Notes under the pieces: generated by a model
Databases searched by the model: none
What the model saw: only the letters and a program-made list of their open reading frames with translations
Told to the model about the DNA's origin: nothing
Assembly: GCA_016283935.1 (NCBI GenBank)
Contig: JAEENX010000013.1
Span: 97,759 to 161,758 of the forward strand
Source of the DNA: Bacilli bacterium
GTDB lineage: Bacteria > Bacillota_I > Bacilli_A > RF39 > UBA660
DNA length: 64,000 bases
Reading direction: 5' to 3'
Shown here: in pieces, positions 1-64,000 of the stretch
How positions within the stretch are numbered: the first letter of the stretch is position 1
Layout of the letters: the number at the start of each line of letters is the position of its first letter
Translations under genes and position numbers: made by a program

Positions 1-728
1 TTTTTTATTTAATACATCTAAAGAAACTACTTTACCTTCTCCATCAGATGTTTTAACAATTTCACCCATTTTAGGCAAACATTTTCTATGTTCTGTATAA
101 ACATCATCTTCATAAGATAAACAGCATAATAATCTTCCACATAATCCATTTATTTTTGAAGGATTAAGAGCTATGTTTTGATTCTTAGCCATATTAATAG
201 AAATAGAATCAACACCATTTAAGAAACCAGAACAACATAAAGCCCTTCCACATGGACCTAGTCCACCAACTTCTTTTGCTTTATCTCTTACTCCCATTTG
301 ATGCAATTCAATTCTTGTTTTATATTTAGAAGCTAATTCTTTAACTAAATCTCTAAAATCTATTCTTTCATCAGCAACGAAATTAAAAGTTAATTGTTTT
401 TTATCTAATGTATAAGAAGCATCAACAATTCTCATATCTAAATTTAATTCCATGGCTTTCTTTTTAGCAAAATCTAAAGCTTCTTTAGATTGTCTTAAAT
501 TTTTTTCATAGTCTTTTTCATCTTTATCTGAAGCTAATCTTAATACAGGTTTCATTTTATCAATATTAATATTTTTAGTATTTTCAACATCAATATCAAC
601 TACTTTTCCATATTGAGTACCTTTTTCAGTTTCTACGATAACATGATCATTATTATTTAATTCTAAATTGTCGTATTTAAACAAATAGGATTTTGATGAT
701 GTTTTAAATTTAATTGCACATACTTTCA
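1..728 (-). CDS. PSP1/YaaT(RicT)-like protein. The 3' part is partial because the gene runs off the window start.
   Basis: Reverse-strand translation from ATG at 726-728 gives MKVCAIKFKT...GLGPCGRALCCSGFLNG...LCGRLLCC. The GxCGRxLCC motif is typical of the PSP1 C-terminal domain. Position downstream of holB is as in Bacillus (holB-yaaT). Confidence 0.7.
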
Positions 729-732
729 TATA

Positions 733-1677
733 TTACACCCACTTTATAAATAATTTATTAATGCTCATATCTCTAATACTATTTTTATTTAAATCTGATA
801 TTATTTCATCAATCAACAATATTCTCTTAGATAAAATAGAAATATCATTAACTGAAATTGAATCTAATACCTGATTAGAAAACTCTAAATTATTATAATA
901 ATTATATACTATATTTTCAAATTTAATTGTATAAATTCTCTTTAATAGTTTAAAAATAAATAATATTTCATTTCTTTCTTTTTTTGAAAGATTTTTACTA
1001 TTAGTAATTAACTCATATGATTTCAAATGTTCTAAGTCATAAACTAATTTCATAGTTTGATCAAAATATTTTTCATATTCTTTATCAGTAATATCAAGTA
1101 AACTTAAAATATTATCAGTTCCATATCTAAAATTATATATTTCACATCGTGAAACAATAGTAGATATCATTTTATCAAATGAATCAGTTATAAAGAATCC
1201 AATAATATTAGGATTTGGTTCTTCAAGAAACTTTAATAATTTATTAGCTGCATTTCTATTTAATTTATCTGCTTCGAAAACAATATATATTTGATATTTA
1301 GATACTAAAGGAGTTGTTCTAAATAAATTAACTAAACCATCAATTTGTTTTGTTGTGATTTCAGTCTTTAAAGTATCCAATTTTTTACTTTTTGTAGATA
1401 CTTCTATATCTCTAATTTTTTCATCTTCTTTATCATCTTTATCTAAACGTCTTAATACTAATAAATCAGGATTATTATTATTTTTAATTAAATTACAAAT
1501 TTTGCAAGTACAATGTTCATCTCCATCAACTTCACATTCTATTTGTCTTGCAATATCAATAACATCAGTTAAACAATCATTTATATTATTTGTTTCAATT
1601 AAAAAAGCATGGGAATTATTATTCTCATGAAATGAATTCAAAATAGTTTCCTTAGCTTTTTTACTTTCCATAAACAC
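733..1677 (-). CDS. holB: DNA polymerase III delta' subunit (HolB)
   Basis: 314-aa ORF with AAA+ clamp-loader-like N-terminus (HAFLIE) and Cys cluster (CTCKICNL). Synteny recR-holB-yaaT. The start may be the internal Met (MESKK) at 1671. Confidence 0.7.
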   Translation of the reverse strand: MFMESKKAKETILNSFHENNNSHAFLIETNNINDCLTDVIDIARQIECEVDGDEHCTCKICNLIKNNNNPDLLVLRRLDKDDKEDEKIRDIEVSTKSKKLDTLKTEITTKQIDGLVNLFRTTPLVSKYQIYIVFEADKLNRNAANKLLKFLEEPNPNIIGFFITDSFDKMISTIVSRCEIYNFRYGTDNILSLLDITDKEYEKYFDQTMKLVYDLEHLKSYELITNSKNLSKKERNEILFIFKLLKRIYTIKFENIVYNYYNNLEFSNQVLDSISVNDISILSKRILLIDEIISDLNKNSIRDMSINKLFIKWV

Positions 1678-2277
1678 CTATATTTCTTTTCTATCTACTA
1701 ATGCTCTATCTAATGTTAATGAATCAATATAATCTATATCAACACCAATTGGTATTCCATAAGATAGTCTTGAAACTTTAATATTTTTCTTTTCAAATAT
1801 TTTCTTTATATATAATGTAGTTGTTTCACCTTCTATTGTAGGTTTAAGTGCAATAATAATTTCTGCATCATCATTGTTTTTACCTATTCTATCAACTAAC
1901 CCACTTATATTAATATCTTCAGGATATATTCCATCAATTGGACTTATCAATCCATTCAATACATGATATTTACCATTAAATGTTCCAGTCTTTTCAAACA
2001 TGAAAACTGATTTATAGTCTTCAACAACACATATCAAATTATCATTTCTATTTTTATCAGAACATATATTACAAATATCTTTATCAGTTAAATGTCCACA
2101 TATACGACATGTTTTAATATTTTCTTTAACTTCTTTAACACTTTTTGAAAAATCTTCTATTTCCTTCTCATCTAAATCTAATAAAGAAAGAGCATATCTT
2201 TCAGCACTCTTTTCACCTACACCAGGTAATTTTTTAAAAGAGTTAATCGCGTCTTCTAAACTCTTTGGATATAACAT
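1678..2277 (-). CDS. recR: Recombination protein RecR
   Basis: HhH N-terminus (LPGVGEKSAERYA), C4 zinc finger (CRICGHL..CNIC) and Toprim. The ORF-track start 2292 is a GTG that overlaps ybaB. The ATG at 2275-2277 (MLYPKS...) matches RecR N-termini. Confidence 0.9.
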   Translation of the reverse strand: MLYPKSLEDAINSFKKLPGVGEKSAERYALSLLDLDEKEIEDFSKSVKEVKENIKTCRICGHLTDKDICNICSDKNRNDNLICVVEDYKSVFMFEKTGTFNGKYHVLNGLISPIDGIYPEDINISGLVDRIGKNNDDAEIIIALKPTIEGETTTLYIKKIFEKKNIKVSRLSYGIPIGVDIDYIDSLTLDRALVDRKEI

Positions 2278-2278
2278 A

Positions 2279-2575
2279 TTAGAATAAACCACCTAATTGT
2301 TTTCCGTACATACCCATTTTAGAATCAATATCTTTATCAATTTTACTTATTGCATCATTTAAAGCAATAGCAATCATATCTTCTAAAATTTCGATATCTT
2401 CAGCATCTAATTGCTTATTTTTTATTGTTACTTTCTTCACTGATTTATCTCCCATTAAAACAACATCAACAAATTCTGAAGTACCAGTATATTCAGACTT
2501 ATATATTTCTTCTTGTTTCTTTTGCATATCTTTTTGCATTCTTTGAGCTTGTTGCATTAAAGCATTCATATTCAT
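2279..2575 (-). CDS. ybaB: Nucleoid-associated protein YbaB/EbfC
   Basis: 98 aa. MNALMQQAQRMQ...KKVTIKNKQLDAEDIEILEDMI is typical of the YbaB family. Conserved dnaX-ybaB-recR order. Confidence 0.85.
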   Translation of the reverse strand: MNMNALMQQAQRMQKDMQKKQEEIYKSEYTGTSEFVDVVLMGDKSVKKVTIKNKQLDAEDIEILEDMIAIALNDAISKIDKDIDSKMGMYGKQLGGLF

Positions 2576-2591
2576 AAAAATCTACTCTCCT

Positions 2592-4166
2592 CTATTTAAC
2601 TTCTATTTTATCATCAAATAAACTTTCAGCTAATGAAACTGTATCAGCAGTTTCATTAACATACTTGTCTTCCTTCATGATTTTGTATACTTTATCTTTA
2701 TCAAAATTACTTAAAAGATCTTTCCAGTCTTTTTCAGTAATAAATATTAATTTATATTTAGTATTGTTTATTTCATTAAATTTATTTTCAATTTCATATA
2801 ATTTGTTATTACCTACTAATTTAACAGATTCGGATTTTGAAACTAATAGGATATTATTATCAGAAGCAACTTGAACCATTGTCTTCCCAACTAACAAATT
2901 AAACTCTTTAAGTTTCATATTATTAATTTCATCCATAAATTTAATCCATAAATCATGGCATGTTTGTTTGTAGTCTTTAGAAGCATTAACAAACGAATTG
3001 TTTATTCTAATATTAATAAATTCTTCACACATATTATAATGAGTATTTTTATCTATATATTGTTTTACATCTACTTGACACTTATCATCGATTATTTCCC
3101 GGGAAATAATTTGAGATATTTCGCGACTACTAAGTTTAGTTTCATCATCATTAATAAATGATATAAGTTCTAATTCTAGCATTAAGAAACCATTAGATGA
3201 ATAATTCAATTTACCAGATATATCATTTAATGATTCAATAAGTTTCTTTATTTGATTAAATGCTTGTGTTGATAAATTTCTTTTCTTCATATCAACTGCT
3301 TTATCTATATAACAATCCAACATTTTGTTGATAAGTATTTTTATATCAATACCTGTTAACTTTATATTGTTTAAACTATTAACAAGAGTATCAATATCAT
3401 TATGCAGTATATTGTTATATAGTTCATTAATCTCATCAGTTGTTACAGTACCATAATTGTTTTTGATTACATCAATATCAATTTTGTCAGAAGCTTTTGA
3501 TAGTTGATCTAAAATACTTAAAGCATCTCTCATACCGCCATCAGACAAATAAGATATTTCTTCTAAAGCTTCATCAGAAGCTTTAATTCCTTCAGACTTA
3601 CATACTTTCTTTAAATTATCCACTATTCTATTTCTATCTATTCGTCTAAAATCCAAACGTTGACATCTAGATAAAACTGTAATTGGAACATTTTGTACAT
3701 CTGTAGTTGCTAATATAAATACAACATATTCAGGAGGTTCTTCTAGAACCTTTAGAAAAGCATTCCATGCACTTTTTGAAAGCATATGTACTTCATCCAT
3801 AATATAAACTTTATATTTCATAAATGAAGGTGCAATCATAACCTCTTCTATAATATTTCTAATATTATCTACACCAGTATTAGAAGCAGCATCAATTTCT
3901 ACTATATCAGGAGAACTATTAAAGTTTTGGCATGCAGCACATTCACCGCAAGGAATTCCATCTTTCGGATTTTCACAATTAATAGTCTTAGCAAAAATTC
4001 TTGCACTACTTGTTTTACCTGTACCACGAGGCCCTGTAAATAAATAAGTATGAGCTAACTTATTTTCTATTACAGAATTTTTTAATAGTCTAACGATATG
4101 ATCTTGCCCCATTAATTCATCAAAATTACTAGGTCTATATTTTCTATATAAAACTTGATAGTCCAT
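2592..4166 (-). CDS. dnaX: DNA polymerase III subunit gamma/tau (DnaX)
   Basis: N-terminal YRKYRP..F.E..GQ, Walker A GPRGTGKTS, zinc module CGECAAC, SRC motif (LSRCQRL). Confidence 0.9.
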   Translation of the reverse strand: MDYQVLYRKYRPSNFDELMGQDHIVRLLKNSVIENKLAHTYLFTGPRGTGKTSSARIFAKTINCENPKDGIPCGECAACQNFNSSPDIVEIDAASNTGVDNIRNIIEEVMIAPSFMKYKVYIMDEVHMLSKSAWNAFLKVLEEPPEYVVFILATTDVQNVPITVLSRCQRLDFRRIDRNRIVDNLKKVCKSEGIKASDEALEEISYLSDGGMRDALSILDQLSKASDKIDIDVIKNNYGTVTTDEINELYNNILHNDIDTLVNSLNNIKLTGIDIKILINKMLDCYIDKAVDMKKRNLSTQAFNQIKKLIESLNDISGKLNYSSNGFLMLELELISFINDDETKLSSREISQIISREIIDDKCQVDVKQYIDKNTHYNMCEEFINIRINNSFVNASKDYKQTCHDLWIKFMDEINNMKLKEFNLLVGKTMVQVASDNNILLVSKSESVKLVGNNKLYEIENKFNEINNTKYKLIFITEKDWKDLLSNFDKDKVYKIMKEDKYVNETADTVSLAESLFDDKIEVK

Positions 4167-4241
4167 ACATATTCACCTAGATAAATTATAACATAATACC
4201 GCATATTTATGTACTCTTTTGCATAAAAAAAGATGATAAAA

Positions 4242-4655
4242 TCATCTTACATTTTCTTTAAAAAAAGTACTAAGCATGTTTTTATATGTTTCACGTGAAA
4301 CATCATCTTCAACTTGATTAATAATAGTAGAATTATATTTGTTTTTATTATCTCTTTCTAATAAAAAATATATATTATCTACCCTACTTGCTTTAGCAAC
4401 TTCTAGGCACATATCACATGGATATAAGCTAACATAAAGATCACATCCATCTAATCTCCAATCATTTAGATTCTTTTCAGCTTCTCTAATAGCTATTATT
4501 TCAGCATGATTAGTTACATCCGGTGTATTTAATCTATCATTATGTCCCCTACCTATAATTTTATTATTTTTAACCACTATAGCTCCTATTGGAATGTCTT
4601 TATTATCATAAGATATTTGTGCTTCTTTTATTATTTCCTCTATATATTCATTCAT
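4242..4655 (-). CDS. tadA: tRNA-specific adenosine deaminase TadA
   Basis: CDA-fold motifs HAEIIAIREA and PCDMC. The ORF-track start (4733) would read through the SRP RNA gene. The ATG at 4653-4655 (MNEYIEE) has a GAGGT RBS and gives a 137-aa protein. Confidence 0.85.
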   Translation of the reverse strand: MNEYIEEIIKEAQISYDNKDIPIGAIVVKNNKIIGRGHNDRLNTPDVTNHAEIIAIREAEKNLNDWRLDGCDLYVSLYPCDMCLEVAKASRVDNIYFLLERDNKNKYNSTIINQVEDDVSRETYKNMLSTFFKENVR

Positions 4656-4672
4656 AATTACCTCAATAAAAA

Positions 4673-4749
4673 AAATGCGCACACGATTAGTGAATGTTAT
4701 GGCTGCTGTGTTCCCACTCTGACCAGGTTCCAATATAACCGTTGCGCAA
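4673..4749 (-). ncRNA. ffs: Signal recognition particle RNA. This is the minimal 4.5S/scRNA type of about 77 nt.
   Basis: Minus-strand sequence UGCGCAACGGUUAUAUUGGAACCUGGUCAGAGUGGGAACACAGCAGCCAUAACAUUCACUAAUCGUGUGCGCA followed by U8. It contains the domain IV signature UGGUCAG...GGAA tetraloop...AGCAGCC, closed by a GCGCA/UGCGC terminal stem. Location between tadA and dnaX matches scr placement in Firmicutes. Confidence 0.8.
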
Positions 4750-4752
4750 AAA

Positions 4753-4781
4753 TATTATAACATATCCTATAAATTAATCAA
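4753..4781 (-). promoter_or_regulatory. Putative sigma-A promoter of ffs
   Basis: On the minus strand, TTGATT (plus 4776-4781), a 16-nt spacer, then TATAAT (plus 4753-4758), ending about 6 nt before the SRP RNA 5' stem. Confidence 0.4.
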
Positions 4782-4803
4782 ATAATTAATTTTCATAGTA
4801 TAA

Positions 4804-5192
4804 ATGTTTCACGTGAAACATAAGAAGTAATAAATATTTAAATTAAGGATAAATAATATGTAAATAATTAGATTTAAAAATAATAAATATATATCATAAA
4901 CAAATATTAATGTTTCACGTGAAACATTATAAAAATATAAATATTAAAAAAGAAAATAATAGGTCACTTTTCAAAATATAAAAGAGCATTAATTATCAAA
5001 AATAATTCAGTTTAAATGTATAAAATAGGGAAAATCAATAAAAAAATGTTTCATGTGAAACATTACAAAAATATAAATATAAAAAACAAAGTAATAGGGT
5101 ACTTTTTTTGAAATAAAAAGCATTAAATATCAAATGAACCAGCTTAAAAGTAAAGAATAGGGAATTGATAAAAGATGTTTCACGTGAAACAT
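4804..5192. repeat. Array of a perfect 18-bp palindrome inside diverged tandem units of about 105-135 bp
   Basis: ATGTTTCACGTGAAACAT at 4804-4821, 4910-4927 and 5175-5192; a CATGTG variant at 5046-5063. The AT-rich units 4928-5045 and 5064-5174 are about 75% identical. A fifth copy lies at 4286-4303 inside the tadA 3' end. Confidence 0.75.
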
Positions 5193-5218
5193 AAAAAAAG
5201 AAGCTATTAAGCTTCTTC
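5193..5218 (-). terminator. Rho-independent terminator of gyrA. The stop codon sits in the loop.
   Basis: Minus strand GAAGAAGC-UUAAUA-GCUUCUUU followed by UUUUUUU. Confidence 0.55.
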
Positions 5219-7840
5219 TTTATTTTCATTTACAATTTTGTCAAATGAAGTAGGGGACTCATTAGAATTTTCTGATGTTGATAACTCAGAATCTTCTTCA
5301 TCATCTTTGCTTGTTAAAGAAATTGTTGAAACATATTGATCTTCTTTAAGATTAATTAATCTTACACCTTGAGTTACACGTCCTAATTGAGAAATAGATT
5401 CAACTGTAATTCTAATAATCATACCAGATTCAGTAATAATTAATAAATCTAAATCATCAGTAACATTTTTGAATGCTACCATTGGACCGTTCTTTTCAGT
5501 AATATTAATTGCTGTTACTCCTTTAGATCCACGCTTAGTTAATCTATATTCTGATAATTTAGTTTTCTTTCCATAACCATTCTTAGTTACTATTAAGATA
5601 TTATCATCATCATGAGCTACATCCATACCTAAGCATTCAGCTCCATCAAGGTTAATACCTTTAACACCTGACGCAGTTCTACCCATAGGTCTTACATCAT
5701 TTTCGTTAAATACAACCATTCTACCAGCAGATGAACCTAAACAAACGTTATATGTACCATCTGTTAATAAAACATCTATTAATTCATCATTATCTTTTAA
5801 TGTAATAGCAATCTTACCAGTTTTTCTTATATTATCAAATTCTTCAATTGGAGTTTTCTTAATTAAACCTTGTTTAGTTGCAAAGATTAAGAATCTAGCA
5901 TCGTTATCACGAGAAACTCTAATAACTGAACTTATTTTTTCATCTTTTTCTAATTGAAGTAGGTTAATAATAGGTAATCCTTTAGATTGTCTACTATATT
6001 CAGGAATTTCATAACCTTTTATACGATATGTTCTTCCTTTATTAGTAAAGAACATAATATGATCATGAGTTGAAGCATTAATCAAGAATTTAACGTAGTC
6101 TTCTTCGTTAGTTGACATACCTTTTACACCAACGCCACCTCTGTGTTGAGTTCTATATGTATCAGTAGTTAATCTCTTGATATAACCCTTATCAGTTAAT
6201 GAAATCATAATATTTTGTTCTGGTATTAATGATTCATCTTCAATGAAATCAATAGCTGTCATATCAATGTTAGTACGTCTTTCATCACCGTATTTACGTT
6301 TGATTTCAAGCATTTCATCTTTAATAATACCTAATACTCTTGATTCATTAGCTAAGATATCATGATAATCAGCAATCTTTTCAGCTAATTCTTTTAATTC
6401 ATTTTCAATTGCATCTCTTTCTAATCCAGTTAACTTACCTAATCTCATATTTAAGATATCAGTTGCTTGGATATCGCTTAATGCAAATCTAGACATTAAT
6501 TCAGCTTTAGCAATTTCTTCAGTAGCACTATTTCTAATAATATGTACAACTTCATCAATATGATCTAAAGCAATACGTCTACCTTCTAAAATATGAACTC
6601 TATCTTCAGCTTTGCCTAATATATATTTAGTTCTTCTAATAATAACTTCTTTTTGATAATCAATATATTTAGAAATAATTGATTTCAATCCTAAAGTACG
6701 AGGAACACCATTATCAAGCATTAATAAGATAATTCCATAATTTTTTTGGAAATCTGTATGTTTATATAAATTATTTAAAATAACTTGAGCATTTGCATCT
6801 CTTTTTAATGTAATAGTGATTTTAACACCATTTTTTAAATCTGTATGATAATCAGATATACCATCTAATACTTTTGAATGAACAAGTTCTGCAACTTTAT
6901 TCTTTAATTCTAATGTATTTGTTCCATATGGAACTTCAGTAATAACAATTTGTTGTTTATTATTTTCTTCTATAATTTCAGCTCTAGATCTGATAGTAAT
7001 AGAACCTCTACCAGTTTCGTAAGCTTCAATAATACCTTTATTACCTAATATAACACCGCCAGTAGGGAAGTCAGGACCTTTAATATATTCCATTAATCCT
7101 CTAGTATCAATTTCAGGATTATCAATATATGCAACACATCCATCAATAACTTCACCTAAATTATGAGGTGGAATATTAGTTGCCATACCAACCGCAATAC
7201 CCATAGTACCATTTACTAAAATGTTAGGGAAGCGGGAAGGTAATACAGATGGTTCTTTCTTAGTAAAATCGAAGTTATCATCCATATTTACTGTATCTTT
7301 ATCTATATCTCTTAACATTTCAAGAGATAATTTAGATAATCTTGATTCAGTATAACGCATGGCTGCTGCGCCATCACCTTCGATATTACCAAAGTTACCA
7401 TGGCCATCAACCATTAAATATCTTTGGTTAAAATCTTGTGCCATTCTAACCATTGCTTCATAAATTGAACTATCACCATGTGGATGGTAATTACCCATAA
7501 CGTAACCAACTGTTGTAGCTGATTTTCTATGAGGTTTATCAGGATATAAACCAGATTCATTCATTGCCCATAAAATACGTCTATTAACAGGTTTTAAACC
7601 ATCTCTTAAGTCTGGTAAAGCTCTAGCAGTAATAACAGACATAGAATATTCTAAGAATGAAGTACCAACTTCATCTACAATGTTATTTTCTTCTAATGAA
7701 TCTCTTTCATGGAAATATCCATTAAATTCACTATTATGAATATCTAATGCATTATTTTCTTCATTGTTGATATCTGTTTGGTTTTCAACAGTTTCTTCTA
7801 CTTCTTCAGTAGTTTCAATATTCTTATTTTCTTCTTCCAC
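5207..7840 (-). CDS. gyrA: DNA gyrase subunit A
   Basis: [17 protein letters not shown], active-site region and C-terminal beta-pinwheel repeats. The N-terminus is unusually acidic and the C-terminal tail is Glu/Asp/Ser-rich. The true start within the first ~45 codons is uncertain. Confidence 0.9.
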
Positions 7841-7854
7841 TTTAAAAACCTCCC

Positions 7855-9780
7855 TTAAATATCTAAGTTAATATTACCGTATCCAGCATTTTCTACTATA
7901 AATTCACGTCTAGGTTCAACTTCGTCACCCATAAGTTTTTCAAATATAGCATCTGCTGCAACACAGTCATTAACTGTAATCTTTCTTAATACTCTTTGAT
8001 TAATATCCATTGTTGTTTCGTATAATTCCTCAGCATCCATTTCACCAAGACCTTTCATACGAGCAACTTCAAATTTAGTTTTAGGATCTAAATTATTAAT
8101 ATAATCATCTTTTTCTTTATCATTTAGTACATATTTACGAGTTTTACCATGCATTATTCTAAATAATGGTGGTTGAGCTGCATAAACATGACCAGCTTCT
8201 ACAATTGGTCTAAAGAATCTATAGAATAGGGTAAGTAATAATACTCTAATATGAGATCCATCGACATCGGCATCGGTCATGATTATTATTTTATGATATC
8301 TTAATTTTTCCAAATCAAATTCATCACCAATACCAGTACCAAATGCAGTAATAATTGTTCTAATTTCTTCATTTGATAATGCTCTATCTAATCTAGCTTT
8401 TTCTACATTTAAGATTTTACCTCTTAAAGGAAGAATTGCTTGAGTCATCGAATCTCTACCTTTTTTAGCAGATCCACCAGCACTATCTCCTTCGACTATA
8501 AATATTTCAGATTCAGTTGGATCTTTAGATTTACAATCAGATAACTTACCAAAGAATGAAGTTTGTCCAATTTCACTCTTACGAGTAATTTCTCTAGCTT
8601 TCTTAGCTGCATTTCTAGCTCTACAAGCTAACATTGCTTTTTGAACTATAGCTTTAGCTTCTTCTGGATTTTCTAATAAGAATCTTTCAAATCCTTGACT
8701 AAATACATCAGATGCAAGTTTTCTTACTTCTGAGTTTCCTAATCTACCTTTTGTTTGTCCTTCAAATTGTGGGTTAGGGTGCTTACAAGAAATAATCATT
8801 GTTAAACCTTCTTTAACGTCGTCTCCTGTAAGATTATCATCTTTTTCCTTTAGAATACCGTTCTTTTGTGCATATTTATTAATACAAGCAGTTAAAGCTC
8901 TTCTAACTCCTTCTTCATGTGTTCCACCATCATGAGTATTAATATTATTAACGAATGAATAAATATTATCATTATATGAAGTATTATATTGCATTGCTAC
9001 TTCAAACATAACGTTATCTTCTTCACCTTCAAAATAAATAATATCTTCATGAATTGGAGTTTTTCCTTGATTAATAAATTTTACGTATTCTTTAATACCA
9101 CCTTCATATAAGAAATGATCACCAGTAGTATCTTCTTCATCTCTATCATCTCTAAGATTAATAGCTAAACCTTTATTTAAGAAAGCTAACTCTCTTATTC
9201 TAGTTTTTAATGTTTCATAATCATAGATTTCAGAATCAAAAATGTCTCCATCTGGTTTAAATGTTACAGTAGTACCACTTCTATCGTCTTCATAAGTACC
9301 AATTTCTTTTAATGGTTCTACGGTATGTCCACCGTTTTCAAAACGAATAGAGTAGATTTTACCATTTTTATATACTTTAACTTCTACCCATTTAGATAGT
9401 GCGTTAACTACAGATGCACCTACACCATGTAATCCACCAGATACTTTATATCCTCCACCACCAAATTTTCCACCAGCATGTAATACAGTATAAACTGTTT
9501 CAACTGTAGATATACCTGTTTTAGGATGGATATCAACTGGAATACCACGACCATCATCTTTAACAGTTATACTATTGTCTTTATTAATTATTACATCAAT
9601 ATTATGACAATAACCAGCTAAAGCTTCATCTATCGCATTATCAACAATTTCCCATACTAAATGATGTAATCCTTTTAAATCAGTAGTACCAATGTACATA
9701 CCAGGTCTTTTTCTAACAGCCTCTAATCCTTCAAGTACTTGAATGTCGGATGCGTCATAATGTTCAATATTTTCAGCCAT
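7855..9780 (-). CDS. gyrB: DNA gyrase subunit B
   Basis: GHKL ATPase ([15 protein letters not shown]), Toprim ([14 protein letters not shown]) and the [12 protein letters not shown] motif. Confidence 0.95.
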
Positions 9781-9781
9781 A

Positions 9782-10879
9782 TTAATTCTCCTTTACCTCA
9801 ACCACACCATCTTTTACAACAAATATTTTTGAATCATTAGTTATTTTCTTACTTAATTTGTTTAATTCTGTTGTAGTTATGAATGTTTGAATATCATTAT
9901 CTATGAATTTTAATATATTATTTATTTTAGTTTTATCTAATTCACTAAATAAATCATCTAATATTAAAATAGGTATAATGTTCTTCTTATCTTTAAATAT
10001 CTCTATCTCAGCCATTTTTAAGGCTATTACAGCGTTTTTTTGTTCTCCTTCGGATCCGAAGTCCTTTAAAGGCTTTTCATCCAATATGAACTCAAAATCG
10101 TCTCTGTGAATACCAATATTAGTAACACCACTTGTAATATCTCTATTTTTATTCTTTTTATATAACTTTTCTATATCTTCTTTAGTTTTGTTTAAAAAAT
10201 CTGACTTATAAACAATTTTTAAATTATCCAAACCTGTAATCTTCTTATAATTATTAGTAATATATTTAGATATTTCTTCAATAAAATCATTTCTATATTC
10301 GTATATTTTTATACCATATTCAATTAATTTAGAAGTTATAATATCCAAATAATCTTGAGAAGCATTACCATTTAAATATAAAGTTTTTAAATAAGAATTT
10401 CTTTGTTTTAGTAATTTATTATATAAAGTTGTTATTTTTAAATATTCATTACTAAATTGAGATAGTTCAATATTTATCAATTTTCTTCTAGTATTTGGAG
10501 TATCTTTAACTAACTTAAGATCATCTAAAGTAAATAAAACAATATTTATATTTGATAAATAATCAACCAATTTAGGTATTTTTTTCTTATTTATCCATAC
10601 TTTTTTATTTTCATCTTTAGAAATAACAATTTTATAATCAATTTTATAATCATCAACTACAGTTCCTTCTACTTTGCAATTATCTTCATCAAATTTAATA
10701 ATTACATCATCTTTAGAACCTCTGAAAGACTTAGTTAAGGCTAATACATATATAGCTTCTACTATATTTGTTTTACCCATACCATTTTTTCCAATGATGA
10801 TATTTTTAGAAGGATTAAAATCCAAAACAAGTTTTTTGTAGTTACGAAAATTATTTATCTTTAAACTCGTAATTTTCAT
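9782..10879 (-). CDS. recF: DNA replication and repair protein RecF
   Basis: Walker [15 protein letters not shown] and the SMC-like signature/Walker B ([12 protein letters not shown]). Conserved position next to gyrB. Confidence 0.9.
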
Positions 10880-10988
10880 TTTTGCCCCCTAATTTTGATT
10901 TTAAGCAATTTTTATATGTTTTAGGTACTCCTATACCACAATATAATTATATCACAAAATAAGTGCCAAAAAAAGAAAAAAAGGCTTT

Positions 10989-11438
10989 TTAGGCCTCTTT
11001 TTTTCTTAATAAAAACTCAAATCTACTAGCTTTTAATATTTGATTCTTTAATGACCAAATTGATTCTTTAAAATCTATTTTATTTCCATTTGTTAATTCT
11101 ATAACAGAACAATTATTTTTATCATTAGAATATATATTATTTATAGATTTTAAATTCAACCATGATACATTATTTACTCTAGGAGAACAAGTAGGGAAGA
11201 ATACTATATTATTCTTACTTTTAACTAAAATAGGAGTTTTATACATATTTCCAGTCATATTTCTATAATAATTAACCCTAATATCATATGAACTACCATC
11301 TATTTCACAATTATACTTAATAATATTATTTGGTTTATTGTTGATAACTATCATTTTATCAACTTCATATACTACTGAATTTTTATTACCCATAGGTAAT
11401 ATAGCCAATGTATTATCAGTAATATTATACTTATTCAT
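10989..11438 (-). CDS. ComK-family protein (putative competence transcription factor)
   Basis: 149 aa with ...AILP..., ...IDGSSYDIR..., KTPILV and IVFFPTCSPR...W. These parallel the ComK hallmarks as I recall them: VLP, FFGSSY, KPPIMV and IFLFPTLSS..W. Assigned from memory of ComK only. Confidence 0.55.
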   Translation of the reverse strand: MNKYNITDNTLAILPMGNKNSVVYEVDKMIVINNKPNNIIKYNCEIDGSSYDIRVNYYRNMTGNMYKTPILVKSKNNIVFFPTCSPRVNNVSWLNLKSINNIYSNDKNNCSVIELTNGNKIDFKESIWSLKNQILKASRFEFLLRKKEA

Positions 11439-11518
11439 AATTTCACCTCCTTGAGAGGTACATTAGCATATGAAAAAGTACAAAAAAGTACATTTTAGTA
11501 AAAAAAAAACATTTTTAA

Positions 11519-12640
11519 TTAAAATGTCTTTATAGGTAATATTAATTGTACTAATGAATCATCTGAAGCTGACATAACTACAATTGGTTTAGAATCTGTA
11601 TTCATATATATAATAATATCTTCATCTTCGAATGATCTTAATACATCAATCATATATTTAGCTGAGAAACTAATACTAATTTCTTCACTATTATTTTTAG
11701 TTATAGAAACTTTATCAGTTCCTGCTCCAATTTGAGTAGCTAAAGAACTTAATACTATTTCTTTTTCGTTAACATCCATCTTAATAATATTTTTATCTTT
11801 AGATTGACCAATTAATGCAACACGATTAATTGAAGCATAGTAATTATTTAAGTTAACATTAACAATATGTTCAAAATCTACTGGAATAAATGATGATGTA
11901 TTAGGATAAGAACCTTCTAATAAATTAGATTGGAATAAAATATTTTCATATTTAAATAATATTTTCTTATCAAATATATGCATTTCTACATTTTTAGATT
12001 CATCAGATATTATTTTTTCTAATTCTCCAATATTAGAAGCAGGTATTACTATATCAACAACTTCATCATATGGTTTATCTAATGTAACAGTCTTTTTAGC
12101 TAATCTATATGAGTCTGTAGCAGTACATTCTAATATATTTCCATTAACTTTAATATTAATACCCATTAATAAAGGTCTAGATTCTTGAACAGATACAGCA
12201 AAGATAGTTTGTTTAATCATTTTCTTTAATGTTTCTGCTTTAATATCTATATGAGTTTTATTATCAGACATATCAATATCTGGATAATCTAAACTATTTA
12301 AACAATTTAAGTTAAATTCACATTCTCCAGATTTAATATTAATTCTTAAACCATCATCAACTTCAAATTTAATAATATCTTCTGGCATATTCTTAATAAT
12401 GTCTAATAAAGACTTATTACTAACAATAATAGATCCTACTGTATCAATACTTTCAATTTTTTCTTTATCAATAAAAGCTTTAATAGTTAAATTACTATCA
12501 CTAGCTGTTAAACTTAATCCTTTGCTATCTAATTCAAATTTAATTCCATTTAATATATTAATAATATTTTTTGGAGATATAGCTTTACTTACATATTGTA
12601 ATTGTTCTAATATTACATTTTTATTTATAGAAAATTTCAT
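11519..12640 (-). CDS. dnaN: DNA polymerase III beta sliding clamp
   Basis: 373 aa, three-domain clamp. N-terminus MKFSINKNVILEQLQYVSKAI. Position immediately downstream of dnaA. Confidence 0.9.
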   Translation of the reverse strand: MKFSINKNVILEQLQYVSKAISPKNIINILNGIKFELDSKGLSLTASDSNLTIKAFIDKEKIESIDTVGSIIVSNKSLLDIIKNMPEDIIKFEVDDGLRINIKSGECEFNLNCLNSLDYPDIDMSDNKTHIDIKAETLKKMIKQTIFAVSVQESRPLLMGINIKVNGNILECTATDSYRLAKKTVTLDKPYDEVVDIVIPASNIGELEKIISDESKNVEMHIFDKKILFKYENILFQSNLLEGSYPNTSSFIPVDFEHIVNVNLNNYYASINRVALIGQSKDKNIIKMDVNEKEIVLSSLATQIGAGTDKVSITKNNSEEISISFSAKYMIDVLRSFEDEDIIIYMNTDSKPIVVMSASDDSLVQLILPIKTF

Positions 12641-12715
12641 ATTTCATTCCTTCTTTCTTTTTATTTAAATATATTATTATTATTTATAGGGTTTATAAAG
12701 TTGAAAACTATTAAA

Positions 12716-12724
12716 TTATCCACA
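12716..12724 (+). promoter_or_regulatory. Consensus DnaA box (TTATCCACA) in the dnaA-dnaN intergenic region
   Basis: Exact 9-mer at 12716-12724 within an AT-rich spacer. Confidence 0.55.
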
Positions 12725-12791
12725 ATTACGTATGTTTTTAATAATTTTTATTAATTATAATTGTTAATAATTAGTAAGTTTTTAACAACTT

Positions 12792-14201
12792 TTAAATCTT
12801 ATCTTTAATTTCTTTAATTTCATTCTTTAATTGTTCTGAAGTTTTTAGGTCTTCAGTAATTTTTTCTCTAGCATGTATAACAGTAGCATGGTCTCTATTA
12901 AAACTTAATCCTATTCTTTCTACTGTTTCATCAGTAGTCATAGTACATAAATATATAGCAACTTGTCTAGCTTTATTAATTTCAGCTTTTCTTTTCTTAG
13001 ATTTTAATGTATCAACAGTAACATTATAGTAGTCTGCAACGGCTTTCTTTATCTTTTCAATACTATTTTCAGTGTAATTATTATTATCTATATCATCTTT
13101 TAAGTACTGTTGAGCAAATGCTAGATCTACCACTTCTGGTTGATACATCATAATCATTACATACAATCTATTAATAATACCTTCTAGATGTCTAACATCT
13201 GATTGGCTATTATTAGCAATATATTCTAATACTTCAGGCTTTATTCTATTGGCAGTTTCATGTCCTGCCATCTTATTATTAAGTATTTTAAGTTTTAGAA
13301 CAAAGTCTGGTGGGGATATTTGAGCTGTCATTCCCCAAGCAAAACGTGTTTTTAATCTATCCTCGAACTTTTGTAAGTCATCAGGACTTGTATCTGAACT
13401 AATAATTATTTGTTTTTGGAAGTTTCTAAATGCTTCAAATGTATTAAAGAACTCTTCCTGAGTCTTATCTGCAGATGCTAAGAATTGAATATCATCAATT
13501 ATTAATACATCTTTATCATAATATTTTCGTTTAAATGCTTCTAATAATGTTGTATTAGTGTTTTTATTTGAAAATATTTCTTGATAATCCTCTTTAAATT
13601 GTTTTGAACTAATATATAAAACTCTTTTATTATATTTTCTTTTAATTTCGTTACCTATAGCATGCATTAAATGTGTTTTACCTAAACCACTTTTACCATA
13701 AAGGAATAATGGATTATATAAAACACCAGGTTTATCAGCTACTGCCTTAGCACAAGTGTAAGCTATACCATTTTGTTCACCAACTACGAAATTCTCAAAA
13801 GTATAATTTGGATTCAAATTATCATTATAATCTGGAAAAACCTCATCTACTACGTTCATAATTGGTTGGTTTTCAACAATATTAGTAGATTCTAAAGGAA
13901 GTTGACTCATATAAGTATTATCTTCTTCCTTCTTCTTTGGTAATTCTAGTTCAGTTTGAGAAATTACTAATTCATATAAGTAATCTTTTTTAGTAACTTC
14001 TTTAATTTTTTCACTTATTAGATCGTCAAAATGATTTAATAAATGATTTTTCATAAATTCATTTTTTACTTGTATTTTAAAAGTATTATTATTATCTATA
14101 TCTACAAGGGTAGTATCTTTAAAGTATATATTATAAATCATTGTTGAAACTGATGACTCAATTCTAGATAGAATTTGAGCCCATAACTCATTGTTGTTCA
14201 T
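12792..14201 (-). CDS. dnaA: Chromosomal replication initiator DnaA
   Basis: AAA+ Walker A GKSGLGKTHL and the C-terminal DnaA-box-binding HTH (ETVERIGLSFNRDHATVIHA). The likely start is the MNNNELWAQIL Met at 14199-14201, not the upstream M of the ORF track. Confidence 0.9.
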   Translation of the reverse strand: MNNNELWAQILSRIESSVSTMIYNIYFKDTTLVDIDNNNTFKIQVKNEFMKNHLLNHFDDLISEKIKEVTKKDYLYELVISQTELELPKKKEEDNTYMSQLPLESTNIVENQPIMNVVDEVFPDYNDNLNPNYTFENFVVGEQNGIAYTCAKAVADKPGVLYNPLFLYGKSGLGKTHLMHAIGNEIKRKYNKRVLYISSKQFKEDYQEIFSNKNTNTTLLEAFKRKYYDKDVLIIDDIQFLASADKTQEEFFNTFEAFRNFQKQIIISSDTSPDDLQKFEDRLKTRFAWGMTAQISPPDFVLKLKILNNKMAGHETANRIKPEVLEYIANNSQSDVRHLEGIINRLYVMIMMYQPEVVDLAFAQQYLKDDIDNNNYTENSIEKIKKAVADYYNVTVDTLKSKKRKAEINKARQVAIYLCTMTTDETVERIGLSFNRDHATVIHAREKITEDLKTSEQLKNEIKEIKDKI

Positions 14202-14231
14202 ACTTCTCACCGCCCTGTTTTTATAAATCAA

Positions 14232-14520
14232 TTTTTATCTTCACTAACAAACTAAGTTTAAAACAAACATGTTAATAAAGTAAATAATAATTTTTCAATA
14301 TTAAGTTTTAAACCAGTTTTCAACATAGTTTTCCACAGTGTCAGGACCTATAATAACGCACTTTTTTATAGTTTTCAACATATTTCAACAAATTGTGTTT
14401 AAACATATTAACTATTTAACATTTTAGTTTTCAACTATTAACGTTGAAAAGTTTATAATGCGAAATTTAACGTTTTTTCCTTATTTTTAGTTGACTTAGT
14501 TTTTTTTATATAATATAATA
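14232..14520. promoter_or_regulatory. oriC-like region with a cluster of degenerate DnaA boxes. It also holds the rpmH promoter (TTGACT-17-TATAAT near 14489-14517).
   Basis: TTTTCCACA at 14329-14337. GTTTTCAAC-type repeats at 14316-14325, 14371-14380, 14381-14390 and 14427-14436, with inverted GTTGAAAAG at 14442-14451. AT-rich spacers. Confidence 0.6.
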
Positions 14521-14555
14521 GCGTTGCTAATGAGATGCGGAGGTAGGTGAAAACT

Positions 14556-14678
14556 ATGAAAAGAACATTTCAACCAAATAATCGTAAAAAAGCTAAGAAA
14601 CATGGATTCTTTGCAAGAAAAAATTCAAAAATACTAAAAACTAGAAGAGCAAAAGGAAGAAAAGTACTTTCTAAATAG
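14556..14678 (+). CDS. rpmH: 50S ribosomal protein L34
   Basis: [40 protein letters not shown] (40 aa). The ORF track missed it, presumably for size. Confidence 0.9.
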
Positions 14679-14681
14679 ATT

Positions 14682-14706
14682 AAGTCACGGATATGTGACT
14701 TTTTTT
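14682..14706 (+). terminator. Hairpin plus T-run between rpmH and rnpA (partial terminator/attenuator)
   Basis: AGTCACGGATATGTGACT followed by TTTTTTT. Confidence 0.5.
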
Positions 14707-14730
14707 ATATGATAAGAAGGGAGCTGTAAT

Positions 14731-15051
14731 ATGAAAAAATATGAAATAGTTAAAGAACATAAAGATTTTGATGATGTATTACATACTGGATCATGCAAAA
14801 AATGTTTATATGTATATATATATAATAAGGATAACAATTTAAGTATTTCTAGATTCGGTATTGCAGCGGGTAAAAAGATAGGTAATGCTGTTACTAGAAA
14901 CAAAATGAAAAGAAGATACAGAATGATTATTAACAATAATAAAAACCTATTTAAAAAAGGAAAAGATTATATTATAATAGTGAAAGGAAGCGCCGTGAAT
15001 GCTTCATATGAACAATTAAATAAAGATATTGTTAAATCATTAAGTGAATAG
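14731..15051 (+). CDS. rnpA: Ribonuclease P protein component
   Basis: 106 aa, basic, with RNR-like motif (AVTRNKMKRRYR). Conserved rpmH-rnpA-yidC order. Confidence 0.9.
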   Translation: MKKYEIVKEHKDFDDVLHTGSCKKCLYVYIYNKDNNLSISRFGIAAGKKIGNAVTRNKMKRRYRMIINNNKNLFKKGKDYIIIVKGSAVNASYEQLNKDIVKSLSE

Positions 15052-15060
15052 GTGAGTTAC

Positions 15061-15999
15061 ATGAAAAAGAAAATAGTTATAGTAATAGCACTTATTTTGG
15101 TATTAATGACAGGTTGTACTAAAACAATGGTAGGAGAAGACAAAAAGAGAATTGAAAATACAACTACAGGACAAGCTCTTACTTCAAATATTATTTGTAG
15201 ACCAGAAACTGAAAGTTTATATAACCAATATTTAGCTAATGAAAAATATATGGAAATTAAACTTGAAGATTTACCAAAATGTAGTGAAATGAGTATTTAT
15301 GAAAATAAATCATATAATGGTTTATGGGTAGCAATTTTTGTTAGACCACTTGCTTGGTTAATTATTCAATTAGGTAAAGTAATGGGTCCTTATGGATATG
15401 GTATATCTGTAATGTTAGTTGGATTAATGATAAGAATTGTATTATTACCATTTACTATTAAAACTACTAAACAACAAAAGAATATGCAAAAGATTCAACC
15501 TGAAATGCAAAAGATTGAAGCTAAGTATTCTGGTAGAACAGATCAAGAATCAATGATGATGAAATCACAAGAAACTATGGCATTATATCAAAAGTACAAA
15601 GTTAATCCATTAAGTAGTTGTTTAATAACATTTATTCAAATGCCTTTATTCTTTGCTTTCTTGGAAGCAATTAATAGAGTTCCAGCAATATTTGAAAATG
15701 ATTTCCTAGTATATCAATTAGGAACAACTCCATTATATGGAATAACAAATGGAAATTATTGGTATATATTACTAATAGTATTAATATTGTTGTTCACATT
15801 CTTAACATTTAAGAATAGTATGAGTTCAATGAGTGGTAACTCAGAACAACAAAAACAAACAAAGTATATGATGATGTTTATGGTTGTCTTCATTGGTATT
15901 GCATCAGTTCAATTACCATCAGCAATTGCTTTATATTGGATTGTTACAAATGCCTTTGCAGTAGTGCAAACATTTATCATGAAGAAAGTAGGTAAGTAA
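15061..15999 (+). CDS. yidC: Membrane protein insertase YidC/OxaA (lipoprotein type)
   Basis: Lipobox LMTGC and the conserved 60-kDa inner-membrane-protein core (multi-TM). ATG at 15061 with AGGTGAG RBS. Confidence 0.85.
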   Translation: MKKKIVIVIALILVLMTGCTKTMVGEDKKRIENTTTGQALTSNIICRPETESLYNQYLANEKYMEIKLEDLPKCSEMSIYENKSYNGLWVAIFVRPLAWLIIQLGKVMGPYGYGISVMLVGLMIRIVLLPFTIKTTKQQKNMQKIQPEMQKIEAKYSGRTDQESMMMKSQETMALYQKYKVNPLSSCLITFIQMPLFFAFLEAINRVPAIFENDFLVYQLGTTPLYGITNGNYWYILLIVLILLFTFLTFKNSMSSMSGNSEQQKQTKYMMMFMVVFIGIASVQLPSAIALYWIVTNAFAVVQTFIMKKVGK

Positions 16000-16000
16000 C

Positions 16001-16612
16001 ATGGAAGAACGTATTTATGAAGGTAAAGAACAAAAAGAACTATTAGAAAAAGCATTAGAAGAATTAAACTTAACTGAAAATGATGTAATGTATTATTTTT
16101 CTAAAGAAAAAACTGGTCTTTTAAAGAAAGAAGTTATTAAATTACATTTATTTGAAGTAAAAGATGTTGCTGAATTTATTAAAGAATTCTTAACTCAAAC
16201 AACTAAAGATATGGAATTAGATGTTCAATTTGAATCATCTATAAGAGATAAACAAATATCTATTAAAATGTATTCAGATAATAATAGTATTTTAATTGGA
16301 CATGAAGGAAAAACTTTAAAAGCTTTAACTCATGTTATTAAACAAGTTGTTTATAATAAAGTTGGTGAATATCCATACTTATTATTAGATGTTGAAAATT
16401 ATAAAGAAAAACAAGAAAAATATTTAATTAGATTGGCTAAGAATATAGCTAAAGAAGTAGGACATACTAAAGTTGAAGCTGAACTTGAAGATATGAATTC
16501 TTATGAAAGAAGAATTATTCATAATGCTTTAACAGATAATAAATATGTTTATACTGAATCTACTGGTGTTGAACCACATAGACATATTGTTATAAAACCA
16601 AAAGAACAATAA
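16001..16612 (+). CDS. jag: Jag/KhpB-like RNA-binding protein (KH + R3H)
   Basis: 203 aa with C-terminal R3H-like ERRIIHNALTDNKYVYTESTG. Conserved position after yidC. Confidence 0.8.
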   Translation: MEERIYEGKEQKELLEKALEELNLTENDVMYYFSKEKTGLLKKEVIKLHLFEVKDVAEFIKEFLTQTTKDMELDVQFESSIRDKQISIKMYSDNNSILIGHEGKTLKALTHVIKQVVYNKVGEYPYLLLDVENYKEKQEKYLIRLAKNIAKEVGHTKVEAELEDMNSYERRIIHNALTDNKYVYTESTGVEPHRHIVIKPKEQ

Positions 16613-16688
16613 AAATTGTTCTTTTTTTATTTGTATTTTCATATATATATAAAATGTGCTATAATACCTCGAGGAAAGGGGTATTACC

Positions 16689-18044
16689 ATGAATGAAAAT
16701 ATATGTGCAATATCTACAGCTTTAGGCGTAGGTGCTATTTCAATTGTAAGAGCATCTGGTCCTGAAGTTATTGAAATAACAAATAAGATATTTAAGGGTA
16801 AAGATTTAACCAAAGTAGATTCTCATACTATTAACTATGGTCATATAGTAGATCATGATGAAGTAATTGATGAAGTACTTGTTTCAATCATGAAAGCCCC
16901 TAAAACTTTTACTATGGAAGATGTAGTTGAAATTAACTCTCATGGAGGAATATCAACTACTAATAAAATATTAGAATTATTATTAGAAAATGGATGTAGA
17001 TTAGCAGATCCTGGAGAATTTACTAAGAAAGCATTCTTAAATGGAAGAATAGACTTAGTAGAAGCTGAAGGTATAAATGATTTAATTGTATCTCAAACAG
17101 ATTCTCAAAGAAAATTTGCTATGAATAGATTAAATGGTAATTTATCTAGATTAATTAAAGATATGAGAAAAGATATCATGGAATTAGAAGGTAAATTAGA
17201 AGTAGCATTTGATTATCCAGATGAAATAGAAGATGAAGAAGAATTAACATATAATGAATTAAAAGATACTATGTTAGCTATTAAATCTAAATTAACTAAA
17301 TTAGTTAATTCATATAAAAATGCTTCTATTATAAAAGATGGTATAAATGTATCTATAGTTGGTAAACCAAATGTAGGTAAATCATCAATTTTAAATCATT
17401 TATTAGATGAAGATAAAGCAATAGTTACCGATATTGCTGGAACTACTAGAGATATAGTAGAAGGAACTTTAAGTTTAAATGGTATTAAATTAAACTTAAC
17501 AGATACAGCTGGTATACGTGAAACTGAAGATTTAGTTGAATCTATAGGTGTTAAAAAAAGTTTAGATATTATATCTAATTCTGATTTAGTTATATTTGTT
17601 TTAAATAATAATGAACCTATTACAACTGAAGAATTAGATTTAATAAAGAATACAACTGTTAATAAAATAGTATTTATTAACAAAACAGATTTAGAATCTA
17701 AAATAGATTATAATTTATTAAAAGATATAGATACCATAAAAGGTAATACAAAAAATGCAAATGGATTAGATAATTTAAAAGATAGAATTATTGAAATGTT
17801 CAATTTAGAACAAATTAATTCATCTGATTTTAACTATATTTCAAACGCTAGAGAATTAGCATTAGTTAAGAAAGCCGAAAATGTAGTAAGTGAATCAATT
17901 AATAATTTAAATGCAACACTTCCTTTTGAAATTGTTGCAGATGATTTAAGAATTTCATATGTAGCACTTGGTGAAATAATTGGTGAAACATATGAAGAAG
18001 ATATATTAGATGAAATATTCTCAAAATTTTGTGTAGGAAAGTAG
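16689..18044 (+). CDS. mnmE: tRNA modification GTPase MnmE
   Basis: G-domain GKPNVGKSS, DTAG, NKTD and the C-terminal CxGK-type end (FCVGK). Confidence 0.9.
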   Translation: MNENICAISTALGVGAISIVRASGPEVIEITNKIFKGKDLTKVDSHTINYGHIVDHDEVIDEVLVSIMKAPKTFTMEDVVEINSHGGISTTNKILELLLENGCRLADPGEFTKKAFLNGRIDLVEAEGINDLIVSQTDSQRKFAMNRLNGNLSRLIKDMRKDIMELEGKLEVAFDYPDEIEDEEELTYNELKDTMLAIKSKLTKLVNSYKNASIIKDGINVSIVGKPNVGKSSILNHLLDEDKAIVTDIAGTTRDIVEGTLSLNGIKLNLTDTAGIRETEDLVESIGVKKSLDIISNSDLVIFVLNNNEPITTEELDLIKNTTVNKIVFINKTDLESKIDYNLLKDIDTIKGNTKNANGLDNLKDRIIEMFNLEQINSSDFNYISNARELALVKKAENVVSESINNLNATLPFEIVADDLRISYVALGEIIGETYEEDILDEIFSKFCVGK

Positions 18045-18051
18045 GATACAT

Positions 18052-18840
18052 ATGGAATTTAAATTAACATCTAATAAATTCATGAATATAGAGAGTAATG
18101 AAGTTAATAATAAATTAAAAGAATTATATGAACTATGTTTGAATGAATCATTAAAAGGTAATAAAGTTGCATTTTATTATGAAAATCTTAATAATGATAT
18201 ATTTTCATATAATCAAGATATATGTTTTTATGCTGCAAGTTCTATAAAAATACTTGTATGTACAATGATATTAAGATTAGCTGATGAAAATAAGATTGAT
18301 TTAAATAAAGATATATTAGTAACTATGGCTGATTTAAAACAAGATACAGGAGTTATTAAATATCAAAAAGAAGATACTTATTATTCAATAAAGAAATTAA
18401 TAGAATTATGTATTATGGAAAGTGATAATACTGCATATTTAAAATTAGTAGATTTAGTAGATAGAGATTCACTTGAAGAATATGGTAAATCCTTAGGTGC
18501 ATTACATACAATGGAAGGAAAAGACAATTTTGGATTAATAAATTGTTCAGATATGATAATTTATTGGAAAGATGTAATGAACTATTTAAAAAATGGAAAA
18601 TATGCAGATGATTACAAACATTATTTATTATATCCATCTGTTAAATTTATAAATAGAGATAATTTTATAAAAAAATATGGTTCATGGGATATTGCATATC
18701 ATGAGGCTGGATATATGGATGTTGAAAATCCTTATTATTTAATTGTATTAACTCAATTAAATAAAATGGATTATAAAGAAGAATTTATAAATAAAGTTGC
18801 AAATATATTAGATGAAATAAACAATATAATAGGAAAGTAA
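18052..18840 (+). CDS. Class-A beta-lactamase-fold serine hydrolase. It has no signal peptide, so it is probably cytoplasmic.
   Basis: SxxK (AASSIK), SDN (ESDNTAY) and a KTG-like KYG motif in the expected order and spacing. Confidence 0.5.
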   Translation: MEFKLTSNKFMNIESNEVNNKLKELYELCLNESLKGNKVAFYYENLNNDIFSYNQDICFYAASSIKILVCTMILRLADENKIDLNKDILVTMADLKQDTGVIKYQKEDTYYSIKKLIELCIMESDNTAYLKLVDLVDRDSLEEYGKSLGALHTMEGKDNFGLINCSDMIIYWKDVMNYLKNGKYADDYKHYLLYPSVKFINRDNFIKKYGSWDIAYHEAGYMDVENPYYLIVLTQLNKMDYKEEFINKVANILDEINNIIGK

Positions 18841-18841
18841 G

Positions 18842-20710
18842 ATGATTAACATGAAATATGATGTTATTGTTGTAGGTGGAGGACACGCAGGATGTGAAGC
18901 TGCTAATGCTTCTGCAAAACAAGGTTTAAAAGTAGCATTAATTACATCAAATATTAATAATATTGCTGATATGCCATGTAATCCATCAATAGGTGGAACA
19001 GCTAAAGGAATAGTAGTAAGAGAAATTGATGCATTAGGTGGATTAATGGGACGTGTTGCAGACATTTCTCATTTACAAATAAAAATGCTTAATTCAGGTA
19101 AAGGTCCTGCAGTTGCATCTTTAAGAGCTCAAGGTGATAAAGTTACATATCCAAAGAATATGTTAAAAGAATTAAAATCCATTGAAACTCTAGATATTAT
19201 AGAAGCAATGATTGAAGATATTATTGTAGAAGATAATACTATTAAAGGTGTAATAACAGCAGATGGTACTAAATATGAATGTACATGTTTAGTATTAACA
19301 ACAGGTACATACCTAAAATCAAAAATCTTAGTTGGTTCTACACACAAGTTTGAAGGACCTCATGGAGAAGAATCATCTAAACATTTATCAGATAAATTAA
19401 GAGAACATGGATTAGAAATAATAAGATTAAAAACTGGTACACCACAAAGAATTGATCCTAATACAGTAGATTATTCTAAGTTATCAATTGAAGAAGGAGA
19501 TAAAACTCCTTGGACATTCTCTTTTGATTTAGAACCTCAATATGATGTTAATAAACAAAGAGTTTGTTATTTAGTATATACAAATGAAAATACTCATAAG
19601 ATTATCATGGATAATCTTGATAAATCAGCTATGTATGGTGGATATGCAGAAGGAATTGGACCTAGATATTGTCCATCTATTGAAGATAAAGTTGTTAGAT
19701 TTAAAGATAAAGAAAGACATCAATTATTTTTAGAACCAGAATCAGATTATTATCCGGATTTATACTTACAAGGTTTTAGTACATCTATGCCAATTGATGT
19801 TCAAGAAAAGATGGTTCATTCATTAGTTGGATTAGAAAATGCAAAAATATTAAAATATGCATATGCAATTGAATATGATGCAATTAATCCATTACAAATG
19901 TTACCATCAGAAGAAAATAAGATAATTCATAACTTATATACTGCAGGTCAAATAAACGGTACTTCAGGATATGAAGAAGCTGCAGGACAAGGTTTAATTG
20001 CTGGTATAAATGCAGGTTTAAGATGTAAGGGTAAAGATCCATTAATCTTAAAGAGAAATGAATCTTATATAGGAGTATTATTAGATGATTTAGTTACTAA
20101 AGGAACTAAAGAACCATATAGATTACTTACTTCTAGAGCTGAATATAGATTAATCTTAAGACATGACAATGCTGATCTTCGTTTAAGAGAGTATGGATAT
20201 CAAGTTGGTATTGTTACAGAAGAACAACATAATAGATTATTAAAGAAGATTGATGATATAAAAAATTTAACTGAAGATTTAAAAAATATTAGAATTACAG
20301 TTAAAAATGAATCTGATTCTATAAAAGAATCAATCGGCGATTTAACTAAAGGAGAATCTTTATACAATTTATTAAAGAGACCAGAAATAAAAATAGATCA
20401 ATTAAAAGAATATATTGAAAAAGACTATTCAAATGAAGTATATGGTATTGTTGAAATTCAAGTTAAATATGAAGGATATATAGCTAAAACATATAAAGAA
20501 GTAGAAAAAATGTTAAAGCTTGAAGAAAAACAAATACCTGAAGATATAGACTATGATAAAGTTAAAAATATAGCATCAGAAGCTAAACAAAAACTTAAAG
20601 ATGTTAGACCACTTACACTTGCACAAGCATCACGTATAAGTGGAGTTAATCCAGTAGATATATCTGTATTATCAATATATTTAAAGAAAGAATACGGAAA
20701 GGATAAGTAG
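18842..20710 (+). CDS. mnmG: tRNA uridine 5-carboxymethylaminomethyl modification enzyme MnmG (GidA)
   Basis: FAD-binding N-terminus DVIVVGGGHAGCEAA. 622 aa. The start may be the ATG at 18851. Confidence 0.9.
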   Translation: MINMKYDVIVVGGGHAGCEAANASAKQGLKVALITSNINNIADMPCNPSIGGTAKGIVVREIDALGGLMGRVADISHLQIKMLNSGKGPAVASLRAQGDKVTYPKNMLKELKSIETLDIIEAMIEDIIVEDNTIKGVITADGTKYECTCLVLTTGTYLKSKILVGSTHKFEGPHGEESSKHLSDKLREHGLEIIRLKTGTPQRIDPNTVDYSKLSIEEGDKTPWTFSFDLEPQYDVNKQRVCYLVYTNENTHKIIMDNLDKSAMYGGYAEGIGPRYCPSIEDKVVRFKDKERHQLFLEPESDYYPDLYLQGFSTSMPIDVQEKMVHSLVGLENAKILKYAYAIEYDAINPLQMLPSEENKIIHNLYTAGQINGTSGYEEAAGQGLIAGINAGLRCKGKDPLILKRNESYIGVLLDDLVTKGTKEPYRLLTSRAEYRLILRHDNADLRLREYGYQVGIVTEEQHNRLLKKIDDIKNLTEDLKNIRITVKNESDSIKESIGDLTKGESLYNLLKRPEIKIDQLKEYIEKDYSNEVYGIVEIQVKYEGYIAKTYKEVEKMLKLEEKQIPEDIDYDKVKNIASEAKQKLKDVRPLTLAQASRISGVNPVDISVLSIYLKKEYGKDK

Positions 20711-20711
20711 T

Positions 20712-21413
20712 ATGAATATAGAAGAATTTATTAAAGCATGTAATGAATTAAATATATCATTAGACGATAAAACATTATCTAATTTAAATATATATAAAGA
20801 ATATTTACAAGAATATAATGCTCATACTAATTTAACTACTATTACAGAAGATGAAGAAATATATTTAAAACATTTCTATGATTCTTTAACAATAGTTAAA
20901 GCAATAGATTTAAATAAAGTATCTAGTCTTTTAGATGTAGGAACAGGTGCTGGATTTCCAGGAATGGTATTAAAAATTGTATTTCCACATTTAAATGTAA
21001 CTTTAATAGATTCTAATAATAAAAAGACTACATTCTTATCAAATTTAAAAGAAAAGATTGGATTAAATAATTTAACTATAATAAATGAAAGATCTGAAGA
21101 CTATGCTCATAAACATATAGATGAATATGATGTAGTTACTTCAAGAGCAGTAGCTAATTTAAGAGTATTAACTGAACTATGTTTACCAATGGTTAAAGTA
21201 GGAGGTAAATTTATACCTTTAAAAGCTACAGTTGAAGAAGAAATCAAAGAAGCTGATAAAATTATTAGTGTATTAAATGGTAAGTTATCAAAAAAAATAA
21301 CTTTTAATCTTCCTAAAGAAGATTCATTAAGAAATATATTAGTAATAGATAAATTAAAAAGTAATCCTAAAGGATATCCAAGAAATTATGGTAAAATAAA
21401 AAAAGGTAACTAG
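20712..21413 (+). CDS. rsmG: 16S rRNA (guanine527-N7)-methyltransferase RsmG
   Basis: SAM-binding LDVGTGAGFPG. Conserved mnmG-rsmG pair. Confidence 0.9.
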   Translation: MNIEEFIKACNELNISLDDKTLSNLNIYKEYLQEYNAHTNLTTITEDEEIYLKHFYDSLTIVKAIDLNKVSSLLDVGTGAGFPGMVLKIVFPHLNVTLIDSNNKKTTFLSNLKEKIGLNNLTIINERSEDYAHKHIDEYDVVTSRAVANLRVLTELCLPMVKVGGKFIPLKATVEEEIKEADKIISVLNGKLSKKITFNLPKEDSLRNILVIDKLKSNPKGYPRNYGKIKKGN

Positions 21414-21463
21414 TAATAGTTATTTTTTTTATGTATACTTATAATAGAATATAGGAGTTTAAT

Positions 21464-22006
21464 ATGGAAAATAAATATTTGCCTGAACAAGAAAAGACTG
21501 CAAAACCGGTTGAAAAACATTATAAAGAATTGGAATCTGTTTCTACTAGTTCATTAATAGAAAATTTTATAAATAATAGTGATGAAGAAGATATAAAAAG
21601 AATTAATGAAAAAGTTGAAGCAGAAATCAAAGAAGTTAATTCAAAACAAAATAATGAAACCGAAAATGATAGTTCAGTATCACAAGATAATAAGATTTCA
21701 TCAACAGATAATAGTATATTAACAGTAAATATCTTGTTTTTTATTCTTACAATTATATCTTTAATTGTACAAACATTTAATAATAATCCAATTGTTCTAG
21801 CAGTATCAGGAATATTGTTACTTTCACTTGTGGTTTCTTCTATTATTACAGCATGTACTTGTACAAACCAATCATATAAAACTATAGGAATGATTATTAC
21901 ATTATTATGTCTTATATTTTTCATATACTTTTGTGCAGTAATAATAGGTCATATGGTAGGTGAATTTTTGTCTGGATGTGGAAGTATGTTACGTGGATGT
22001 GAATAG
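21464..22006 (+). CDS. Hypothetical membrane protein (acidic/Ser-rich N-terminus, C-terminal TM helices, Cys-rich end)
   Basis: ORF with hydrophobic C-terminal half. No recognisable family. Confidence 0.4.
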   Translation: MENKYLPEQEKTAKPVEKHYKELESVSTSSLIENFINNSDEEDIKRINEKVEAEIKEVNSKQNNETENDSSVSQDNKISSTDNSILTVNILFFILTIISLIVQTFNNNPIVLAVSGILLLSLVVSSIITACTCTNQSYKTIGMIITLLCLIFFIYFCAVIIGHMVGEFLSGCGSMLRGCE

Positions 22007-22014
22007 GTGATTAT

Positions 22015-22701
22015 ATGATAATAAATAAAATTAATTTTCCAATATATGGAATAATGATAGTATCTTCTATATTAGCTGGAATGATATATATACTATTAAA
22101 TATAAAAAATCTTATAAAAAAAGATAGAAGACTATTATTATATTTTATATTGGTATTTCCATTTACTATTATATTTGGAATATATTTTACTATGATTACA
22201 TCAGGTGATTTTAGTCTAACTAGAATTGGATTATCATCATATGGTGGATTAATAGGATTAATTCTTTCAGCAATTATATTTAATTTTATAGTTCCAAATA
22301 ATAATAAAATATTAAAATATACAATTATATCTTTACCATTGATATATGGAATATCAAAATTAGGATGTTTTTTTGCAGGATGTTGTTATGGTATTCCTTA
22401 TAATGGTCCATTAAATGTTTCATATCCATTCAATGATGTTTATAATGTATTACCGATACAATTAATTGAAACTGTTACATTTATAATTGCATTTATAATT
22501 TTAAATAAGTATAAAAATAATAGTAATATTATTTATATAACTATTGTAGTAGGAGCAGTTTTAAAAGGATTGCTAGATTTTTTTAGAGATTCTCATATTA
22601 ATCAAATAATATCAGCAAACCAAATATTTTCCATTTTATTAATAGTATTAGTATGTGTAATATTTATTGTAAATAAAAAGAAAAAAATAAAAAGAAACTA
22701 A
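22015..22701 (+). CDS. Prolipoprotein diacylglyceryl transferase (Lgt)-family protein. It is short, at 228 aa.
   Basis: Multi-TM. IGLSSYGGLIGLILSAIIF and KLGCFFAGCCYG correspond to Lgt motifs (..HGGLIG.. and ..GRWGNF.N.E..G) as recalled. Confidence 0.5.
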   Translation: MIINKINFPIYGIMIVSSILAGMIYILLNIKNLIKKDRRLLLYFILVFPFTIIFGIYFTMITSGDFSLTRIGLSSYGGLIGLILSAIIFNFIVPNNNKILKYTIISLPLIYGISKLGCFFAGCCYGIPYNGPLNVSYPFNDVYNVLPIQLIETVTFIIAFIILNKYKNNSNIIYITIVVGAVLKGLLDFFRDSHINQIISANQIFSILLIVLVCVIFIVNKKKKIKRN

Positions 22702-22739
22702 AAAAGTTTCTTTTTTATTTTATACTATAATTGGTGAGA

Positions 22740-23207
22740 TATATGAAATACTGTAAGAATTGTGGCAAAGAATTACAAGAAAAGAACAACTTTTGTACTT
22801 TATGTGGTACTCCAGTATCTGAAAATGCAACAACTATAAAACCAAATAATGTTGTCTTAGAAACTGTTGAAGACAAAAAGAAAGGTAATGTATTTGGAAT
22901 AATAGCATTAATATTACATTTTGGAACTCCTTTTCTTACATCATTATTAAGTCCTATTATGAATACAATAGAAAAAAGTAATTATAGTGCTATATCTGGT
23001 ATTGTAGCAAGTCTAATAGGAGTTGGATATTTATCTTCTTGGGTTATCATGATAGTAGGTAGAGTGAAATATCCTAAGAATGTATTATGTAAGGTAACAA
23101 TGTGGATATTTATTATTACAGCTATCATGGAAGTAGTTGGATTAATATTAATCATGGCTTTCTGTTATATTACTTGTACTAATATGGACTTCTCAGGTTG
23201 TTATTAA
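22740..23207 (+). CDS. Zinc-ribbon membrane protein, hypothetical
   Basis: N-terminal CKNCG..(x)..CTLCG zinc ribbon, then 3-4 TM helices. Confidence 0.45.
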   Translation, partial: YMKYCKNCGKELQEKNNFCTLCGTPVSENATTIKPNNVVLETVEDKKKGNVFGIIALILHFGTPFLTSLLSPIMNTIEKSNYSAISGIVASLIGVGYLSSWVIMIVGRVKYPKNVLCKVTMWIFIITAIMEVVGLILIMAFCYITCTNMDFSGCY

Positions 23208-23301
23208 AATAGATAAGATATTAGAAAACTCTAATATCTTTTTATATTGAAAAAAAAGCCACATAAATATATAATTATATATAGAATAGGAGAGGGTTAT
23301 C

Positions 23302-24447
23302 ATGAAGATGGAAGCACAAATAAGAATGATTCCAGTAGATCAAATTATCCCAAATAGATTTCAACCAAGACTAGAATTTGATCAAGAAGCTTTAAATACA
23401 TTAGCTAATTCCATCAAACAACATGGTATTATCCAACCTTTAGTACTTAGAAGAGTAGCAGATAAATATGAAATAATAGCAGGTGAAAGAAGATTTAAAG
23501 CATCTCAAATGTGTGGAATGATGCAAGTTCCAGCAATTATAACTGACTTAGATGATAATGAATCTGCAGAAGTTGCTATCATTGAAAATACACAAAGAAG
23601 AGAATTATCTGCAATTGAAGAAGCACAAAGTTATAAAAAATTATTAGATAGAAAATACTTAACACAAGAACAATTAGCTCAAAGATTAGGAACTTCTCAA
23701 TCTAACATAGCTAATAAGATTAGATTATTACAATTAGATAAAGCTGTACAAGAAGCTTTAATGAAAAATCAAATTTCTGAAAGACATGCTAGATCATTAC
23801 TAAGAGTACAAGATCCTAAGAAACAAGTTGAATTATTAAATAGAGTAATTCAAGAAAGAATAAAAGTAAGAGATTTAGAAAAAGAAATAGATAAAATATT
23901 AGGATTATATGATAATCAAAAAGCTGCAGTAGGTGGAATTAACATTGGTAAGGGTGATATAGATATTGAAACTCTTACTCAAACAGCTCAAGATATAACT
24001 CCTACATATGCAACTGATATTCCTATATATCAACATCAAACTAATAAAGAAGAAAAGAAACCAAAAAATAATACATTATTTGGTAATAAATTAGAAGATG
24101 AAGCAGCAAATATGGATTCATCTCTAGGATTTGGATTTAATCCATTCCAAACTCAAGCAGTAAATGGAGTTGGAGTTGGAGATGACTATGATCTTCTTGA
24201 ACTTGAAGATAATGATGATTCAGAAGAAACACAAGATGATACTCCTACACAAACTCCAACTGTTGTTAAACAAGTAGTACAAGATGAAAAATATGAAACA
24301 GCAGATGATGTAATAGCTGGAATAAAGAGAATCATGGATGCTTGTAAAGAATGCAATTTGGTAGTTTCTTCAGAAGAATTTAACTTTGATGAAGAATATC
24401 AATTTGTTATTAGAATACCAAGAGATGAAGAAGATACTAAGAAATAG
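23302..24447 (+). CDS. parB: ParB/Spo0J (or Noc) family partition protein. No ParA is adjacent.
   Basis: ParB box IIAGERRFKAS and an HTH (LTQEQLAQRLGTSQSNIANKIRLL). Long acidic C-terminal extension. Confidence 0.8.
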   Translation: MKMEAQIRMIPVDQIIPNRFQPRLEFDQEALNTLANSIKQHGIIQPLVLRRVADKYEIIAGERRFKASQMCGMMQVPAIITDLDDNESAEVAIIENTQRRELSAIEEAQSYKKLLDRKYLTQEQLAQRLGTSQSNIANKIRLLQLDKAVQEALMKNQISERHARSLLRVQDPKKQVELLNRVIQERIKVRDLEKEIDKILGLYDNQKAAVGGINIGKGDIDIETLTQTAQDITPTYATDIPIYQHQTNKEEKKPKNNTLFGNKLEDEAANMDSSLGFGFNPFQTQAVNGVGVGDDYDLLELEDNDDSEETQDDTPTQTPTVVKQVVQDEKYETADDVIAGIKRIMDACKECNLVVSSEEFNFDEEYQFVIRIPRDEEDTKK

Positions 24448-24499
24448 TATCTTTTTTTATGAAATATGCTATAATACCGACGAGAAAGGACTTAGTTAT

Positions 24500-24832
24500 A
24501 TGAAATCACTTACATTTAAATTATATTCAAATAATAAATTAGAAATAGATGAAACATCTAATTATTTTATTAAAGATGATATATTAAATTTTAAGATAGA
24601 TAAAGATACCTATAAATTAGACTTAATAACAAATAATTTAGTTAAAACTAATCATGAATATACTATTGATATAAATATAGCTAAAAAGCTTGTTTTAATA
24701 GCTTTAAATGGGTATACATTTGAAATGAATATAATTAATCATTCTGTTAAGAAAGATGGTAATAATATTGAAATAGAATATACCTATGAAGGTGAGGAAA
24801 TAACTAATAATAAAATAATAATAAATTATTAA
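24500..24832 (+). CDS. Small hypothetical protein, possibly a DUF1934/YwiB-like beta-barrel
   Basis: 111 aa from the ATG at 24500. TGCTATAAT extended -10 and RBS upstream. The DUF1934 assignment is weak. Confidence 0.35.
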   Translation: MKSLTFKLYSNNKLEIDETSNYFIKDDILNFKIDKDTYKLDLITNNLVKTNHEYTIDINIAKKLVLIALNGYTFEMNIINHSVKKDGNNIEIEYTYEGEEITNNKIIINY

Positions 24833-24911
24833 TAAAAAAATCATTGACAACGTATGATTATATGCTAAAATTATGTTGTTTTTAGTGAAATTTAAATTGG
24901 AGGAAGATTAT

Positions 24912-25367
24912 ATGGCAAAATTAAGCTTAACTAGTGAACAACTTGAAACTATGTCTTATGGAGACGTAGCAGCTTATGTATTAGAACAAAAAGGAAAAAA
25001 ACAAAAAATCCAAGATTTATTTAAAGAAGTAATTAGATTAATGAATTTACCAGAAAGTGATTTCGAAAATCATATCGCAGATTTCTTTCAATTATTATCA
25101 ACAGATATGAGATTTACTATGGTAGAAAAAGGATACTGGGATTTAAAAGTTAATCAAAAACATAAAGTAATTGTTGCATCAGATGATGAAGAAGATGAAG
25201 AAGAATTAGAAGTTGAAGAAAATGAAGAAGAATTAACAGACGAAGAAGATGATTCTGAAATCAACTATGATGATGACGATTTAGATGATGATCCTGAGGA
25301 AGATGATTTTAAAGATTTAGTTATAATTGATGACTCAGATGAAAATGGTTCAAATCAAGAAATATAG
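24912..25367 (+). CDS. rpoE: DNA-directed RNA polymerase delta subunit (RpoE)
   Basis: N-terminal HARE-HTH-like domain (MSYGDVAAYVLEQKGKKQKIQDLFKEV...MRFTMVEKGYWDLK). The C-terminal poly-acidic tail (DEEDEEELEVEENEEE...DDDDLDDDPEEDD) is diagnostic of Firmicutes delta. Confidence 0.7.
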   Translation: MAKLSLTSEQLETMSYGDVAAYVLEQKGKKQKIQDLFKEVIRLMNLPESDFENHIADFFQLLSTDMRFTMVEKGYWDLKVNQKHKVIVASDDEEDEEELEVEENEEELTDEEDDSEINYDDDDLDDDPEEDDFKDLVIIDDSDENGSNQEI

Positions 25368-25404
25368 CTAATATCTATTAAAACAATAGATGGAGGTTAT
25401 AAAA

Positions 25405-26469
25405 ATGATAGAAAGATTAGAAATAATAGAAAAAAGATATAATGAAATAGTAGAAGAATTAAGTAATCCTGAAACATTATCAGACTATAATATAATGATG
25501 AAACTTAATAAAGAAAAAGCATCAATTGAAGAAACTGTTAATGCTTATCATGATTTAAAGAAAACTACTGAAGATATAGAAGAATTAAAAGAAATGATTA
25601 AAGATCCTGAAATGGGTGAAATGGCCAAACTTGAATTAGAAGAAGCTCAAAATCATTTAGAAGAATTAAATAAAAAGATTGAAGTATTATTAATTCCTAA
25701 AGATGAAAATGATGGTAAAGATATCATCATGGAAATAAGAGGAGCTGCCGGTGGAGATGAAGCTAATATCTTTGCAGGTGATTTATATAGAATGTATACT
25801 CAATATGCTATGAAACAAGGTTGGAAAATTGAAGTAATCAATGAAGAACCCGGAACTGCAGGAGGATATTCTCAAATTGAATTCTATGTTAAAGGTGATA
25901 ATGTTTATTCTAAATTAAAATATGAATCAGGAGCACATAGAGTACAAAGAGTACCTGTAACTGAATCAAATGGTAGAATTCAAACTTCTACAGCAACAGT
26001 TGCTGTTATGCCAGAAGCAGAAGATATTGATTTTGAATTACCAATGGATGAAATTAGAGTAGATATTACTAGAGCTTCAGGAAATGGTGGACAAGGTGTT
26101 AATACAACTGACTCAGCTGTTAGATTAACTCACATACCTACAGGTATAATTGTTTACCAACAAACTGAAAGATCTCAATTAAGAAATAAAGAAAAAGCAT
26201 TCCAAATCATGAAAACTAGATTATATGACTTAAAATTAAGAGAAAAAGAAGAAAAAGAAGGTGCTGAAAGAAGAAGTAAAATCGGTACTGGAGATAGATC
26301 TGAAAAAATAAGAACATATAATTATCCTCAAAACAGAGTAACTGATCATAGAATTGGATTCTCAGTAATGCAATTAGATAGAGTTATGAATGGCGATTTA
26401 GATGCTATTATAGAAGCATTAATTACAGAAGATCAAAGAAGAAAGTTAGCAGATGAACAAACCATCTAA
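25405..26469 (+). CDS. prfA: Peptide chain release factor 1
   Basis: GGQ motif ([16 protein letters not shown]) and a PxT-type region. RBS GGAGGT before the ATG at 25405. Confidence 0.9.
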
Positions 26470-27193
26470 AGTAACTGATTTAGATTGGATACTATTAACT
26501 GAAAAATATAAAGACAAAAAATTAGAAAAAGTAGTTAAACTAATCGAAAAAGATTATCCAATTCAATATTTAATAGGTAATGTAGACTTCTATGGATATG
26601 AAATATTTGTTAAAAAAGGTGTATTAATACCTAGATTTGAAACAGAAGGATTATTAGAAGAAACTATTAAACTATTAAAAGATGAAAACATGGATGATAT
26701 ATCAGTTCTAGATATAGGCACAGGAACAGGATGTATTCCTGTAGTACTAAAAAAAGAATTACCTAACTTAGAAATAACATCTATAGATGTTAATGGAAAA
26801 GCAATTAAATTAGCTAAATTAAATGCTTCTAATTATAATGCTACAATTAATTTTATTAAGAAAAATATATTCCATTATAAACCAATTAATAAATATTCAT
26901 TAATAATTTCAAATCCACCATATGTTTCGAAAGATGAACCAGTTGGACCTGAAATAAAATATGAACCTAAGAATGCAATATTTGCTGATCATGAAGGTTT
27001 AAAATATTATGAATATATTATTAAGAATGCAAAAAAATGGACTACAGATAAGAATATATTAGCTTTTGAAATAGGATGTGGACAAGGCAAATATTTAAAA
27101 CAATATGCTAAAGCATATTATCCTAAATCAAAGGTCATAATTAAGAAAGATTTATCACAAAGAGATAGATATTTATTTATTATCAATAAATAA
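26453..27193 (+). CDS. prmC: Release factor glutamine methyltransferase PrmC (HemK)
   Basis: NPPY motif (ISNPPYV), SAM-binding [10 protein letters not shown]. Overlaps prfA, as is typical. Confidence 0.85.
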
Positions 27194-27270
27194 TCATTAG
27201 GAACCTAATGATTATTTTTATTTATATATTATATAAATATGATATAATATATTAGGGGAGTAGATGAAAA

Positions 27271-28695
27271 TTGAATAAGATTACACTTGATGAGTTGAGC
27301 ACCGTTACTCCAATATTAGCTTTAAATAATTTGGAACGCGAAACTGAATTTGATTATTTTAGAATTGTTTCGATTGCAAAAACAAAATATGAAGAATATG
27401 CAAAAAATCCATTGTATTTTATTACATATGCAAAAGAAGAAGAAATTCAAGATGGATGGTATACAAAACCTGTTGATTTAAGACCTTATGTTAACAAAAT
27501 CATTAAGGATCATCCTAATTATACATTTGTAGTAGATCAAACAATGGTTGATTATTTGGAATATTCACCAACTGATAAATTAATTTTAGTTGAAGATATC
27601 CATACAACAATAGATGATTTATTTAATTATTTTAAAAATAAATCACATGCTAAAACTGTAGCAGTAACTGGTTCAGTTGGTAAAACAACGTGTGTTGGAT
27701 TAATTGAATCAATATTAAAACAAGATAAAAGAGTAATGCGTATTTATTCTAAAAGAATAACACCATTAGTATTAAAAGCAAATATTATTAATTTATTAAA
27801 TGATGATATAGATTATATAGTTACTGAAAATAGTATCTATTATCATGATCATGTAAAAATACTTGCTGATTTATTAAAACCAGAAATTGCTGCAATATTA
27901 AATATTGAATCATCACATTTAGGTGTAGATGGTTTAAAAACAATTGATGATATATGTAGATTTAAATCAGCTATATTTCAATATGCTAAACAAGGATATA
28001 TCATTGAAGGAGATCCTTATTTAGATAGGTTACATATGGAAGATGGAGAATTAAAATATGATGATGAATCTATTTTATATAATCCAGAATTACAATTAGA
28101 TAGAATTGATTTATCTGAAACAACAGTTGAAGATGAAAAATTTAATATAGAAAATGAAATAGTTGTTAATCCATTTATGTTATCCACATTATCTAAAAAG
28201 CAATTCTTAACTGCTTATAAAATTGGAAAACATATAGGTATATCAAACGAACATATTCAAAATGGTATGAATTCATATCAACCAGTTGAAAATAGATTAC
28301 AAACTGAATATATAAGTGGAAAAAGAATTATATTTGATGGAGATATAACTACATTTGAGAGAATCAAAGAATTATCTGATAATATGTACAAAAATAAATA
28401 TTTAGTATTAAGAAAAGTTGGAAGTGCAGAAAATACATTTAGAATAGCAGACATAAAACAACATTTTAATAAATATGTTAAAGTATTTATATTTGATGAT
28501 GTAGAATATTTAGATGAATTAAAAGATGAACCAAATGTTGAAATAGTTAGTGATCATTCATTTATGAATGATATAGATGGAACTGTTATATATCATTATT
28601 CAGGATATTATCGTGTATGGGATCAATATAAAGAAGAAAATCTTAGCATATATGATAAAGAAAAATATCCAATTATGAAGGTGAAGAAAATATGA
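27271..28695 (+). CDS. Mur ligase family protein (MurF-like; specific activity unassigned)
   Basis: P-loop VAVTGSVGKTT of Mur ligases. TTG start with AGGGGAG RBS. Confidence 0.5.
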   Translation: MNKITLDELSTVTPILALNNLERETEFDYFRIVSIAKTKYEEYAKNPLYFITYAKEEEIQDGWYTKPVDLRPYVNKIIKDHPNYTFVVDQTMVDYLEYSPTDKLILVEDIHTTIDDLFNYFKNKSHAKTVAVTGSVGKTTCVGLIESILKQDKRVMRIYSKRITPLVLKANIINLLNDDIDYIVTENSIYYHDHVKILADLLKPEIAAILNIESSHLGVDGLKTIDDICRFKSAIFQYAKQGYIIEGDPYLDRLHMEDGELKYDDESILYNPELQLDRIDLSETTVEDEKFNIENEIVVNPFMLSTLSKKQFLTAYKIGKHIGISNEHIQNGMNSYQPVENRLQTEYISGKRIIFDGDITTFERIKELSDNMYKNKYLVLRKVGSAENTFRIADIKQHFNKYVKVFIFDDVEYLDELKDEPNVEIVSDHSFMNDIDGTVIYHYSGYYRVWDQYKEENLSIYDKEKYPIMKVKKI

Positions 28696-29396
28696 AAAAG
28701 AAAATATTATTATTACATGGATGGAATTGGAAAAATTATACATCTTTAACTGAATCAAAAGATGTATGGAATAATAGAAAAGAATTTGTAGATAAATTAT
28801 CTGAAAAATATGATGTTTATAAATTAACTTTCCCAGGTTTTTGTGGTGAACCAGAACCTGAAAGAGCATGGGAATTATCTGATTTTGCTAATTATGTTAA
28901 AGAATATTTAGATAAAAATAACATTAAACCAGATTATATTTTAGGATATTCTTTTGGTGGAGCAGTAGCAATTGAATATAATTTATTGTTTGATAATAGT
29001 CAAAAACTATTATTAGTTTCACCAGCAATAACTAGAAATAAAGAAAAATCTAAACATATTATTCAAACACCAAAGTTTATGCAACCATTAAGAAATAGAT
29101 TAAGAGATTTCTATCTAGTTCATATTATTAAAAATAATTATATGATAAATGGTACAAAATTTTTAAATGAAACATATCAAAATATAGTTAGAGTTGAATT
29201 ATTAGATGAATTAGAGAAGATTGATCCGAAGAACATTAAAATTATATATGGTTCAATTGATAAACAAGTTAATCCATCATATGTAATTAATAATATTAAT
29301 CCTAAATTTAAAGATAGTATTAAAGTCATTGAAGGCGGTACACATGATATTGCAAATACAAATGCAGATGACATAATATCAATAATAAGTAAATAA
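28692..29396 (+). CDS. Alpha/beta hydrolase (esterase-like)
   Basis: Nucleophile elbow GYSFGG. Downstream Asp/His candidates (GGTHDIAN). Confidence 0.5.
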   Translation: MKKKILLLHGWNWKNYTSLTESKDVWNNRKEFVDKLSEKYDVYKLTFPGFCGEPEPERAWELSDFANYVKEYLDKNNIKPDYILGYSFGGAVAIEYNLLFDNSQKLLLVSPAITRNKEKSKHIIQTPKFMQPLRNRLRDFYLVHIIKNNYMINGTKFLNETYQNIVRVELLDELEKIDPKNIKIIYGSIDKQVNPSYVINNINPKFKDSIKVIEGGTHDIANTNADDIISIISK

Positions 29397-29455
29397 GGTA
29401 AGAAATTACCTTATTTTTTTATTTAAATGATATAATATAGCTAGAAGGTGATTAT

Positions 29456-30709
29456 GTGAAAAAACTTATAATTAAAGGTGGAAGGGAACTCTCTGGTGAA
29501 ATTCATATTGGAGGAGCTAAGAATTCGATAGTTGCTCTTATACCAGCATCTATCTTAACATCTGGTAAATGTGTTATAAAAAATGTACCAGATATTTCAG
29601 ATGTACATGCATTAATTGAAATAATGAATGAATTAGGATCCAAAGTTAATTATCATGATGAAATCATGGAAATTGATAATAGCCAGGTAAAAAATACTTT
29701 AATAGCTGAGGAATATACAAACAAATTAAGAGCCTCATATTATTTCATGGCTTCTTTATTAGGAAAATATAAAAAAGCAGATATATCATATCCAGGTGGA
29801 TGTATAATTGGATCTAGACCAATTGATTTTACTTTAAATTCGTTTGAAAAAATGGGGGTTTCAATTAAGGAAACTCACGGACATTATAGTATGAAAGCTA
29901 AAAAACTTGAAGGAACTGAAATATTCTTTGATGTACCTTCAGTAGGAGCTACAATTAATTGTATGATAACTGGTGTTCTTGCAAAAGGAACTACTAGAAT
30001 ATTAAATGCTGCAAGAGAACCAGAAATTGTAAATGTTGCTGATTTTTTAATTAGCATGGGAGCTAAAATAAAAGGAGCAGGTACAGGAACAATAGAAGTA
30101 ACAGGTGTTGAATCTTTAGGAGATGGAGAAGTAACTGTTATACCAGATAGAATTGAAGCTGGTACATATGTAATAATTGGAGCACTTCTAGGTAAAAATC
30201 TAAAAGTATCTGGAATTGTAGAAGAACACATCAAATCTTTATTATATAAATTAAAAGAAGCAGGAGCTAATTATAAAATTGTTGGAAACTCAGTAGTTTT
30301 AAACAAGTCAAAACATTTAAAAGCAATTAATGTTAAAACTACAGTATACCCAGGATTCCCAACAGACTTAGGACAACCTATGAGTACATTCCTAACTCAA
30401 TGTGAAGGTGAATCTATATTTGAAGAAACAATCTATGAAAATAGATTAAGACATATTCCTCATTTAGTATCAATGGGAGCTCATATTAATACTTTTGATA
30501 AGAAAGCAGTAATAACTGGTGCTACTAAATTACATGGTACTAGAGTTAAAGCAACAGATCTTAGAGCAGGTGCTTCTATGTTAGTTGCAGGTTTAATTGC
30601 AGATAGAGTAACATCAATTTCGAATATAGAGCATTTATTAAGAGGATACGAAAGAATTGTAGATAAATTAAATGGAGTAGGAGCATCTATTCAATTTACA
30701 GATAATTAA
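29456..30709 (+). CDS. murA: UDP-N-acetylglucosamine 1-carboxyvinyltransferase
   Basis: N-terminus (M)KKLIIKGGRELSGEIHIGGAKNS and the EPSP-synthase fold. GTG start. Confidence 0.9.
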   Translation: MKKLIIKGGRELSGEIHIGGAKNSIVALIPASILTSGKCVIKNVPDISDVHALIEIMNELGSKVNYHDEIMEIDNSQVKNTLIAEEYTNKLRASYYFMASLLGKYKKADISYPGGCIIGSRPIDFTLNSFEKMGVSIKETHGHYSMKAKKLEGTEIFFDVPSVGATINCMITGVLAKGTTRILNAAREPEIVNVADFLISMGAKIKGAGTGTIEVTGVESLGDGEVTVIPDRIEAGTYVIIGALLGKNLKVSGIVEEHIKSLLYKLKEAGANYKIVGNSVVLNKSKHLKAINVKTTVYPGFPTDLGQPMSTFLTQCEGESIFEETIYENRLRHIPHLVSMGAHINTFDKKAVITGATKLHGTRVKATDLRAGASMLVAGLIADRVTSISNIEHLLRGYERIVDKLNGVGASIQFTDN

Positions 30710-30803
30710 TATAATTTACTTGATTTTTATTGGTATTTTCGTTATACTAATCAAGTAATTATTTCTAAGGCATGAATATGTCTTGGCGAAAGGAGAAAAT
30801 TAA

Positions 30804-31004
30804 ATGAAAAAGAATTTACATCCTGAACAAGTAGAATGTACTTTTAAATGTGCATGTGGAGCTACTTTCAAAGCAATGAGTAACAAAGAAGAACAACAAT
30901 TAGAAGTTTGTTCTGAATGTCATCCATTCTATACTGGAGCTCAAGGAAAGAAGAAAAAAACAGGTTCTATCGAAAAATTTAATAAGAAATACGGACTTGA
31001 ATAA
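30804..31004 (+). CDS. rpmE: 50S ribosomal protein L31
   Basis: MKKNLHPEQVECTFKCACGATF... with a CxxC..CxxC-like zinc ribbon (CSECHPFYTG). Confidence 0.9.
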   Translation: MKKNLHPEQVECTFKCACGATFKAMSNKEEQQLEVCSECHPFYTGAQGKKKKTGSIEKFNKKYGLE

Positions 31005-31104
31005 TATAAGTAAGAGGAAACTCTTACTTTTTATTTGTAAACTTATATCATTAAATAATAATTAATTTATATATAATGATATAATACATATAAGGGTGGT
31101 AACT

Positions 31105-32097
31105 ATGAAATTAAGTTATATATTTAAAAGAATAGTATCAATGAACTATAAAAACATGTTTAAAACTATGAACATGGTTCATGATATTAATCATAAAAAT
31201 AGAATTGGTATTTTCTTTGATTGGGCATCATGTGCTAGAAAATATGGAGCAGGATATGTTGATTATTATCAATTTAGAATGTTTGATATGAATGACGATG
31301 AAAGAAAAACAATTATTACTCGTGGTATTAATAATGACATCGTTAAAAGATTCAATGATAAATCTAAAATAAATATATTTGAAGATAAGGCTTTATTTAA
31401 TAAATTATTTGATAAGTATTTAAATAGAGAATGGATATATCTTAAAGATGCATCTAAAGATGATTTTAAAAAGTTTTTAAAAGGTAAAAAAGAAGTAGTA
31501 GTAAAACCATTAGATTTATCATGTGGTAAAGGTGTAGACAAAATTAAAGTACCTAAAGATACCGATAAGCTATATGACCAATTAATGGAATCAGGACAAA
31601 CATTAGTAGAAGATGTTGCTGAACAACATCATTTATTAAACGAATTATATCCTCATTCAGTTAATACATTAAGAATAGTAACATTAAATAAAAAAGTAGT
31701 TACTGCTTATTTAAGAATTGGAAATCATGGTAATGTTGTAGATAACTTTAACCATGGTGGAATGGTAACAGCTATAGATGTTGAAACAGGAATGATTAAT
31801 TATCCAGCGATAGATAAAGATACAAATGTATTTGAAGAACATCCAGAAACTAAAGTTAAAATAGTAGGAATCAAAATTCCTATGTGGGATAAAGTAAAAA
31901 AATTATGTATTGATGCATGTGATGTAGTACCTGAAGTTGGATATATTGCATGGGATGTCTGTTTAGGAGAAAAAGTTCCTTGTTTAATTGAAGGAAATGA
32001 TTTCCCTGGACATGATTTATATGAACTTCCAGTACATAAAAAAGATAGATATGGATTACTTCCAAGATTTGAAGAAGCTATGAAGGAGGATAAATAA
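31105..32097 (+). CDS. ATP-grasp family protein (sugar-transfer-associated / alpha-L-glutamate-ligase-like)
   Basis: ATP-grasp-like core (VVKPLDLSCGKGV, ...EGNDFPG...). Assignment by fold resemblance only. Confidence 0.5.
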   Translation: MKLSYIFKRIVSMNYKNMFKTMNMVHDINHKNRIGIFFDWASCARKYGAGYVDYYQFRMFDMNDDERKTIITRGINNDIVKRFNDKSKINIFEDKALFNKLFDKYLNREWIYLKDASKDDFKKFLKGKKEVVVKPLDLSCGKGVDKIKVPKDTDKLYDQLMESGQTLVEDVAEQHHLLNELYPHSVNTLRIVTLNKKVVTAYLRIGNHGNVVDNFNHGGMVTAIDVETGMINYPAIDKDTNVFEEHPETKVKIVGIKIPMWDKVKKLCIDACDVVPEVGYIAWDVCLGEKVPCLIEGNDFPGHDLYELPVHKKDRYGLLPRFEEAMKEDK

Positions 32098-32098
32098 T

Positions 32099-32536
32099 AT
32101 GAGAGTAGCTATAGCAACAGACCATAATGGTGTAGAACAAAAATCAGAATTAATATTTTTCTTAGGAACTAAAGGAATAGAAGTAGTAGATATGTCTAAA
32201 GACAATAATCCTACTGATGATTATCCTGATTTTGCATTAAGAGTAGCAAATGCAGTTTCTAATAATGAAGTAGATTTAGGTATTCTAATGTGTGGAACAG
32301 GAATAGGTATGTCTATTGCTGCTAATAAAGTTAAAGGTGTAAGATGTGCTAAAGTATCTTCAGAAGAAGAAGCATTCTTAGCTAGACAACATAACAATGC
32401 TAATATTATTGCATTATCATATAAAGCTCCATTAGATGATTTAAAGATAATGATTGATAAATTTGTAACAACAGAATTTTCAAATGATGAAAGACATATA
32501 AGAAGAATTAATAAGATAAGTGAGATAGAAAAATAA
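32099..32536 (+). CDS. rpiB: Ribose-5-phosphate isomerase B (RpiB/LacAB family)
   Basis: MRVAIATDHNG... and GILMCGTGIGMSIAANKVKGVRCA. Confidence 0.85.
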   Translation: MRVAIATDHNGVEQKSELIFFLGTKGIEVVDMSKDNNPTDDYPDFALRVANAVSNNEVDLGILMCGTGIGMSIAANKVKGVRCAKVSSEEEAFLARQHNNANIIALSYKAPLDDLKIMIDKFVTTEFSNDERHIRRINKISEIEK

Positions 32537-32733
32537 TGATTGAATTAATTATATATGCAATTTGCTTATTATCCTCAGTATTTGCTGTAAGTGGAATAAA
32601 CTTTGAAAAAATAATATATAAAGGTGCTATATGGCAAACAAGATTACTTGTATTATTAATTACATTTACTCTTACTGTTGGATCAGCAAACTTATTTATA
32701 TTCTTTATAAATTATATAAAAAATGCAATATAA
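32536..32733 (+). CDS. Small 2-TM membrane protein, hypothetical
   Basis: 65-aa hydrophobic ORF overlapping the rpiB stop (ATGA). Confidence 0.3.
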   Translation: MIELIIYAICLLSSVFAVSGINFEKIIYKGAIWQTRLLVLLITFTLTVGSANLFIFFINYIKNAI

Positions 32734-32763
32734 AAGAGAGACTAAACAGTCTCTCTTTTATTA
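32733..32763 (+). terminator. Rho-independent terminator of the rpiB operon
   Basis: AGAGAGACTAAACAGTCTCTCT followed by TTTTATT. Confidence 0.55.
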
Positions 32764-32777
32764 ATCATTTCATATCT

Positions 32778-32876
32778 AAAAAAAATAGAAGCCGGCCCCC
32801 TGAGACCAGCTTCAAAGAATAAAAAGGGGTTGGCTAGTGTGATACTAGCACCAATTCGCCTGTAAGTGAATTGGTA
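32778..32876 (-). ncRNA. Candidate small RNA of about 100 nt. It has its own promoter and terminator, and is C-rich (RsaE/RoxS-like CCCC motif).
   Basis: Minus strand: TTGACA-17-TAGTAT promoter (plus 32883-32911). Two hairpins follow (CCAATTC..GAATTGG, GCTAGT..ACTAGC). Then single-stranded CCAACCCCUUUUUAUUCUUUGAAG. Then a strong terminator hairpin GAAGCUGGUCUCAGGGGGCCGGCUUC plus U8. Confidence 0.4.
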
Positions 32877-33074
32877 AGATATATACTAATCGAAAGGGGT
32901 ATATTTGTCAACTAAAATATATCGATTTTTAGGTATTTTTCATAATTTTTTTACCAGGGTATAACCTCAGGTTATATCCTATAATTTAAATATAATTTCA
33001 AGTTATAAATGAGGTATTTTTTAGTATTTTATAGATTATAAATGTTATAATAAAAATATGAAAGGAGCATATAT

Positions 33075-35075
33075 ATGGAACTAATAAATATAAAAGGAAT
33101 TGGACCTAAAACATTAGAATTATTAAATAAAGTTAATATATATACAATTGACGATTTAGTTAGATATTATCCATATAGATATAATATTTATACTCCTTCA
33201 AATATTCTTGATGCTTCTTCAGATGATACTATTGTAGTAACTGGAACTGTTACATCAAATGCAAATGTATTTTATATTAGAAGAGGTTTTAATAGATTAA
33301 CCTTTACTTTTGAAACAAATAATATAAATATTAAAGTAGTTATATTTAATCGTGATTTTTATAAAAGACTTATTACTATAGGAAAGACTATATCTTTAAT
33401 TGGAAAATATGATAAATTAAAAAATAATTTTGTATGTGCAGATATTAAATTTAAACCCATATTAAAAACAGAAGTTGAACCTGTTTATCATATGGTATCT
33501 GGATTATCTAAGGCTACATTAATTAAATCTATAGATGTTGCTGTTAATAATTCTTATATAAACGAAATAGTGCCAAGTAATATTTCATCTAAATATGAAT
33601 TAATGAATACCATAGATGCTATCAAAGAAATACATCATCCATCAGATTCAAAAAGATTAAAAGATGCAACTATCAAATTGAAATATGAAGAATTATTTGA
33701 ATTTATGTTTAAAATTAATTTAATAAAATATAAGAATCAAATATTCGATGATTTTGTTGTAAAAGATATATCAGAAGAAATGATAAAGAAAGTATTATCA
33801 TATGTTCCTTTTGATTTAACTGAAGACCAATTGTCTACGTTTAATGATATCATATCTGACTTTAAAGGTATTAAAAGAATGAACAGATTAATATTAGGTG
33901 ATGTTGGATCAGGAAAAACAATTGTATCTTTCCTTTCTATCCTACTAAATCATGAATGTGGATATCAAAGTGCATTATTAGCACCAACTGAAGTATTAGC
34001 TGAACAACATTATAAAAACTTTATGGATTTATTTAAAAAATTAAACTTAAATGTTGCATTATTAGTTGGTTCAGTATCAAAAAAAGATAAAGAAGATATC
34101 TATAAGAGATTAGAAGATGGTTCTATAGATGTTTTAATTGGTACACATGCAATTCTAGAAGATAAAGTGGTTTTTAATAACTTAGGTTTAGTTATTACAG
34201 ATGAACAACACAGATTTGGGGTTAACCAAAGAAATGCACTAAAAAATAAAGGTATGTTTGTAGATGTATTATATATGTCAGCAACACCAATACCTAGAAC
34301 ATATGCATTAACAATATATGGAGATATGGATATATCCATGATTAAACAAAAACCATCTGGTAGAAAAGATATAATAACTGAACAATATAAGTTCAATGAT
34401 ATAAAGACAGTAATGGATTCGATAGAATCACAAATAAAAGAAGGTCATCAAGTATATGTAATAGCGCCATTAATAGAAAATGATGATGAAGAAACTAATG
34501 AATTAAATGATTTAAAAAAGATAAAAGAAATATTATTACAATACTTACCTAAAGAAACAAAAATAGATATTTTACATGGTAAAATGAAAAATGTTGATAA
34601 AGATTCAGTAATGAACAATTTCAAAGATGGTAATTCAGATATTCTATTATCTACAACTGTTGTTGAAGTTGGTGTTGATGTTAAAAACGCTACCGTAATT
34701 ACAATATTCAATGCTGAGAGATTTGGTCTTGCAACTCTTCACCAATTAAGAGGTAGAGTTGGAAGAAACTCTCTACAATCATATTGCTATTTATTATCTG
34801 ATAAAGATTCAGATAGATTAAAAGTACTATGTGAATCAAATGATGGTTTCTATATATCTGAAAAAGATTTTGAATTAAGAGGTTCAGGCGACTTATTTGG
34901 AGTAAGACAATCTGGTGATATGGTATTTAAAATTGCCAATTTACAAACGGATTATAAGATTTTATTACAATGTAAGAAAGATACTGATGTATTTATTAAA
35001 GAAAATATAGAAAATGACTTTGCTAATTATAAATATTATAGTAATATATTACATTGTCTTATGGAAAACAATTAA
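33075..35075 (+). CDS. recG: ATP-dependent DNA helicase RecG
   Basis: Helicase motif I GDVGSGKT, II TDEQHRFG, VI QLRGRVGR. N-terminal wedge domain. Confidence 0.9.
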   Translation: MELINIKGIGPKTLELLNKVNIYTIDDLVRYYPYRYNIYTPSNILDASSDDTIVVTGTVTSNANVFYIRRGFNRLTFTFETNNINIKVVIFNRDFYKRLITIGKTISLIGKYDKLKNNFVCADIKFKPILKTEVEPVYHMVSGLSKATLIKSIDVAVNNSYINEIVPSNISSKYELMNTIDAIKEIHHPSDSKRLKDATIKLKYEELFEFMFKINLIKYKNQIFDDFVVKDISEEMIKKVLSYVPFDLTEDQLSTFNDIISDFKGIKRMNRLILGDVGSGKTIVSFLSILLNHECGYQSALLAPTEVLAEQHYKNFMDLFKKLNLNVALLVGSVSKKDKEDIYKRLEDGSIDVLIGTHAILEDKVVFNNLGLVITDEQHRFGVNQRNALKNKGMFVDVLYMSATPIPRTYALTIYGDMDISMIKQKPSGRKDIITEQYKFNDIKTVMDSIESQIKEGHQVYVIAPLIENDDEETNELNDLKKIKEILLQYLPKETKIDILHGKMKNVDKDSVMNNFKDGNSDILLSTTVVEVGVDVKNATVITIFNAERFGLATLHQLRGRVGRNSLQSYCYLLSDKDSDRLKVLCESNDGFYISEKDFELRGSGDLFGVRQSGDMVFKIANLQTDYKILLQCKKDTDVFIKENIENDFANYKYYSNILHCLMENN

Positions 35076-35172
35076 TTCTAAGCATTTGGTTTATTTTAAT
35101 TGTGTTAATAAGGCTACACTTATCAACAACAATTTATGTTGATGTGATATTATTGAATAGAAGGGTGAAAAT

Positions 35173-36555
35173 ATGAAAGTAACAGGAGTAAAAAAAATAG
35201 CACAAAAAGAATTTGTTAAATTATTAGCAGCAGGATTAGGAGCTGCAATTACTTACTATTCTGTTTTTGGTGGAGCATTAGCAATTGATTCTAAAGAAGA
35301 AGCAGATGCAATAAAAAGGATTAATCCAAAAGCATATGAAGCAATGTTTGATTCTGCAACAGCAGAATACTACAATACTAATCCAAAGAGAATGGAAGAT
35401 AAAAACTTATTAAAGAAAATAGATGCTTTTTTAAAAGGAAATGTAGATTATAGCAAATGTACTTCTATTGAAATAGATTTATTCCATTTTGAATTAGCTG
35501 ATGTATTAGAAGAATGTCCTAATTTAAAAACTATTAAAATTAGAAATGCAAGTATGTTAGATGATGAAAGCATTAGATTATTAAATGAATCAAAAGTACA
35601 ACATGTTGATCTATTATTTGATTACAATGAATTATCAGCTGAATTTGATAACACATTTGATATGTCTAGAATAAATAAAGATTATACTATTTATAATATG
35701 AACTTAGAAGATGATGCTTCTAGAGTATTATTCTATGATTACTTAGTTAACTATGATGAATCTAAAGTAATGGAAACAGATCATATTAAAATAATGAGAA
35801 AACAAATAGATGAAATCTATAATGATATCAATCAAAAAGATGGTACCAATGATCAAATAAAAGCATTTAATATTGCAGCTTATTTGATTGAACACTTAAA
35901 TTATTCTACAGTTAAAGATAATCTTAAAGATGAAAAGATAGATCCTAATTACTATCATCATCCAGTTAATACAGTTGATATCAGTAATGATAAAACTTAT
36001 GATCTAGATGAAAATATTGAAAGATATTATGCTAAGTTATTCACAGTGTTAGCTAAGAAAGCTGGTTTATCTGTAAGAACAGTTTCTGTATATGATAAGA
36101 ATGAAGAAACTAATCTTACAATGAACTTAGTTAAATATAATGATGAACAATTCTATTTATTAGATATACCTAAGATTAGATCTATAAGTTCATCTAGAGA
36201 TTTATTTGCTCATTATAATGCAACTGGTGATTCAATTGAGAGAAATAACTTCAGAAAAGAAGTTATGCCATATTTGTTAGTAGAAAGTAATATTGTAAAT
36301 AACTTTGATTTCAATTACAGAGCTACTTATCATTTCTTCCCATTACCAATTACAATAAAATATCAAGAAGAAATGAAAGAAAAAGCAGCTGAAGCACAAA
36401 GAGATGATGTTAAAGATCAACTTGGTAATACACTTAAGTATTCTAGCTTATTTGGATTTATAGTTGGTGATTTATTTGCAGCAACTAAGCAAAAGATGGA
36501 TGAATACGAAGAAGAAAAGGAAGAAGAAGATCAAAAGAAACTTCGTTTAGTATAA
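35173..36555 (+). CDS. Hypothetical protein with N-terminal signal/anchor and a possible LRR-like segment
   Basis: 460-aa ORF. N-terminal hydrophobic stretch. CPNLKTIKIRNASMLDDESIRLLNES resembles LRR. Confidence 0.35.
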   Translation: MKVTGVKKIAQKEFVKLLAAGLGAAITYYSVFGGALAIDSKEEADAIKRINPKAYEAMFDSATAEYYNTNPKRMEDKNLLKKIDAFLKGNVDYSKCTSIEIDLFHFELADVLEECPNLKTIKIRNASMLDDESIRLLNESKVQHVDLLFDYNELSAEFDNTFDMSRINKDYTIYNMNLEDDASRVLFYDYLVNYDESKVMETDHIKIMRKQIDEIYNDINQKDGTNDQIKAFNIAAYLIEHLNYSTVKDNLKDEKIDPNYYHHPVNTVDISNDKTYDLDENIERYYAKLFTVLAKKAGLSVRTVSVYDKNEETNLTMNLVKYNDEQFYLLDIPKIRSISSSRDLFAHYNATGDSIERNNFRKEVMPYLLVESNIVNNFDFNYRATYHFFPLPITIKYQEEMKEKAAEAQRDDVKDQLGNTLKYSSLFGFIVGDLFAATKQKMDEYEEEKEEEDQKKLRLV

Positions 36556-36556
36556 T

Positions 36557-36587
36557 AAAAAAACTAGCTTTAAACGCTAGTTTTTTT
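36557..36587. terminator. Bidirectional terminator between convergent genes
   Basis: CTAGCTTTAAACGCTAG flanked by A-run and T-run. Confidence 0.5.
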
Positions 36588-37722
36588 CATGCCATATAAC
36601 TTTACTCTTTTTAGTTTTAACTTCTGTTTTAAACTTCACTAGTAATGGTATAGCTATTATTGTTAATACTACATATAACATTACTTTAACATCATTAACA
36701 AAGAATAATAATATTGCTACAGTTATTACTCTAAATATATTTTGAGTACATTCATATAATAGATTAAAATTGTGAAATTCATAATTTTTTGATAACAATA
36801 ATAATTCTTTATTAAATGATTGTTCATACATTTTAGTTGCTAAACCACTTATAAATGTAATTATAAATAATAGAATTCCATATGTATTAATTTGTAATAT
36901 TTTAAATATAAGTAAGAATACAATACTAAATTTTAGATAATTCTTATCTTTATTAATTAATAAACCATATAAATAAACACATATTATAGTAGCTAATTGA
37001 GCTAATAAGTTTATTATTCCTACAGCAGTATATGTATTTTTAACATATATTACTATATATAGTGGTAATAAGAATGTTATTACATTTTGTAATTCGTAAC
37101 ATCCTATAGAAATAATACTAGATATATGTGTAACTCTTATGGTTTCAACTAAATCAATTTTAGTCTTATTTATTTCATATTCAAAATCCATTTTATAGAC
37201 GCAATATAATCCTACTAATAATAGCATAATTGATATATATGTTATTACATGTATAGAAACAAATTCTAATAATAATGAGCCAACATAAGAACTTAATAAT
37301 AATGCTAATTGATTTAATATAGATACCCAAGAATAATCTTTAGAAGTATTATTCTTATCAATTACTTGGAAAGTATAATATCTTCTAGACATCCAATATG
37401 CTCTTCTATAAAGAGCATATAAAAATGCTAGTAATATTAAATACCATATTTTTATTTTTACATAATTAAGAACTATCTGTACAAGTATAAAAGCTATTAT
37501 ACCAATTACAGTTAATATCTTATTAGAATGTCTTTTAGCTATATATATACATGGAAAAGATAGTATAAAAGAAAATATATTAACAAACAAATAATAGAAT
37601 ATGATATTATTTAAATCAAATCCTGCTTTAAATAATATAGTACCAATGAAAAGTTCTATAAGATTTCTTGCAAATGTTGATAAGAATACATATCTATTAA
37701 ACATCTTTCTATTCTTTTCCAT
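36577..37722 (-). CDS. Polytopic integral membrane protein (10-12 TM), function unknown
   Basis: ORF rich in hydrophobic helices. The likely start is the ATG at 37720-37722 (MEKNRK) with AGGTG RBS. Confidence 0.5.
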   Translation of the reverse strand: MEKNRKMFNRYVFLSTFARNLIELFIGTILFKAGFDLNNIIFYYLFVNIFSFILSFPCIYIAKRHSNKILTVIGIIAFILVQIVLNYVKIKIWYLILLAFLYALYRRAYWMSRRYYTFQVIDKNNTSKDYSWVSILNQLALLLSSYVGSLLLEFVSIHVITYISIMLLLVGLYCVYKMDFEYEINKTKIDLVETIRVTHISSIISIGCYELQNVITFLLPLYIVIYVKNTYTAVGIINLLAQLATIICVYLYGLLINKDKNYLKFSIVFLLIFKILQINTYGILLFIITFISGLATKMYEQSFNKELLLLSKNYEFHNFNLLYECTQNIFRVITVAILLFFVNDVKVMLYVVLTIIAIPLLVKFKTEVKTKKSKVIWHEKN

Positions 37723-37743
37723 ATTATTCACCTATTATCAATT

Positions 37744-37859
37744 ATATCATTCTAAATAAAAAAAGTGGACCTCTTTCGAGGTCCTTCAGGGGGTTTTGGT
37801 TGATATACTCTAACACTAAGTAAAAATCGTTAGAGATATCGGCAAGTTTTCCTTGCCTA
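37744..37859 (-). ncRNA. Candidate sRNA or terminator-containing 5' leader of about 115 nt upstream of the membrane-protein gene. It carries a CCCCC motif.
   Basis: Minus strand: TTGATT-17-TAATAT promoter (plus 37866-37894). Hairpins GGCAAG-GAAAA-CUUGCC and CUCUAAC..GUUAGAG follow. Then CAACCAAAACCCCCUGAA. Then terminator GGACCUCGAAAGAGGUCC plus ACUUUUUUUAUUU, ending about 20 nt before the downstream gene's RBS. Confidence 0.35.
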
Positions 37860-37924
37860 GTATAATATTACAGGAAATAGGGATAAAAATCAATAATAAT
37901 TACTTAATATGTATATAAGGTATA

Positions 37925-37956
37925 CACTTAATATTTGATATATAAAATATTAAGTG
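37925..37956. promoter_or_regulatory. Perfect 12-bp-arm inverted repeat (operator-like) upstream of the DUF3883 gene
   Basis: CACTTAATATTT-gatatata-AAATATTAAGTG, about 35 bp upstream of the 37990 start. Confidence 0.4.
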
Positions 37957-37989
37957 ATATTATATATAACCAAGTAAAGGGGAGTTTAT

Positions 37990-38967
37990 ATGTATCATGC
38001 ATATAATGTTGTTCACTTCTTAAATGGTGAAGGATATCAAAAGAGCACTATTATAGAAGATATAAAAAGAACATTTGAAGATTATAGAGCAGGTAAAGGT
38101 AATGATGCTATTTATCAATTCATTTCATCATTTAATAATTATCTAGTAAACAAAACACAAGAATGTTTGAATTTTGCTAACATAATGATGACAGATTGTT
38201 ATCCTAATGAATATCATCAATTATTAGAATACTTTTATATGCCATTCAAAAATTCATCAAATCCAATGGCAGATAAAGCAATATTAGAAGAATATTTTGA
38301 AATAGAAGATTTGAGATTAGATCAAGCGGTTATGATTCTTATAGGAGATAATTATCGTTTCTTATATAATGATAATCAATCTTTTTTAGATAGAATAAAT
38401 TTCTTCTTTAATTATGAACAAATATCATTTGAAGATATTGGAACTAAAGCAAGAGTAGGATGGTTCGAAAGAATGCCTTCTAATCCAAATGAAATTATTT
38501 TAGAATTTAATGAAACTATCCAAAATCCAAATGACCCTAATCAAACTAAAAAAGTAGGTAACTATGGAGAATTAATGTTCTATAATTATTTAACTTCAAT
38601 TGCAAATGAAAATATGCAAGTTATATGGGTATCCAGAGACATAGGTGATGGATTTGGTTATGATATAGCCGTATATGATCAATCAATTAATAAAATAACT
38701 TTATATGAAGTAAAGACAACAACTAAAGAAGAATATTTTAATGATACTACATTAAATGAATATGAATCTAGAATATGTAATTTAACTAAATCATATCCAG
38801 ATACTGATTTCCATATAATAAAAATATTGTTAGGAAATCAAATTAAAATGATTGATATTAATGATAAAACTGAAACAGTTTCAAATATAGCTAATCCTTC
38901 TGAGGGATTTAAAGTATTAAAGAAGTCAGATAAATTTATAAATTCTTATATGGCAATTAAAGAATAA
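37990..38967 (+). CDS. DUF3883-domain protein. The C-terminal domain is restriction-endonuclease-like (PD-(D/E)xK-related).
   Basis: C-terminal ...VGNYGELMFYNYL...VIWVSRDIGDGFGYDIAVYD...ITLYEVKTTT matches the DUF3883 signature (G.GE..V...L ... WVS....GYDI ... IEVKTT). The N-terminal ~190 aa is unassigned. Confidence 0.55.
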   Translation: MYHAYNVVHFLNGEGYQKSTIIEDIKRTFEDYRAGKGNDAIYQFISSFNNYLVNKTQECLNFANIMMTDCYPNEYHQLLEYFYMPFKNSSNPMADKAILEEYFEIEDLRLDQAVMILIGDNYRFLYNDNQSFLDRINFFFNYEQISFEDIGTKARVGWFERMPSNPNEIILEFNETIQNPNDPNQTKKVGNYGELMFYNYLTSIANENMQVIWVSRDIGDGFGYDIAVYDQSINKITLYEVKTTTKEEYFNDTTLNEYESRICNLTKSYPDTDFHIIKILLGNQIKMIDINDKTETVSNIANPSEGFKVLKKSDKFINSYMAIKE

Positions 38968-38983
38968 AAAACTAGGTTTTAAC

Positions 38984-39817
38984 CTAGTTTTTATTTGTTA
39001 AATTTAATGATTTAAGTGTTTCATCATGAAACACATCAAATAAAGTGATTTGTTTATATTCTTCTTGAGTATTAGCAATAAAAGTTTCTTCTATTTTTTT
39101 CTTTTCTTCTTCATTTTTGATATTTAAGATAGATTCTTTATACTCTTTAAGTGCTTTAGCAATATTTTCTGGATTTTCTGGATATAATCTTTCTATATTT
39201 TCTAATGAATTTGCCATACTCTTTAATTTATATGTAGTTGGTATATATCTACCTGATTTAATTGAAATATAATTTATAAGTAAATTTCTTAATTGAGTAT
39301 AATTAGATAATTGTTCCATGAATATATGTAGATTATCTGATCTATTCGATTTAATATTTTTTCCTATTATTGAATCTTTAGAAAAAGCAATATTTCTTTG
39401 ATTCATATTTAATTTTCTTAATACTAGATTAATAAATCTCTCGATTCTTTGTTTATCATTATCATCTAAAGATTTATCATGATAATAATTAAATTGTCTT
39501 TCATCAACTAACTCTCTAAATAAATCTACAACCTCATTTATATCAGGAGTTTCTTTATATATCTCAATTGGTTTAAAAATTTTAATGCCTTTAGCATATG
39601 GATATTTTCCAATATAGTTATGTACATTAAATTTTGTTAATGGATTACAATCTTCTAATGCATCCCTTAGATTAGTTCCTAATTCTATAGTAGCCTCATC
39701 AAAATCAGAAATATCTCTTACATTTTTTACATATGTTCCATTATATGGAACATATATTGCAGATGATTCTACATTGTTTCCATTTATGAAATAATAGTTA
39801 TCATTTTTGTTTGCCAT
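38984..39817 (-). CDS. Hypothetical protein, convergent partner of the DUF3883 gene
   Basis: 277-280-aa ORF with no recognisable motif. Confidence 0.35.
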   Translation of the reverse strand: MANKNDNYYFINGNNVESSAIYVPYNGTYVKNVRDISDFDEATIELGTNLRDALEDCNPLTKFNVHNYIGKYPYAKGIKIFKPIEIYKETPDINEVVDLFRELVDERQFNYYHDKSLDDNDKQRIERFINLVLRKLNMNQRNIAFSKDSIIGKNIKSNRSDNLHIFMEQLSNYTQLRNLLINYISIKSGRYIPTTYKLKSMANSLENIERLYPENPENIAKALKEYKESILNIKNEEEKKKIEETFIANTQEEYKQITLFDVFHDETLKSLNLTNKN

Positions 39818-39992
39818 ATAAACCACTCACTTATTGAATTTATTATAGTAGATAAAAGATAAGTAATCAATTAGATTTTTCATATAAAAAAATGTATGTT
39901 ATAACAAGCTTGAGTTTTAGGAGTAGGTTTATAGAAAAAGAAAAACATCATAAATTAAACAAAATAAAAAGATAACAATTTGTTATCTTTTT

Positions 39993-40667
39993 TTATTTTA
40001 TAGTTGGAGGAACAACTTTTGTGCATAAATTATTATTTAATGAATAACCACTTTCACATACATATGCTTTTTTATGTAATGGTAAACATTTATATTGTTC
40101 AGGAGTACCCATAAATCCTAATATATGTATTTCACCAGAATTACTTGGACATCCATCTTCAGGTCTATCAAATGTTTCATTTAAATTAACACAATATGTA
40201 TCTCTAGGAATTTCCTCACTTGAATAATCAGTAGTACCTTCAGGACATGCATATGTAGCTTTTTTAGTGGAAATACATTGTAAGTTGTTCAAAATATAAC
40301 CATCTGGGCAAGTATATTGTTTTGGCAATGTTGTTTCAGTAGTTGTTGAATTTTGTGTTTTAATAGTTGAAGTGTTTGTTACCTTAGAAGTGGTTTTAGT
40401 TGTTGTACTTGCACCACCACCATGATCACCACCTCCAGGATTATTCTCATTAATAACACCTGTTGATGTTGTATTTGATGTTGTAATATTTTCTGCTGTA
40501 AGTGTAGTTGTTAAAGTAGTCATATTATTATTGATTTTTCCTTTTGATGCCAATATTAATATAATTATTGTTACAATAGACAATATTATAAATACAAGTG
40601 ATATCATTAAAATTATTTTAGTTTTATCTTTTTTCATTTGATCATCTTCTTTAGAATATAATATCAA
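39993..40667 (-). CDS. Membrane-anchored Thr-rich surface protein with repeated C-x-[DE]-G-Y-x-L-N-N-x-x-C modules
   Basis: N-terminal TM anchor, a long Thr/Ser/Asn-rich linker with a GGGDHGGG run, then Cys-containing modules (CPDGYILNNLQC, CESGYSLNNNLC). Confidence 0.45.
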   Translation of the reverse strand: MILYSKEDDQMKKDKTKIILMISLVFIILSIVTIIILILASKGKINNNMTTLTTTLTAENITTSNTTSTGVINENNPGGGDHGGGASTTTKTTSKVTNTSTIKTQNSTTTETTLPKQYTCPDGYILNNLQCISTKKATYACPEGTTDYSSEEIPRDTYCVNLNETFDRPEDGCPSNSGEIHILGFMGTPEQYKCLPLHKKAYVCESGYSLNNNLCTKVVPPTIK

Positions 40668-40737
40668 ATAATTATTATATTAATAAATAATAGTTGTTGT
40701 TTTATTAATTGTTTTACATTTAAAAAGAACTAGTTAT

Positions 40738-42294
40738 CTAGTTCTTTTTAATTTCTATTATAGATTCTTTCCAAACAGGATTACTTTCAACATTTAGTAA
40801 ATCAGTAATTGTACTAGCTAAATTTGCTAACCCAAAGTCACCTTGTTTGAAATTAATATTATCTATATTGTTACCATATATAATAAATGGAACAGGATTA
40901 GTTGTATGTGAAGTTTTTACTGCACCTTTATCATCAATCATTTCTTCAGCATTTCCATGATCAGCTAAAACTATTAATATTGAATTAGTTTCATCTACAG
41001 CATTCATAATTCTTCCAATGTTATAATCTACAGCTTCCATTGCTTTAACTGTAGCATCGTAATTTCCTGTGTGTCCTACCATATCACCATTTGGGAAATT
41101 ACATCTTAAGAATTGATATTTATTAGATTTAATTGCATCAATAAATCTGTCAGTTATTTCATTTGCTTTCATTGCTGGAGCTTGATCAAATGGAATAACA
41201 TCTGAATCAACTTTATCATATGTTTCTAATGCATCATTAAATTTATCGATTTTATTTCCGTTCCAGAAATATGTTACATGACCATATTTTTGAGTTTCAG
41301 AAACTGCATATTCATTTATGTTATATTTAATTAATTGTTCAGTTAATGTATTAGTTATATGTGGTGGCTCTGTTATAAAATGTTTTGGTATTTGTACTTC
41401 TGAATCATATTGTAACATTCCTGCATAATAAACATTAGGTACTCTAACTCTATCAAATTTATCAAAGTTTTCTTCATCGAAAGCTCTAGATATTTCAATA
41501 GCTCTATCTCCTCTGAAGTTAAAGAAGATAACTGAATCATGATCTTCAATAGTTCCATTTGTATTATCTATAATAAATGGATTTAAATATTGATCTATTA
41601 TATCTAGATTTTCATTTCTATCTGTAGTAATAGCTTCTGTAGCTGAATTAAACTTTCTACCTTCTCCTAAAACATGAGTATGCCATCCTTTTTCAACCAT
41701 ACTCCAATCAGCTTCATATCTATCCATTGTAATGTTCATTCTTCCACCACCGGAAACAATTCTTCCGTAGAATGAATCATCGTTTAGTTCTTTTAATTTG
41801 TTTTCTAGGATATCAACATATTCTAATGCACTTGTTTTAGGTACGTCTCTTCCATCTAGTAGTATATGAACACAAACATCTTTTATTCCATCTTTTTTAG
41901 CGTTCTCTATCATTTTTAATAAATGGTTAATATGAGAGTGAACTCCACCGTCAGATAATAAACCTATGAAATGTAATTTATTATCCTTTGCATATTCAAT
42001 TGCTTCTTTCCAAGTATTACCTTCGAATAATACACCGGATTCTATAGCATCATTTACTAATTTTGCTCCTTGAGAATAAATTTGCCCACATCCCATTGCA
42101 TTATGTCCTACTTCTGAATTTCCCATATCTTCATCACTTGGTAATCCTACATAAGTACCATGTGCATGAATTGCAATTGAATTACTCATTATTTTATCTA
42201 AGTTTGGGGTGTTTGCATTTTTAAATGCGTTTCCCTCAACTTTATCAGTTAATCCTACACCATCCATGATGGCTAATACAACTTGTCTATTCAT
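40738..42294 (-). CDS. gpmI: 2,3-bisphosphoglycerate-independent phosphoglycerate mutase
   Basis: 518 aa. N-terminus VLAIMDGVGL, metal-binding and Ser-phosphotransfer regions (DGRDVP, ADHGNAEEM). Confidence 0.9.
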   Translation of the reverse strand: MNRQVVLAIMDGVGLTDKVEGNAFKNANTPNLDKIMSNSIAIHAHGTYVGLPSDEDMGNSEVGHNAMGCGQIYSQGAKLVNDAIESGVLFEGNTWKEAIEYAKDNKLHFIGLLSDGGVHSHINHLLKMIENAKKDGIKDVCVHILLDGRDVPKTSALEYVDILENKLKELNDDSFYGRIVSGGGRMNITMDRYEADWSMVEKGWHTHVLGEGRKFNSATEAITTDRNENLDIIDQYLNPFIIDNTNGTIEDHDSVIFFNFRGDRAIEISRAFDEENFDKFDRVRVPNVYYAGMLQYDSEVQIPKHFITEPPHITNTLTEQLIKYNINEYAVSETQKYGHVTYFWNGNKIDKFNDALETYDKVDSDVIPFDQAPAMKANEITDRFIDAIKSNKYQFLRCNFPNGDMVGHTGNYDATVKAMEAVDYNIGRIMNAVDETNSILIVLADHGNAEEMIDDKGAVKTSHTTNPVPFIIYGNNIDNINFKQGDFGLANLASTITDLLNVESNPVWKESIIEIKKN

Positions 42295-42386
42295 TTATTA
42301 TCACCTATAAAAATTATAACATAAATAAATTGTATCTAATCCTTATATGAGTTTTGATTTACACAAAAAAAGAAGGATAACCTTCT

Positions 42387-42932
42387 TTAATTCATTAATT
42401 TATTTAAATATTCAAGCATTTCATCTTTTGTATATTTTTTATTACCTTTTAACCAATCAATACCTACATTAACGATTGCTCCCATATAATATGAAGTAAA
42501 TATATCATCTGGAACATCTTTATCATTATTTCTAATTCTACTATTAACATCTTCTTGGATAGTATTATATATCATATCCATAATAATACTATTTCTATTA
42601 TTAGTTAAAATAGCTTTATAAATATCTTCTTTTCCTTCTACATGATTTAAGAATACTTCAATTAAGTTTAAATAATAGTCTTTTAATGATACATTTTGAT
42701 CTATAGTTTTTAATTCTTGAGTAAATGATTCTTTTAAATCATTTATAAATGACATAAATAATTCATATTTATCATTAAAGTGTGCATAGAATGTCGATCT
42801 ATTAACTAATGCCTTATAACATATATCTGAAACTTTTATTTCTTCAAATGAATGTTCTTTTAAAAGATTAACTAATGCATCATATAAAACCATGTTTGTT
42901 TTTATAATTCTTAAATCTACTTTTTTATCCAT
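42387..42932 (-). CDS. TetR-family transcriptional regulator
   Basis: N-terminal HTH (RIIKTNMVLYDALVNLLKEHSFEEIKVSDICYKALVNRSTFYAHF). The true start is MDKKV at 42930-42932 with AGGTGAT RBS. The ORF-track N-terminal extension reads through the promoter. Confidence 0.75.
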   Translation of the reverse strand: MDKKVDLRIIKTNMVLYDALVNLLKEHSFEEIKVSDICYKALVNRSTFYAHFNDKYELFMSFINDLKESFTQELKTIDQNVSLKDYYLNLIEVFLNHVEGKEDIYKAILTNNRNSIIMDMIYNTIQEDVNSRIRNNDKDVPDDIFTSYYMGAIVNVGIDWLKGNKKYTKDEMLEYLNKLMN

Positions 42933-42984
42933 ATTCATCACCTGTGTACATACACTATATATTATATGTGTACATTTGTAAAGA

Positions 42985-43040
42985 TATACAACAAAATGTT
43001 GCATATTTATACATACATAATAAACAAAGTGTTGTTTATT
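42985..43040. promoter_or_regulatory. Divergent promoter region with two palindromic operator candidates
   Basis: CAACAAAATGTTG (42989-43001) and AAACAAAGTGTTGTTT (43022-43037), between the tetR-like gene and the MMPL transporter gene. Confidence 0.4.
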
Positions 43041-43115
43041 AATACATAATAGCAAATATATGTCTTAAATAATACAAAATAATAGATAAAATGTAATACA
43101 TGAAGGAGAGATAAT

Positions 43116-45176
43116 ATGAAAAAAATTTCAGGATTTATTAGTAATCATAGTTTATTAATAGTTATAGTATCAGTTCTTTTATTGATTCCTGCTCTTATTG
43201 GTTATATTCATACAAAAATCAATTATGATATTCTTGTATATTTACCTAAAGACATAGAAACAATACAAGGACAAAATATTTTAACTGATGATTTTAAAAC
43301 TGGTGCTTTTTCATTTGTGTTTGTTGAAAACAATAAAGCAGTTGATGTTTTAAAATTAGAAAAAGAAGTAAAAAATATAAAAGGAGTAAACAAAGTATTT
43401 AGTTTATATGATGTAACAGGTACAACAATTCCTATTGGAATGATACCAGATGAATTAAAAGACAAACTAGTAAAAGGCAATTCAACACTTATGTTAGTTA
43501 CTTTTGAAACATCAACATCAGATGAAACAACAATTGAAGCTTTAAGAGAATTAAGAAAGTTATGTAATGATCCAGGTAGAGTATCAGGTATGACAGCAAT
43601 GGTTCTAGATACAATGGAATTATCAGATAAAGAAATAACTGCATATGTTGTTATAGCTGTAGCGTTATGTTTAATAGTATTAATATTTGCTACAGATTCA
43701 TATATGGTTCCAGTATTCCTATTGGGAAATATAGGAATGGCTATTCTATATAATATGGGATCAAATTATTTCTTAGGAAATATATCTTATATTACTAAAG
43801 CAATAACTGCAGTATTACAATTAGGTGTTACAACAGACTTTAGTATTTTCTTATATCATAAATATGAAACAGAAAAAATAAAAGAAAATGATAAGAAGAA
43901 AGCAATGGCAAATGCTATTGCAGCAACATTTAAATCAGTAATTGGTTCATCACTTACTACTATTGCTGGTTTCTTAGCATTATGCTCAATGGATTTAACA
44001 TTAGGTAAAGACATTGGAATAGTAATGGCTAAAGGTGTATTATTTGGATTATTATGTGTAGTAATAATATTCCCATCATTATTATTAGTATTTGATAAAT
44101 TAATAGAAAAAACAAAACATAAAAATTTCTTGCCTAAGTTTGATAAATTAACAAATTTAATTATCAAAGGAAGATATGTAATACTAATAATTTTTATTTT
44201 ATTATTATTCCCAGCTTTATATGGAAATAAAAATGTTCAAGTTTATTATAAACTTGATAAATCGCTTCCAGCTGATCTAGGAAGTAGTATTGCTAATTCA
44301 AGATTAAAAGATGAATATAATATAGTATCACCAGAAATGGTATTACTTGATAAAAATATAAAGAAAGATCAAATAGATAAATTAGTTAAAGAATTAGAAA
44401 ATGTAGAAGGTATTGATTTAGTATTATCACCTAATACATTAACTAATATGCCAATTAGCATGTTACCAGATGACTTAGAAGAAATCATGGAAAATGATAA
44501 ATATCAATTAATAATTATTAATTCAACTTATGAAGTTGCATCTGATGAATTAAATAATCAAGTTGGTATAGTAAATGAAATAGTAAAGAAATATGATGAT
44601 AAAGCAATATTAGCTGGTGAAGGTCCTCTTATGAAAGACTTAACAGTAATTGCAGATCATGATTTTAAAATGGTTAATTATGCTTCAATAGCAGTAATAT
44701 TTATTCTAATGTTAATTGTATTAAAATCATTTGGATTACCAATTATATTAATAACTACAATTGAATTTGCTATCTTTGTAAATATGGCATGTGCATATTT
44801 TACAGGAACTACATTACCATTTATAGCATCTATAGTTGTTGGTACTATCCAATTAGGAGCAACAATTGATTATGCAATTTTAATGAGTACAAAATATTTA
44901 GAAGAAAGAACTAAGTTTAAAGATAAACATAAAGCAATGAAAGAAACTTTAATGGCAACTGTACCATCAATATTTATTTCAGCATTATGTTTCTTTGGTG
45001 CAACATTTGGAGTATCAGCATATTCAAAAATTGACATGATTGGTGCTATATGTACATTATTATCAAGAGGTGCAATTATATCAATGATTGTTGTAGTATT
45101 TATATTACCAACATTATTACTATTATTAGATAAATTTATATTAAAGACCACAAAAGGTATGAAGGGAGTTTTATAA
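43116..45176 (+). CDS. MMPL/RND-superfamily membrane transporter
   Basis: 686 aa, two blocks of about 6 TM helices each with large extracytoplasmic loops (MMPL architecture). Confidence 0.7.
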   Translation: MKKISGFISNHSLLIVIVSVLLLIPALIGYIHTKINYDILVYLPKDIETIQGQNILTDDFKTGAFSFVFVENNKAVDVLKLEKEVKNIKGVNKVFSLYDVTGTTIPIGMIPDELKDKLVKGNSTLMLVTFETSTSDETTIEALRELRKLCNDPGRVSGMTAMVLDTMELSDKEITAYVVIAVALCLIVLIFATDSYMVPVFLLGNIGMAILYNMGSNYFLGNISYITKAITAVLQLGVTTDFSIFLYHKYETEKIKENDKKKAMANAIAATFKSVIGSSLTTIAGFLALCSMDLTLGKDIGIVMAKGVLFGLLCVVIIFPSLLLVFDKLIEKTKHKNFLPKFDKLTNLIIKGRYVILIIFILLLFPALYGNKNVQVYYKLDKSLPADLGSSIANSRLKDEYNIVSPEMVLLDKNIKKDQIDKLVKELENVEGIDLVLSPNTLTNMPISMLPDDLEEIMENDKYQLIIINSTYEVASDELNNQVGIVNEIVKKYDDKAILAGEGPLMKDLTVIADHDFKMVNYASIAVIFILMLIVLKSFGLPIILITTIEFAIFVNMACAYFTGTTLPFIASIVVGTIQLGATIDYAILMSTKYLEERTKFKDKHKAMKETLMATVPSIFISALCFFGATFGVSAYSKIDMIGAICTLLSRGAIISMIVVVFILPTLLLLLDKFILKTTKGMKGVL

Positions 45177-45177
45177 A

Positions 45178-46860
45178 ATGAAAAATAATAGAATATTAAA
45201 AAGTTTATTAGCTGTAACTATTGCTATGTATCCATTAACAACATTTGCAGCAACTAAAAAAGAAACAGTATTTACAAATTTAAATACAGATGGATCAATT
45301 GTTGATGCAACTGTAACAAATTATATTTGTCCTGCTTCTTTAGAAAAATATGAAGATCAAACAAGATTAAATGAAATAGTTAATTTAAATGGATCTGAAA
45401 CATTTACCCAAGATGGAACTAAGATTACTTGGAAAGTTGATGGGAAAGATATTTATTATCAAGGAAGTACTGATGAAGAACAACCAATTAATATTGGTAT
45501 AAAATATTATTTAGATGGTAAAGAATTATCAGCTGATGAAATCAGAGGAAAATCTGGTAATATCAAAATTAAGATTAGTCTAAAAAACAAAATGAAAAAT
45601 AGAGTTAAAGTAAATGGAAAATATGAAACTCTATATACTCCATTTGTAGTAATGGCTGGAACTATAATTGATGCAGATAACAATTCAAATATTACAGCTA
45701 CAAATGGTAGAGTAGTTAATACAGGTAACAAAAATATAGTTGCATCAATTGCCTCTCCAGGATTATATGAAAGTATTAATTTATCTAAGTTATCTAATTT
45801 AGATGATATTGAATTTTCATTTGATACTACTAATTTCAAAATGGATAATATCTATATCATTGCTACTCCTAAATTATTAGAAGAAAAAGATGTAAAAGTA
45901 TTTAGAGATTTAGATAAAGTAACTGATAGTATTAAAACATTACAAGATAGTATGAATCAAATTCAAGATGGCTCAACTCAATTAAAAAATGGTACAAGTG
46001 ATTTATTAGATGGAGTTAATTTAATTAGCTCTAAATTACCAACTGAAGAATCTAATAAAGCTAATGAAGCTAAATTAAATTATCTAAAAAATCAAAATGA
46101 ATCTACAATTACTAAATTAACAGAAGCTAACAAAGGATTAGATACACAAGTTATAGAAGTTGAAGGAAAAATTACTTATACTGAACAACAACTTAATATT
46201 GTTAAAACTAAAAAATCAGTCGTAGATGATAAAGTAAAAGATGCTAAAGATGCATATGATTTATATTCATCTAAATTAACTTCTTTAAAATCAATTCCAG
46301 CATCAGTAGATGATGCTACAATAGCATATTTAACAAAAGGTGAAATTACTTCTAAATTACAATTAACTACAACAATTAAGACTTTAGAAACTACAGTACC
46401 TTTACTAAAGAATCAATATGATGCATTAGTTGGTACACAATCTGCATTAAAAGGAACAGTTGATTCATTAGAAGGAACACTTACATTATTAAAACAAACT
46501 AAGTCTTCATTACAAACTTCAATTGAAGCAAATAAAGGTTTAATCCAATTAATAGGTGGAAATAATCAAGTTGTTAATTCATCATTAAATACAATTGATT
46601 CAATGAGAACTTTATCAGGAGCAATGAATCAATTAAATGGTGGAATTCAAAAATTAAATAATGGTGCTACATCATTAAATAATGGTATTACTAAATTTAA
46701 TAAAGAAGGAATTAATAAATTATCTACTTATTCAGTTAAAGTAAATAGTTATAGTTCAAAAGCAGAAGCATTAGTAAACTTAAGTAAAAACTACAAAGGA
46801 TATGCATCAAATAATGCTACTGAAACAATCTTTGTTAATAAAGTACAATCTATAAAATAA
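45178..46860 (+). CDS. Secreted protein with LxxG-type heptad repeats (YhgE/Pip-related?)
   Basis: Signal peptide (MKNNRILKSLLAVTIAMYPLTTFAA). Repeated ...L.NG.. segments (QLKNGTSDLLDGVNLI, LNGGIQKLNNGATSLNNGITKFN). Confidence 0.45.
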   Translation: MKNNRILKSLLAVTIAMYPLTTFAATKKETVFTNLNTDGSIVDATVTNYICPASLEKYEDQTRLNEIVNLNGSETFTQDGTKITWKVDGKDIYYQGSTDEEQPINIGIKYYLDGKELSADEIRGKSGNIKIKISLKNKMKNRVKVNGKYETLYTPFVVMAGTIIDADNNSNITATNGRVVNTGNKNIVASIASPGLYESINLSKLSNLDDIEFSFDTTNFKMDNIYIIATPKLLEEKDVKVFRDLDKVTDSIKTLQDSMNQIQDGSTQLKNGTSDLLDGVNLISSKLPTEESNKANEAKLNYLKNQNESTITKLTEANKGLDTQVIEVEGKITYTEQQLNIVKTKKSVVDDKVKDAKDAYDLYSSKLTSLKSIPASVDDATIAYLTKGEITSKLQLTTTIKTLETTVPLLKNQYDALVGTQSALKGTVDSLEGTLTLLKQTKSSLQTSIEANKGLIQLIGGNNQVVNSSLNTIDSMRTLSGAMNQLNGGIQKLNNGATSLNNGITKFNKEGINKLSTYSVKVNSYSSKAEALVNLSKNYKGYASNNATETIFVNKVQSIK

Positions 46861-46901
46861 GACATAAAAAAAGATGAGTAATTCTCATCTTTTTTATTTA
46901 G

Positions 46902-47437
46902 CTATTTTTTTACTGAAAAAATTCCGTTTGGATCAACTTTAGCATTAGAATCATATTTAGCTGAACCAAATGCTAAAATTGGGAAACCAATAACAGGTAA
47001 TAAAGTCATTAACACTGCAAATCCAGCAGACTTACCAAATTTCTTAGCTATACCATAACAATAGTTGAATGATACTAAACATAGTCCAATACCAAATACT
47101 ATTGAGTTCCATTTACTATCAACTAAAGCAGTTAATCCTGCAAAAATTAAGAACCAGTACCAAGCTAAACCAGCAATTCTTGTTTCAACCCAAGAATTAT
47201 ATAATGGAATAAGAGCTTTCCACCAATCCTCTCCTGCTTTCTTAAAGATTTTGCAATTTGCAACAATCATTAACACGCATATAGCAGTAACAATTAAAAA
47301 GGCAAAAATTGCTAAAACAATAAGGACAGCACTAGCACCATCTAACCACTTGAAAAAATCAGTTTCATTAGTAGTTGTAGTGTAATTAAATGGGTTAACC
47401 TTAGTTGTAGTAGTCTTTAAAAATAGATCTAACATAA
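46902..47437 (-). CDS. Hypothetical 4-5 TM membrane protein
   Basis: Hydrophobic ORF. Probable GTG start at 47435-47437 after an AAAGGAG RBS. Confidence 0.4.
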
Positions 47438-47517
47438 TCACATAAACTCCTTTCAAACTTAATATATAATGAAAAACTTTAATAATCAATAAAAAAATGA
47501 GGAATAATCCTCATTTT

Positions 47518-48237
47518 TTATGCTTTTTTCTTTTTAGTACAAAGTATAATTAAAGCTATAATAACTATTACTAAAAGTGCAGCAATACCACATAATATAT
47601 AAATATTAGTCATGTTATATATTTCAAATTCAAAATTAATATCGGATGTGGTATTTTTTGTTAAATCCCAAGTATAAGTTGTACCATCAACTTTAGTAGC
47701 ATTATTTGATTTTGCATTACTTGGTAATTTAACTGTGAAATTTAAATCCATAGCTTTAAGATATTCACTCATATCTAACCCATCTGATGATGAACTATCA
47801 CTTGTTTCGAATTTATAAACAGCTTTATAAGTATTTTTTAGGAAGCCTTTTTTTATTACAAAGAAATGATTATTATCGCTGTTTTCGTTTAACATATCTG
47901 ATAGTTTAACTTCAAATTCTTCTTCTTTACTTGCATCATCAATGTTCTTGATTGAATAAGTTAATTCAACACCATTATATTTATCATCTTTATATTCGCT
48001 GACTTTATATCCTTTTTTCTCTAGTTCTGCTTTTTGTTCTTTACTTATTGTTTCAGTAGAATTAGTAGATACATCTTCTTCAGCCAAATCACCAAACGAT
48101 GAAGTATCAAGTGCATAGATAATTTTTAAATCCATGGATTTGTCTTTTTTTATTTCCATAGTAGCGTTATATTTAACACAACCAGTCATTAAAAATAATA
48201 CAGTTACTATTGAAAATAACAATTTAAACTTTTTCAT
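47518..48237 (-). CDS. Lipoprotein with C-terminal TM anchor, hypothetical
   Basis: Lipobox FLMTGC. C-terminal hydrophobic helix then KKKKA. Confidence 0.5.
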   Translation of the reverse strand: MKKFKLLFSIVTVLFLMTGCVKYNATMEIKKDKSMDLKIIYALDTSSFGDLAEEDVSTNSTETISKEQKAELEKKGYKVSEYKDDKYNGVELTYSIKNIDDASKEEEFEVKLSDMLNENSDNNHFFVIKKGFLKNTYKAVYKFETSDSSSSDGLDMSEYLKAMDLNFTVKLPSNAKSNNATKVDGTTYTWDLTKNTTSDINFEFEIYNMTNIYILCGIAALLVIVIIALIILCTKKKKA

Positions 48238-48346
48238 ATAAACTCAAACTCCTTTCCACTCATAATATATCATTATTTTTATATTTCATAAATAAAAATC
48301 ATTTAAATTAGATATAAAATATTTTATAATTAAATAAGGTGATAGT

Positions 48347-50113
48347 ATGGAACTTATAGATATTTATCGTTCTATAAAAAATCCATTAGATGAACCTGGA
48401 TTCATTGATTTATTAATTGATAAATATGGTGAATCTAAGGAACGTGTAATGGATTTATATACATTACTTATCAAAACAGCAAAGAAAGAAAATGTTGGAA
48501 GATTATACGAAGCCGACAAAGATAAATTCTATGCTGGTCTTTTTAATGCATGGAAAAATAATGTAGTTTCATTATCACGTCAAAGATTTGAAGATTTAAA
48601 ATCCCATGGTTTCATGGATGATAGTTTTATAAAATTAAGAAATTATTTATTAAAAGTTCCTAATGTAAAAACAGAAGCTGAAGCTAGGAAAATTTTACAT
48701 GGTTCATATACTGATAAAGAATTAAAAGATGCATTTGAAAAATATGCCTGGGATAAAGATGGACATTATTCTTCATGGGAATATTTATCATCATCCACAA
48801 TATCAGCATATAGAACAAATTCATTTAATATAGAACATAGATTTTATTTAAATGCTGATCCACTTGATATTTTAAAATTATCAATGATATATATAAAAAA
48901 ATGTGAACAAAGAAATATGCCATATGAATTTAAATTTGCTAAAACTGGTGGCAGAGATGACACTATAGTTATATATACAAATACTAAATATATATTAGAT
49001 ACTCTTTCTATTATTAATGAAATAAAAAAAGAATATCCAGAGATATATGAAAGATTTAGTACTCCACCTTTATTAACTGGTAAAATTGATAATAAGGTAG
49101 GATATGGCTCCGAACCTGTAAGATATAATCGAAAGAAATCATATTCAAGTATTAGAGTACAAAAAATAGATGAAGCTATAACTGAAGAGTTAAAAAACTG
49201 GATAAAAGATAATTATTTTAGATTAATAACATTTAGAAATAATACTATACATATTCATGAATATCTATCAGTATTATTAGCTGAAAAAATACTTAAAGAA
49301 ATGAAAGCATCATATTTTTATAATTCAGATCATGAAAAAAAATTAGCTAAAAAAGAGAATAGACCTTATGATAAAAAAGTTGTTATGGAAAATTTAGGCT
49401 ATTCAGAAGAAGATTTAAATGATCCTAAATTTAAAAATTATTTATATCAAATAATTCTAAGAAATTTATCAGAAGATTTCATTAAAATATTAAATAAAGA
49501 ATCAAATGAAACTGAAATAGAAATTGATTTAAGACATAAGAAAAAATATGTTATACAAACATATAAAATTAAATCTATAATTGAATCTATAGCTCCTATG
49601 ATTAATAAAAAAGATCCTGAATTTAAGGAAAGAGTAAAAAATGCAATAATGAGAAAGTTTGAAGAAGTTGGAATTGATTCTAAAAATATTGCATTTGATA
49701 AAGATGTAGTTGAAAAATTTAAATCAACACCAACTCCTGAAATCCATAAACCTATTGTTAAAAATGTAGAAAAACCAATAGAAAAGCCAATGAGAAAAAC
49801 TGAACAAAAGCCAATGAAGGTTGTTGCAGTTGAATCTACAAGTGTTATGAAACTAAAGGAATCTCCTTTCTTACATACTACTTATATTCCTTCACAAAAA
49901 CTAGTAGGTAAGTTGGAAGAATTATTGGATTATGAACCTAATAAGGTTTTACCATTTATATATGAGAATATGAATGCTATAAGATTATTATTTCCAATAT
50001 TGATGAGAAAAAATAAAGAATTAGCTGATCAATTTATTGATTCAAATATAAATGATTATCCAGAATTACAAAATATATATGATGAAGCATTAAAAAGAAT
50101 AAGAGGAATATAA
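48347..50113 (+). CDS. Hypothetical 588-aa protein
   Basis: Long ORF with strong RBS. No family recognised. Confidence 0.4.
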   Translation: MELIDIYRSIKNPLDEPGFIDLLIDKYGESKERVMDLYTLLIKTAKKENVGRLYEADKDKFYAGLFNAWKNNVVSLSRQRFEDLKSHGFMDDSFIKLRNYLLKVPNVKTEAEARKILHGSYTDKELKDAFEKYAWDKDGHYSSWEYLSSSTISAYRTNSFNIEHRFYLNADPLDILKLSMIYIKKCEQRNMPYEFKFAKTGGRDDTIVIYTNTKYILDTLSIINEIKKEYPEIYERFSTPPLLTGKIDNKVGYGSEPVRYNRKKSYSSIRVQKIDEAITEELKNWIKDNYFRLITFRNNTIHIHEYLSVLLAEKILKEMKASYFYNSDHEKKLAKKENRPYDKKVVMENLGYSEEDLNDPKFKNYLYQIILRNLSEDFIKILNKESNETEIEIDLRHKKKYVIQTYKIKSIIESIAPMINKKDPEFKERVKNAIMRKFEEVGIDSKNIAFDKDVVEKFKSTPTPEIHKPIVKNVEKPIEKPMRKTEQKPMKVVAVESTSVMKLKESPFLHTTYIPSQKLVGKLEELLDYEPNKVLPFIYENMNAIRLLFPILMRKNKELADQFIDSNINDYPELQNIYDEALKRIRGI

Positions 50114-50128
50114 TAAGGAGTTGATAAT

Positions 50129-51568
50129 ATGAAATTAATTTCAATGATATGCCCTGGATGTGGAGCAACTGTTGAAGTTGATGAATATTCAAAATCATTT
50201 TATTGTAAGTATTGTAATGTTACGACAATAATTGAAAAAGATTCTTATAATACTAATTATAATGATGAATCAATTCAAAAAGCAGAAATGTTTATAAGCA
50301 AGCATCAAAACTATAAAGAAGCAAAAAGTAAATATGAATATGTTAATCAGGTTGATCCAAATGATCCTAGAGCAGTTCTTGGTTTGTTAAGATGTGCAAC
50401 AAGAGACTTACAAGAAAAACTTTATGTTGAAGTTGAAGGTGAAACACCTATTTGGTTACCAGGAATGGAAGAAAGAGTCAAAAGCATTTTTAGCAAATAT
50501 GAACAAATTGAAAAAAAGCAAGAAGCATTAAGATATGCAAGAAGTGTATATGAAAAATATCTAGAACAAAATAGACAAGAATATGAGACACTTAAGGAAA
50601 AGTATCCTGAAGAAAAAGTAGAAGAATATAATAATTATGATTCTACTATAAAAGCAGAAAATAAAATAATATCATCAGAAGATATTAAAAATATAGTGGA
50701 TGAAATGAATTCTTTGATTATCAAGTATAATAAAATAGATGAAGCATTAAAGAAGAAAAACGAATTCTTTGATTATAAAGAAAAAGAAAACCCATTTAAT
50801 GATAGTAAATGCAAATTATCATTCCATGTTAATATGCATGATAATACAGAATCCGATATAGATAATTATGATCAGTTCATGGAAATATATACTAATAGAT
50901 TATCTGAGATAAAAAGTATATGGATTAAATTTACATTCAATTATAGTGTTGTATACCCAGGCAAAGAAGTACAATATATTTATCAAGACATAGATTTGAA
51001 TGTGTATGAAGATAGAATTAAGATAGAAACCAAAATTAATTCAACAGATCATAGATTGGATTATTTATATAATATGATTAGACAAATGGTTTTAAATGCT
51101 CCTGAAAGATATGATGCAATAATAAAGAAAAGAACATTTATTATGTCTAAAGTAGGATTAGCATATGGATTAATCCCAAGTATTTTATTATGTTTGCTTT
51201 CATGTGCATCTGAGTCTATTAGATTAGTTTATATGACAACGTATGTATTATTTCCAATTGCTACTATAATGTTAGGATTTGCAATAGGTATAACAGTATC
51301 TTTCTTTATAATGGGTAAATTATATGCAACGCTTATTCCTGAAAAGAAATATGCTGGATACGATAAAAAATATGGAAGCGTATATACTGATAATGTTGAA
51401 GATTATATAAATACTAGTGAAGTATTGATAGGGAAAAATATTAATAATAAAAATAAAAGAGATAAAATAAAATCAATGTATGAACAAAGTAGTAAACTAA
51501 TTTTAATTGAATTAGCAATAGTAGCTATAATTTCTATTGTATTAATAGGATTAGGATACTCTTTATAA
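50129..51568 (+). CDS. Zinc-ribbon / coiled-coil protein with C-terminal TM helices, hypothetical
   Basis: N-terminal CPGCG...CKYCN zinc ribbon, TPR-like/coiled-coil middle, hydrophobic C-terminus. Confidence 0.4.
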   Translation: MKLISMICPGCGATVEVDEYSKSFYCKYCNVTTIIEKDSYNTNYNDESIQKAEMFISKHQNYKEAKSKYEYVNQVDPNDPRAVLGLLRCATRDLQEKLYVEVEGETPIWLPGMEERVKSIFSKYEQIEKKQEALRYARSVYEKYLEQNRQEYETLKEKYPEEKVEEYNNYDSTIKAENKIISSEDIKNIVDEMNSLIIKYNKIDEALKKKNEFFDYKEKENPFNDSKCKLSFHVNMHDNTESDIDNYDQFMEIYTNRLSEIKSIWIKFTFNYSVVYPGKEVQYIYQDIDLNVYEDRIKIETKINSTDHRLDYLYNMIRQMVLNAPERYDAIIKKRTFIMSKVGLAYGLIPSILLCLLSCASESIRLVYMTTYVLFPIATIMLGFAIGITVSFFIMGKLYATLIPEKKYAGYDKKYGSVYTDNVEDYINTSEVLIGKNINNKNKRDKIKSMYEQSSKLILIELAIVAIISIVLIGLGYSL

Positions 51569-51581
51569 AAGAGGTATAAAA

Positions 51582-51827
51582 ATGAGAAGAATAGTATGTT
51601 TATTTGTAATAGTTCTTATTTGTTTAATTGGTATGGATGTTGTAAAAACAGTTAATAACAACAACGAATTATATGACCAATTAAGACAAAAAGAATTAAG
51701 AGATGAAAAGAATATAGAACAAAAAGAAAAAGAATTATCAGACGTTATTGATGAAAATGAAACAAAAGTAGAAGAATATGAAAGGTATGAAAAATGGAAC
51801 AAGGAAATTCAAAATACTATGCAATAG
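51582..51827 (+). CDS. Small TM + coiled-coil protein, hypothetical
   Basis: 81-aa ORF, N-terminal TM helix, charged coiled-coil tail. Confidence 0.3.
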   Translation: MRRIVCLFVIVLICLIGMDVVKTVNNNNELYDQLRQKELRDEKNIEQKEKELSDVIDENETKVEEYERYEKWNKEIQNTMQ

Positions 51828-52666
51828 TATTAGTAATATTTAGCATACTTGCATCATTAATAATGTCTCTAGATTTAAAAATGAAATATGAAAATAAACT
51901 ATTACGCAAAGAAATAAATAATAATATACTATTAAACAACAATATTAAAACATTAGAAAACAGAATAAATGAATATAGTAATATAGATGATTCTATTAAT
52001 ACTATAAAGGAAGAATATTTTTCTAATATCAGAAAGCTTGAAGAACAAATTCAAGAAGGAAAGTCAGATGCAAAGATTGCATATCTTACATTTGATGACG
52101 GTCCATATCAATTAACATATCAAGTATTAGATATTCTAAAAGAAAAAGATGTAAAAGGAACTTTCTTTGTACTAGGTAAAGATGCCGAAGATAGATATAA
52201 AAGAATTGTTGATGAAGGACATACATTAGCAAATCATACTATGTATCATAATATAGGAAAAGGATTATATAAATCTACAGATTCATTCATGAGTCAAGTA
52301 AATCAATTAGAAGATTATTTATATAATATAACAGGATATAAAACTAACTTAGTTAGATTTCCAGGTGGATCTGAAACAGCTAATACATATCATGTAAGAG
52401 ATTCAATTATAGAACAACTACATGATAAAGAATATAAATATGTTGATTGGACTTGTGAAACTGGAGATGGATCTGATAAAAGACTAGCTCAAAAATCAGA
52501 ATGGAATTGGTATAAGGATACATGTAAGGATCAAAAAATAATGGTTCTATTAATGCATGATTATAATGCAGGTACTGTTAAAATATTACCTGATATAATT
52601 GATGATTTAAAAAATCAAGGATATTTAATATTACCTTTATCAAATAAATCAGTAATGGCAAAATAG
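51794..52666 (+). CDS. Polysaccharide deacetylase (NodB-homology domain), membrane-anchored
   Basis: N-terminal TM. NodB motifs TFDDGP and HTLANHTMYH. Confidence 0.7.
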   Translation: MEQGNSKYYAIVLVIFSILASLIMSLDLKMKYENKLLRKEINNNILLNNNIKTLENRINEYSNIDDSINTIKEEYFSNIRKLEEQIQEGKSDAKIAYLTFDDGPYQLTYQVLDILKEKDVKGTFFVLGKDAEDRYKRIVDEGHTLANHTMYHNIGKGLYKSTDSFMSQVNQLEDYLYNITGYKTNLVRFPGGSETANTYHVRDSIIEQLHDKEYKYVDWTCETGDGSDKRLAQKSEWNWYKDTCKDQKIMVLLMHDYNAGTVKILPDIIDDLKNQGYLILPLSNKSVMAK

Positions 52667-52760
52667 AAAGTATTTACATACTTTCTTTTTTTTATGTAAA
52701 CATATCTTATAGTTTAAAAATAAATTGTTGATAAATGCTATAATATAAACAGGTGATAAT

Positions 52761-53663
52761 ATGAGTTTAGTAGAAGTAAAAAATCTAAACAAAAAATTTG
52801 GAAAGAAACAAGTTTTACATGATGTAAATTTTGTAATAGATGAAGGTGAAATACTTGGTTTCATTGGACCTAATGGAGCAGGTAAAACCACAACCATTAA
52901 ATTAATGTTGGGATTACAATCAATAACATCAGGATCCGTAACAATAGATGGATATGATATTGTTACAGACTTTGAAAAAGCAATTAAAGGAGTAGGAGCA
53001 ATAGTTGAATCTCCAGATTTATATATGTATTTAACTGGTAGACAAAACCTACAATTAATTGCTAATTATTATAAAGGTATTACAAAGGAAAGAATTGACG
53101 AAGTAATAAATATTATAGGATTAGGAAAAAGAATTGATGATAAAGTATCTAAATATTCATTAGGTATGAGACAAAGACTAGGAATAGGAGCATCAATATT
53201 ACATAATCCTAAAGTATTAATTTTAGATGAACCTACAAATGGATTAGATCCTGAAGGAATAAAGGATGTAAGAGAGTTATTGGTTAAACTAGCTAAAAAA
53301 GAAAAGATGGCAATTTTAATTTCATCGCATAACTTATCCGAATTAGACAACTTTGTTACAACTGCATGTATTATTCAAAATGGCCATGTAGTATCAAATT
53401 CTTCAGTTAAAAATTTAAAGAAATATGATTCATCAAGATATAAGATATTCTTAGATAAAACAAAAGGAATTAGTAAACATATAAAACAAGAACACAATGT
53501 TATAAGTGATTATCTTATTGAAGTATTCATTGAAGATGATGATGTATCTGATTTATTATTAGAACTTCTAAATAATAAATATAAAGTAAGACAAGTAATA
53601 AAAGAAGAAATGTCTCTTGAAGATGCATTTATTAAAATGACTGGAGGTAATACAATTGATTAA
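52761..53663 (+). CDS. ABC transporter ATP-binding protein
   Basis: Walker A GPNGAGKTT, signature LSLGMRQRLG, Walker B ILDEPTNGLD. Confidence 0.85.
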   Translation: MSLVEVKNLNKKFGKKQVLHDVNFVIDEGEILGFIGPNGAGKTTTIKLMLGLQSITSGSVTIDGYDIVTDFEKAIKGVGAIVESPDLYMYLTGRQNLQLIANYYKGITKERIDEVINIIGLGKRIDDKVSKYSLGMRQRLGIGASILHNPKVLILDEPTNGLDPEGIKDVRELLVKLAKKEKMAILISSHNLSELDNFVTTACIIQNGHVVSNSSVKNLKKYDSSRYKIFLDKTKGISKHIKQEHNVISDYLIEVFIEDDDVSDLLLELLNNKYKVRQVIKEEMSLEDAFIKMTGGNTID

Positions 53664-55074
53664 GCTTATTAAAAATGAATTATTTAAAATATTTCATAAA
53701 AAAGGTATATATATAGTATTCGGAGTATCTATAGTAGTAACAGGATTATTAACATGGTTAAATAATATGGATTTAAGAATCATGTCATATAATATGAATA
53801 TTGAAAACTACGAAAGTATGATTAAAGAATACGAAACTGAAAACATTGAGATTGATGAACATTATGTTGATTCAAAAGCATGGTTAGAAACATTAAAAAT
53901 AATTAATAATAATAATAAGAATATGACATATTATTCTCCTGAATATTATTTTATTATAAATGAAATTCAACCATTATATGTATCATATTTTTCTAATATA
54001 TATTTATATAATGAACCAGAAACTGCGGAACTTTTAAAGCTAAAAATTGATCAAAAAGTGTTAGATTTAGATAATTTTGACTGGAAAAAACAAATTAATG
54101 AAGAACTAGAAGAAGCTAAACATAATGAATGTGAAAATGATGAAACATGTAAAAAGGTAACAAATGAACAAATATATTTATTAAATTATAGATTAGAAAA
54201 TAATATACCTTATACTTTTAAAGATTCATCAGAATTTATAAATAATTATTTAACACAATACACATCATATTTAACTTTAGAAAAAGATGAATCAAAAATA
54301 AAAACTAGAAATGAATTATTACAAAAAAGAAAAATAGAATATAGTGTTCAAACAAGCAAATATAAATTAGATAATAGATTGATACAAGATGATTATAAAA
54401 ATACAGATGCCCAATTTGAATTTATAGATTCAATTAGTACAGTATCAATATTTGTTGTTGTTTGTATTGTACTTGTATCAAGTTCTGTAATAGCAGATGA
54501 ATTTAATAAAGGAACAATTAAACAATTATTAGTTAAACCATTTACTAGAAGTAAGATAGTTGTTTCAAAAATAATTGCTATATTATTAACTATAATGTTA
54601 TTTGTATTATTAGTATCTATAGGACAATGTATTGTTCTAGGAATATTAAATGGAACACTTAAAACAATATTTGATCCAGTTGTTATGTATAGTTATAATT
54701 CTCATTCAGTTATATGTACTAATACATTATTTACTGGCTTATTAAAGTTTGCATGTATTTTACCAGAAATTATAATATTAGTATTAATAACTGTATTAAT
54801 ATCAGTATTATTTACTAACAATGGTGTATCAACAGCTGTAGGAATTGTTACATACGCAGCAGCAGGAATATTAGAAATGTATGTAGATGCAAAACCAGTT
54901 ATCTCATATTTACCATTTGTTAACTGGGATCTAAATGCATACTTATTTGGAGGAATAACAGATTCAAAATATTTAGTTTTATCTAAAGCTATATATATAT
55001 GTGTTTCTACAATAATATTATTGCTAATCGGTATATTATTATTCTTTAAACATAAAGATATTAAAAACCAATAG
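53656..55074 (+). CDS. ABC-2 family permease with a large extracellular loop
   Basis: Translationally coupled to the ATPase. N-terminal TM, a loop of about 200 aa, then about 5 C-terminal TM helices. Confidence 0.55.
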   Translation: MIKLIKNELFKIFHKKGIYIVFGVSIVVTGLLTWLNNMDLRIMSYNMNIENYESMIKEYETENIEIDEHYVDSKAWLETLKIINNNNKNMTYYSPEYYFIINEIQPLYVSYFSNIYLYNEPETAELLKLKIDQKVLDLDNFDWKKQINEELEEAKHNECENDETCKKVTNEQIYLLNYRLENNIPYTFKDSSEFINNYLTQYTSYLTLEKDESKIKTRNELLQKRKIEYSVQTSKYKLDNRLIQDDYKNTDAQFEFIDSISTVSIFVVVCIVLVSSSVIADEFNKGTIKQLLVKPFTRSKIVVSKIIAILLTIMLFVLLVSIGQCIVLGILNGTLKTIFDPVVMYSYNSHSVICTNTLFTGLLKFACILPEIIILVLITVLISVLFTNNGVSTAVGIVTYAAAGILEMYVDAKPVISYLPFVNWDLNAYLFGGITDSKYLVLSKAIYICVSTIILLLIGILLFFKHKDIKNQ

Positions 55075-55185
55075 AGAATAGAAGTAATTCTATTCTTTTT
55101 TTATTTATATTTACAATACATTTATAAAATACTTGTTTTTATTTATATAAAATATTAAAATAAGTGAAGCAAATGGGGTTTTAAT

Positions 55186-57030
55186 ATGCTAGAAAGAATT
55201 AATAAAGTAAATGATATAAAAAAGTTATCATTACAAGAGAAAAATGAACTTGCAAGTGATATTAGAAAATATATTATAGATATTACATCTAAAAATGGGG
55301 GACATCTTGCTTCTAATTTAGGAGTAGTTGAATTAACTATTGCATTAGAAAGTGTATTTGATGTTACTAAAGATAATATAATATGGGATGTAGGACATCA
55401 ATCTTATACTCATAAAATATTAACTGGAAGAAAAGAACAATTAAAAACTTTAAGAAAATATAAAGGATTATCTGGTTTCCCTAAAACTGAAGAATCAGAA
55501 ACTGATACTTTTAATACAGGACATTCTAGTACTTCTATATCTGCAGCATTAGGAATTGCAACAGCTAGAGATTTAAAACATAAAAAGCAAAATGTTATAG
55601 CAGTAATTGGAGATGGAGCACTTACAGGTGGTATGGCTTTAGAAGCTTTAAATCATCTAGGTTCATCAAAGACTAGAATGATTGTTATTCTTAATGATAA
55701 TGAAATGTCTATTTCAGAAAATGTTGGAGGAATGAATGATCTTCTTACAGACTTAAGAACAAGAAAAAATTATAGATCTATAAATGATAAAATTAGAAAA
55801 GCTGTAGAAAAGATCCCAGTACTTGGAAAAATTATTACTAAGATAGTAGTTGGAATAAAAAATATAATTAAGCAAATGTTTGTTAAAGGAATGTATTTTG
55901 AAGAAATAGGAATAAGATATGTTGGACCAGTAGATGGACATAATATAGAGGATCTTGAAACTTTATTAAGCAAAGTTAAAGAATTAGATGGTCCAACTTT
56001 AGTACATGTTTTAACTACTAAAGGTAAAGGATATGAACCAGCAGAATCAACACCTTCTAAATATCATGGCGTATCACCATTTGAAATTGAAACAGGTGCA
56101 TCTCTTTCTAAAAAGAAAGATGATTATTCAAAAGTGTTCGGAGAAAAGTTAATTAGTTTAGCTTCTAAAAATAAAAACATAGTCGCTATAACTGCAGCGA
56201 TGTCTGAAGGAACTGGATTAAGTAAGTTTAAAGAAAAATATCCTGATAGATTATTTGATGTAGGTATTGCAGAACAACATGCATTAACATTTGCCGCAGG
56301 ATTAGCTAAATCAGGAATGATACCTTTTGTTTCAATATATTCATCATTCTATCAAAGAGGATATGATCAAGTAATCCATGATATATGCGCACAAAATTTA
56401 CCAGTAATTATGTGTGTTGACCGTGCTGGCTTAGTTGGAGCGGATGGAGAAACTCATCAAGGTGTATTTGATATGGCGTTCTTTAAAATTGTTCCAAATA
56501 TAATAATCATGGCACCTAAAGATTTTAAAGAATTAGAAATGATGATGGAATTTGCTATTTCATTAAATAAACCAGTTGTTATTAGATATCCAAGAGGTGG
56601 AGAAGATTTATCTTTTGCTAAACATACTCCAATTAAAGTTGGAAAAGCAGAATTATTAGAAACAGGAAACGATTATTCGGTTATAACAATAGGTTCTAAA
56701 GTATCAACTGGAAAAAATGTTGTTGATAAATTAAAAGATATGAACAAGACTTGTGATTTAATAAATGTAAGATTCTTAAAACCATTAGATAAAAAATTAA
56801 TATTAGAATCTATTAATAAGACAAAAAGAGTAATAGTTATTGAAGATGGAACTATTATTGGTGGTTTATCATCATCAATTAAAGAGCTTATTTCAGATAA
56901 CAATATTACTATTAAGTATGCTAAATATTACTCATATCCAGATGAATTTATTAAACATGGATCAATTGATGAATTAAACAGACAATATAAGGTGGATGTT
57001 GATTCAATTATTAAAGATATTAAGAGATAG
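55186..57030 (+). CDS. dxs: 1-deoxy-D-xylulose-5-phosphate synthase
   Basis: TPP-binding GDGALTGGMALEALNH and the transketolase-like domains. 614 aa. Confidence 0.9.
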   Translation: MLERINKVNDIKKLSLQEKNELASDIRKYIIDITSKNGGHLASNLGVVELTIALESVFDVTKDNIIWDVGHQSYTHKILTGRKEQLKTLRKYKGLSGFPKTEESETDTFNTGHSSTSISAALGIATARDLKHKKQNVIAVIGDGALTGGMALEALNHLGSSKTRMIVILNDNEMSISENVGGMNDLLTDLRTRKNYRSINDKIRKAVEKIPVLGKIITKIVVGIKNIIKQMFVKGMYFEEIGIRYVGPVDGHNIEDLETLLSKVKELDGPTLVHVLTTKGKGYEPAESTPSKYHGVSPFEIETGASLSKKKDDYSKVFGEKLISLASKNKNIVAITAAMSEGTGLSKFKEKYPDRLFDVGIAEQHALTFAAGLAKSGMIPFVSIYSSFYQRGYDQVIHDICAQNLPVIMCVDRAGLVGADGETHQGVFDMAFFKIVPNIIIMAPKDFKELEMMMEFAISLNKPVVIRYPRGGEDLSFAKHTPIKVGKAELLETGNDYSVITIGSKVSTGKNVVDKLKDMNKTCDLINVRFLKPLDKKLILESINKTKRVIVIEDGTIIGGLSSSIKELISDNNITIKYAKYYSYPDEFIKHGSIDELNRQYKVDVDSIIKDIKR

Positions 57031-57107
57031 TCGTTGACTATCTCTTTTACGTAAAAATGTTGTAAAATCAATGATTTAGTGCTATAGTAAGCCCATGGAG
57101 GGTTTAT

Positions 57108-57815
57108 ATGAAGGTTTTTGTAAATTGTCTAACTCTATCCAGAATTATTGGTACACTTATTTTACCTATATTTTTTAACTATTGTAACCCAGTAGTTACA
57201 TTGGTTTCTGTTGCGATACTTTTATTAACAGATTTCTTTGATGGCCTACTAGCAAGGAAGTTTAAAGTACAGTCTTTGTTTGGCCAAGTCGCTGACCAAG
57301 TAGCTGATAAAGTATTTGGAATGGTCATGCTTTTAATAGTAGCAAGTTATTATAATATATATTATTTTATATTCGGACTTGAAGCTGCAATTGCTTTAGT
57401 AAATTTAATTGCAGCAATAAGAGGTGCAACAACATTATCAAGTTTCTTAGGAAAATTTAAAACTTGGTTAACTTCAATGTGTATTTTAGTTGGTGTATTT
57501 GGCTATTTCCAAGATCAATTTAATGTAAGAATTTTAGAAAAAGTATTAAATACATATATACATAATGAAGAGATGATATTAGTTGTATCTATTTCAATAA
57601 CTGTTGGATGTCAATTAACAGTATTAGTAGATTATACAAGACATATATTAAAAGAGTTATCAATTAAAAAACCTAAAATAACATATAAACTTAAAGAAAA
57701 AGATAAATTAAAGAGAGTATTATTCGATACTTCGTATTATAATAGATATAAAGATGAACCATTATCTAAGTTATTCTTAGATCATGGATATAAAATAGAT
57801 AAAGAGGGATTATAA
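57108..57815 (+). CDS. CDP-alcohol phosphatidyltransferase family protein (PgsA-like)
   Basis: Signature DFFDGLLARKFKVQSLFGQVADQVADKV (D..DG..AR...G...D...D). Confidence 0.65.
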   Translation: MKVFVNCLTLSRIIGTLILPIFFNYCNPVVTLVSVAILLLTDFFDGLLARKFKVQSLFGQVADQVADKVFGMVMLLIVASYYNIYYFIFGLEAAIALVNLIAAIRGATTLSSFLGKFKTWLTSMCILVGVFGYFQDQFNVRILEKVLNTYIHNEEMILVVSISITVGCQLTVLVDYTRHILKELSIKKPKITYKLKEKDKLKRVLFDTSYYNRYKDEPLSKLFLDHGYKIDKEGL

Positions 57816-57816
57816 T

Positions 57817-58365
57817 ATGCCAAGAGCAAAAAAAGAAGAAGTTAAAGAAGAAAAGAAAACAACTAAATCTACTAAAAAAACAGAAGTAGATAGTTTAGAA
57901 AAAGCATTTGAAGAATTTAATAATTATATTAATTTAGATTTTTCTAAAATTACAACTTCTTTAGTAAAAGATATTAAAGCTAATGAAGAATCAAGAAATA
58001 TAAAAGTTGCACGCGCAATTGACTTTATTAAAAAAGTAGAATTAACTTGCCGTGGTTATTATATGGATGGCAATCAATTTGCATTAGCAGCTATTAATCT
58101 TCATTTAAAAAGAATGAATGATATATTAGAAGTATATGAATTTTTATATACTCAAATTTATGATGTAGAAATCAAAAAAATAATATTAAATAATATTATA
58201 TTTGTTATTCAAGATATGTTAACTCCAAGAAAATATGAAGTATTAAATTCATTTGGAAAAACATATGAACAATTTGTAATTGATTTTAGAATAGCATCTG
58301 AATTAGTTAATAAATCAAATTATTATACTAATCAATTAAATAATTTAATTTATTATAGACAATAA
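57817..58365 (+). CDS. Hypothetical protein (182 aa, Lys-rich N-terminus)
   Basis: ORF translationally coupled to the upstream gene. No recognisable motif. Confidence 0.35.
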   Translation: MPRAKKEEVKEEKKTTKSTKKTEVDSLEKAFEEFNNYINLDFSKITTSLVKDIKANEESRNIKVARAIDFIKKVELTCRGYYMDGNQFALAAINLHLKRMNDILEVYEFLYTQIYDVEIKKIILNNIIFVIQDMLTPRKYEVLNSFGKTYEQFVIDFRIASELVNKSNYYTNQLNNLIYYRQ

Positions 58366-58447
58366 AAGGAACACTTATGCGTTCCTTTTTAATTTGCAAA
58401 TAACAATATATTATATTATTATATAAAACCAAGAAAAGAGGGTTTAT

Positions 58448-59239
58448 ATGTTGAGTTTGATGGAATATGGATTAGGTAAAATGTTAATAGGAATAAGTGA
58501 ATTTGGAGATTTTTTATCTGAATTTACTTTTGATACTTTGGAAGATGAACCTGAATTAAAATATGATGAAGAAGAGTTAAATGTTCAAAATGTTGATGAT
58601 AATCAATATAATAAAATCGATTATTTAACTACATTTGATAAATGTTTTTCTGAATCCTCTAAATCAGAAGGCATTAAATATTATGTTTTAGATAAAATAA
58701 AATCATATAATTGTAATTCAAATGATATATCTGGAGTTATTCAAGATGATATAGAACATATAATATCAATTGAAATACATGATGATAAAACTATAGAATC
58801 ATCATGTACATGTGATGAACATAATTGTAAACATATATATGCTATATTATTAAAGTATGTAGATACTGAAATTAATAAGAATTATAAAATATATTATTTA
58901 TTTAAAACTAAATATTTACTAAAACAATTTAGAAATTTATATAATAAAATAGTAACTAAAGTAAACCTAAAAGATAATATAGACTTACATATGAAAATTA
59001 GAATATATGATAAATTAATTGATAGTTATTTAGAAAGAAAACCTTCTTTTGATTTATATAATGAGATAGAAGGTCATTACAATAATTTAAAAGATATATT
59101 GGTTAAAATAGATAAAGATTTGTATAATAAAATAATAATTGATATTGAATTTATAGATCATGACGTTTGTTCTGAAATCTATAAAGAATTAGTCAATGAA
59201 GAATATATTGAAGATTTTTCTATAGATAGTCTTAATTAA
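58448..59239 (+). CDS. SWIM zinc-finger domain protein
   Basis: CxC...CxH signature SSCTCDEHNCKHIYAIL. Confidence 0.5.
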   Translation: MLSLMEYGLGKMLIGISEFGDFLSEFTFDTLEDEPELKYDEEELNVQNVDDNQYNKIDYLTTFDKCFSESSKSEGIKYYVLDKIKSYNCNSNDISGVIQDDIEHIISIEIHDDKTIESSCTCDEHNCKHIYAILLKYVDTEINKNYKIYYLFKTKYLLKQFRNLYNKIVTKVNLKDNIDLHMKIRIYDKLIDSYLERKPSFDLYNEIEGHYNNLKDILVKIDKDLYNKIIIDIEFIDHDVCSEIYKELVNEEYIEDFSIDSLN

Positions 59240-59317
59240 TGTAAACATAAAGATATTATTAACTAATAATATCTTTTTATTTGTTATAATATTATTAGGA
59301 TAAAAAGGAATGATAAT

Positions 59318-59881
59318 ATGCCAACAACATTAATAAACTCAATATATATAATAGTATCAATTTTATCTATATTCTTATATATAATGTCAGTTCAATTTAA
59401 AGATAAAAAGAATATATTAATTACTCAAATATTTGCATCTATATGTTATTTAATTATATATATTATAAAAGGTGCATGGGCAGGAGTAAGTATAGAAGTA
59501 TTAGAAGAATCAAAAGATGTTATTTTTATAGAATATGAAAAAAGAAATAAAAAAATACCATTTATAATATTAACTTTATTTATAATTTTATTATTTGTTT
59601 TTACATTTATATTCTATGATGGACCTGGATCATTATTACCATTGATTATAAATATTATTTTATTTGTATCTACATATTTCAAAAATCCAAAATGGATTAG
59701 ATATGTCATGGTATTATGTGGATTCTTATGGGGATGCTATAATATATATGTAGGTGCACATATTATATTAATTGGAAATGTATTAGAAATAGTATCTGCA
59801 ATTATATCTATTGCAAGATTTAAAGAAGTAGATAATAAACCAGTTAAAAAGAGAAGAAAGAAGAAAACAGCTAAAAAATAG
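59318..59881 (+). CDS. Hypothetical membrane protein
   Basis: Multi-TM ORF with basic C-terminal tail (KKRRKKKTAKK). Confidence 0.35.
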   Translation: MPTTLINSIYIIVSILSIFLYIMSVQFKDKKNILITQIFASICYLIIYIIKGAWAGVSIEVLEESKDVIFIEYEKRNKKIPFIILTLFIILLFVFTFIFYDGPGSLLPLIINIILFVSTYFKNPKWIRYVMVLCGFLWGCYNIYVGAHIILIGNVLEIVSAIISIARFKEVDNKPVKKRRKKKTAKK

Positions 59882-59971
59882 CTGTTTTTTTACATAATAT
59901 CACGTAAATGATTGAATAATTTTAATACTCAATATTATATAAGTGATAAAATAAAAATGAGGTAATATGGT

Positions 59972-60568
59972 ATGAAAAAGAAAATAGCATTAATTTTAAA
60001 TTATTTGTTAATCATCTTTGAAGTATTAGGTTTTATAATTGCATATAAAACTGGTGAAGAATTAACACCAGCATTATATACAGTAGATAGTAACTTAATA
60101 TGTTTACTTGCATCAATTATGTATGTTATTTATTACTACCGTGGAAAAGCATCAAATAAAATAATTAATATATTTAGATTTACAACAACACTTAATTTAT
60201 CATTAACATTCTTTGTTACATTATTTATCTTATCAAATGAATTTGGATTATATGAAATGATGATAAAAAATGAATTTATATTTTTCCATACATTATGTCC
60301 TATAATATCATTTGTAAGTTATTTATTCTTTGAAAAATATAGAACTACTAAAAATGATATTATGTTTAAAGGTACAATATTTACTATATTATATTCAGTT
60401 GTTGTTTATTCATTAAACATTTTAAAAGTTTTAAATGGTCCATATACATTCTTAAAAGTATATGAACAACCTATAGCGCAAACTATTATAACATTCATAG
60501 GTATTAGTATTTCACTAGCACTATTAACATTTACATTATTTGAAGCAAAAAAGAAGATAAAGATATAA
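59972..60568 (+). CDS. Hypothetical membrane protein
   Basis: Multi-TM ORF. Confidence 0.35.
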   Translation: MKKKIALILNYLLIIFEVLGFIIAYKTGEELTPALYTVDSNLICLLASIMYVIYYYRGKASNKIINIFRFTTTLNLSLTFFVTLFILSNEFGLYEMMIKNEFIFFHTLCPIISFVSYLFFEKYRTTKNDIMFKGTIFTILYSVVVYSLNILKVLNGPYTFLKVYEQPIAQTIITFIGISISLALLTFTLFEAKKKIKI

Positions 60569-60642
60569 CTTTACAAGTTATATTTTTTTATGTGTTGATA
60601 TACGAACTAGTGTTTGGTATACTAAACATATGGAGGTATAAA

Positions 60643-62139
60643 ATGAAAACATATATGTGTATTGATTTAAAAAGTTTTTATGCCTCAGTAGAATGTGTTG
60701 AAAGAGGATTGAATCCATTAGATACTAATTTAGTTGTTGCTGATTCATCAAGAACTGAAAAAACTATTTGTTTAGCAGTAACTCCTAGTTTAAAACAATA
60801 TGGACTTTCAGGTAGATCAAGATTGTATGAAGTTGTTCAAAAAGTTAAAGAAATTAACAAAGACAGATTAAAAATATGTAAAAGATTCAATGGCAAATCA
60901 TATTCAGATGCTATTTTAAAAAGTGATAATAGTAAAGAATTAGATTATATAATAGCAACACCTCGTATGAGATTATATATGAAATATTCGACAGATATAT
61001 ACAATATATATTTAAAATATATTTCAAGAGATGATATATATGTATATTCTATTGATGAAGTATTTATAGATGTAACACATTATCTAGACTATTATAAAAT
61101 GAGTGCTAGAGAACTAGTTACAAAAATGATTAAAGATGTATACGAAACAACAGGTATTACAGCAACAGCAGGAATTGGAACAAATATGTATTTAGCTAAG
61201 GTTGCAATGGATATAGTTGCTAAACACGCAGATGCTAATGAATTTGGTGTAAGATTAGCAGAACTAGATGAACAATCATATAGAAATATTTTGTGGACTC
61301 ATAAACCTATAACTGATTTCTGGAGAGTTGGAAGAGGTTATGCGAAGCGATTAGAAGAACACAATATGTATACTATGGGAGATATTGCAGAATGTTCTCA
61401 TTATAATGAGGATCTTTTATATAAATTATTTGGAATAAATGCAGAAACATTAATAGACCATGCATGGGGATATGATGATACTAACTTAGATGATATAAAA
61501 AAATACAAACCTTCATTCAATAGTATTTCATCAGGTCAAGTTCTTCATAGACCATACAATTATAAAGAAACAAAATTAATAATAAGAGAAATGGCAGATT
61601 TATTATCACTTGATTTAGTTGATAAATGTTTAGTAACTGATCAAATTGTATTAGATATAGGATACGATGTTATTAATTTAACAGATCCTAAAATTAAAAG
61701 AATATATGATGGAGAAATTACAACAGATGTATATGGAAGACCAATTCCTAAACATGCACATGGAACTATTAACATAGACCATAAAACAAGTAGTACGAAA
61801 ATATTAACGGATAAGATATTAGAGTTATATGATCGTATTATAGATTTTAGATTATATGTTAGAAGAATAAACATATGTGCTAATAAGGTAGTAAATGAAG
61901 AGTTGACCAAAGATGATGAACCAAAAGTTCAACAATTTGATTTATTCACAGATTACGAATCTTTAAATAAAAAGATCAAAGAAGAACGAAAAAAAGAAAT
62001 TAAAGAAAGAGAATTACAACATGCTTTACTAGATATTAAAAAGAAATATGGTAAGAATGCTATATTAAAAGGCATGAATCTAGAAGAAGCTGCTACAACA
62101 ATACAAAGAAATGAAGGAGTAGGAGGCCATAAAGGATGA
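60643..62139 (+). CDS. Y-family (UmuC/DinB-like) error-prone DNA polymerase
   Basis: N-terminus MKTYMCIDLKSFYASVE (UmuC/DinB signature) after GGAGGT RBS. Palm, fingers and little-finger size. Confidence 0.8.
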   Translation: MKTYMCIDLKSFYASVECVERGLNPLDTNLVVADSSRTEKTICLAVTPSLKQYGLSGRSRLYEVVQKVKEINKDRLKICKRFNGKSYSDAILKSDNSKELDYIIATPRMRLYMKYSTDIYNIYLKYISRDDIYVYSIDEVFIDVTHYLDYYKMSARELVTKMIKDVYETTGITATAGIGTNMYLAKVAMDIVAKHADANEFGVRLAELDEQSYRNILWTHKPITDFWRVGRGYAKRLEEHNMYTMGDIAECSHYNEDLLYKLFGINAETLIDHAWGYDDTNLDDIKKYKPSFNSISSGQVLHRPYNYKETKLIIREMADLLSLDLVDKCLVTDQIVLDIGYDVINLTDPKIKRIYDGEITTDVYGRPIPKHAHGTINIDHKTSSTKILTDKILELYDRIIDFRLYVRRINICANKVVNEELTKDDEPKVQQFDLFTDYESLNKKIKEERKKEIKERELQHALLDIKKKYGKNAILKGMNLEEAATTIQRNEGVGGHKG

Positions 62140-62567
62140 ATGCACAACTTAAATACTCAGATATTATTAACTTGCCACATCATGTTTCCTCTAAACATCC
62201 TCATTTATCTAGAGAACAAAAAGCAGCACAATTCGCTCCATTTGCAGCATTAACAGGATTTGAAGATGATATATCTGAAACAGCAAGATTAACAGATAAA
62301 AGAATTGAAATAGATGATGGACTAAAAGAAATAATTTCTAATAAGTTAAATCTGATAAAATTAAATATAAAAAATAAACCTATTGTAATAATAACTTACT
62401 TTATTAATGATTTAAAAAAATCAGGTGGTAAATATATTGATATAGAAGGAATGGTTAAAAAAATAAATTTATTTGATAATTATTTATTATTAAATGATAA
62501 TACTAAAGTCCCAATCAAGGATATAATTGACATAAAATCAGAGATATTTAAGGATATAAATTATTAA
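62136..62567 (+). CDS. YolD-like protein (UmuD-functional analogue partner of the Y-family polymerase)
   Basis: 143-aa ORF overlapping the polymerase stop (ATGA). Typical polymerase-YolD gene pair as in Bacillus uvrX-yolD / yqjW-yqzH. Confidence 0.55.
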   Translation: MNAQLKYSDIINLPHHVSSKHPHLSREQKAAQFAPFAALTGFEDDISETARLTDKRIEIDDGLKEIISNKLNLIKLNIKNKPIVIITYFINDLKKSGGKYIDIEGMVKKINLFDNYLLLNDNTKVPIKDIIDIKSEIFKDINY

Positions 62568-62618
62568 TTGCTTTAAAATTAATTGAAAAAATGGTATATT
62601 ATTAATAGGGTGGATAAT

Positions 62619-63455
62619 ATGAATCTAAAAGTTGTATTAAAAGATTATATAGATTTTTTAGAGTCAAGAGGAGTACATTTTCCTTCTAAATATAATTATA
62701 GAATGAATGAAGAAATGTACGAAAGAATGAAATTGATTCTAGATGATGTAGATTATGACTTTATTATGGATATAATAGATGATTATTATAAAGATTTAAA
62801 AAATAAAATAAAAGCAACATCTACAGAAAAGGTATGTATAAAATTTGCTAATAGAATTGTAGTAGGTACAATTGAAAAAATTAATTATACAGGCGACAAA
62901 GAAATTGAATCTATTGATTTTAGAGATAAGAAAAATGAATTAGTAAATATTAAATTTGATTTAATTTATAGTGTTGAAAAACCTAGAACTGCTAGAGAAG
63001 TAAAAAAAGCTAAAGAAGTAGTAGAATCTCCAACAATTGAACTTCCAATTAAAGCTATTAAGAATAAAACTAAATATGAAGAATTAATTGAACCAGATTT
63101 AATGTCTACAAGACAAATTAAAATAATAGATAGACCTGAATATATTGGTGATGACAAACCTTCATTAAGTGAAATTATATTTAGTAAAGGTACATTAATT
63201 GCTATTATTTGTATTGGACTTGCAGCAGGAGCAATCATGACTATTAATCATAGTATTGCTGTAACTACTAATAAGAATAAAGAAGAAGTTGTTTGTATTG
63301 ATGGGTATACTAATATAAATGGTGAATGTATTAAAACAAATACAGTAACTAACGAAGAACAAAAAACTACTGTAGCTACAACAACAACTACAACAAAAGC
63401 AGTTGTTAATAACTCATTAGTTGAAGTTATAAATTCATTTAAAAAAGAAGATTAA
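62619..63455 (+). CDS. Thr-rich membrane-anchored protein with a C-x-DGY-x-N-x-x-C module. Paralog class of the 39993..40667 gene.
   Basis: C-terminal TM helix, then VVCIDGYTNINGECIKT, then a Thr-rich tail. ATG at 62619 after GGGTGG RBS. Confidence 0.4.
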   Translation: MNLKVVLKDYIDFLESRGVHFPSKYNYRMNEEMYERMKLILDDVDYDFIMDIIDDYYKDLKNKIKATSTEKVCIKFANRIVVGTIEKINYTGDKEIESIDFRDKKNELVNIKFDLIYSVEKPRTAREVKKAKEVVESPTIELPIKAIKNKTKYEELIEPDLMSTRQIKIIDRPEYIGDDKPSLSEIIFSKGTLIAIICIGLAAGAIMTINHSIAVTTNKNKEEVVCIDGYTNINGECIKTNTVTNEEQKTTVATTTTTTKAVVNNSLVEVINSFKKED

Positions 63456-63506
63456 TATCTTCTTTTTTTATATATATTTTTATATATATTTGCTATAATG
63501 TTTTAA

Positions 63507-64000
<494 letters not shown>

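What the first reader, a model, noticed from the sequence alone, without database searches (positions are those of the whole stretch)
4286..5192. Five copies of a perfect 18-bp palindrome (ATGTTTCACGTGAAACAT) in ~130-bp tandem units between gyrA and the SRP RNA gene
Exact copies lie at 4804, 4910 and 5175, with a one-base CATGTG variant at 5046 and another exact copy inside the tadA C-terminal codons (VSRETYK) at 4286. Those in the intergenic region sit in two diverged tandem units of about 130 bp (4928-5045 and 5064-5174, about 75% identical). The copy at 4804 lies about 23 bp upstream of the ffs -35. The motif resembles no operator I can name (not cre, Rex, CIRCE, Cheo, NrdR, Fur or PerR). 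The spacers are homologous to one another, so this is not CRISPR. It could be an uncharacterised regulator's operator array, a repeat family that nucleates a nucleoid protein, or a small mobile/repetitive element.
Basis: seen in the sequence. Interest (0 to 1): 0.6.

Follow-up and report, generated by a model that had tools for sequence, protein, structure and literature searches.

The report
Origin-proximal array of parS centromere sites
The five palindromes are textbook parS sites, the bacterial chromosome's "centromere" where the ParB protein loads next to the replication origin.

Summary
In detail: four exact copies and one single-mismatch copy of ATGTTTCACGTGAAACAT lie at the stated coordinates (0.02 expected by chance). 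The inner 16 bp is letter for letter the consensus parS site, and the whole 18-mer lies inside the duplex co-crystallised with ParB. The sites lie about 9 kb from the GC-skew switch at dnaA, between gyrA and ffs, with one more in the last codons of tadA. In 80 related uncultured gut and rumen Bacilli genomes, all 383 parS-type sites lie within 2.5 kb downstream of gyrA and none in the other 1.34 Mb. Seventy-four of 80 loci have at least two sites (median 5, maximum 12). Repeat periods range from 37 to 136 bp, so only the palindrome is conserved. This is a chromosomal centromere enlarged by local tandem duplication, a new member of a known kind. One gap remains: the only ParB-family gene in the window is a Noc orthologue with NBS-type specificity residues and no membrane helix. 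The cognate ParB was not found within about 85 kb around the origin. In many relatives, perfect Noc-binding sites alternate with parS inside the same repeat unit. I found no description of that arrangement, and it is the only modestly novel aspect.

The parts
4286..4303 (.). parS site 1, an exact 18-bp palindrome inside the C-terminal codons of tadA (..DVSRETYK..)
   Evidence: The same site is in the same place in the 96%-GyrA relative L003. Many relatives have a parS just after tadA.
4804..4821 (.). parS site 2 (exact), 22 bp upstream of the ffs -35 hexamer
4910..4927 (.). parS site 3 (exact), the start of the tandem array
5046..5063 (.). parS site 4, a one-mismatch variant (TGTTTCATGTGAAACA). 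The same variant recurs three times in L003.
5175..5192 (.). parS site 5 (exact), immediately after the gyrA terminator hairpin
4909..5199 (.). Tandem duplication that carries sites 3-5: period about 136 bp, 2.2 copies, 80% matches. The spacers are about 15% G+C.
4668..4753 (-). ffs (small SRP RNA), the downstream neighbour of the array. Its promoter-like site is at 4781-4754.
4242..4655 (-). tadA (tRNA adenosine deaminase, 137 aa), which hosts parS site 1
5194..7840 (-). gyrA (5207-7840) and its terminator-like hairpin (5221-5194). This is the conserved upstream anchor of the array in all relatives.
12792..14730 (-). dnaA (12792-14231) and the dnaA-rnpA intergenic region, where GC skew changes sign. 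This is the inferred oriC, about 9 kb from the array.
23302..24447 (+). The only ParB-family gene in the window: a Noc orthologue (381 aa) with NBS-type specificity residues Q-K-x-R. It has no N-terminal membrane helix and a long linker. It is not predicted to be the parS binder.
3093..3108 (.). A perfect Noc-binding site TATTTCCCGGGAAATA inside dnaX, encoding IISREII with the rare codons TCC and CGG. It is a companion element, not part of the parS set.

Best explanation
The five palindromes are parS sites and together form the chromosome's centromere-like locus. A ParB (Spo0J-type) CTP-dependent clamp is expected to nucleate on each 16-bp core and then slide onto flanking DNA. This builds a partition complex next to oriC that loads SMC condensin and marks the origin for segregation. 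The several copies arose by local tandem duplication of a parS-containing unit. They are kept because multiple loading sites at this position, just downstream of gyrA, are advantageous in this lineage. Shown here: identity to the parS consensus, confinement to one origin-proximal locus, and conservation of site and position (but not spacers) across 80 related species. Inferred: the existence of the cognate ParB elsewhere in the genome, its binding and spreading, and SMC loading.
For: (1) Sequence. The inner 16 bp is TGTTTCACGTGAAACA, stated as the consensus parS in Jalal et al. 2020 and used as such in PMC10197239; 27 papers hold the string, all about ParB/parS. The full 18-mer lies inside the crystallised duplex GATGTTTCACGTGAAACATC. 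(2) Non-random occurrence. There are 5 sites against 0.02 expected, and no further match with up to 3 mismatches in 64 kb. (3) Origin proximity. GC skew flips between dnaA and rnpA at about 14 kb, and the gene order is dnaA-dnaN-recF-gyrB-gyrA, so the array is about 9 kb from the origin. Reviews state that parS sites lie near the origin and number from 1 to about 23. (4) Conservation. In 80 relatives with GyrA 66-96% identical, all 383 parS-type sites lie within -10 to +2500 bp of the gyrA stop and none in the remaining 1.34 Mb. 74 of 80 loci have at least 2 sites, with median 5 and maximum 12. Flanking A(-1) and T(+1) are 99% conserved, which explains the 18-mer. (5) Only the palindrome is conserved. 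Array periods differ between species, from 37 to 136 bp. The closest relative, L003, has 7 sites in units of about 104 bp. (6) Two discrete specificities. In the family TNTTTCNCGNGAAANA there are 213 pure parS, 114 pure NBS and only 7 hybrids. This implies a parS-specific reader distinct from the NBS reader. (7) No Rfam family other than ffs is found in the region.
Against: No canonical ParB (R173/G201 type) and no ParA were found in the window. None was found in 10-kb extensions on both sides, covering about -11 to +74 kb in window coordinates. None was found within 10 kb of gyrA in the 80 relatives. The only ParB-family protein nearby carries Noc-type residues. The ancestral soj-spo0J pair is missing after noc in three species examined. 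Binding, spreading and SMC loading were not and cannot be tested here.
Confidence: 0.85

Rival explanations
1. The sites are centromere-like, but there is no separate ParB. The MTS-less Noc orthologue (23302-24447) is the only ParB-family protein and reads both parS and NBS, or has taken over the ParB role.
For: It is the only ParB-family gene in about 85 kb around oriC. soj-spo0J is absent from the ancestral position after noc. The protein lacks the membrane-targeting helix that defines Noc function, which makes it ParB-like in architecture. parS and NBS are tightly paired in many relatives, with a median start-to-start distance of 49 bp.
Against: Q133, K139 and R161 (equivalent to Q173, K179 and R201) do not vary in the family, and these residues confer NBS rather than parS preference. 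The sites fall into two discrete classes with almost no hybrids, 213 and 114 against 7. That pattern is what two separate readers would maintain. The remaining roughly 95% of the genome was not searched, so absence of ParB is not shown.
Confidence: 0.08
2. The palindromes are operators of an unrelated transcription factor (a CACGTG-core reader) that regulates ffs and/or read-through from gyrA.
For: One copy sits 22 bp upstream of the ffs -35, and another abuts the gyrA terminator.
Against: The match to parS is exact over 16-18 bp. Arrays of up to 12 copies, some lying between tadA and dnaX or inside tadA, do not fit promoter-operator geometry. The motif is absent from all other promoters in 64 kb and in 1.34 Mb of relatives' DNA.
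Confidence: 0.03
3. The palindromes belong to a selfish or neutral repeat (MITE-like or minisatellite) with no function of their own.
For: The tandem units are diverged (80% matches) and copy number differs between close relatives.
Against: There are no copies elsewhere. The units are unrelated between species, yet the palindrome and its genomic position do not change across GyrA divergence down to 66%. The copy inside tadA is kept with the rare codon CGT.
Confidence: 0.02

Closest known systems
Chromosomal parS / ParB (Spo0J) system of Bacillus subtilis and other bacteria (Lin and Grossman 1998, from my own knowledge; Livny et al. 2007, cited)
   Same: The same 16-bp palindrome (consensus TGTTTCACGTGAAACA), an origin-proximal location, several copies per genome, and some copies inside coding sequence.
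   Different: In B. subtilis the roughly 10 sites are spread over hundreds of kb and mostly lie in genes (from my own knowledge). Here they are packed into less than 1 kb of intergenic DNA as tandem units at a fixed locus after gyrA. The parB gene is not next to noc or near oriC.
Tandem-repeat plasmid centromeres such as F-plasmid sopC (12 repeats of 43 bp, each with a SopB-binding inverted repeat; repeat details from my own knowledge, sopC named)
   Same: Head-to-tail units that each carry one palindromic ParB-type binding site. Relatives show 7-12 copies with periods of 37-84 bp.
   Different: This array is chromosomal, uses the universal chromosomal parS sequence, and its units are longer (106-136 bp) and diverged in this window.
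Clustered chromosomal parS arrays near oriC, reaching 20-23 sites in Streptomyces coelicolor and Listeria innocua
   Same: Multiple parS sites clustered near the origin, with copy number varying between species.
   Different: Those published clusters are reported only as sites near the origin, and their spacing was not examined here. Here the spacing is tens to about 130 bp and arose by tandem duplication.
Noc-NBS nucleoid occlusion system of Firmicutes (Wu et al. 2009, from my own knowledge; Jalal et al. 2020 and 2021)
   Same: A paralogous palindrome that differs at two positions per half-site. A Noc orthologue and perfect NBS sites are present in the window and in relatives.
   Different: The five sites in the finding have G1/A6 (parS), not A1/C6 (NBS). 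They are not Noc sites.

Membership tests
chromosomal parS (ParB nucleation site) | 16-bp inverted repeat matching TGTTNCACGTGAAACA | tested here: met
   Four sites match 16/16 and one matches 15/16. The consensus is quoted from Jalal et al. 2020 and PMC10197239.
chromosomal parS (ParB nucleation site) | Located near the replication origin | tested here: met
   The GC-skew sign change is at about 14 kb, next to dnaA. The array is at 4.3-5.2 kb, after dnaA-dnaN-recF-gyrB-gyrA.
chromosomal parS (ParB nucleation site) | Rare and confined to the origin region rather than dispersed | tested here: met
   No other match with up to 3 mismatches in 64 kb. None in the extensions L083, L084 and L087. 383 of 383 sites in relatives lie within 2.5 kb after gyrA. 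The rest of the genome was not available.
chromosomal parS (ParB nucleation site) | Sequence conserved in related genomes independently of flanking DNA | tested here: met
   74 of 80 related loci carry at least 2 sites. The periods and spacers differ, while the 18-mer flanks A/T are 99% conserved.
chromosomal parS (ParB nucleation site) | Cognate ParB with parS-type specificity residues encoded in the genome | tested here: inconclusive
   Not found in about 85 kb around oriC or in the 80 loci. The only paralogue present is Noc-type. The rest of the genome could not be searched.
chromosomal parS (ParB nucleation site) | ParB binding, CTP-dependent spreading and SMC loading at the site | not testable with these tools
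   This needs biochemistry, ChIP or Hi-C.
Noc-binding site (NBS) | A at position 1 and C at position 6 of each half-site (TATTTCCCGGGAAATA) | tested here: not met
   All five sites have G1/A6 and show at least 4 mismatches to NBS. A true NBS exists separately at 3093-3108.
CRISPR array | Identical repeats separated by unique, unrelated spacers, with a regular short period | tested here: not met
   The spacers are homologous to one another, with 80% matches. The repeat is a perfect palindrome of 18 bp with a period of 106-136 bp.
MITE or other small mobile repeat | Dispersed copies of the whole unit elsewhere in the genome | tested here: not met
   The palindrome, and therefore the unit, occurs only at this locus in the window and in relatives.

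The most novel reading that the evidence does not exclude
In this uncultured Bacilli lineage the centromere may be a composite, fast-evolving tandem array fixed downstream of gyrA. It would co-load two paralogous CTP clamps: ParB on parS, and an NBS-specific Noc orthologue that lacks the membrane helix. NBS sites are about 15-fold enriched in the centromere zone, and in many species they alternate with parS inside the same repeat unit. This would mean that the Noc paralogue here acts at the origin (in segregation, SMC loading or replication control) rather than in classical nucleoid occlusion. It could represent either the pre-membrane-helix intermediate of Noc evolution or a secondary reversion. 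In the extreme version there is no separate ParB at all.
Probability: 0.2. Interest if true: 0.6.

Novelty: new member of a known kind. Interest (0 to 1): 0.3.

Why it matters
For this window, the finding simply annotates the chromosome's centromere and confirms where the origin is. That helps in orienting MAG contigs and in interpreting metagenomic Hi-C. The wider pattern is of moderate interest to specialists. An entire uncultured gut and rumen Bacilli lineage keeps its parS sites at one fixed intergenic locus after gyrA and renews them by tandem duplication. It often interleaves them with Noc-binding sites, while its Noc orthologue lacks the membrane helix. This gives a natural test case for two open questions quoted in the ParABS review: why parS sites cluster, and why their number varies. 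It also bears on how Noc evolved from ParB.

Tried and rejected
Pfam scans of the window ORFs found no ParB, ParA or SMC. Extending the window by 10 kb on each side through the look-up of encoding contigs also found none; two first attempts failed because I used the wrong start codons. The neighbourhoods of two distant Noc orthologues have no soj-spo0J.

(2) The idea that NBS arrays replaced parS in some species (L004, L005, L028, L082). I rejected it because those loci carry the symmetric parS variant TGTTCCACGTGGAACA.

(3) Degenerate NBS remnants inside the window's own repeat units. There are none; the best non-parS match has 6 mismatches.

(4) An RNA gene in the repeat units. Rfam at E<=1 gives only ffs plus three sub-threshold chance hits over the gyrA terminator.

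(5) A DnaA-box cluster at the array. None is present. The only perfect boxes are at 12716 (dnaA-dnaN spacer) and 28180.

(6) CRISPR, MITE and operator readings. See the membership tests.

(7) Literature searches for interleaved parS/NBS arrays found no description. The library is incomplete, so this is not proof of novelty.

Full report
**Observation.** The pattern ATGTTTCACGTGAAACAT occurs exactly at 4286, 4804, 4910 and 5175, and with one mismatch (CATGTG) at 5046. No further match with up to 3 mismatches exists in the 64-kb window. Shuffles give 0.02 matches on average. Tandem Repeats Finder reports one array at 4909-5199 with period 136, 2.2 copies and 80% matches. A direct alignment of the units shows the homologous spacers. 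The spacers are extremely A+T-rich, about 15% G+C once the palindromes are removed.

**Context.** On the minus strand the window carries holB, recR, ybaB, dnaX (2592-4166) and tadA (4242-4655). These are followed by ffs (4668-4753, Rfam RF00169, 55 bits), the array, gyrA (5207-7840) and gyrB. Then come recF, a ComK-family gene, dnaN and dnaA (12792-14231). On the plus strand it carries rnpA, yidC, jag, mnmE, gidA and gidB. GC skew changes sign sharply between dnaA and rnpA, near 14 kb. A perfect DnaA box lies in the dnaA-dnaN spacer. The array is therefore about 9 kb from the replication origin. The ffs promoter-like site TTGATT-16-TATAAT lies at 4781-4754, 22 bp from the palindrome at 4804. 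The palindrome at 5175 directly follows the gyrA terminator hairpin.

**Identity.** The inner 16 bp, TGTTTCACGTGAAACA, is the consensus parS, the nucleation site of the chromosomal partition protein ParB/Spo0J. A full-text search for the string returns 27 papers, and all of those listed concern ParB/parS. PMC10197239 uses the same 16-mer to find parS in gut bacteria. Its option of a repeat that nucleates a nucleoid protein is right.

**Conservation.** A GyrA-based scan of one genome per species returned 80 loci. All are from uncultured gut or rumen 'Bacilli/Tenericutes' MAGs with about 25-30% G+C and GyrA 66-96% identical. One named member is placed by NCBI in Bacilli incertae sedis.

- With up to 1 mismatch to the consensus, 337 of 338 parS sites lie within 2.5 kb downstream of the gyrA stop.
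- A few loci that seemed to lack parS carry the symmetric variant TGTTCCACGTGGAACA.
- Allowing T or C at that position gives 383 sites, all in the zone from -10 to +2500 bp (173 kb) and none in the remaining 1.34 Mb.
- 74 of 80 loci have at least two sites, with a median of 5 and a maximum of 12.
- The arrays lie between gyrA and ffs and/or between tadA and dnaX.
- Repeat periods differ widely between species: 37-39, 53, 63, 74, 84, 106, 117 and about 130 bp.
- The nearest relative, L003 (96% GyrA identity), has seven sites in units of about 104 bp, including the same copy in the tadA tail.
- Contigs from two other samples carry this window's array at 100% and 99.8% identity.
- In this lineage the bases flanking perfect sites are A(-1) and T(+1) in 99% of cases. 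This explains why the palindrome reads as 18 bp.

Only the palindrome and its genomic position are conserved, and the spacers are not. That is the signature of a protein-binding site renewed by local duplication. It does not fit an RNA, a coding element or a mobile element. Rfam finds nothing but ffs in the region.

**Mechanism.** From established knowledge of the system (reviewed in PMC7333895), ParB nucleates on parS and spreads to neighbouring DNA. It also recruits SMC at origin-proximal parS sites. Numbers of sites per genome range from one to about 23, and some Firmicutes have ParB-parS and SMC without ParA. The most likely function here is therefore a multi-site ParB loading platform next to oriC. 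Sequence identity, location and conservation are shown. ParB binding, spreading and SMC loading are inferred.

**The gap.** The only ParB-family gene in the window (23302-24447, 381 aa; Pfam ParB_N + HTH_ParB) is not a canonical ParB.

- Its best solved relatives are Noc proteins (E 5e-59) rather than Spo0J (2e-46).
- It scores 278 bits on the NCBIfam Noc model, below the 315-bit cut-off.
- In two relatives examined it sits directly after gidB, the classical noc position; in this window three genes separate it from gidB.
- Its HTH reads GTSQSNIANKIRLLQL...SERHAR. At the four specificity positions defined by Jalal et al. (ParB R-T-A-G, Noc Q-K-K-R) this gives Q-K-Q-R.
- Q, K and R do not vary in 24 family members.

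The protein is thus predicted to read NBS, not parS. Perfect NBS sites do exist. One lies in dnaX at 3093-3108, and relatives have 144. Within the family TNTTTCNCGNGAAANA there are 213 pure parS, 114 pure NBS and only 7 hybrids. Two sharply separate classes argue for two separate readers, and therefore for a ParB encoded elsewhere.

I could not find that ParB. There is none in the window, none in 10-kb extensions on both sides, and none within 10 kb of gyrA in the 80 relatives. soj-spo0J does not follow noc in three species. The rest of the genome was out of reach with these tools. This is the main uncertainty, and it is the basis of the rival that the Noc orthologue itself serves the array. 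I rate that rival at about 0.08.

**Side observations in relatives.** In 42 of 80 loci, NBS sites lie in the same post-gyrA zone as parS. In many loci (for example L022, L060, L061, L053 and L027) the two alternate within one repeat unit. The median start-to-start distance between adjacent parS and NBS is 49 bp and the minimum is 24 bp. NBS density is about 15 times higher in this zone than elsewhere (95 in 173 kb against 49 in 1.34 Mb).

The lineage's Noc orthologues all start MKME... at the position where the crystallised NocNΔ26 truncation of Geobacillus Noc begins. They therefore lack the 10-residue N-terminal membrane-targeting helix that is required for nucleoid occlusion in B. subtilis. 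They also share a long linker with the conserved motif LFFNNLENE..NMD..L.FGFNPF. I found no paper describing interleaved parS/NBS arrays, though the library is incomplete. This window's own array contains no NBS or NBS remnant. These points belong to the lineage rather than to the finding as given.

**Verdict.** The finding is real and conserved but ordinary in kind. It is the chromosomal parS centromere, expanded by tandem duplication, in an uncultured low-G+C Bacilli genome, and so a new member of a known kind. Interest is low to moderate (0.3), and comes from the lineage-wide fixed position, the rapid array turnover, the pairing with NBS, and the unlocated ParB.

Noticed in passing
window 23302-24447 (+): A Noc orthologue (best PDB hits Noc; NBS-type residues Q-K-x-R; C-terminus EEYQFVIRIPR like B. 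subtilis Noc, the latter compared from memory). [quoted passage not shown] About 120 homologues of 360-400 aa share this architecture. It could be a pre-membrane-helix stage of Noc evolution or a relocated membrane anchor.
   Followed up: partly
window 3093-3108 (inside dnaX); same site in L003, L004, L005, L007, L019, L049, L071, L080: A perfect Noc-binding site TATTTCCCGGGAAATA encodes IISREII with the rare codons TCC and CGG in a 25% G+C genome. The DNA is identical in nine genomes (eight related loci plus the window), although the surrounding DnaX peptide is poorly conserved. This points to selection on the DNA rather than on the protein.
   Followed up: partly
L022 12478-13400; L060 12670-13150; L061 12485-12830; L053 2695-2935; L027 12479-12770 (relatives, just after gyrA): Perfect NBS and parS palindromes alternate inside the same tandem repeat unit (periods 56-117 bp). 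42 of 80 loci have both site types in the centromere zone, and NBS density there is about 15 times that of the flanks.
   Followed up: partly
L004 3166-3580; L005 12544-13046; L028; L082; L012: These species use a symmetric parS variant, TGTTCCACGTGGAACA, in which both half-sites changed T to C at position 4. Most relatives use TGTTTCACGTGAAACA. This may reflect co-evolution with their ParB, or a permissive position.
   Followed up: partly
L006 12302 and 12344: Two copies of the hybrid palindrome TATTTCACGTGAAATA (NBS-like at position 1, parS-like at position 6) lie next to one true NBS, with no canonical parS. This is a possible specificity intermediate in that species. The record is mislabelled 'archaeon'.
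   Followed up: no
window 10989-11438 (-): A ComK-family gene sits between dnaN and recF, inside the otherwise canonical dnaA-dnaN-recF-gyrB-gyrA block. It is conserved in relatives (L086, L088 and the contig).
   Followed up: no
window 20712-23302; L088 9237-11143: soj-spo0J, which follows noc in B. subtilis-type genomes, is absent. In this window three genes (an unknown 180-aa protein, lgt, and a zinc-ribbon protein) are inserted between gidB and the noc orthologue. In relatives noc directly follows gidB.
   Followed up: partly
L088 16495-17007: A SpoIIR-family (PF09551) gene lies near the origin in a related MAG. This is unexpected for a lineage labelled 'Tenericutes/Mollicutes' in several records.
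   Followed up: no
window 18052-18840 (+): A class A beta-lactamase-family ORF (PF13354) is inserted between mnmE and gidA in the otherwise conserved origin-side operon. Relatives have a different 187-aa gene, or nothing, at this position.
   Followed up: no

What the first reader, a model, noticed from the sequence alone, without database searches (positions are those of the whole stretch)
4804..5192. The 18-bp palindrome is nearly identical to the canonical parS centromere site
The consensus parS of Firmicutes and many bacteria is TGTTCCACGTGAAACA. The repeated palindrome here (T)GTTTCACGTGAAAC(A) differs by a single position from a perfectly symmetrised parS (TGTTTCACGTGAAACA). Up to five ParB-binding sites therefore appear clustered between gyrA and ffs, about 9 kb from oriC. 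The genome has an orphan ParB and no ParA. This would make the region the chromosomal centromere/ParB-loading array.
Basis: partly seen in the sequence, partly recalled or inferred. Interest (0 to 1): 0.65.

Follow-up and report, generated by a model that had tools for sequence, protein, structure and literature searches.

The report
Tandem parS centromere array beside gyrA
A tight tandem array of textbook parS centromere sites sits between gyrA and the SRP RNA gene about 9 kb from the replication origin and is kept across a whole clade of uncultured gut Bacilli, but the nearby "ParB" gene is a Noc-type paralogue predicted to read a different motif, so the protein that reads the array is not yet identified.

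Summary
ATGTTTCACGTGAAACAT occurs exactly at 4804, 4910 and 5175, with one C>T copy at 5046. A fifth exact copy lies at 4286, inside tadA and outside the stated interval. No other copy exists in 64 kb (shuffles expect 0.05-0.2). The core equals the symmetric consensus parS.

The four intergenic sites head three tandem units of 106, 136 and 129 bp. These fill the gap between the gyrA terminator and the ffs promoter, 9-10 kb from dnaA and the GC-skew switch. In 74 of 77 related species, 2-12 parS sites sit at this same spot. Spacers and copy number turn over even within a species, so the sites themselves are under selection. I read the array as a centromere-like loading array.

The protein at 23302-24447 is closer to Noc than to Spo0J. 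It carries the NBS-reading residues (Q173, K179, R201; invariant in 258 relatives). Exact NBS sites occur at window 3093 and, in many relatives, interleaved with parS. No ParA or canonical ParB was found in about 82 kb around oriC, nor in 80 relatives' gyrA loci. Whole genomes could not be searched.

The parts
4804..4821 (.). parS-1, an exact 18-bp palindrome ATGTTTCACGTGAAACAT. It starts tandem unit A (4804-4909, 106 bp) and lies directly upstream of the ffs promoter.
4910..4927 (.). parS-2, exact 18-mer. It starts tandem unit B (4910-5045, 136 bp).
5046..5063 (.). parS-3, with one C>T change in the central CACGTG (ATGTTTCATGTGAAACAT). It starts tandem unit C (5046-5174, 129 bp).
5175..5192 (.). 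parS-4, exact 18-mer. It abuts the T-run of the gyrA terminator.
4286..4303 (.). parS-5, exact 18-mer embedded in the 3' end of tadA, where the codons GAT GTT TCA CGT GAA ACA encode D-V-S-R-E-T. It lies outside the stated interval, on the far side of ffs.
   Evidence: A site at the equivalent place exists in L003, L167 and L168.
5194..5221 (-). Intrinsic terminator of gyrA (GC-containing hairpin followed by T7). It bounds the array on the gyrA side.
4754..4781 (-). Promoter-like site for ffs (TTGATT, 16-nt spacer, TG-TATAAT). It ends at the 5' end of the SRP RNA and bounds the array on the ffs side.
4668..4753 (-). ffs, the small bacterial SRP RNA.
   Evidence: RF00169, 55.3 bits, gathering score 40
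3093..3108 (.). Exact Noc-binding-site consensus TATTTCCCGGGAAATA inside dnaX, where the codons ATT ATT TCC CGG GAA ATA encode I-I-S-R-E-I. It is the predicted target of the Noc-type protein and is not part of the parS array.
   Evidence: Exact NBS sites lie about 2.2 kb after gyrA in many relatives (L003, L004, L005, L007 and others), consistent with this dnaX position although their gene context was not checked.
23302..24447 (+). The only ParB-family gene in the window (381 aa). ParB_N spans residues 6-98 and HTH_ParB 101-199, followed by an acidic linker and a conserved C-terminal segment of about 45 aa. It is Noc-type: Q-K-Q-R at the specificity positions, with no N-terminal membrane helix.
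12792..14231 (-). dnaA. The divergent dnaA / yidC-jag-mnmE-mnmG-rsmG arrangement and the GC-skew sign change place oriC at about 14.2-14.7 kb, 9-10 kb from the array.

Best explanation
The palindromes are genuine parS sites. Three tandem units of about 106-136 bp, plus a terminal copy and one copy embedded in tadA, form a dense centromere-like array. The array occupies the gap, predicted to be untranscribed, between the gyrA terminator and the ffs promoter, 9-10 kb from oriC.

Proposed mechanism (inferred from the known ParB family). A parS-specific ParB-family CTP clamp nucleates at each site and slides onto flanking DNA. This builds an origin-proximal partition complex that organises and segregates the origin region. 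It probably also loads SMC, and it may work without a ParA motor, as in pneumococcus.

That protein is a Noc-type paralogue predicted to load at NBS sites (window 3093; interleaved with parS in many relatives). A canonical R173-type ParB encoded outside the ~82 kb examined is the most economical reader.

What is shown: sequence identity to parS, non-randomness, position, tandem anatomy, clade-wide conservation with spacer turnover, and the Noc-type character of the neighbouring protein. What is inferred: protein binding, clamp loading, SMC recruitment, and the existence of a separate canonical ParB.
For: Exact consensus parS, four exact copies plus one 1-mismatch copy, none elsewhere in 64 kb; shuffles expect 0.05-0.21.

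Tandem-unit anatomy. The array is bounded by the gyrA terminator and the ffs promoter. Its origin-proximal position follows.

In 74 of 77 related species (GyrA 66-96% identical), 2-12 parS sites (median 5) lie within 3.5 kb after gyrA. Of 388 sites, 386 lie in arrays: 5.8 per kb there against 0.0014 per kb in 1.4 Mb of flanks. More distant lineages also carry parS just after gyrA: L091 (GyrA 67%) and L095 (57%).

Spacers, period (about 37-300 bp) and copy number differ between species. They also differ between strains of the window's own species, while the cores stay exact.

About 70 dnaA loci from other bacteria show only rare single parS and no NBS.

Noc-type assignment of the 23302 protein rests. 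Q173, K179 and R201 are invariant or nearly so in 258 family members. The published specificity code comes from PMC7383237.

Sites are bimodal. Of 511 sites, 383 are pure parS, 116 pure NBS and 12 other, with no site pairing a parS half with an NBS half. This fits two separate readers.
Against: No canonical ParB was found in any sequence examined: the 64 kb window, about 18 kb of extension, 80 gyrA-centred loci of relatives, and five loci centred on the Noc-type gene from four further relatives (L083/L084, L085, L169, L170).

In the four relatives examined around it (L083/L084, L085, L169, L170) the Noc-type gene follows rsmG directly, and no soj-spo0J is present there or in the window, where three genes separate the two. 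The ancestral Firmicute origin cluster does hold parA, parB and noc together (PMC8136486).

There is no binding data. Whole genomes could not be searched.
Confidence: 0.6

Rival explanations
1. The protein at 23302-24447 is the sole ParB-family protein of the genome and itself loads at the parS array. Since exact NBS sites are also conserved, it would have to read both parS and NBS, making it a natural dual-specificity ParB/Noc.
For: It is the only ParB-family gene in about 82 kb around oriC, in the window's species and in four relatives examined around the gene. soj-spo0J is missing from the ancestral origin cluster. It keeps the CTP-clamp motifs (GERRFKA, ENTQRRE). In 30 related arrays parS and NBS sit side by side, and 7 are strictly interleaved, which links the two motifs functionally. 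Position 184 is not the lysine of Noc but N/S/T/Q, so the interface is not identical to Noc.
Against: Q173 and R201 are invariant in 258 family members. In the deep mutational scan every parS-specific variant had R173, dual-specificity variants mostly had T or S at 201, and Q173 cannot reach guanine-1 of parS. The recognition helix is nearly identical to that of B. subtilis Noc in the NBS co-crystal 6y93. Noc's CTPase is not stimulated by parS DNA (PMC8429893). The sites are sharply bimodal with almost no hybrids: 12 of 511, and none with mixed halves. A relaxed single reader would not be expected to produce that pattern.
Confidence: 0.2
2. The palindromes are read by a protein outside the ParB family, or they act as DNA or RNA structures (terminators, recombination hot spot, mobile repeat) rather than as a centromere.
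For: No parS-type ParB was found in the sequence examined. The sites lie next to a terminator and a promoter. The array is a hypervariable tandem repeat in which several assemblies break (5 contigs end inside it).
Against: A 16/16 match to the pan-bacterial parS is very unlikely to be coincidence. gyrA has its own separate GC-stem and T-run terminator, and the parS copies lack T-runs. The repeats are not dispersed: none elsewhere in 64 kb, and 2 of 388 outside arrays in relatives. Rfam finds no RNA family other than ffs. No composite parS-NBS stretch occurs in 2.9 million viral contigs. The cores are conserved while the spacers are not, which points to a sequence-specific reader.
Confidence: 0.07
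3. The array is a decaying relic of an ancestral ParABS system and has no present function.
For: soj-spo0J is absent from the origin cluster.
Against: Exact 16-mers are maintained, and arrays of different period (about 37-300 bp) and copy number recur at this one spot in 74 of 77 species whose GyrA is only 66-70% identical. Architectures differ between strains while the cores stay intact. Neutral relics would have decayed in a 25% GC genome.
Confidence: 0.02

Closest known systems
Chromosomal parS / ParB (Spo0J) of Bacillus subtilis and most bacteria
   Same: Identical 16-bp palindrome, multiple copies and origin-proximal location. The expected mechanism is CTP-dependent clamp loading and spreading, with SMC recruitment (PMC7022226; PMC8429893).
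   Different: From my own knowledge, B. subtilis has about ten sites spread over hundreds of kb, one of them inside spo0J. Here 4-5 sites lie within 0.9 kb as tandem repeats (up to 11-12 in relatives), always just after gyrA. No parS-type ParB is encoded nearby.
Streptococcus pneumoniae incomplete Par system (orphan parB, four parS near oriC, no parA)
   Same: Four or five origin-proximal parS sites and no ParA in the origin region (PMC7022226). A CpsC/CpsD-like pair lies about 8 kb beyond the window. In pneumococcus CpsD is a ParA-like ATPase that cooperates with ParB.
   Different: From my own knowledge, pneumococcal ParB is a canonical parS reader and pneumococcus has no Noc. Here the only ParB-family gene seen is Noc-type, and the parS sites are tandemly arrayed.
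Noc-NBS nucleoid occlusion system of Bacillus and Staphylococcus
   Same: The 23302 protein is most similar to Noc and has Q173, K179 and R201. In relatives it sits directly after rsmG. Exact NBS TATTTCCCGGGAAATA sites are scattered through coding regions.
   Different: It lacks the N-terminal amphipathic membrane helix that nucleoid occlusion requires. It has N/S/T/Q instead of K184. It carries a long acidic linker, with family lengths of 227-744 aa. It scores below the curated Noc cut-off, 277.9 against 315. In many relatives NBS sites are concentrated next to parS in one origin-proximal array (1.05 per kb against 0.05 per kb elsewhere), an arrangement I found described in none of the papers read here.
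Plasmid tandem centromeres such as F sopC (12 x 43-bp repeats, each holding a 16-bp inverted repeat; from my own knowledge)
   Same: Head-to-tail direct repeats, each carrying one palindromic ParB-family site. Periods in relatives go down to 37-56 bp and copy numbers up to 11-12.
   Different: The array is chromosomal, uses the pan-bacterial parS rather than a plasmid-specific site, and has a period that varies between species. No adjacent parAB operon is present.
Dense chromosomal parS clusters (Corynebacterium glutamicum, Myxococcus xanthus, Pseudomonas parS1-4; mostly my own knowledge, partly)
   Same: Several parS sites concentrated near oriC act together as one partition region.
   Different: From my own knowledge, those clusters have about one site per 1-4 kb, scattered among genes. 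Here the density is about one per 100 bp inside a single intergenic gap, generated by tandem duplication.

Membership tests
Chromosomal parS centromere site | 16-bp palindrome matching tGTTNCACGTGAAACa | tested here: met
   Four exact copies and one 1-mismatch copy; shuffles expect 0.05-0.21. The core is identical to the parS oligo core in PMC8429893.
Chromosomal parS centromere site | Origin-proximal location | tested here: met
   9-10 kb from dnaA and the GC-skew sign change.
Chromosomal parS centromere site | Conservation of the sites, not of the surrounding DNA, in related genomes | tested here: met
   74 of 77 species have 2-12 sites right after gyrA; 386 of 388 sites lie in arrays; spacers and period diverge.
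Chromosomal parS centromere site | A cognate ParB with parS-type specificity residues (R173, small residue at 201) encoded in the genome | tested here: not met
   Not met in the sequence available. The only ParB-family protein in about 82 kb is Q-K-Q-R.
Chromosomal parS centromere site | ParB binding, CTP-dependent spreading, effect on segregation or SMC loading | not testable with these tools
   Needs ChIP-seq, bio-layer interferometry or genetics.
Complete ParABS system | ParA (Soj) Walker ATPase encoded with ParB | tested here: not met
   tblastn with B. subtilis Soj gives no hit in the window, in 80 gyrA loci or in 5 loci around the Noc-type gene. The only hit is a weak CpsD-like match in L166 (26% identity, E 3e-7). 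Pfam on about 50 window ORFs shows no ParA/CbiA domain.
Noc (nucleoid occlusion protein), for the gene at 23302-24447 | Closer to Noc than to ParB/Spo0J in sequence | tested here: met
   PDB chains: Noc 192-204 bits, Spo0J 158-162 bits. DNA-binding domain alone: 67-70 against 49 bits. nucleoid_noc is the best NCBIfam model.
Noc (nucleoid occlusion protein), for the gene at 23302-24447 | Reaches the curated NCBIfam TIGR04285 cut-off | tested here: not met
   277.9 bits against a cut-off of 315. Three relatives score 267-294.
Noc (nucleoid occlusion protein), for the gene at 23302-24447 | Specificity residues Q173, K179, K184, R201 (PMC7383237) | tested here: inconclusive
   Three of four are present and essentially invariant (Q 100%, K 99%, R 100% of 258). 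Position 184 is N/S/T/Q. Jalal et al. report that one lysine at 179 or 184 is enough to permit function.
Noc (nucleoid occlusion protein), for the gene at 23302-24447 | N-terminal amphipathic membrane-targeting helix | tested here: not met
   The ORF starts only 16 residues before the PNRFQPR motif and cannot extend further upstream. Query residue 6 aligns to Noc residue 26-29. 113 of 120 close homologues and 94 of 150 representatives have the same 16-residue N-terminus.
Noc (nucleoid occlusion protein), for the gene at 23302-24447 | Cognate NBS sites in the genome | tested here: met
   Exact TATTTCCCGGGAAATA at window 3093. 143 sites with up to 1 mismatch in the 77 related loci analysed, against none in about 70 loci from other bacteria.
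Noc (nucleoid occlusion protein), for the gene at 23302-24447 | Gene next to rsmG (gidB) in the origin cluster | tested here: met
   Directly after rsmG in L083/L084, L085, L169 and L170. In the window three small genes lie between them.

The most novel reading that the evidence does not exclude
This large clade of uncultured gut Bacilli has lost soj-spo0J. Its single, membrane-helix-less Noc-type CTP clamp reads both parS and NBS, and these are juxtaposed in one composite tandem centromere beside gyrA. That would be a natural dual-specificity ParB/Noc, a state that deep mutational scanning suggested evolution avoided.
Probability: 0.15. Interest if true: 0.8.

Novelty: new variant of a known kind. 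Interest (0 to 1): 0.55.

Why it matters
parS near the origin is textbook, and on that level the finding is ordinary. Three things are not ordinary.

1. The density and form of the array. It is a plasmid-like tandem array, one site per roughly 40-130 bp, fixed at the gyrA-ffs gap across an order-level clade. Its architecture turns over even within a species.

2. The composition of the array in relatives. In many relatives the same array interleaves exact parS with exact NBS. That would load the two paralogous CTP clamps side by side at the origin.

3. The missing reader. The only ParB-family gene in the origin region is a Noc-type protein without Noc's membrane helix, so the parS reader is unidentified.

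This gives a natural system for asking how ParB and Noc specificities coexist or merge. It also lets one ask what a Noc that cannot bind membrane does. Both can be tested with two purified proteins and two 22-bp oligos.

On the practical side, these arrays break short-read assemblies at a conserved place. They also mark the origin region in MAGs of this clade.

Tried and rejected
1. tblastn with B. subtilis Spo0J and Soj (sequences recalled from memory; the Spo0J DNA-binding domain matches PDB 6sdk) was run against the window, 80 gyrA loci, 80 dnaA loci and the extension loci. Only the Noc-type gene and one weak CpsD-like hit turned up.

2. Pfam on about 50 window ORFs, including ten unknowns at E up to 0.1, showed no ParA and no second ParB.

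3. Extending the window. Two look-ups failed because the ORF starts I chose were not the called starts. Two succeeded and added about 18 kb with no ParA or ParB.

4. Pairing arrays with the Noc-type gene on one locus, using a dnaA-centred metagenome scan. This mostly returned distant bacteria.

6. Looking in more distant family members for a retained noc-soj-spo0J cluster. Synteny was the same and soj-spo0J was absent.

7. A literature search for a described parS array at gyrA, or for interleaved parS-NBS, found nothing relevant.

8. Readings rejected:
- CRISPR-like array: the repeat is too short, the 'spacers' are homologous to one another, and there are no cas genes.
- Mobile or REP element: not dispersed, and none in viral contigs.
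- gyrA terminator: a separate terminator is present.
- Small RNA: Rfam finds only ffs.
- The two small genes after the Noc-type gene as partition partners: from the sequences, one resembles the RNA polymerase delta subunit, which is my own reading of the sequence. For the other, no Pfam hit was obtained for the overlapping longer ORF and none is on record for the called gene.

9. A simple DnaA-box scan did not give a clear box cluster. The origin position therefore rests on gene order and GC skew.

Full report
**Observation**

The 18-mer ATGTTTCACGTGAAACAT is present exactly at 4804-4821, 4910-4927 and 5175-5192. At 5046-5063 it carries one C>T change. A fifth exact 18-mer is at 4286-4303. No other match exists in the 64 kb, even with three mismatches allowed in the 16-mer. 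Dinucleotide-preserving shuffles expect 0.05-0.21 matches, and none of 100 reaches five.

It is identical to the symmetric parS core used as the standard oligo in ParB/Noc biochemistry (PMC8429893).

**Anatomy of the locus**

The genome has about 25% GC. Gene order on the minus strand is as follows:
- dnaA, 12792-14231
- dnaN
- a ComK-family gene
- recF
- gyrB
- gyrA, 5207-7840
- the array
- ffs, 4668-4753
- tadA
- dnaX
- ybaB
- recR
- holB

GC skew changes sign between 12 and 16 kb, so the array is 9-10 kb from the inferred origin.

The four intergenic sites each start a tandem unit (106, 136 and 129 bp, then a terminal copy). The units share 76% mean column identity.

The array fills exactly the gap between the gyrA intrinsic terminator (5194-5221) and the ffs promoter (4754-4781). 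It is therefore probably not transcribed.

The fifth site is not between gyrA and ffs. It lies inside the last 20 codons of tadA, where it encodes D-V-S-R-E-T.

**Comparative evidence**

A GyrA-based scan of one genome per species returned 80 loci from uncultured gut and rumen 'Bacilli/Tenericutes' MAGs, with GyrA 66-96% identical.
- In 74 of the 77 loci with at least 300 bp after gyrA, 2-12 parS-like sites (up to 2 mismatches, median 5) lie within 3.5 kb downstream of gyrA. Most are between gyrA and ffs; some lie on both sides of ffs.
- Of 388 such sites, 386 are in these arrays: 5.8 per kb against 0.0014 per kb in 1.4 Mb of flanking sequence.
- Spacing ranges from about 37 to 300 bp and copy number differs between species. 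Five contigs end inside the array.
- Two strains of the window's own species have spacings of 104/157/43 bp instead of 106/136/129, with exact cores.
- More distant lineages still have parS right after gyrA: L091 (GyrA 67%) and L095 (57%).
- About 70 dnaA loci from other bacteria show only rare single parS sites, one pair of them next to a canonical soj-spo0J.

Conserved cores with rapid spacer turnover at one fixed position argue strongly for a sequence-specific reader and a function.

**Who reads the sites**

The only ParB-family gene in the window is 23302-24447, with ParB_N and HTH_ParB domains. Several lines mark it as Noc-type.
- Against solved structures it matches Noc best: 203.6 and 202.9 bits for Geobacillus, 192.2 for B. 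subtilis. B. subtilis Spo0J scores 162.1.
- With the DNA-binding domain alone the gap is 67-70 against 49 bits.
- Its best NCBIfam model is nucleoid_noc at 277.9 bits. That is below the curated cut-off of 315; the generic parB_part model scores 174.5.

Jalal et al. 2020 (PMC7383237) showed that four interface residues set the specificity. ParB has R173-T179-A184-G201 for parS. Noc has Q-K-K-R for NBS. Q173 reads adenine-1 and R201 reads cytosine-6, provided a lysine is present at 179 or 184. Every parS-specific variant kept R173, and dual-specificity variants mostly had T or S at 201.

The window protein reads Q-K-Q-R ('GTSQSNIANKIRLLQL...SERHAR'). Across 258 family members Q173 is 100%, K179 99% and R201 100%, while position 184 is N/S/T/Q.

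The protein differs from Noc in two ways.
- It lacks the roughly 25 N-terminal residues that include the membrane-targeting helix. The ORF cannot extend upstream, and query residue 6 aligns to Noc residue 26-29.
- It carries a long acidic linker before a conserved C-terminal segment. Family lengths run from 227 to 744 aa.

It keeps the GERRxxA and ENxQRxxL CTP-clamp motifs. In four relatives examined around it, it sits directly after rsmG, with no soj-spo0J following. The ancestral Firmicute origin cluster holds gidB, noc, parA and parB together (PMC8136486).

**NBS sites**

An exact NBS consensus TATTTCCCGGGAAATA lies at window 3093-3108 inside dnaX. It is written with the GC-rich codons TCC CGG in a 25% GC genome.

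In the relatives, exact NBS sites are frequent. Some are scattered at recurring positions relative to gyrA (about 2.2 kb after it, where dnaX lies in the window). Unexpectedly, others sit inside the parS arrays: 1.05 per kb there against 0.051 per kb elsewhere. Thirty arrays contain NBS and seven are strictly interleaved. Examples are L061 with a 56-bp unit, L022 with 117 bp and L060 with 84 bp.

Among 511 sites fitting the shared ParB/Noc framework, 383 are pure parS, 116 pure NBS and 12 other. None pairs a parS half with an NBS half. This bimodality is what two separate homodimeric readers would produce.

**Search for ParA and a canonical ParB**

None was found in any of the following:
- the window (tblastn, and Pfam on about 50 ORFs);
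- about 18 kb of extension on both sides;
- the 80 gyrA loci;
- the five loci around the Noc-type gene.

The only ParA-superfamily signal is a weak CpsD-like match next to a Wzz-domain gene, about 8 kb past the window end.

**Interpretation**

Best-supported reading (confidence 0.6). The array is a genuine parS centromere-like loading array. Its reader is a parS-specific ParB-family clamp that is not the protein at 23302. That protein is predicted to load at NBS. A canonical ParB encoded elsewhere is the most economical reader.

Main rival (0.2). The Noc-type protein is the only family member and reads both motifs. The missing soj-spo0J and the juxtaposed motifs favour this. The invariant Q173/R201 and the lack of hybrid sites count against it.

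Minor rivals. A reader outside the ParB family, or a structural role, is unlikely (0.07). A decaying relic is contradicted by the conservation (0.02).

**Comparison with what is known**

The locus works like chromosomal parS-ParB, and like the ParA-less pneumococcal system with four parS near oriC. In form it resembles plasmid tandem centromeres such as F sopC (my own knowledge).

It meets the sequence, position and conservation criteria for parS. The criterion of a cognate ParB is not met in the sequence available.

The neighbouring protein is Noc-like but fails two defining Noc features: the membrane helix and the curated score.

**Novelty and interest**

The parS identity is already known biology. 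Three aspects are not described in any of the papers I found:
- the dense, hypervariable tandem array fixed beside gyrA;
- the interleaving with NBS in relatives;
- an origin cluster containing only a helix-less Noc-type clamp.

I rate this a new variant of a known kind, interest 0.55. The main uncertainty is whether a canonical ParB exists elsewhere. One HMM search of a closed genome of the clade would settle it.

Noticed in passing
window 3093-3108: Exact Noc-binding-site consensus TATTTCCCGGGAAATA inside dnaX, encoded with the rare GC-rich codons TCC CGG. Exact NBS sites lie about 2.2 kb after gyrA in many relatives, the distance at which dnaX lies in the window.
   Followed up: yes
L061 12485-12890; L022 12476-13077; L060 12670-13150; also L027 and L053: Tandem arrays in which exact parS and exact NBS alternate within one repeat unit (56, 117, 84 and 62-63 bp). 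Thirty of 74 arrays contain NBS. I found no description of such composite arrays in the literature searched.
   Followed up: yes
window 23302-24447 and proteins P0001-P0382: A large family of Noc-type ParB paralogues, with more than 150 clusters at 50% identity. They have no N-terminal membrane helix, an acidic/Pro/Asn-rich linker of very variable length (total 227-744 aa), and a conserved C-terminal motif ...GF.V..EE.DF...YQ..I.I.K.
   Followed up: partly
window 4286-4303 (tadA) and 3093-3108 (dnaX): Both coding-embedded sites are read in the same phase and encode x-S-R-E-x (DVSRET and IISREI). From memory, the parS inside B. subtilis spo0J encodes NVPRET.
   Followed up: partly
L006 12302 and 12344: Two hybrid sites TATTTCACGTGAAATA (NBS base at position 1, parS base at position 6) next to an exact NBS. 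This is the only species seen with this intermediate.
   Followed up: no
window 10989-11438 (-): A ComK-family gene sits between dnaN and recF inside the origin cluster. It is conserved at that place in relatives (L083, L085, L167, L169, L170).
   Followed up: no
L166 18875-20282 (about 7-8 kb past the window's right end): A Wzz-domain gene followed by a 248-aa protein with a weak Soj/ParA-superfamily match (26% identity, E 3e-7), then CpsB. This looks like a CpsC/CpsD-like tyrosine-kinase pair. In pneumococcus, CpsD cooperates with ParB.
   Followed up: partly
L016, L017, L044, L055, L057 (contig ends): Contigs end inside the parS arrays, so tandem copies break short-read assemblies. The true copy numbers are probably higher than counted.
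   Followed up: partly
window 24912-25367 (+) and 24500-24832 (+): Two small genes conserved after the Noc-type gene. No Pfam hit is on record for the called genes, and none was found for the overlapping longer ORFs. The 151-aa one has an N-terminal domain and a long acidic tail resembling the RNA polymerase delta subunit (RpoE); that is my own reading of the sequence.
   Followed up: no
L167 4815-7448: In one strain of the window's species, gyrA is called as two ORFs (617 and 170 aa). This is a frameshift or an assembly error.
   Followed up: no
L083, L085, L169 and L170, downstream of prfA/prmC: Sporulation genes lie in the origin region of relatives: SpoIIR in L083, L085, L169 and L170, and SpoIID in L083. 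This suggests that these small, AT-rich 'Tenericutes-like' Bacilli form spores.
   Followed up: no

What the first reader, a model, noticed from the sequence alone, without database searches (positions are those of the whole stretch)
10989..11438. ComK-like gene inserted between recF and dnaN in the origin gene cluster
Bacillus carries yaaA at this position. Here a 149-aa ORF carries ComK-like motifs (AILP, GSSY, KTPILV, FFPT.S...W). A competence master-regulator homologue inside the dnaA-dnaN-recF-gyrBA cluster is unusual. It may indicate natural competence in this lineage, or a repurposed ComK-fold regulator.
Basis: partly seen in the sequence, partly recalled or inferred. Interest (0 to 1): 0.55.

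Follow-up and report, generated by a model that had tools for sequence, protein, structure and literature searches.

The report
Short ComK regulator fixed beside oriC
The ORF is a real ComK-family DNA-binding regulator gene that sits at the same spot between dnaN and recF in at least 76 uncultured low-GC gut Bacilli species, which hints at regulated DNA uptake in these unculturable bacteria, although that function is not shown.

Summary
The 149-aa ORF at 10989-11438 (-) matches Pfam ComK over its full length (104 bits, E 8e-30). It lies between dnaN and recF next to oriC.

It is not a recent insertion. In 76 of 80 species-representative genomes, dnaA-dnaN-comK-recF-gyrB is conserved. DnaN identity falls to 40% and ComK identity to 33%. 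The ORF is always intact and under purifying selection.

The gene is probably its own transcription unit. In most relatives a dnaN terminator is followed by two to four TTCGACA boxes spaced exactly 10 bp apart. TTCGACA is the exact complement of the Spo0A box. The window's own clade carries TGTAC repeats with the same phasing instead.

A competence role is inferred, not shown. No late-competence genes occur in about 84 kb examined, and K-box evidence is confounded.

Verdict: a new variant of a known kind, of moderate interest.

The parts
10989..11438 (-). comK-like CDS of 149 aa. It belongs to the short-form ComK subfamily and consists of the ComK domain only.
11443..11452 (-). Shine-Dalgarno sequence AAGGAGGTGA, 4 nt upstream of the ATG.
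   Evidence: Read from the sequence. GGAGGTG or GGGGGTG is conserved at this position in nearly all relatives.
11460..11468 (-). Putative extended -10 element (TGcTAATGT) of the comK promoter. No recognisable -35 element is present.
   Evidence: Read from the sequence. The position matches the TGnTATAAG/TATAAC elements of relatives. This is an inference; no transcript data exist.
11458..11492 (-). TGTAC repeats phased at 10 bp: 11488-11492, 11478-11482 and 11458-11462, with a degenerate copy between. They occupy the position where relatives carry TTCGACA (Spo0A-box-like) arrays.
   Evidence: The exact TGTAC-N5-TGTAC occurs only here in the 64 kb. The close relatives L005, L010 and L011 have (A/G)TAC repeats with the same phasing. 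The second repeat ends 12 nt before the -10 hexamer. The last TTCGACA box of relatives ends 11 nt (22 loci) or 12 nt (7 loci) before theirs.
11484..11517 (.). Type-I K-box-like match (AAAA-N5-TTTT-N8-AAAA-N5-TTTa, 1 mismatch).
   Evidence: It is the only match with at most 1 mismatch in the window, against 0.1 expected. Part of it coincides with the dnaN terminator's T-run. Only 8 of 76 relatives have such a match. It is therefore probably incidental.
11499..11527 (-). Weak terminator-like hairpin at the dnaN stop codon (ACATTTT-aatta-AAAATGT followed by T10).
   Evidence: Read from the sequence. My scan did not call it in the window because the stem has only one G-C pair. A stronger hairpin at the same place was called in 61 of 76 relatives, including L005 and L010.
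10976..11002 (-). Intrinsic-terminator-like hairpin overlapping the comK stop codon (AAAAAGAGGCCTAAAAAGCCTTTTTTT followed by a T-run).
   Evidence: Found by the terminator scan: 4 sites against 0.4 expected in shuffles. A terminator-like site was found in the comK-recF gap of 32 of 76 relatives.
10946..10954 (-). Extended -10 promoter (TGATATAAT) for recF.
   Evidence: TGNTA[TC]AAT is present in the comK-recF gap of every one of the 76 loci.
10924..10937 (-). Conserved recF-leader element GGTATAGGAGTACC, a small hairpin at about +1 of the recF transcript.
   Evidence: The GTATAGGAGTA core is conserved in nearly all loci. In many clades it forms a 9-12 bp hairpin followed by a T-rich run. 84% of cells pair, against 73% in shuffles, and there are compensatory changes at two outer pairs. 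No Rfam family matches.
11519..12640 (-). dnaN, the upstream neighbour.
   Evidence: three DNA_pol3_beta domains.
9782..10879 (-). recF, the downstream neighbour. It abuts gyrB with no remB/yaaB gene between them.
   Evidence: SMC_N/AAA_15/AAA_23.

Best explanation
The ORF encodes a functional transcription factor of the ComK family. It is a compact ~150-aa 'short form' made of the ComK DNA-binding core only, and that core has a LytTR-like beta fold. In a large radiation of uncultured low-GC Bacilli (RF39-like by record titles, an inference) the gene occupies the slot between dnaN and recF where Bacillus has yaaA, and it has stayed there through deep divergence.

It is probably transcribed on its own. 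In most relatives dnaN ends in a terminator. A promoter follows that has a good or extended -10 element but no -35 element. It is preceded by boxes spaced 10 bp apart, then a strong ribosome-binding site, the gene, and (in the window) its own terminator. recF then has a separate, invariant extended -10 promoter.

In most relatives the phased boxes are TTCGACA, the exact complement of the Spo0A box TGTCGAA. This suggests that, as in B. subtilis, comK expression is gated by Spo0A~P. In the window's clade the boxes are TGTAC/ATAC instead, so the input there is different or has co-evolved, possibly as autoregulation.

The most likely output is activation of DNA-uptake and recombination genes, a competence or K-state-like programme. 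The origin position could couple gene dosage to replication status.

Shown: family membership, fold, synteny, purifying selection, and the cis-element statistics. Inferred: who binds the boxes, the target genes, and any effect of the origin position.
For: - Family: Pfam ComK, 104 bits, full length. Identity to a Bacillus-type 192-aa ComK representative is 32% over 147 residues, E 4e-20.
- Synteny: 76 of 80 species loci show dnaA-dnaN-comK-recF-gyrB, with DnaN identity 40-96%. The intergenic gaps are typically about 80-150 and 77-160 nt, and the ORFs are 146-162 aa. The pattern extends to L211, whose ComK is 31% identical.
- Selection: dN/dS is 0-0.14 in close pairs.
- Own transcription unit: a hairpin at the dnaN stop in 61 of 76 loci, the comK terminator in the window, and a TGNTATAAT recF promoter in 76 of 76 loci.
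- Boxes: 74 of 111 forward TTCGACA copies in 608 kb lie in the ~100-nt dnaN-comK gap. TCGACA occurs at 9.8 per kb there against 0.115 per kb elsewhere. The spacing is exactly 10 bp in 44 cases and 20 bp in 11. The central G sets them apart from the lineage's DnaA boxes, T[AT]TC[A/C]ACA.
- The boxes also accompany comK in loci away from the origin, L056 and L059.
- Precedents: the Spo0A box is TGTCGAA (PMC5295017, PMC3485338). Spo0A~P binds PcomK directly in B. subtilis (PMC3297582). RF39 and most of ML615J-28 keep many sporulation genes, and two RFN20 families are stated to encode spo0A (PMC10868615).
Against: - No late-competence genes or prepilin motifs were found in the 64-kb window or in about 20 kb of flanks. 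The whole genome was not available, so the competence regulon is unverified.
- The short form lacks the C-terminal ~35 residues of Bacillus ComK. That region holds the MecA/ClpCP degron (PMC8138137). From my recollection of Susanna et al. 2006, it is also needed for transcription activation. The short form's regulatory logic, and perhaps its activity, must therefore differ.
- Canonical K-boxes are not conserved upstream of comK or recF.
- The window's own clade has no TTCGACA boxes, so Spo0A gating is not supported for this particular genome.
- Presence of spo0A in these genomes was not checked directly, and the RF39-like placement rests on record titles only.
- The strict origin synteny has no explanation within a pure 'competence regulator' model.
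Confidence: 0.6

Rival explanations
1. It is a repurposed ComK-fold DNA-binding protein whose job concerns the origin region itself. It might regulate recF/gyrBA or replication initiation, or act as an origin-proximal nucleoid protein, and it would not control DNA uptake.
For: - The position inside the dnaA-gyrA cluster is nearly invariant over deep divergence.
- It occupies the slot that yaaA holds in Bacillus (from knowledge of the B. subtilis gene order).
- It lacks the C-terminal region of Bacillus ComK.
- No competence genes were found in about 84 kb.
- Immediately downstream lies a recF promoter and leader element conserved across all or nearly all loci, with an unknown ligand.
- The TTCGACA boxes differ by one base from the lineage's DnaA boxes.
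Against: - In 4 of 80 genomes the gene lies elsewhere. In L036 and L056 it sits next to ligA, nests in an NJ tree among the origin-linked sequences, and in L056 and L059 keeps the same promoter architecture. The gene therefore works away from oriC.
- comK and recF have separate promoters, and the window has a terminator between them.
- No motif is shared between the comK repeats and the oriC regions.
- The conserved core motifs of ComK are all retained.
Confidence: 0.25
2. The phased boxes are the protein's own autoregulatory sites: LytTR-like recognition of direct repeats next to the -35 region. They would not be Spo0A sites, and they would co-evolve with the protein.
For: - The fold is LytTR-like. 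From knowledge, LytTR regulators such as AgrA and ComE bind direct repeats just upstream of the -35 region of their own operons.
- B. subtilis ComK activates its own promoter (PMC3297582 abstract).
- In the window clade both change together. The boxes change from TTCGACA to TGTAC. The protein is unusually divergent there, 62-84% identical where DnaN is 88-96%, and its dN/dS is higher, 0.14-0.44.
Against: - The box equals the 7-nt Spo0A consensus exactly, and it has the 10-bp tandem spacing that I recall for the abrB 0A boxes (recollection; the held papers did not confirm the spacing).
- The box stays invariant across ComK proteins that are only 33-45% identical. That is unexpected if site and protein co-evolve.
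- Known LytTR sites are 9-bp repeats about 21 bp apart, not 10 bp (from knowledge).
- B. subtilis ComK binds A4N5T4 dyads (PMC4482431 for the AT-boxes and 8-nt spacing; the consensus from knowledge).
Confidence: 0.3
3. It is a chance ORF, a compositional coincidence in AT-rich DNA, or a recently acquired mobile insertion.
For: The genome is about 25% G+C, so spurious ORFs are common. The local G+C is slightly low (0.223).
Against: - Pfam E 8e-30.
- 1558 family representatives at E <= 1e-3.
- Conserved synteny in 76 species.
- Purifying selection.
- A confident fold.
- A strong ribosome-binding site.
- No transposase or other mobile-element gene adjoining the window's copy. IS and sigma/anti-sigma insertions are seen only in L076 and L077, and they lie beside the gene, not around it.
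Confidence: 0.01

Closest known systems
Bacillus subtilis ComK (192 aa, Pfam PF06338), master regulator of competence (the K-state)
   Same: It has the same Pfam domain over its full length. It is 32% identical to a Bacillus-type representative. The shared conserved motifs are T-L/M-A-I-L/I-P, GSSY.GR, KxPI, FFPT.S and W. In most relatives the promoter carries Spo0A-type boxes, and B. subtilis PcomK is bound by Spo0A~P (PMC3297582).
   Different: It is about 40 residues shorter. It lacks the N-terminal ~10 residues and the whole C-terminal region, which in B. subtilis carries the MecA/ClpC degron FMLYPKEERT...GERY (PMC8138137). In an NJ tree with weak internal branches it falls in a separate short-form group. 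Its location between dnaN and recF is fixed. Canonical K-boxes are not conserved at its own promoter. Its regulon is unknown.
LytTR-domain response regulators (AgrA, and ComE of S. pneumoniae)
   Different: There is no Pfam LytTR hit (one search lists only ComK at E <= 10). The profile-versus-PDB-sequence match to 3d6w is only E 0.89. There is no receiver domain. The repeats here are spaced 10 bp apart, not about 21 bp. The origin-dosage model for comCDE has itself been disputed (PMC8394987).
Spo0A-controlled promoters (0A boxes, TGTCGAA)
   Same: The match to the core consensus is 7 of 7, with A/T flanks (PMC3485338, PMC5295017). The boxes form tandem same-orientation copies 10 bp apart upstream of a promoter that lacks a -35 element.
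   Different: Binding is untested. The window's own clade has TGTAC repeats instead. The boxes also differ by only one base from local DnaA boxes.
yaaA (rlbA), the S4-domain gene at the dnaN-recF position in Bacillus
   Same: It has the same chromosomal slot and a similarly small size (from knowledge of the B. subtilis 168 gene order).
   Different: The fold and family are unrelated. The window protein is ComK, with no S4-domain hit.

Membership tests
ComK family (Pfam PF06338) | Significant full-length match to the ComK profile HMM | tested here: met
   104 bits against a cut-off of 22.3, E 8.2e-30, profile positions 2-150 of 152. All 18 close homologues also carry PF06338.
ComK family (Pfam PF06338) | Conserved core motifs shared with Bacillus-type ComK | tested here: met
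   P82 is invariant. Y4, T10, C44, G48, R54, K67, P69, I70, F81, S85, W93, S126 and Q133 are at least 90% conserved across 136 short and long forms.
Bacillus-type ComK regulatory module | C-terminal MecA/ClpCP recognition region (FMLYPK...) | tested here: not met
   The protein ends at the position equivalent to about residue 157-160 of the 192-aa forms. The degron is defined in PMC8138137.
Bacillus-type ComK regulatory module | K-box (two A4N5T4 AT-boxes, 8/18/31 bp apart) at its own promoter and at target promoters | tested here: inconclusive
   One match with 1 mismatch lies at 11484-11517, against 0.1 expected. It overlaps the dnaN terminator's T-run and occurs in only 8 of 76 relatives. 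Target promoters were not available.
Bacillus-type ComK regulatory module | Controls late-competence operons (comG, comE, comF, dprA, ssbB, recA) | not testable with these tools
   None of these genes lies in the window or in about 20 kb of flanks. The rest of the genome could not be retrieved.
LytTR DNA-binding domain (Pfam PF04397) | Sequence match to the LytTR profile | tested here: not met
   There is no LytTR hit at E <= 10. The ComK profile matches the 3d6w sequence only at E 0.89.
LytTR DNA-binding domain (Pfam PF04397) | LytTR beta fold | tested here: met
Spo0A regulon promoter | Consensus 0A boxes (TGTCGAA) in the promoter region | tested here: not met
   This holds for the window itself, which has no TTCGACA upstream of comK. 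The feature is met in relatives: 61 of 76 loci have at least 1 box (one mismatch allowed), 39 have at least 2, and the spacing is 10 bp.
Spo0A regulon promoter | spo0A present in the genome, and Spo0A~P binds the site | not testable with these tools
   The only support is from the literature. Related uncultured orders keep many sporulation genes, and two RFN20 families are stated to encode spo0A (PMC10868615).

The most novel reading that the evidence does not exclude
The short-form ComK is an origin-coupled switch. It would be a LytTR-like, degron-less regulator held at oriC across a whole uncultured order because its position, dosage or local DnaA/Spo0A occupancy ties replication status to a DNA-uptake/recombination programme, or to replication control itself. 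That would be a ComK-based analogue of the origin-proximal pneumococcal comCDE circuit, and it would use a DNA site different from the Bacillus K-box.
Probability: 0.15. Interest if true: 0.7.

Novelty: new variant of a known kind. Interest (0 to 1): 0.45.

Why it matters
RF39-like Bacilli are abundant gut bacteria with reduced genomes and no cultured representatives. A conserved ComK regulator under selection suggests that they keep a regulated developmental programme, probably DNA uptake. That bears on horizontal gene transfer in the gut and on prospects for genetic manipulation once the bacteria are cultured.

The fixed origin position, the exact Spo0A-type boxes and the missing MecA degron together give a compact, testable model of how ComK circuits are wired outside Bacillus.

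The LytTR-like fold, obtained here with high confidence, offers a structural frame for ComK. No solved structure of ComK was found in the PDB.

Tried and rejected
- **Metagenome scan for a regulon.** I scanned for the triple TTCGACA array. None encoded ComK. The low-GC hits were iteron-like arrays in unrelated contexts. This was a dead end.
The result is confounded by the terminator's T-run and is not conserved.
- **DnaA boxes as the identity of the repeats.** Rejected. The oriC boxes of these genomes have A or C at the central position (466 of 489), whereas the comK-gap boxes have G (55 of 77).
- **CodY box.** By eye, only 4 of 7 core positions match. Rejected.
- **Late-competence genes.** I searched by Pfam across about 50 window proteins, by a prepilin regex, and by walking 10 kb beyond each window edge. 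None was found. Two edge look-ups failed because the start codons differed.
- **Other sequence libraries.** NCBIfam and PDB sequence searches gave nothing significant.
- **Rfam.** Nothing credible in the two intergenic regions.
- **RNAalifold on the recF leader.** It predicted nothing on a mixed-clade alignment. Counting pairs for a structure I specified did give support.
- **afdb50 fold library.** It was unavailable.
- **Literature.** Searches found no report of comK between dnaN and recF, and none of ComK in RF39 or Tenericutes.

Full report
**1. Observation**

An ORF of 149 codons lies at 10989-11438 on the - strand. It starts with ATG, and the sequence AAGGAGGTGA lies 4 nt upstream.

Pfam ComK (PF06338) matches at 104 bits, E 8.2e-30, over profile positions 2-150 of 152. 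NCBIfam and a PDB sequence search gave nothing significant.

The neighbours are dnaA, dnaN, recF, gyrB and gyrA, all on the - strand (Pfam labels on identical public contigs). The GC skew changes sign between the 12-14 kb and 14-16 kb windows. DnaA-box-like repeats (TGTTGAAAA, TGTGGAAAA) lie upstream of dnaA, and a perfect TTATCCACA lies between dnaA and dnaN. The cluster is therefore at oriC.

**2. Not an insertion but a fixed arrangement**

The identical protein occurs on MAG contigs annotated 'competence protein ComK' by JGI. Homologues at 63%, 43% and 40% identity are all flanked by dnaN and recF.

A scan of one genome per GTDB species found 187 species with a relative, and the best 80 loci were kept. 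By tblastn, 76 of the 80 show dnaA-dnaN-comK-recF-gyrB. DnaN identity to the window ranges from 96% down to 40%, and ComK identity from 84% down to 33%. The gaps are typically about 80-150 nt (dnaN-comK) and 77-160 nt (comK-recF). The ORF is always intact, at 146-162 aa.

A still more distant representative, P0085 (31% identical), sits on a 926-bp contig between a DnaN C-terminus and a RecF N-terminus.

The record titles are all uncultured Bacilli, 'Tenericutes' or Mollicutes MAGs from guts and digesters. With about 25% G+C, standard code 11 and peptidoglycan genes (MurA, a Mur ligase, Lgt), this fits the RF39, ML615J-28 or RFN20 group. I could not obtain GTDB labels, so that placement is an inference.

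dN/dS is 0-0.14 for close pairs. It is 0.14-0.44 within the window's own clade, where ComK evolves much faster than its neighbours.

Four loci carry comK elsewhere. In L036 and L056 it is convergent with ligA. In an NJ tree these sequences nest among the origin-linked ones (the internal branches are short, so this is only suggestive).

**3. What kind of ComK**

A profile search of 1.84 billion representatives found 1558 family members at E <= 1e-3. They fall into two length classes, about 146-157 aa and about 185-200 aa.

The NJ tree separates a mostly long-form group from a short-form group. The long-form group includes P0167, which resembles my recollection of B. subtilis ComK. The short-form group holds all the origin-linked sequences.

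The window protein aligns to residues 12-157 of P0167 (32% identity, E 4e-20). It therefore lacks the C-terminal ~35 residues. In B. subtilis that C-terminus (FMLYPKEERT...GERY) is the MecA/ClpC degron (PMC8138137, citing Prepiak and Dubnau 2007). From my recollection of Susanna et al. 2006, it is also needed for transcription activation and tetramer formation. The Bacillus-style post-translational control cannot apply here.

**4. Fold**

With a 13-sequence alignment, AF2 gave pLDDT 74. With 136 sequences it gave pLDDT 96.8 and pTM 0.90.

A profile search of PDB sequences gave only two non-significant hits, one of them 3d6w at E 0.89.

A 2026 preprint independently notes ComK/AgrA-LytTR/RemA/SwrD fold similarity (PMC13232269). 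The fold assignment is thus a property of the ComK family and is only partly new. It is fold resemblance, not LytTR membership, because there is no Pfam LytTR hit.

**5. Transcription-unit anatomy**

A terminator-like hairpin sits at the dnaN stop codon in 61 of 76 loci. In the window it is weakened to a 7-bp stem followed by T10.

In the window, comK ends in a terminator-like hairpin at 10976-11002. A terminator-like site was found in the comK-recF gap of 32 of 76 relatives.

Every locus has TGNTA[TC]AAT upstream of recF. comK is therefore most probably transcribed from its own promoter in the short dnaN-comK gap.

**6. The comK promoter**

In most relatives the gap holds TTCGACA boxes in one orientation.

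| Measure | Result |
|---|---|
| Forward TTCGACA copies in 608 kb that lie in this ~100-nt gap | 74 of 111 |
| TCGACA density, gap versus elsewhere | 9.8 versus 0.115 per kb |
| Loci with at least one box (<= 1 mismatch) | 61 of 76 |
| Loci with two or more boxes | 39 of 76 |
| Spacing between successive boxes | 10 bp in 44 cases, 20 bp in 11 |
| Distance from last box to a -10 hexamer | 11 nt (22 loci) or 12 nt (7 loci) |

No -35 element is evident.

The boxes resemble the lineage's DnaA boxes but differ systematically. The oriC regions have T[AT]TC[A/C]ACA (466 of 489 with A or C, 11 with G). The comK gap has G at that position in 55 of 77 boxes.

TTCGACA is the reverse complement of the Spo0A box core TGTCGAA. 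That core is conserved from Bacillus to Clostridioides and is flanked by A/T (PMC5295017, PMC3485338). In B. subtilis, Spo0A~P binds PcomK directly at five such sites (PMC3297582). RF39 and most of ML615J-28 are reported to keep many sporulation genes. Two RFN20 families are stated to encode spo0A, and two others to lack it (PMC10868615).

The boxes also precede comK where it lies next to ligA, in L056 and L059. They belong to comK, not to oriC.

I therefore consider Spo0A gating the best reading for most relatives. Autoregulation by the LytTR-like protein is a serious rival.

In the window's own clade (the window, L005, L010, L011) the boxes are replaced by TGTAC/ATAC repeats with the same 10-bp phasing, in the equivalent position relative to the -10 element. 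The window has no TTCGACA array. For this genome the upstream input is unknown.

**7. K-boxes and the regulon**

The only type-I K-box with at most 1 mismatch in the 64 kb lies at 11484-11517, directly upstream of comK, against 0.1 expected. Part of it coincides with the dnaN terminator's T-run. Only 8 of 76 relatives have such a match. I treat it as incidental.

No comG/comE/comF/dprA genes, Spo0A or prepilin motifs occur in the window or in about 10 kb beyond each edge. The whole genome could not be reached, so the competence role remains an inference from family membership.

A metagenome scan for the triple box returned only unrelated iteron-like arrays.

**8. Why at the origin?**

This is unexplained. 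[quoted passage not shown] A gene-dosage trigger was proposed for it and was later questioned (PMC8394987). ComE is a LytTR regulator, which makes the parallel attractive. It is only an analogy.

**9. Verdict**

This is a genuine ComK-family gene. It represents a short, degron-less, LytTR-fold subfamily with a conserved origin-proximal position and a distinctive promoter.

My literature searches found no report of this synteny. The family, and part of the fold similarity, are already known. I class it as a new variant of a known kind, with interest 0.45.

Noticed in passing
window 10924-10954 (- strand); comK-recF gap of L005-L089: Every related locus has an extended -10 element, TGNTATAAT, upstream of recF. 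A conserved GTATAGGAGTA element follows 6-9 nt later. In many clades it forms a 9-12 bp hairpin (AATAGGTAT...ATACCTATT) followed by a T-rich run, which looks like a leader attenuator, a 5' stabiliser or an operator. The outer pairs show compensatory changes (UA/AU 13:11; AU/CG/UA 11:9:3). No Rfam family matches.
   Followed up: partly
dnaN-comK gap of L012-L089 (for example L037, L050, L055): Two to four TTCGACA boxes (the Spo0A-box complement) lie exactly 10 bp apart in one orientation. Some loci also have a perfect DnaA box, TGTGGATAA, just upstream (L025, L026, L038, L045, L076).
   Followed up: yes
window 14300-14450 and 12716-12724: The oriC DnaA boxes of this organism are mostly TTTTC(A/C)ACA variants, in a cluster upstream of dnaA. 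One perfect TTATCCACA lies between dnaA and dnaN. The GC skew changes sign between the 12-14 kb and 14-16 kb windows.
   Followed up: partly
L140, L143, L169, L206 (metagenome contigs): Long arrays of TTTCGACA-containing repeats spaced 10-11 bp apart occur in unrelated low-GC contigs. They look like plasmid or phage iterons. The same 7-mer may therefore serve other DNA-binding proteins.
   Followed up: no
L076 2343-3737; L077 2516-3798: The dnaN-comK gap has been invaded in two species. One carries a split transposase. The other carries what looks, from its sequence, like an ECF-type sigma factor with an adjacent 268-aa ORF (possibly an anti-sigma factor) on the opposite strand; neither was scanned against Pfam. 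comK and its boxes stay intact downstream.
   Followed up: partly
window 4242-4753: The listed ORF for the TadA-like deaminase (TTG start at 4733) overlaps the SRP RNA gene (4668-4753, Rfam 55 bits). The Pfam match begins at residue 29, and a relative's product is 137 aa rather than 163 aa. The true start is probably further downstream.
   Followed up: no
L212 4815-7448: In a near-identical contig, gyrA is called as two genes (617 + 170 aa), whereas the window has one 877-aa ORF. The cause is probably a frameshift or an assembly error.
   Followed up: no
window 60592-62567: A Y-family DNA polymerase gene (IMS domains) overlaps by 4 nt a 143-aa ORF that has no Pfam hit. The pair is conserved on 22+ contigs and may form a damage-tolerance module.
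   Followed up: no
L212 13890-19150 (left of the window): After pth-mfd there is only a 76-aa ORF with no Pfam hit before metG. The spoVT-yabP/Q-spoIIE block found at this place in spore-forming Bacillus (from knowledge) is absent here. This is a weak hint that the window's organism may not sporulate, which would fit its lack of TTCGACA boxes.
   Followed up: no

What the first reader, a model, noticed from the sequence alone, without database searches (positions are those of the whole stretch)
32778..32911. Candidate 100-nt C-rich sRNA on the minus strand upstream of recG, with an RsaE/RoxS-like CCCC-UUU motif
A canonical TTGACA-17-TAGTAT promoter is followed, about 100 nt later, by one of the strongest terminators in the window (a GC-rich 10-bp stem plus U8). 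No ORF lies on that strand. The RNA would fold into two 5' hairpins and a single-stranded CCAACCCCUUUUUAUUCUUUGAAG segment. That segment resembles the ACCCCUUUGUUUGAAG module of RsaE/RoxS, a C-rich anti-Shine-Dalgarno sRNA of Bacillales. The GC-rich patch is conspicuous in an about 28% GC genome.
Basis: partly seen in the sequence, partly recalled or inferred. Interest (0 to 1): 0.55.

Follow-up and report, generated by a model that had tools for sequence, protein, structure and literature searches.

The report
Conserved small RNA gene beside recG
This is very probably a real gene for a ~98-nt non-coding RNA of an uncatalogued family, kept almost letter-for-letter identical in uncultured gut/rumen Bacilli and partly copied by phages; it resembles the RsaE/RoxS regulator only in one short C-rich motif.

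Summary
On the minus strand, TTGACA-17-TAGTAT (32911-32883) is followed by a ~98-nt unit (32875-32778). It has a 5' hairpin H1, hairpin H2, a 19-nt single strand CAACCCCUUUUUAUUCUUU, and terminator hairpin H3 plus U8.

About 180 homologous copies (148 distinct) were found in MAGs and metagenomes of uncultured Bacilli. Each copy with enough flank has the same promoter. H1 and H3 covary (8/8 and 11/11 pairs). H2's inner stem, its loop and, wherever it was free to vary, the single strand never change, even where RecG is only 39-50% identical.

The gene usually lies back-to-back with recG. No Rfam 15 family matches. RsaE scores 22.6 bits against a threshold of 79, out of register, and this RNA has one CCCCUU motif where RsaE has two.

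Six phage contigs carry the invariant H2 plus single-strand module, 100% identical, directly after tRNA-like elements upstream of their packaging genes.

Most likely it is a new stand-alone sRNA family acting in trans through the invariant module, probably by pairing with purine-rich ribosome-binding sites. The invariant H2 stem also implies a sequence-specific partner. Expression and targets are untested.

The parts
32906..32911 (-). -35 hexamer TTGACA of the sRNA promoter. An A-rich stretch lies upstream in most homologues.
   Evidence: TTGACA occurs in 141 of 168 homologues with flank and TTGACT in 24. See also the alignment.
32883..32888 (-). -10 hexamer TAGTAT, 17 nt after the -35 hexamer.
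   Evidence: The spacer is 17 nt in 164 of 168 homologues. The -10 hexamer is TAGTAT (92), TATTAT (40) or TAATAT (17).
32778..32875 (-). Predicted ~98-nt transcript. The 5' end is inferred: A of ACCA is the 8th nt after the -10 hexamer, and sequence invariance starts there. The 3' end is inferred to lie within the U8 tract.
   Evidence: Covariance model R1 matches 32782-32876 at 110.4 bits, E = 9e-22, and this is the only copy in the window. The transcript ends are inferred, not measured.
32850..32875 (-). Hairpin H1: ACCAAUUC paired with GAAUUGGU, with a variable loop. It sits at the very 5' end.
   Evidence: All 8 pairs show double (compensatory) changes across 72 distinct sequences, and 96.4% of cells are paired. 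Example variants: ACCAAUCC/GGAUUGG, ACCAAAUC/GAUUUGGU, ACCUAUUC/GAAUAGGU.
32833..32849 (-). Hairpin H2: GCUAGU-AUCAC-ACUAGC. This is the invariant stem-loop.
   Evidence: Five of 6 pairs never vary in 72 distinct sequences. Only the closing pair changes (G-C to A-U twice, G-U eight times). The loop differs in only two contig types (L138; L145 and L157). The hairpin is 100% identical in the phage copies.
32814..32832 (-). Single-stranded invariant segment CAACCCCUUUUUAUUCUUU, containing one CCCCUU motif.
   Evidence: Identical in all 66 homologues found through recG, a sampling that does not depend on this sequence. Mean predicted probability of being unpaired is 0.98 across 43 members.
32788..32813 (-). 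Hairpin H3. In this genome it is the intrinsic terminator stem. Its apex YCAGGGGG is conserved in most members.
   Evidence: All 11 pairs show double changes. In one clade H3 has no U-tract and a fourth hairpin terminates instead.
32778..32785 (-). U8 tract of the terminator.
32730..32761 (.). Second hairpin, AAAAGAGAGACUG...AGUCUCUCUUUU. It is probably a bidirectional terminator shared with the convergent DUF1146-like gene (32536-32733, + strand), and a back-up terminator for the sRNA.
   Evidence: Comparable second hairpins occur in many homologous loci.
33075..35075 (+). recG, the divergent neighbour. Its own extended -10 element TGTTATAAT lies at 33043-33051.
   Evidence: Pfam finds the RecG wedge, DEAD, Helicase_C and RecG_dom3_C domains. 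The adjacency is conserved. The promoter motif is located.

Best explanation
The region 32778-32911 (minus strand) is a gene for a stand-alone, ~98-nt non-coding RNA. It belongs to a family not catalogued in Rfam 15 and is conserved in uncultured gut/rumen Bacilli.

A near-consensus sigma-A promoter starts transcription at the base of a 5'-terminal hairpin (H1). By analogy with other Firmicute RNAs, H1 may protect the 5' end; this is inferred. An intrinsic terminator (H3 plus U8) ends the transcript.

The working part is the invariant module between them: hairpin H2 (GCUAGU-AUCAC-ACUAGC) followed by 19 unpaired nucleotides, CAACCCCUUUUUAUUCUUU.

My preferred mechanism is inferred, not shown. 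The RNA acts in trans. Its exposed C/U-rich strand pairs with purine-rich ribosome-binding regions (AAAAAGGGG or AAGGGG type) and blocks translation initiation, as the unrelated RsaE/RoxS does with its CCCCUU motifs. H2 is a handle read in a sequence-specific way by a partner not yet identified.

Shown here: conserved promoter, covarying helices, invariant module, strand specificity, synteny with recG, and the absence of any Rfam match.
Inferred: transcript ends, expression, action in trans, and pairing with ribosome-binding sites.

My confidence that this is a real RNA gene of a new family is about 0.9. The figure given for this explanation refers to the whole statement, including the mechanism.
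For: - Homologues lie next to recG in 65 of 80 related genomes.
- The promoter is conserved in position and spacing in 168 of 168 copies with flank.
- Structure: 96.5% of cells are paired, against 83% in shuffles and 26-51% when partners are slid. Twenty of 25 pairs show compensatory changes.
- G-U pairs in H1 and H3 fit only the minus-strand RNA.
- A 1-nt insertion (C) between H1 and H2 in a whole clade excludes a reading frame.
- The 19-nt strand is predicted unpaired with P = 0.98 in 43 members.
- It contains CCCCUU, the motif through which RsaE binds AAGGGG Shine-Dalgarno-like sites (PMC6158497).
- Genes on the downstream side are variable and mostly convergent, so the element is not a leader.
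- There is one copy in the window.
Against: - No expression data exist, because every carrier is uncultured.
- No conserved complementary site was found in 1.58 Mb of flanking sequence. Ranking of translation-start regions in the window was not decisive.
- Only about 4% of ORF starts in the sampled loci have an A[AG]GGGG-type Shine-Dalgarno sequence.
- Invariance over about 36 nt, including both strands of the H2 stem, is more than a base-pairing seed normally needs. It is typical of RNAs bound by proteins or by the ribosome.
- A strong, apparently constitutive promoter and persistent linkage to recG are not features expected of a condition-specific riboregulator.
Confidence: 0.45

Rival explanations
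1. A housekeeping-type RNA that works by binding a conserved protein or the ribosome, as a scaffold, sponge or mimic, rather than by pairing with mRNAs. H2 plus the pyrimidine tract would be the binding platform. Phages copy that platform to reach the same partner.
For: - The inner 5 bp and the loop of H2 never vary in 72 distinct sequences, while the flanking helices H1 and H3 covary freely. H2 is therefore read by sequence, not only by shape.
- The core is 100% identical where RecG is 39-50% identical, a level of conservation comparable to tRNA.
- The promoter is near-consensus with a fixed 17-nt spacer, as in stable-RNA genes.
- Six phage contigs carry exactly H2 plus the single strand, in the sense orientation, after tRNA-like elements. 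That fits mimicry of a binding site.
Against: - No candidate partner gene co-occurs in the loci examined.
- No known protein-binding motif was recognised (CsrA GGA, K-turn and HutP UAG repeats were considered from my own knowledge).
- The two functions are not mutually exclusive with pairing.
Confidence: 0.3
2. A local regulator of recG, acting by antisense pairing with read-through recG transcripts or by promoter interference from the back-to-back arrangement.
For: - recG is the neighbour in 65 of 80 loci found through recG, and in 77 of 117 copies found through the RNA. It is mostly divergent, with about 100-260 nt between H2 and the recG start.
- In 23 of 62 loci the sRNA -35 hexamer is only 29-50 nt from the recG start codon. 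No obvious separate recG promoter is seen there (by inspection).
- Adjacency persists even in three loci where the sRNA gene is inverted (L072, L108, L181).
Against: - In this window recG has its own extended -10 element (TGTTATAAT, 33043-33051), 131 nt away from the sRNA -35 hexamer.
- In 16 of 62 loci the gap between the sRNA -35 hexamer and recG exceeds 300 nt, consistent with inserted genes.
- Local interference would not require an invariant 36-nt RNA module or covarying hairpins.
- It would not explain the phage copies.
Confidence: 0.1
3. A true, divergent member of the RsaE/RoxS family.
For: It shares a single-stranded CCCCUUU motif, a Bacilli host, a size of about 100 nt, and an intrinsic terminator.
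Against: - RF01820 scores 22.6 bits against a gathering score of 79. The alignment is out of register and the C-rich motif is unaligned.
- RsaE gives no hit when only the transcript is searched.
- This RNA has one C-rich motif instead of two duplicated ones.
- The rest of the claimed resemblance (UUUGAAG) lies in a variable stem.
- The invariant H2 has no counterpart in the RsaE consensus shown.
Confidence: 0.03
4. Primarily a DNA element: a phage attachment site, as tRNA and tmRNA genes are, or a protein-binding palindrome.
For: - A 37-42-nt stretch is identical in phage contigs.
- H1 and H2 are palindromes at the DNA level.
Against: - No prophage junction (H1 plus core plus a phage-type tail) was found in about 180 copies.
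- In the phages the copy lies upstream of the terminase/portal module in a gene-free stretch, with no integrase-sized ORF nearby (by ORF size only).
- G-U pairs, a strand-specific U-tract and a conserved promoter argue for selection on an RNA.
- Use as an attachment site would in any case be secondary to the gene's own function.
Confidence: 0.05

Closest known systems
RsaE / RoxS (Rfam RF01820), the C-rich sRNA of Staphylococcaceae and Bacillaceae
   Same: - Stand-alone RNA of about 100 nt in Bacilli, with an intrinsic terminator.
- An accessible CCCCUU(U) motif complementary to AAGGGG-type Shine-Dalgarno-like sequences.
- Unusually high sequence conservation for an sRNA (PMC6158497 and PMC4409812, as listed).
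   Different: - No covariance-model match.
- One C-rich motif rather than two duplicated ones.
- Different architecture: 5'-terminal H1, an invariant H2, then the single strand.
- Different hosts: uncultured Bacilli with about 25% GC.
- Conserved linkage to recG.
- No ResD/SrrA or Rex control is known or visible here.
Other Firmicute sRNAs that use C-rich single strands or loops against ribosome-binding sites (for example FsrA, LhrC, csRNAs; named from my own knowledge, not tested individually)
   Same: The general logic is shared: a pyrimidine-rich accessible segment flanked by hairpins, probably independent of Hfq.
   Different: None is matched in Rfam 15 at E up to 10 over the transcript. 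Those families show ordinary stem covariation and narrower conservation.
Stable housekeeping RNAs (6S RNA, SRP RNA, tmRNA)
   Same: - Strong consensus promoter.
- Near-invariant sequence blocks over deep divergence.
- A single copy.
- Phage-borne copies or mimics are known for tRNA and tmRNA-type genes (own knowledge).
   Different: - Size and fold match none of them.
- SRP RNA is found separately at 4668-4753.
- No partner protein has been identified.
Phage RNA mimicry of host RNAs, for example the pseudo-ToxI of phage PhiTE (own knowledge)
   Same: Phage contigs carry a sense-strand, 100% identical copy of the functional core of a host RNA.
   Different: - There is no adjacent toxin gene and no repeat array.
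- The host RNA is far more conserved than type III antitoxins.
- The purpose of the phage copy is unknown.

Membership tests
RsaE/RoxS (RF01820) | Covariance-model score at or above Rfam's gathering score (79 bits). | tested here: not met
   The score is 22.6 bits. The model is aligned to H3 plus the downstream terminator (32729-32815), not to the transcript body. There is no RsaE hit when only 32776-32884 is searched at E up to 10.
RsaE/RoxS (RF01820) | Two duplicated single-stranded CCCCUU motifs (PMC6158497). | tested here: not met
   There is one CCCCUU, at 32829-32824. No other CCCC occurs in the transcript. The feature is taken from the paper read.
RsaE/RoxS (RF01820) | An accessible C-rich motif complementary to AAGGGG Shine-Dalgarno-like sites. 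| tested here: met
   CCCCUUUUU lies in a 19-nt segment with mean P(unpaired) of 0.98 in 43 members.
RsaE/RoxS (RF01820) | Promoter control by SrrAB/ResDE and Rex, and repression of TCA-cycle, folate and arginine-catabolism mRNAs. | not testable with these tools
   This needs expression and genetic data from a cultured carrier. Only a conserved sigma-A-type promoter is visible.
Stand-alone trans-acting sRNA gene (generic kind) | Own promoter and intrinsic terminator conserved in position, with no ORF. | tested here: met
   The promoter is present in 168 of 168 copies with flank. The terminator stem covaries in 11 of 11 pairs. No ORF of 30 aa or more is present. A 1-nt indel within the conserved block excludes coding.
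Stand-alone trans-acting sRNA gene (generic kind) | A detected transcript of the predicted size. | not testable with these tools
   No transcriptome data are available here. All carriers are MAGs or metagenome contigs.
Stand-alone trans-acting sRNA gene (generic kind) | Conserved complementary target sites. | tested here: inconclusive
   Only the window and recG-centred loci (1.58 Mb) could be searched. No recurrent site was found.
Riboswitch or cis-regulatory leader | A conserved downstream gene on the same strand, controlled by the element. | tested here: not met
   The downstream sequence and genes vary and are mostly convergent. A terminator follows with no expression platform.
Any Rfam 15 family | A match at the gathering threshold. 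| tested here: not met
   Only SRP RNA, elsewhere in the window, passes. Sub-threshold hits over the unit are generic hairpin or terminator matches.

The most novel reading that the evidence does not exclude
The RNA is not a condition-specific riboregulator. It is a new stable, housekeeping-type RNA of an order-level clade of uncultured gut Bacilli. Its invariant 36-nt module (H2 plus the C/U tract) would be the docking site for a conserved cellular machine, either a protein or the small ribosomal subunit. Phages would have grafted exactly that module behind tRNA-like elements in the leader of their packaging and structural genes to use or block the same partner.
Probability: 0.25. Interest if true: 0.8.

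Novelty: new member of a known kind. Interest (0 to 1): 0.6.

Why it matters
These small-genome Bacilli, labelled Bacilli, Mollicutes, Tenericutes or 'Candidatus Onthousia' in the MAG records, are widespread in human, rodent, rabbit, chicken and ruminant gut samples. None is cultured, so nothing is known of their RNA regulators.

An RNA kept letter-perfect over about 55 nt while a neighbouring helicase diverges to 40-50% identity must do something central. It is a ready target for metatranscriptomics and for synthetic tests.

The phage-borne copy of its core gives a natural experiment in RNA mimicry. The family also supplies a clean covariance model that could be added to RNA annotation resources.

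Tried and rejected
- **Rfam 15.** Searched at gathering score over the whole window, and at E up to 10 over three nested sub-regions. Nothing matched the unit. Hits to RsaE, RsaF, STnc50, MicX and U11 were generic hairpin or terminator matches, or lay on the wrong strand.
- **Coding potential.** No ORF on the minus strand. The plus-strand ORF at 32631-32822 overlaps a real gene and crosses the covarying H3 stem. A 1-nt indel in the conserved block excludes a conserved peptide.
- **Paralogues in the window.** None were found.
- **Phage genome collection.** BLAST with the whole RNA gave no match. IMG/VR pattern scans gave 5 contigs.
- **Phage attachment-site idea.** No prophage junctions were seen.
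- **Known large RNA in the phage non-coding stretch.** Only sub-threshold c4-2 and tRNA hits. ARAGORN called no tRNA or tmRNA.
- **CCCC pairing with the conserved GGGGG apex of H3 (pseudoknot or auto-inhibition).** Folding does not favour it. More distant members lack the G-run. Both partners are otherwise invariant, so covariation cannot test it.
- **boxA-like or 16S 3'-tail-like reading of the single strand.** The resemblances are only short and of low complexity, recalled from memory, and were not pursued.
- **Search for complementary sites.** Covered all 1.58 Mb held; only chance hits. The enolase AAGGGG Shine-Dalgarno lead collapsed to three contigs whose queried enolase N-terminus and upstream region are almost identical.
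- **Literature.** A full-text search for the sequence itself gave no paper. A search for recG-associated RNA motifs gave nothing relevant.

Full report
**1. The observation**

Reading the minus strand and the consensus scans confirm the described elements:
- TTGACA at 32911-32906, a 17-nt spacer, and TAGTAT at 32888-32883.
- A hairpin at 32813-32788 (11 pairs, 6 G-C), followed by UA and then U8 at 32785-32778.

No ORF of 30 aa or more lies on that strand. The predicted RNA folds far better than shuffles (-36.1 kcal/mol, z = -4.9). It forms four parts:
- a 5'-terminal hairpin H1 (ACCAAUUC/GAAUUGGU);
- a second hairpin H2 (GCUAGU-AUCAC-ACUAGC);
- an unpaired CAACCCCUUUUUAUUCUUU;
- the terminator H3.

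The patch has GC 0.38-0.41 in a window of GC 0.25.

Promoter-like hexamers are no more frequent here than in shuffles (22 against 20.4). On the sequence alone, only the terminator is above chance (3 against 0.4).

**2. Relatives**

*Sampling through recG.* The neighbouring gene is recG (Pfam). Using RecG to fetch related genomes gave 80 loci, all from MAGs of uncultured Bacilli. These are labelled Bacilli, Mollicutes, Tenericutes, Erysipelotrichales or 'Candidatus Onthousia'.
- nhmmer and blastn found the RNA gene in 65 of the 80. The covariance model finds nothing in the other 15, most of which have short flanks.
- The block from ACCAAUUC through GCUAGUAUCACACUAGCCAACCCCUUUUUAUUCUUU is essentially invariant, although RecG is only 49-89% identical.
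- One clade has a single extra C between H1 and H2. This excludes a conserved reading frame on either strand.

About 113 of these carry the family, one carries a phage-type copy, and three are chance matches.

Altogether about 180 copies (148 distinct with flanks) were collected. All 168 with enough upstream DNA have a sigma-70-type promoter scoring at least 9/12. Of these, 164 have a 17-nt spacer and 141 have TTGACA.

**3. Structure**

On a model-based alignment of 72 distinct sequences, 96.5% of cells form standard pairs. This compares with 83% in column shuffles and 26-51% when partners are slid by 1-3 columns.
- H1: all 8 pairs show compensatory double changes.
- H3: all 11 pairs show them.
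- H2: only the closing pair changes (G-C to A-U twice, G-U eight times). Its inner five pairs never vary, and its loop differs in only two contig types (L138; L145 and L157).

The alignment is fitted to the model, which favours the structure. The slid controls share that bias and still fall far below.

G-U pairs in H1 and H3, and the U-tract, make sense only for an RNA read from the minus strand.

The single strand is predicted unpaired with P = 0.98 in 43 members.

In one clade H3 has no U-tract. There the RNA continues through an A-rich linker to a fourth hairpin that carries the U-tract. H3 is therefore a structural element in its own right. Its apex YCAGGGGG is common but missing in more distant members.

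**4. What it is not**

- *Not any Rfam family.* No Rfam 15 family reaches its threshold here.
- *Not RsaE.* RsaE scores 22.6 bits against 79. The printed alignment puts RsaE's first hairpin on H3 and RsaE's terminator on the next hairpin downstream, and leaves RsaE's UCCCAUCCCCUUUGU opposite a U-run. Searching the transcript alone, RsaE is not listed at all. RsaE works through two duplicated CCCCUU motifs that bind AAGGGG sites (PMC6158497), whereas this RNA has one.
- *Not a leader or riboswitch.* The downstream side varies and is mostly convergent.
- *No paralogue in the window.* The window holds a single copy.

**5. Context**

The RNA gene and recG are neighbours whichever of the two is used to find the loci.
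- 65 of 80 loci found through recG carry the RNA.
- 77 of 117 copies found through the RNA have recG nearby. It is mostly divergent, with about 100-260 nt between H2 and the recG start.
- In 23 of 62 loci the sRNA -35 hexamer is only 29-50 nt from the recG start codon.
- In three loci the sRNA gene is inverted but still adjacent (L072, L108, L181).

In this window recG has its own extended -10 element (TGTTATAAT, 33043-33051). Local interference is therefore not needed to explain recG expression here.

**6. Phage copies**

Five IMG/VR contigs and one metagenome contig carry GCUAGUAUCACACUAGCCAACCCCUUUUUAUUCUUUU, 100% identical and in the sense orientation of the phage genes. These copies lack H1 and H3.
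- The module starts directly (0-1 nt) after the 3' end of a tRNA-like element (one scores 35.3 bits with Rfam tRNA).
- It sits inside a gene-free stretch of about 700 nt upstream of the large terminase, portal and major head genes.
- No prophage junctions were seen among the bacterial copies, and no integrase-sized ORF lies nearby. An attachment site is therefore unlikely.
- The simplest reading is that phages copied the functional module.

**7. Mechanism**

*Firmly supported:* this is an RNA gene whose hairpins H1 and H3 are selected for shape. H2 and the following 19 nt are selected for exact sequence.

*Inferred:* I favour a trans-acting RNA whose exposed C/U-rich strand pairs with purine-rich ribosome-binding regions, as RsaE does.
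- For: the strand's accessibility, its CCCCUU content, and the architecture typical of Firmicute sRNAs.
- Against: I found no conserved complementary site in the 1.58 Mb available. Ranking of start regions in the window is not decisive. AAGGGG-type Shine-Dalgarno sequences are rare, at about 4% of sampled starts.

The invariance of both strands of H2, the stable-RNA-like promoter and the phage copy point to a sequence-specific partner, either a protein or the ribosome. I keep that as a strong rival or complement.

**8. Verdict**

It is wrong in another: this is not RsaE/RoxS. Function remains inferred. Transcript mapping and whole-genome target or partner searches are the decisive next steps.

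Noticed in passing
L081 6428-6470 (+); L082 4305-4347 (-); L083 10650-10691 (-); L084 8113-8155 (+); L085 9456-9498 (-); L186 about 1421-1460 (+): Phage contigs carry a 100% identical copy of the sRNA's invariant module (H2 plus the C/U-rich strand, then UUAGAUA) without H1 or H3. The contigs encode TerL, portal and major head protein. The module starts 0-1 nt after a tRNA-like 3' end, inside a gene-free stretch of about 700 nt upstream of the packaging genes.
   Followed up: partly
L082 4352-4500 (-): A 149-nt tRNA-like element: acceptor GGGAAAG...CUUUCCC-A-CCA, with three consecutive T-arm-like hairpins (GGUUCGAnUCC). It scores 35.3 bits with Rfam tRNA, but ARAGORN does not call it. A different tRNA-like element precedes the module in L081, L083, L085 and L186.
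   Followed up: no
L083 11012-11092 (-): A sub-threshold match to the phage c4-2 antisense RNA family (24.3 bits against 41) in the same phage non-coding stretch. The stretch may be an island of several small RNA genes.
   Followed up: no
L002-L010, L012-L015, L018, L020, L022 and others (recG at about 4001): In 23 of 62 loci the sRNA -35 hexamer is only 29-50 nt from the recG start codon. The shared sequence TTGTCAA reads as a -35 hexamer in both directions, and I saw no separate recG promoter by eye. recG may be transcribed through or against the sRNA gene in those genomes.
   Followed up: partly
window 32958-32979 and 33000-33010 (+): An inverted repeat GGTATAACC-TCA-GGTTATATCC, plus a further AAGTTATAAAT half-site, lies between the sRNA promoter and recG. 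The same TATAAC-N5-GTTATA arrangement occurs in L001, L011 and L017, the loci with the long spacer. It is a candidate operator.
   Followed up: no
L044, L050, L059, L063, L064, L066, L068, L070, L072, L074, L075, L079: In this clade hairpin H3 has no U-tract. The RNA continues CUUAGAUAAAAA...AAAAGAGA into a fourth hairpin that carries the U-tract, which would give an RNA of about 150 nt.
   Followed up: partly
window 4668-4753 (-): A small (4.5S-type) SRP RNA scoring 55.3 bits. It is the only Rfam family at gathering score in the 64-kb window. The short form suggests a reduced, Mollicutes-like RNA complement.
   Followed up: no
L143 (1115 nt), copies at 104-206 and 894-995 (-): One short metagenome contig holds two non-identical copies of the sRNA gene flanking a recG fragment. 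This is probably an assembly chimera of two strains.
   Followed up: no
window 32631-32822 (+): A 63-aa ORF overlaps the DUF1146-like gene, the second hairpin and H3. It is almost certainly spurious, because it crosses stems that covary.
   Followed up: partly
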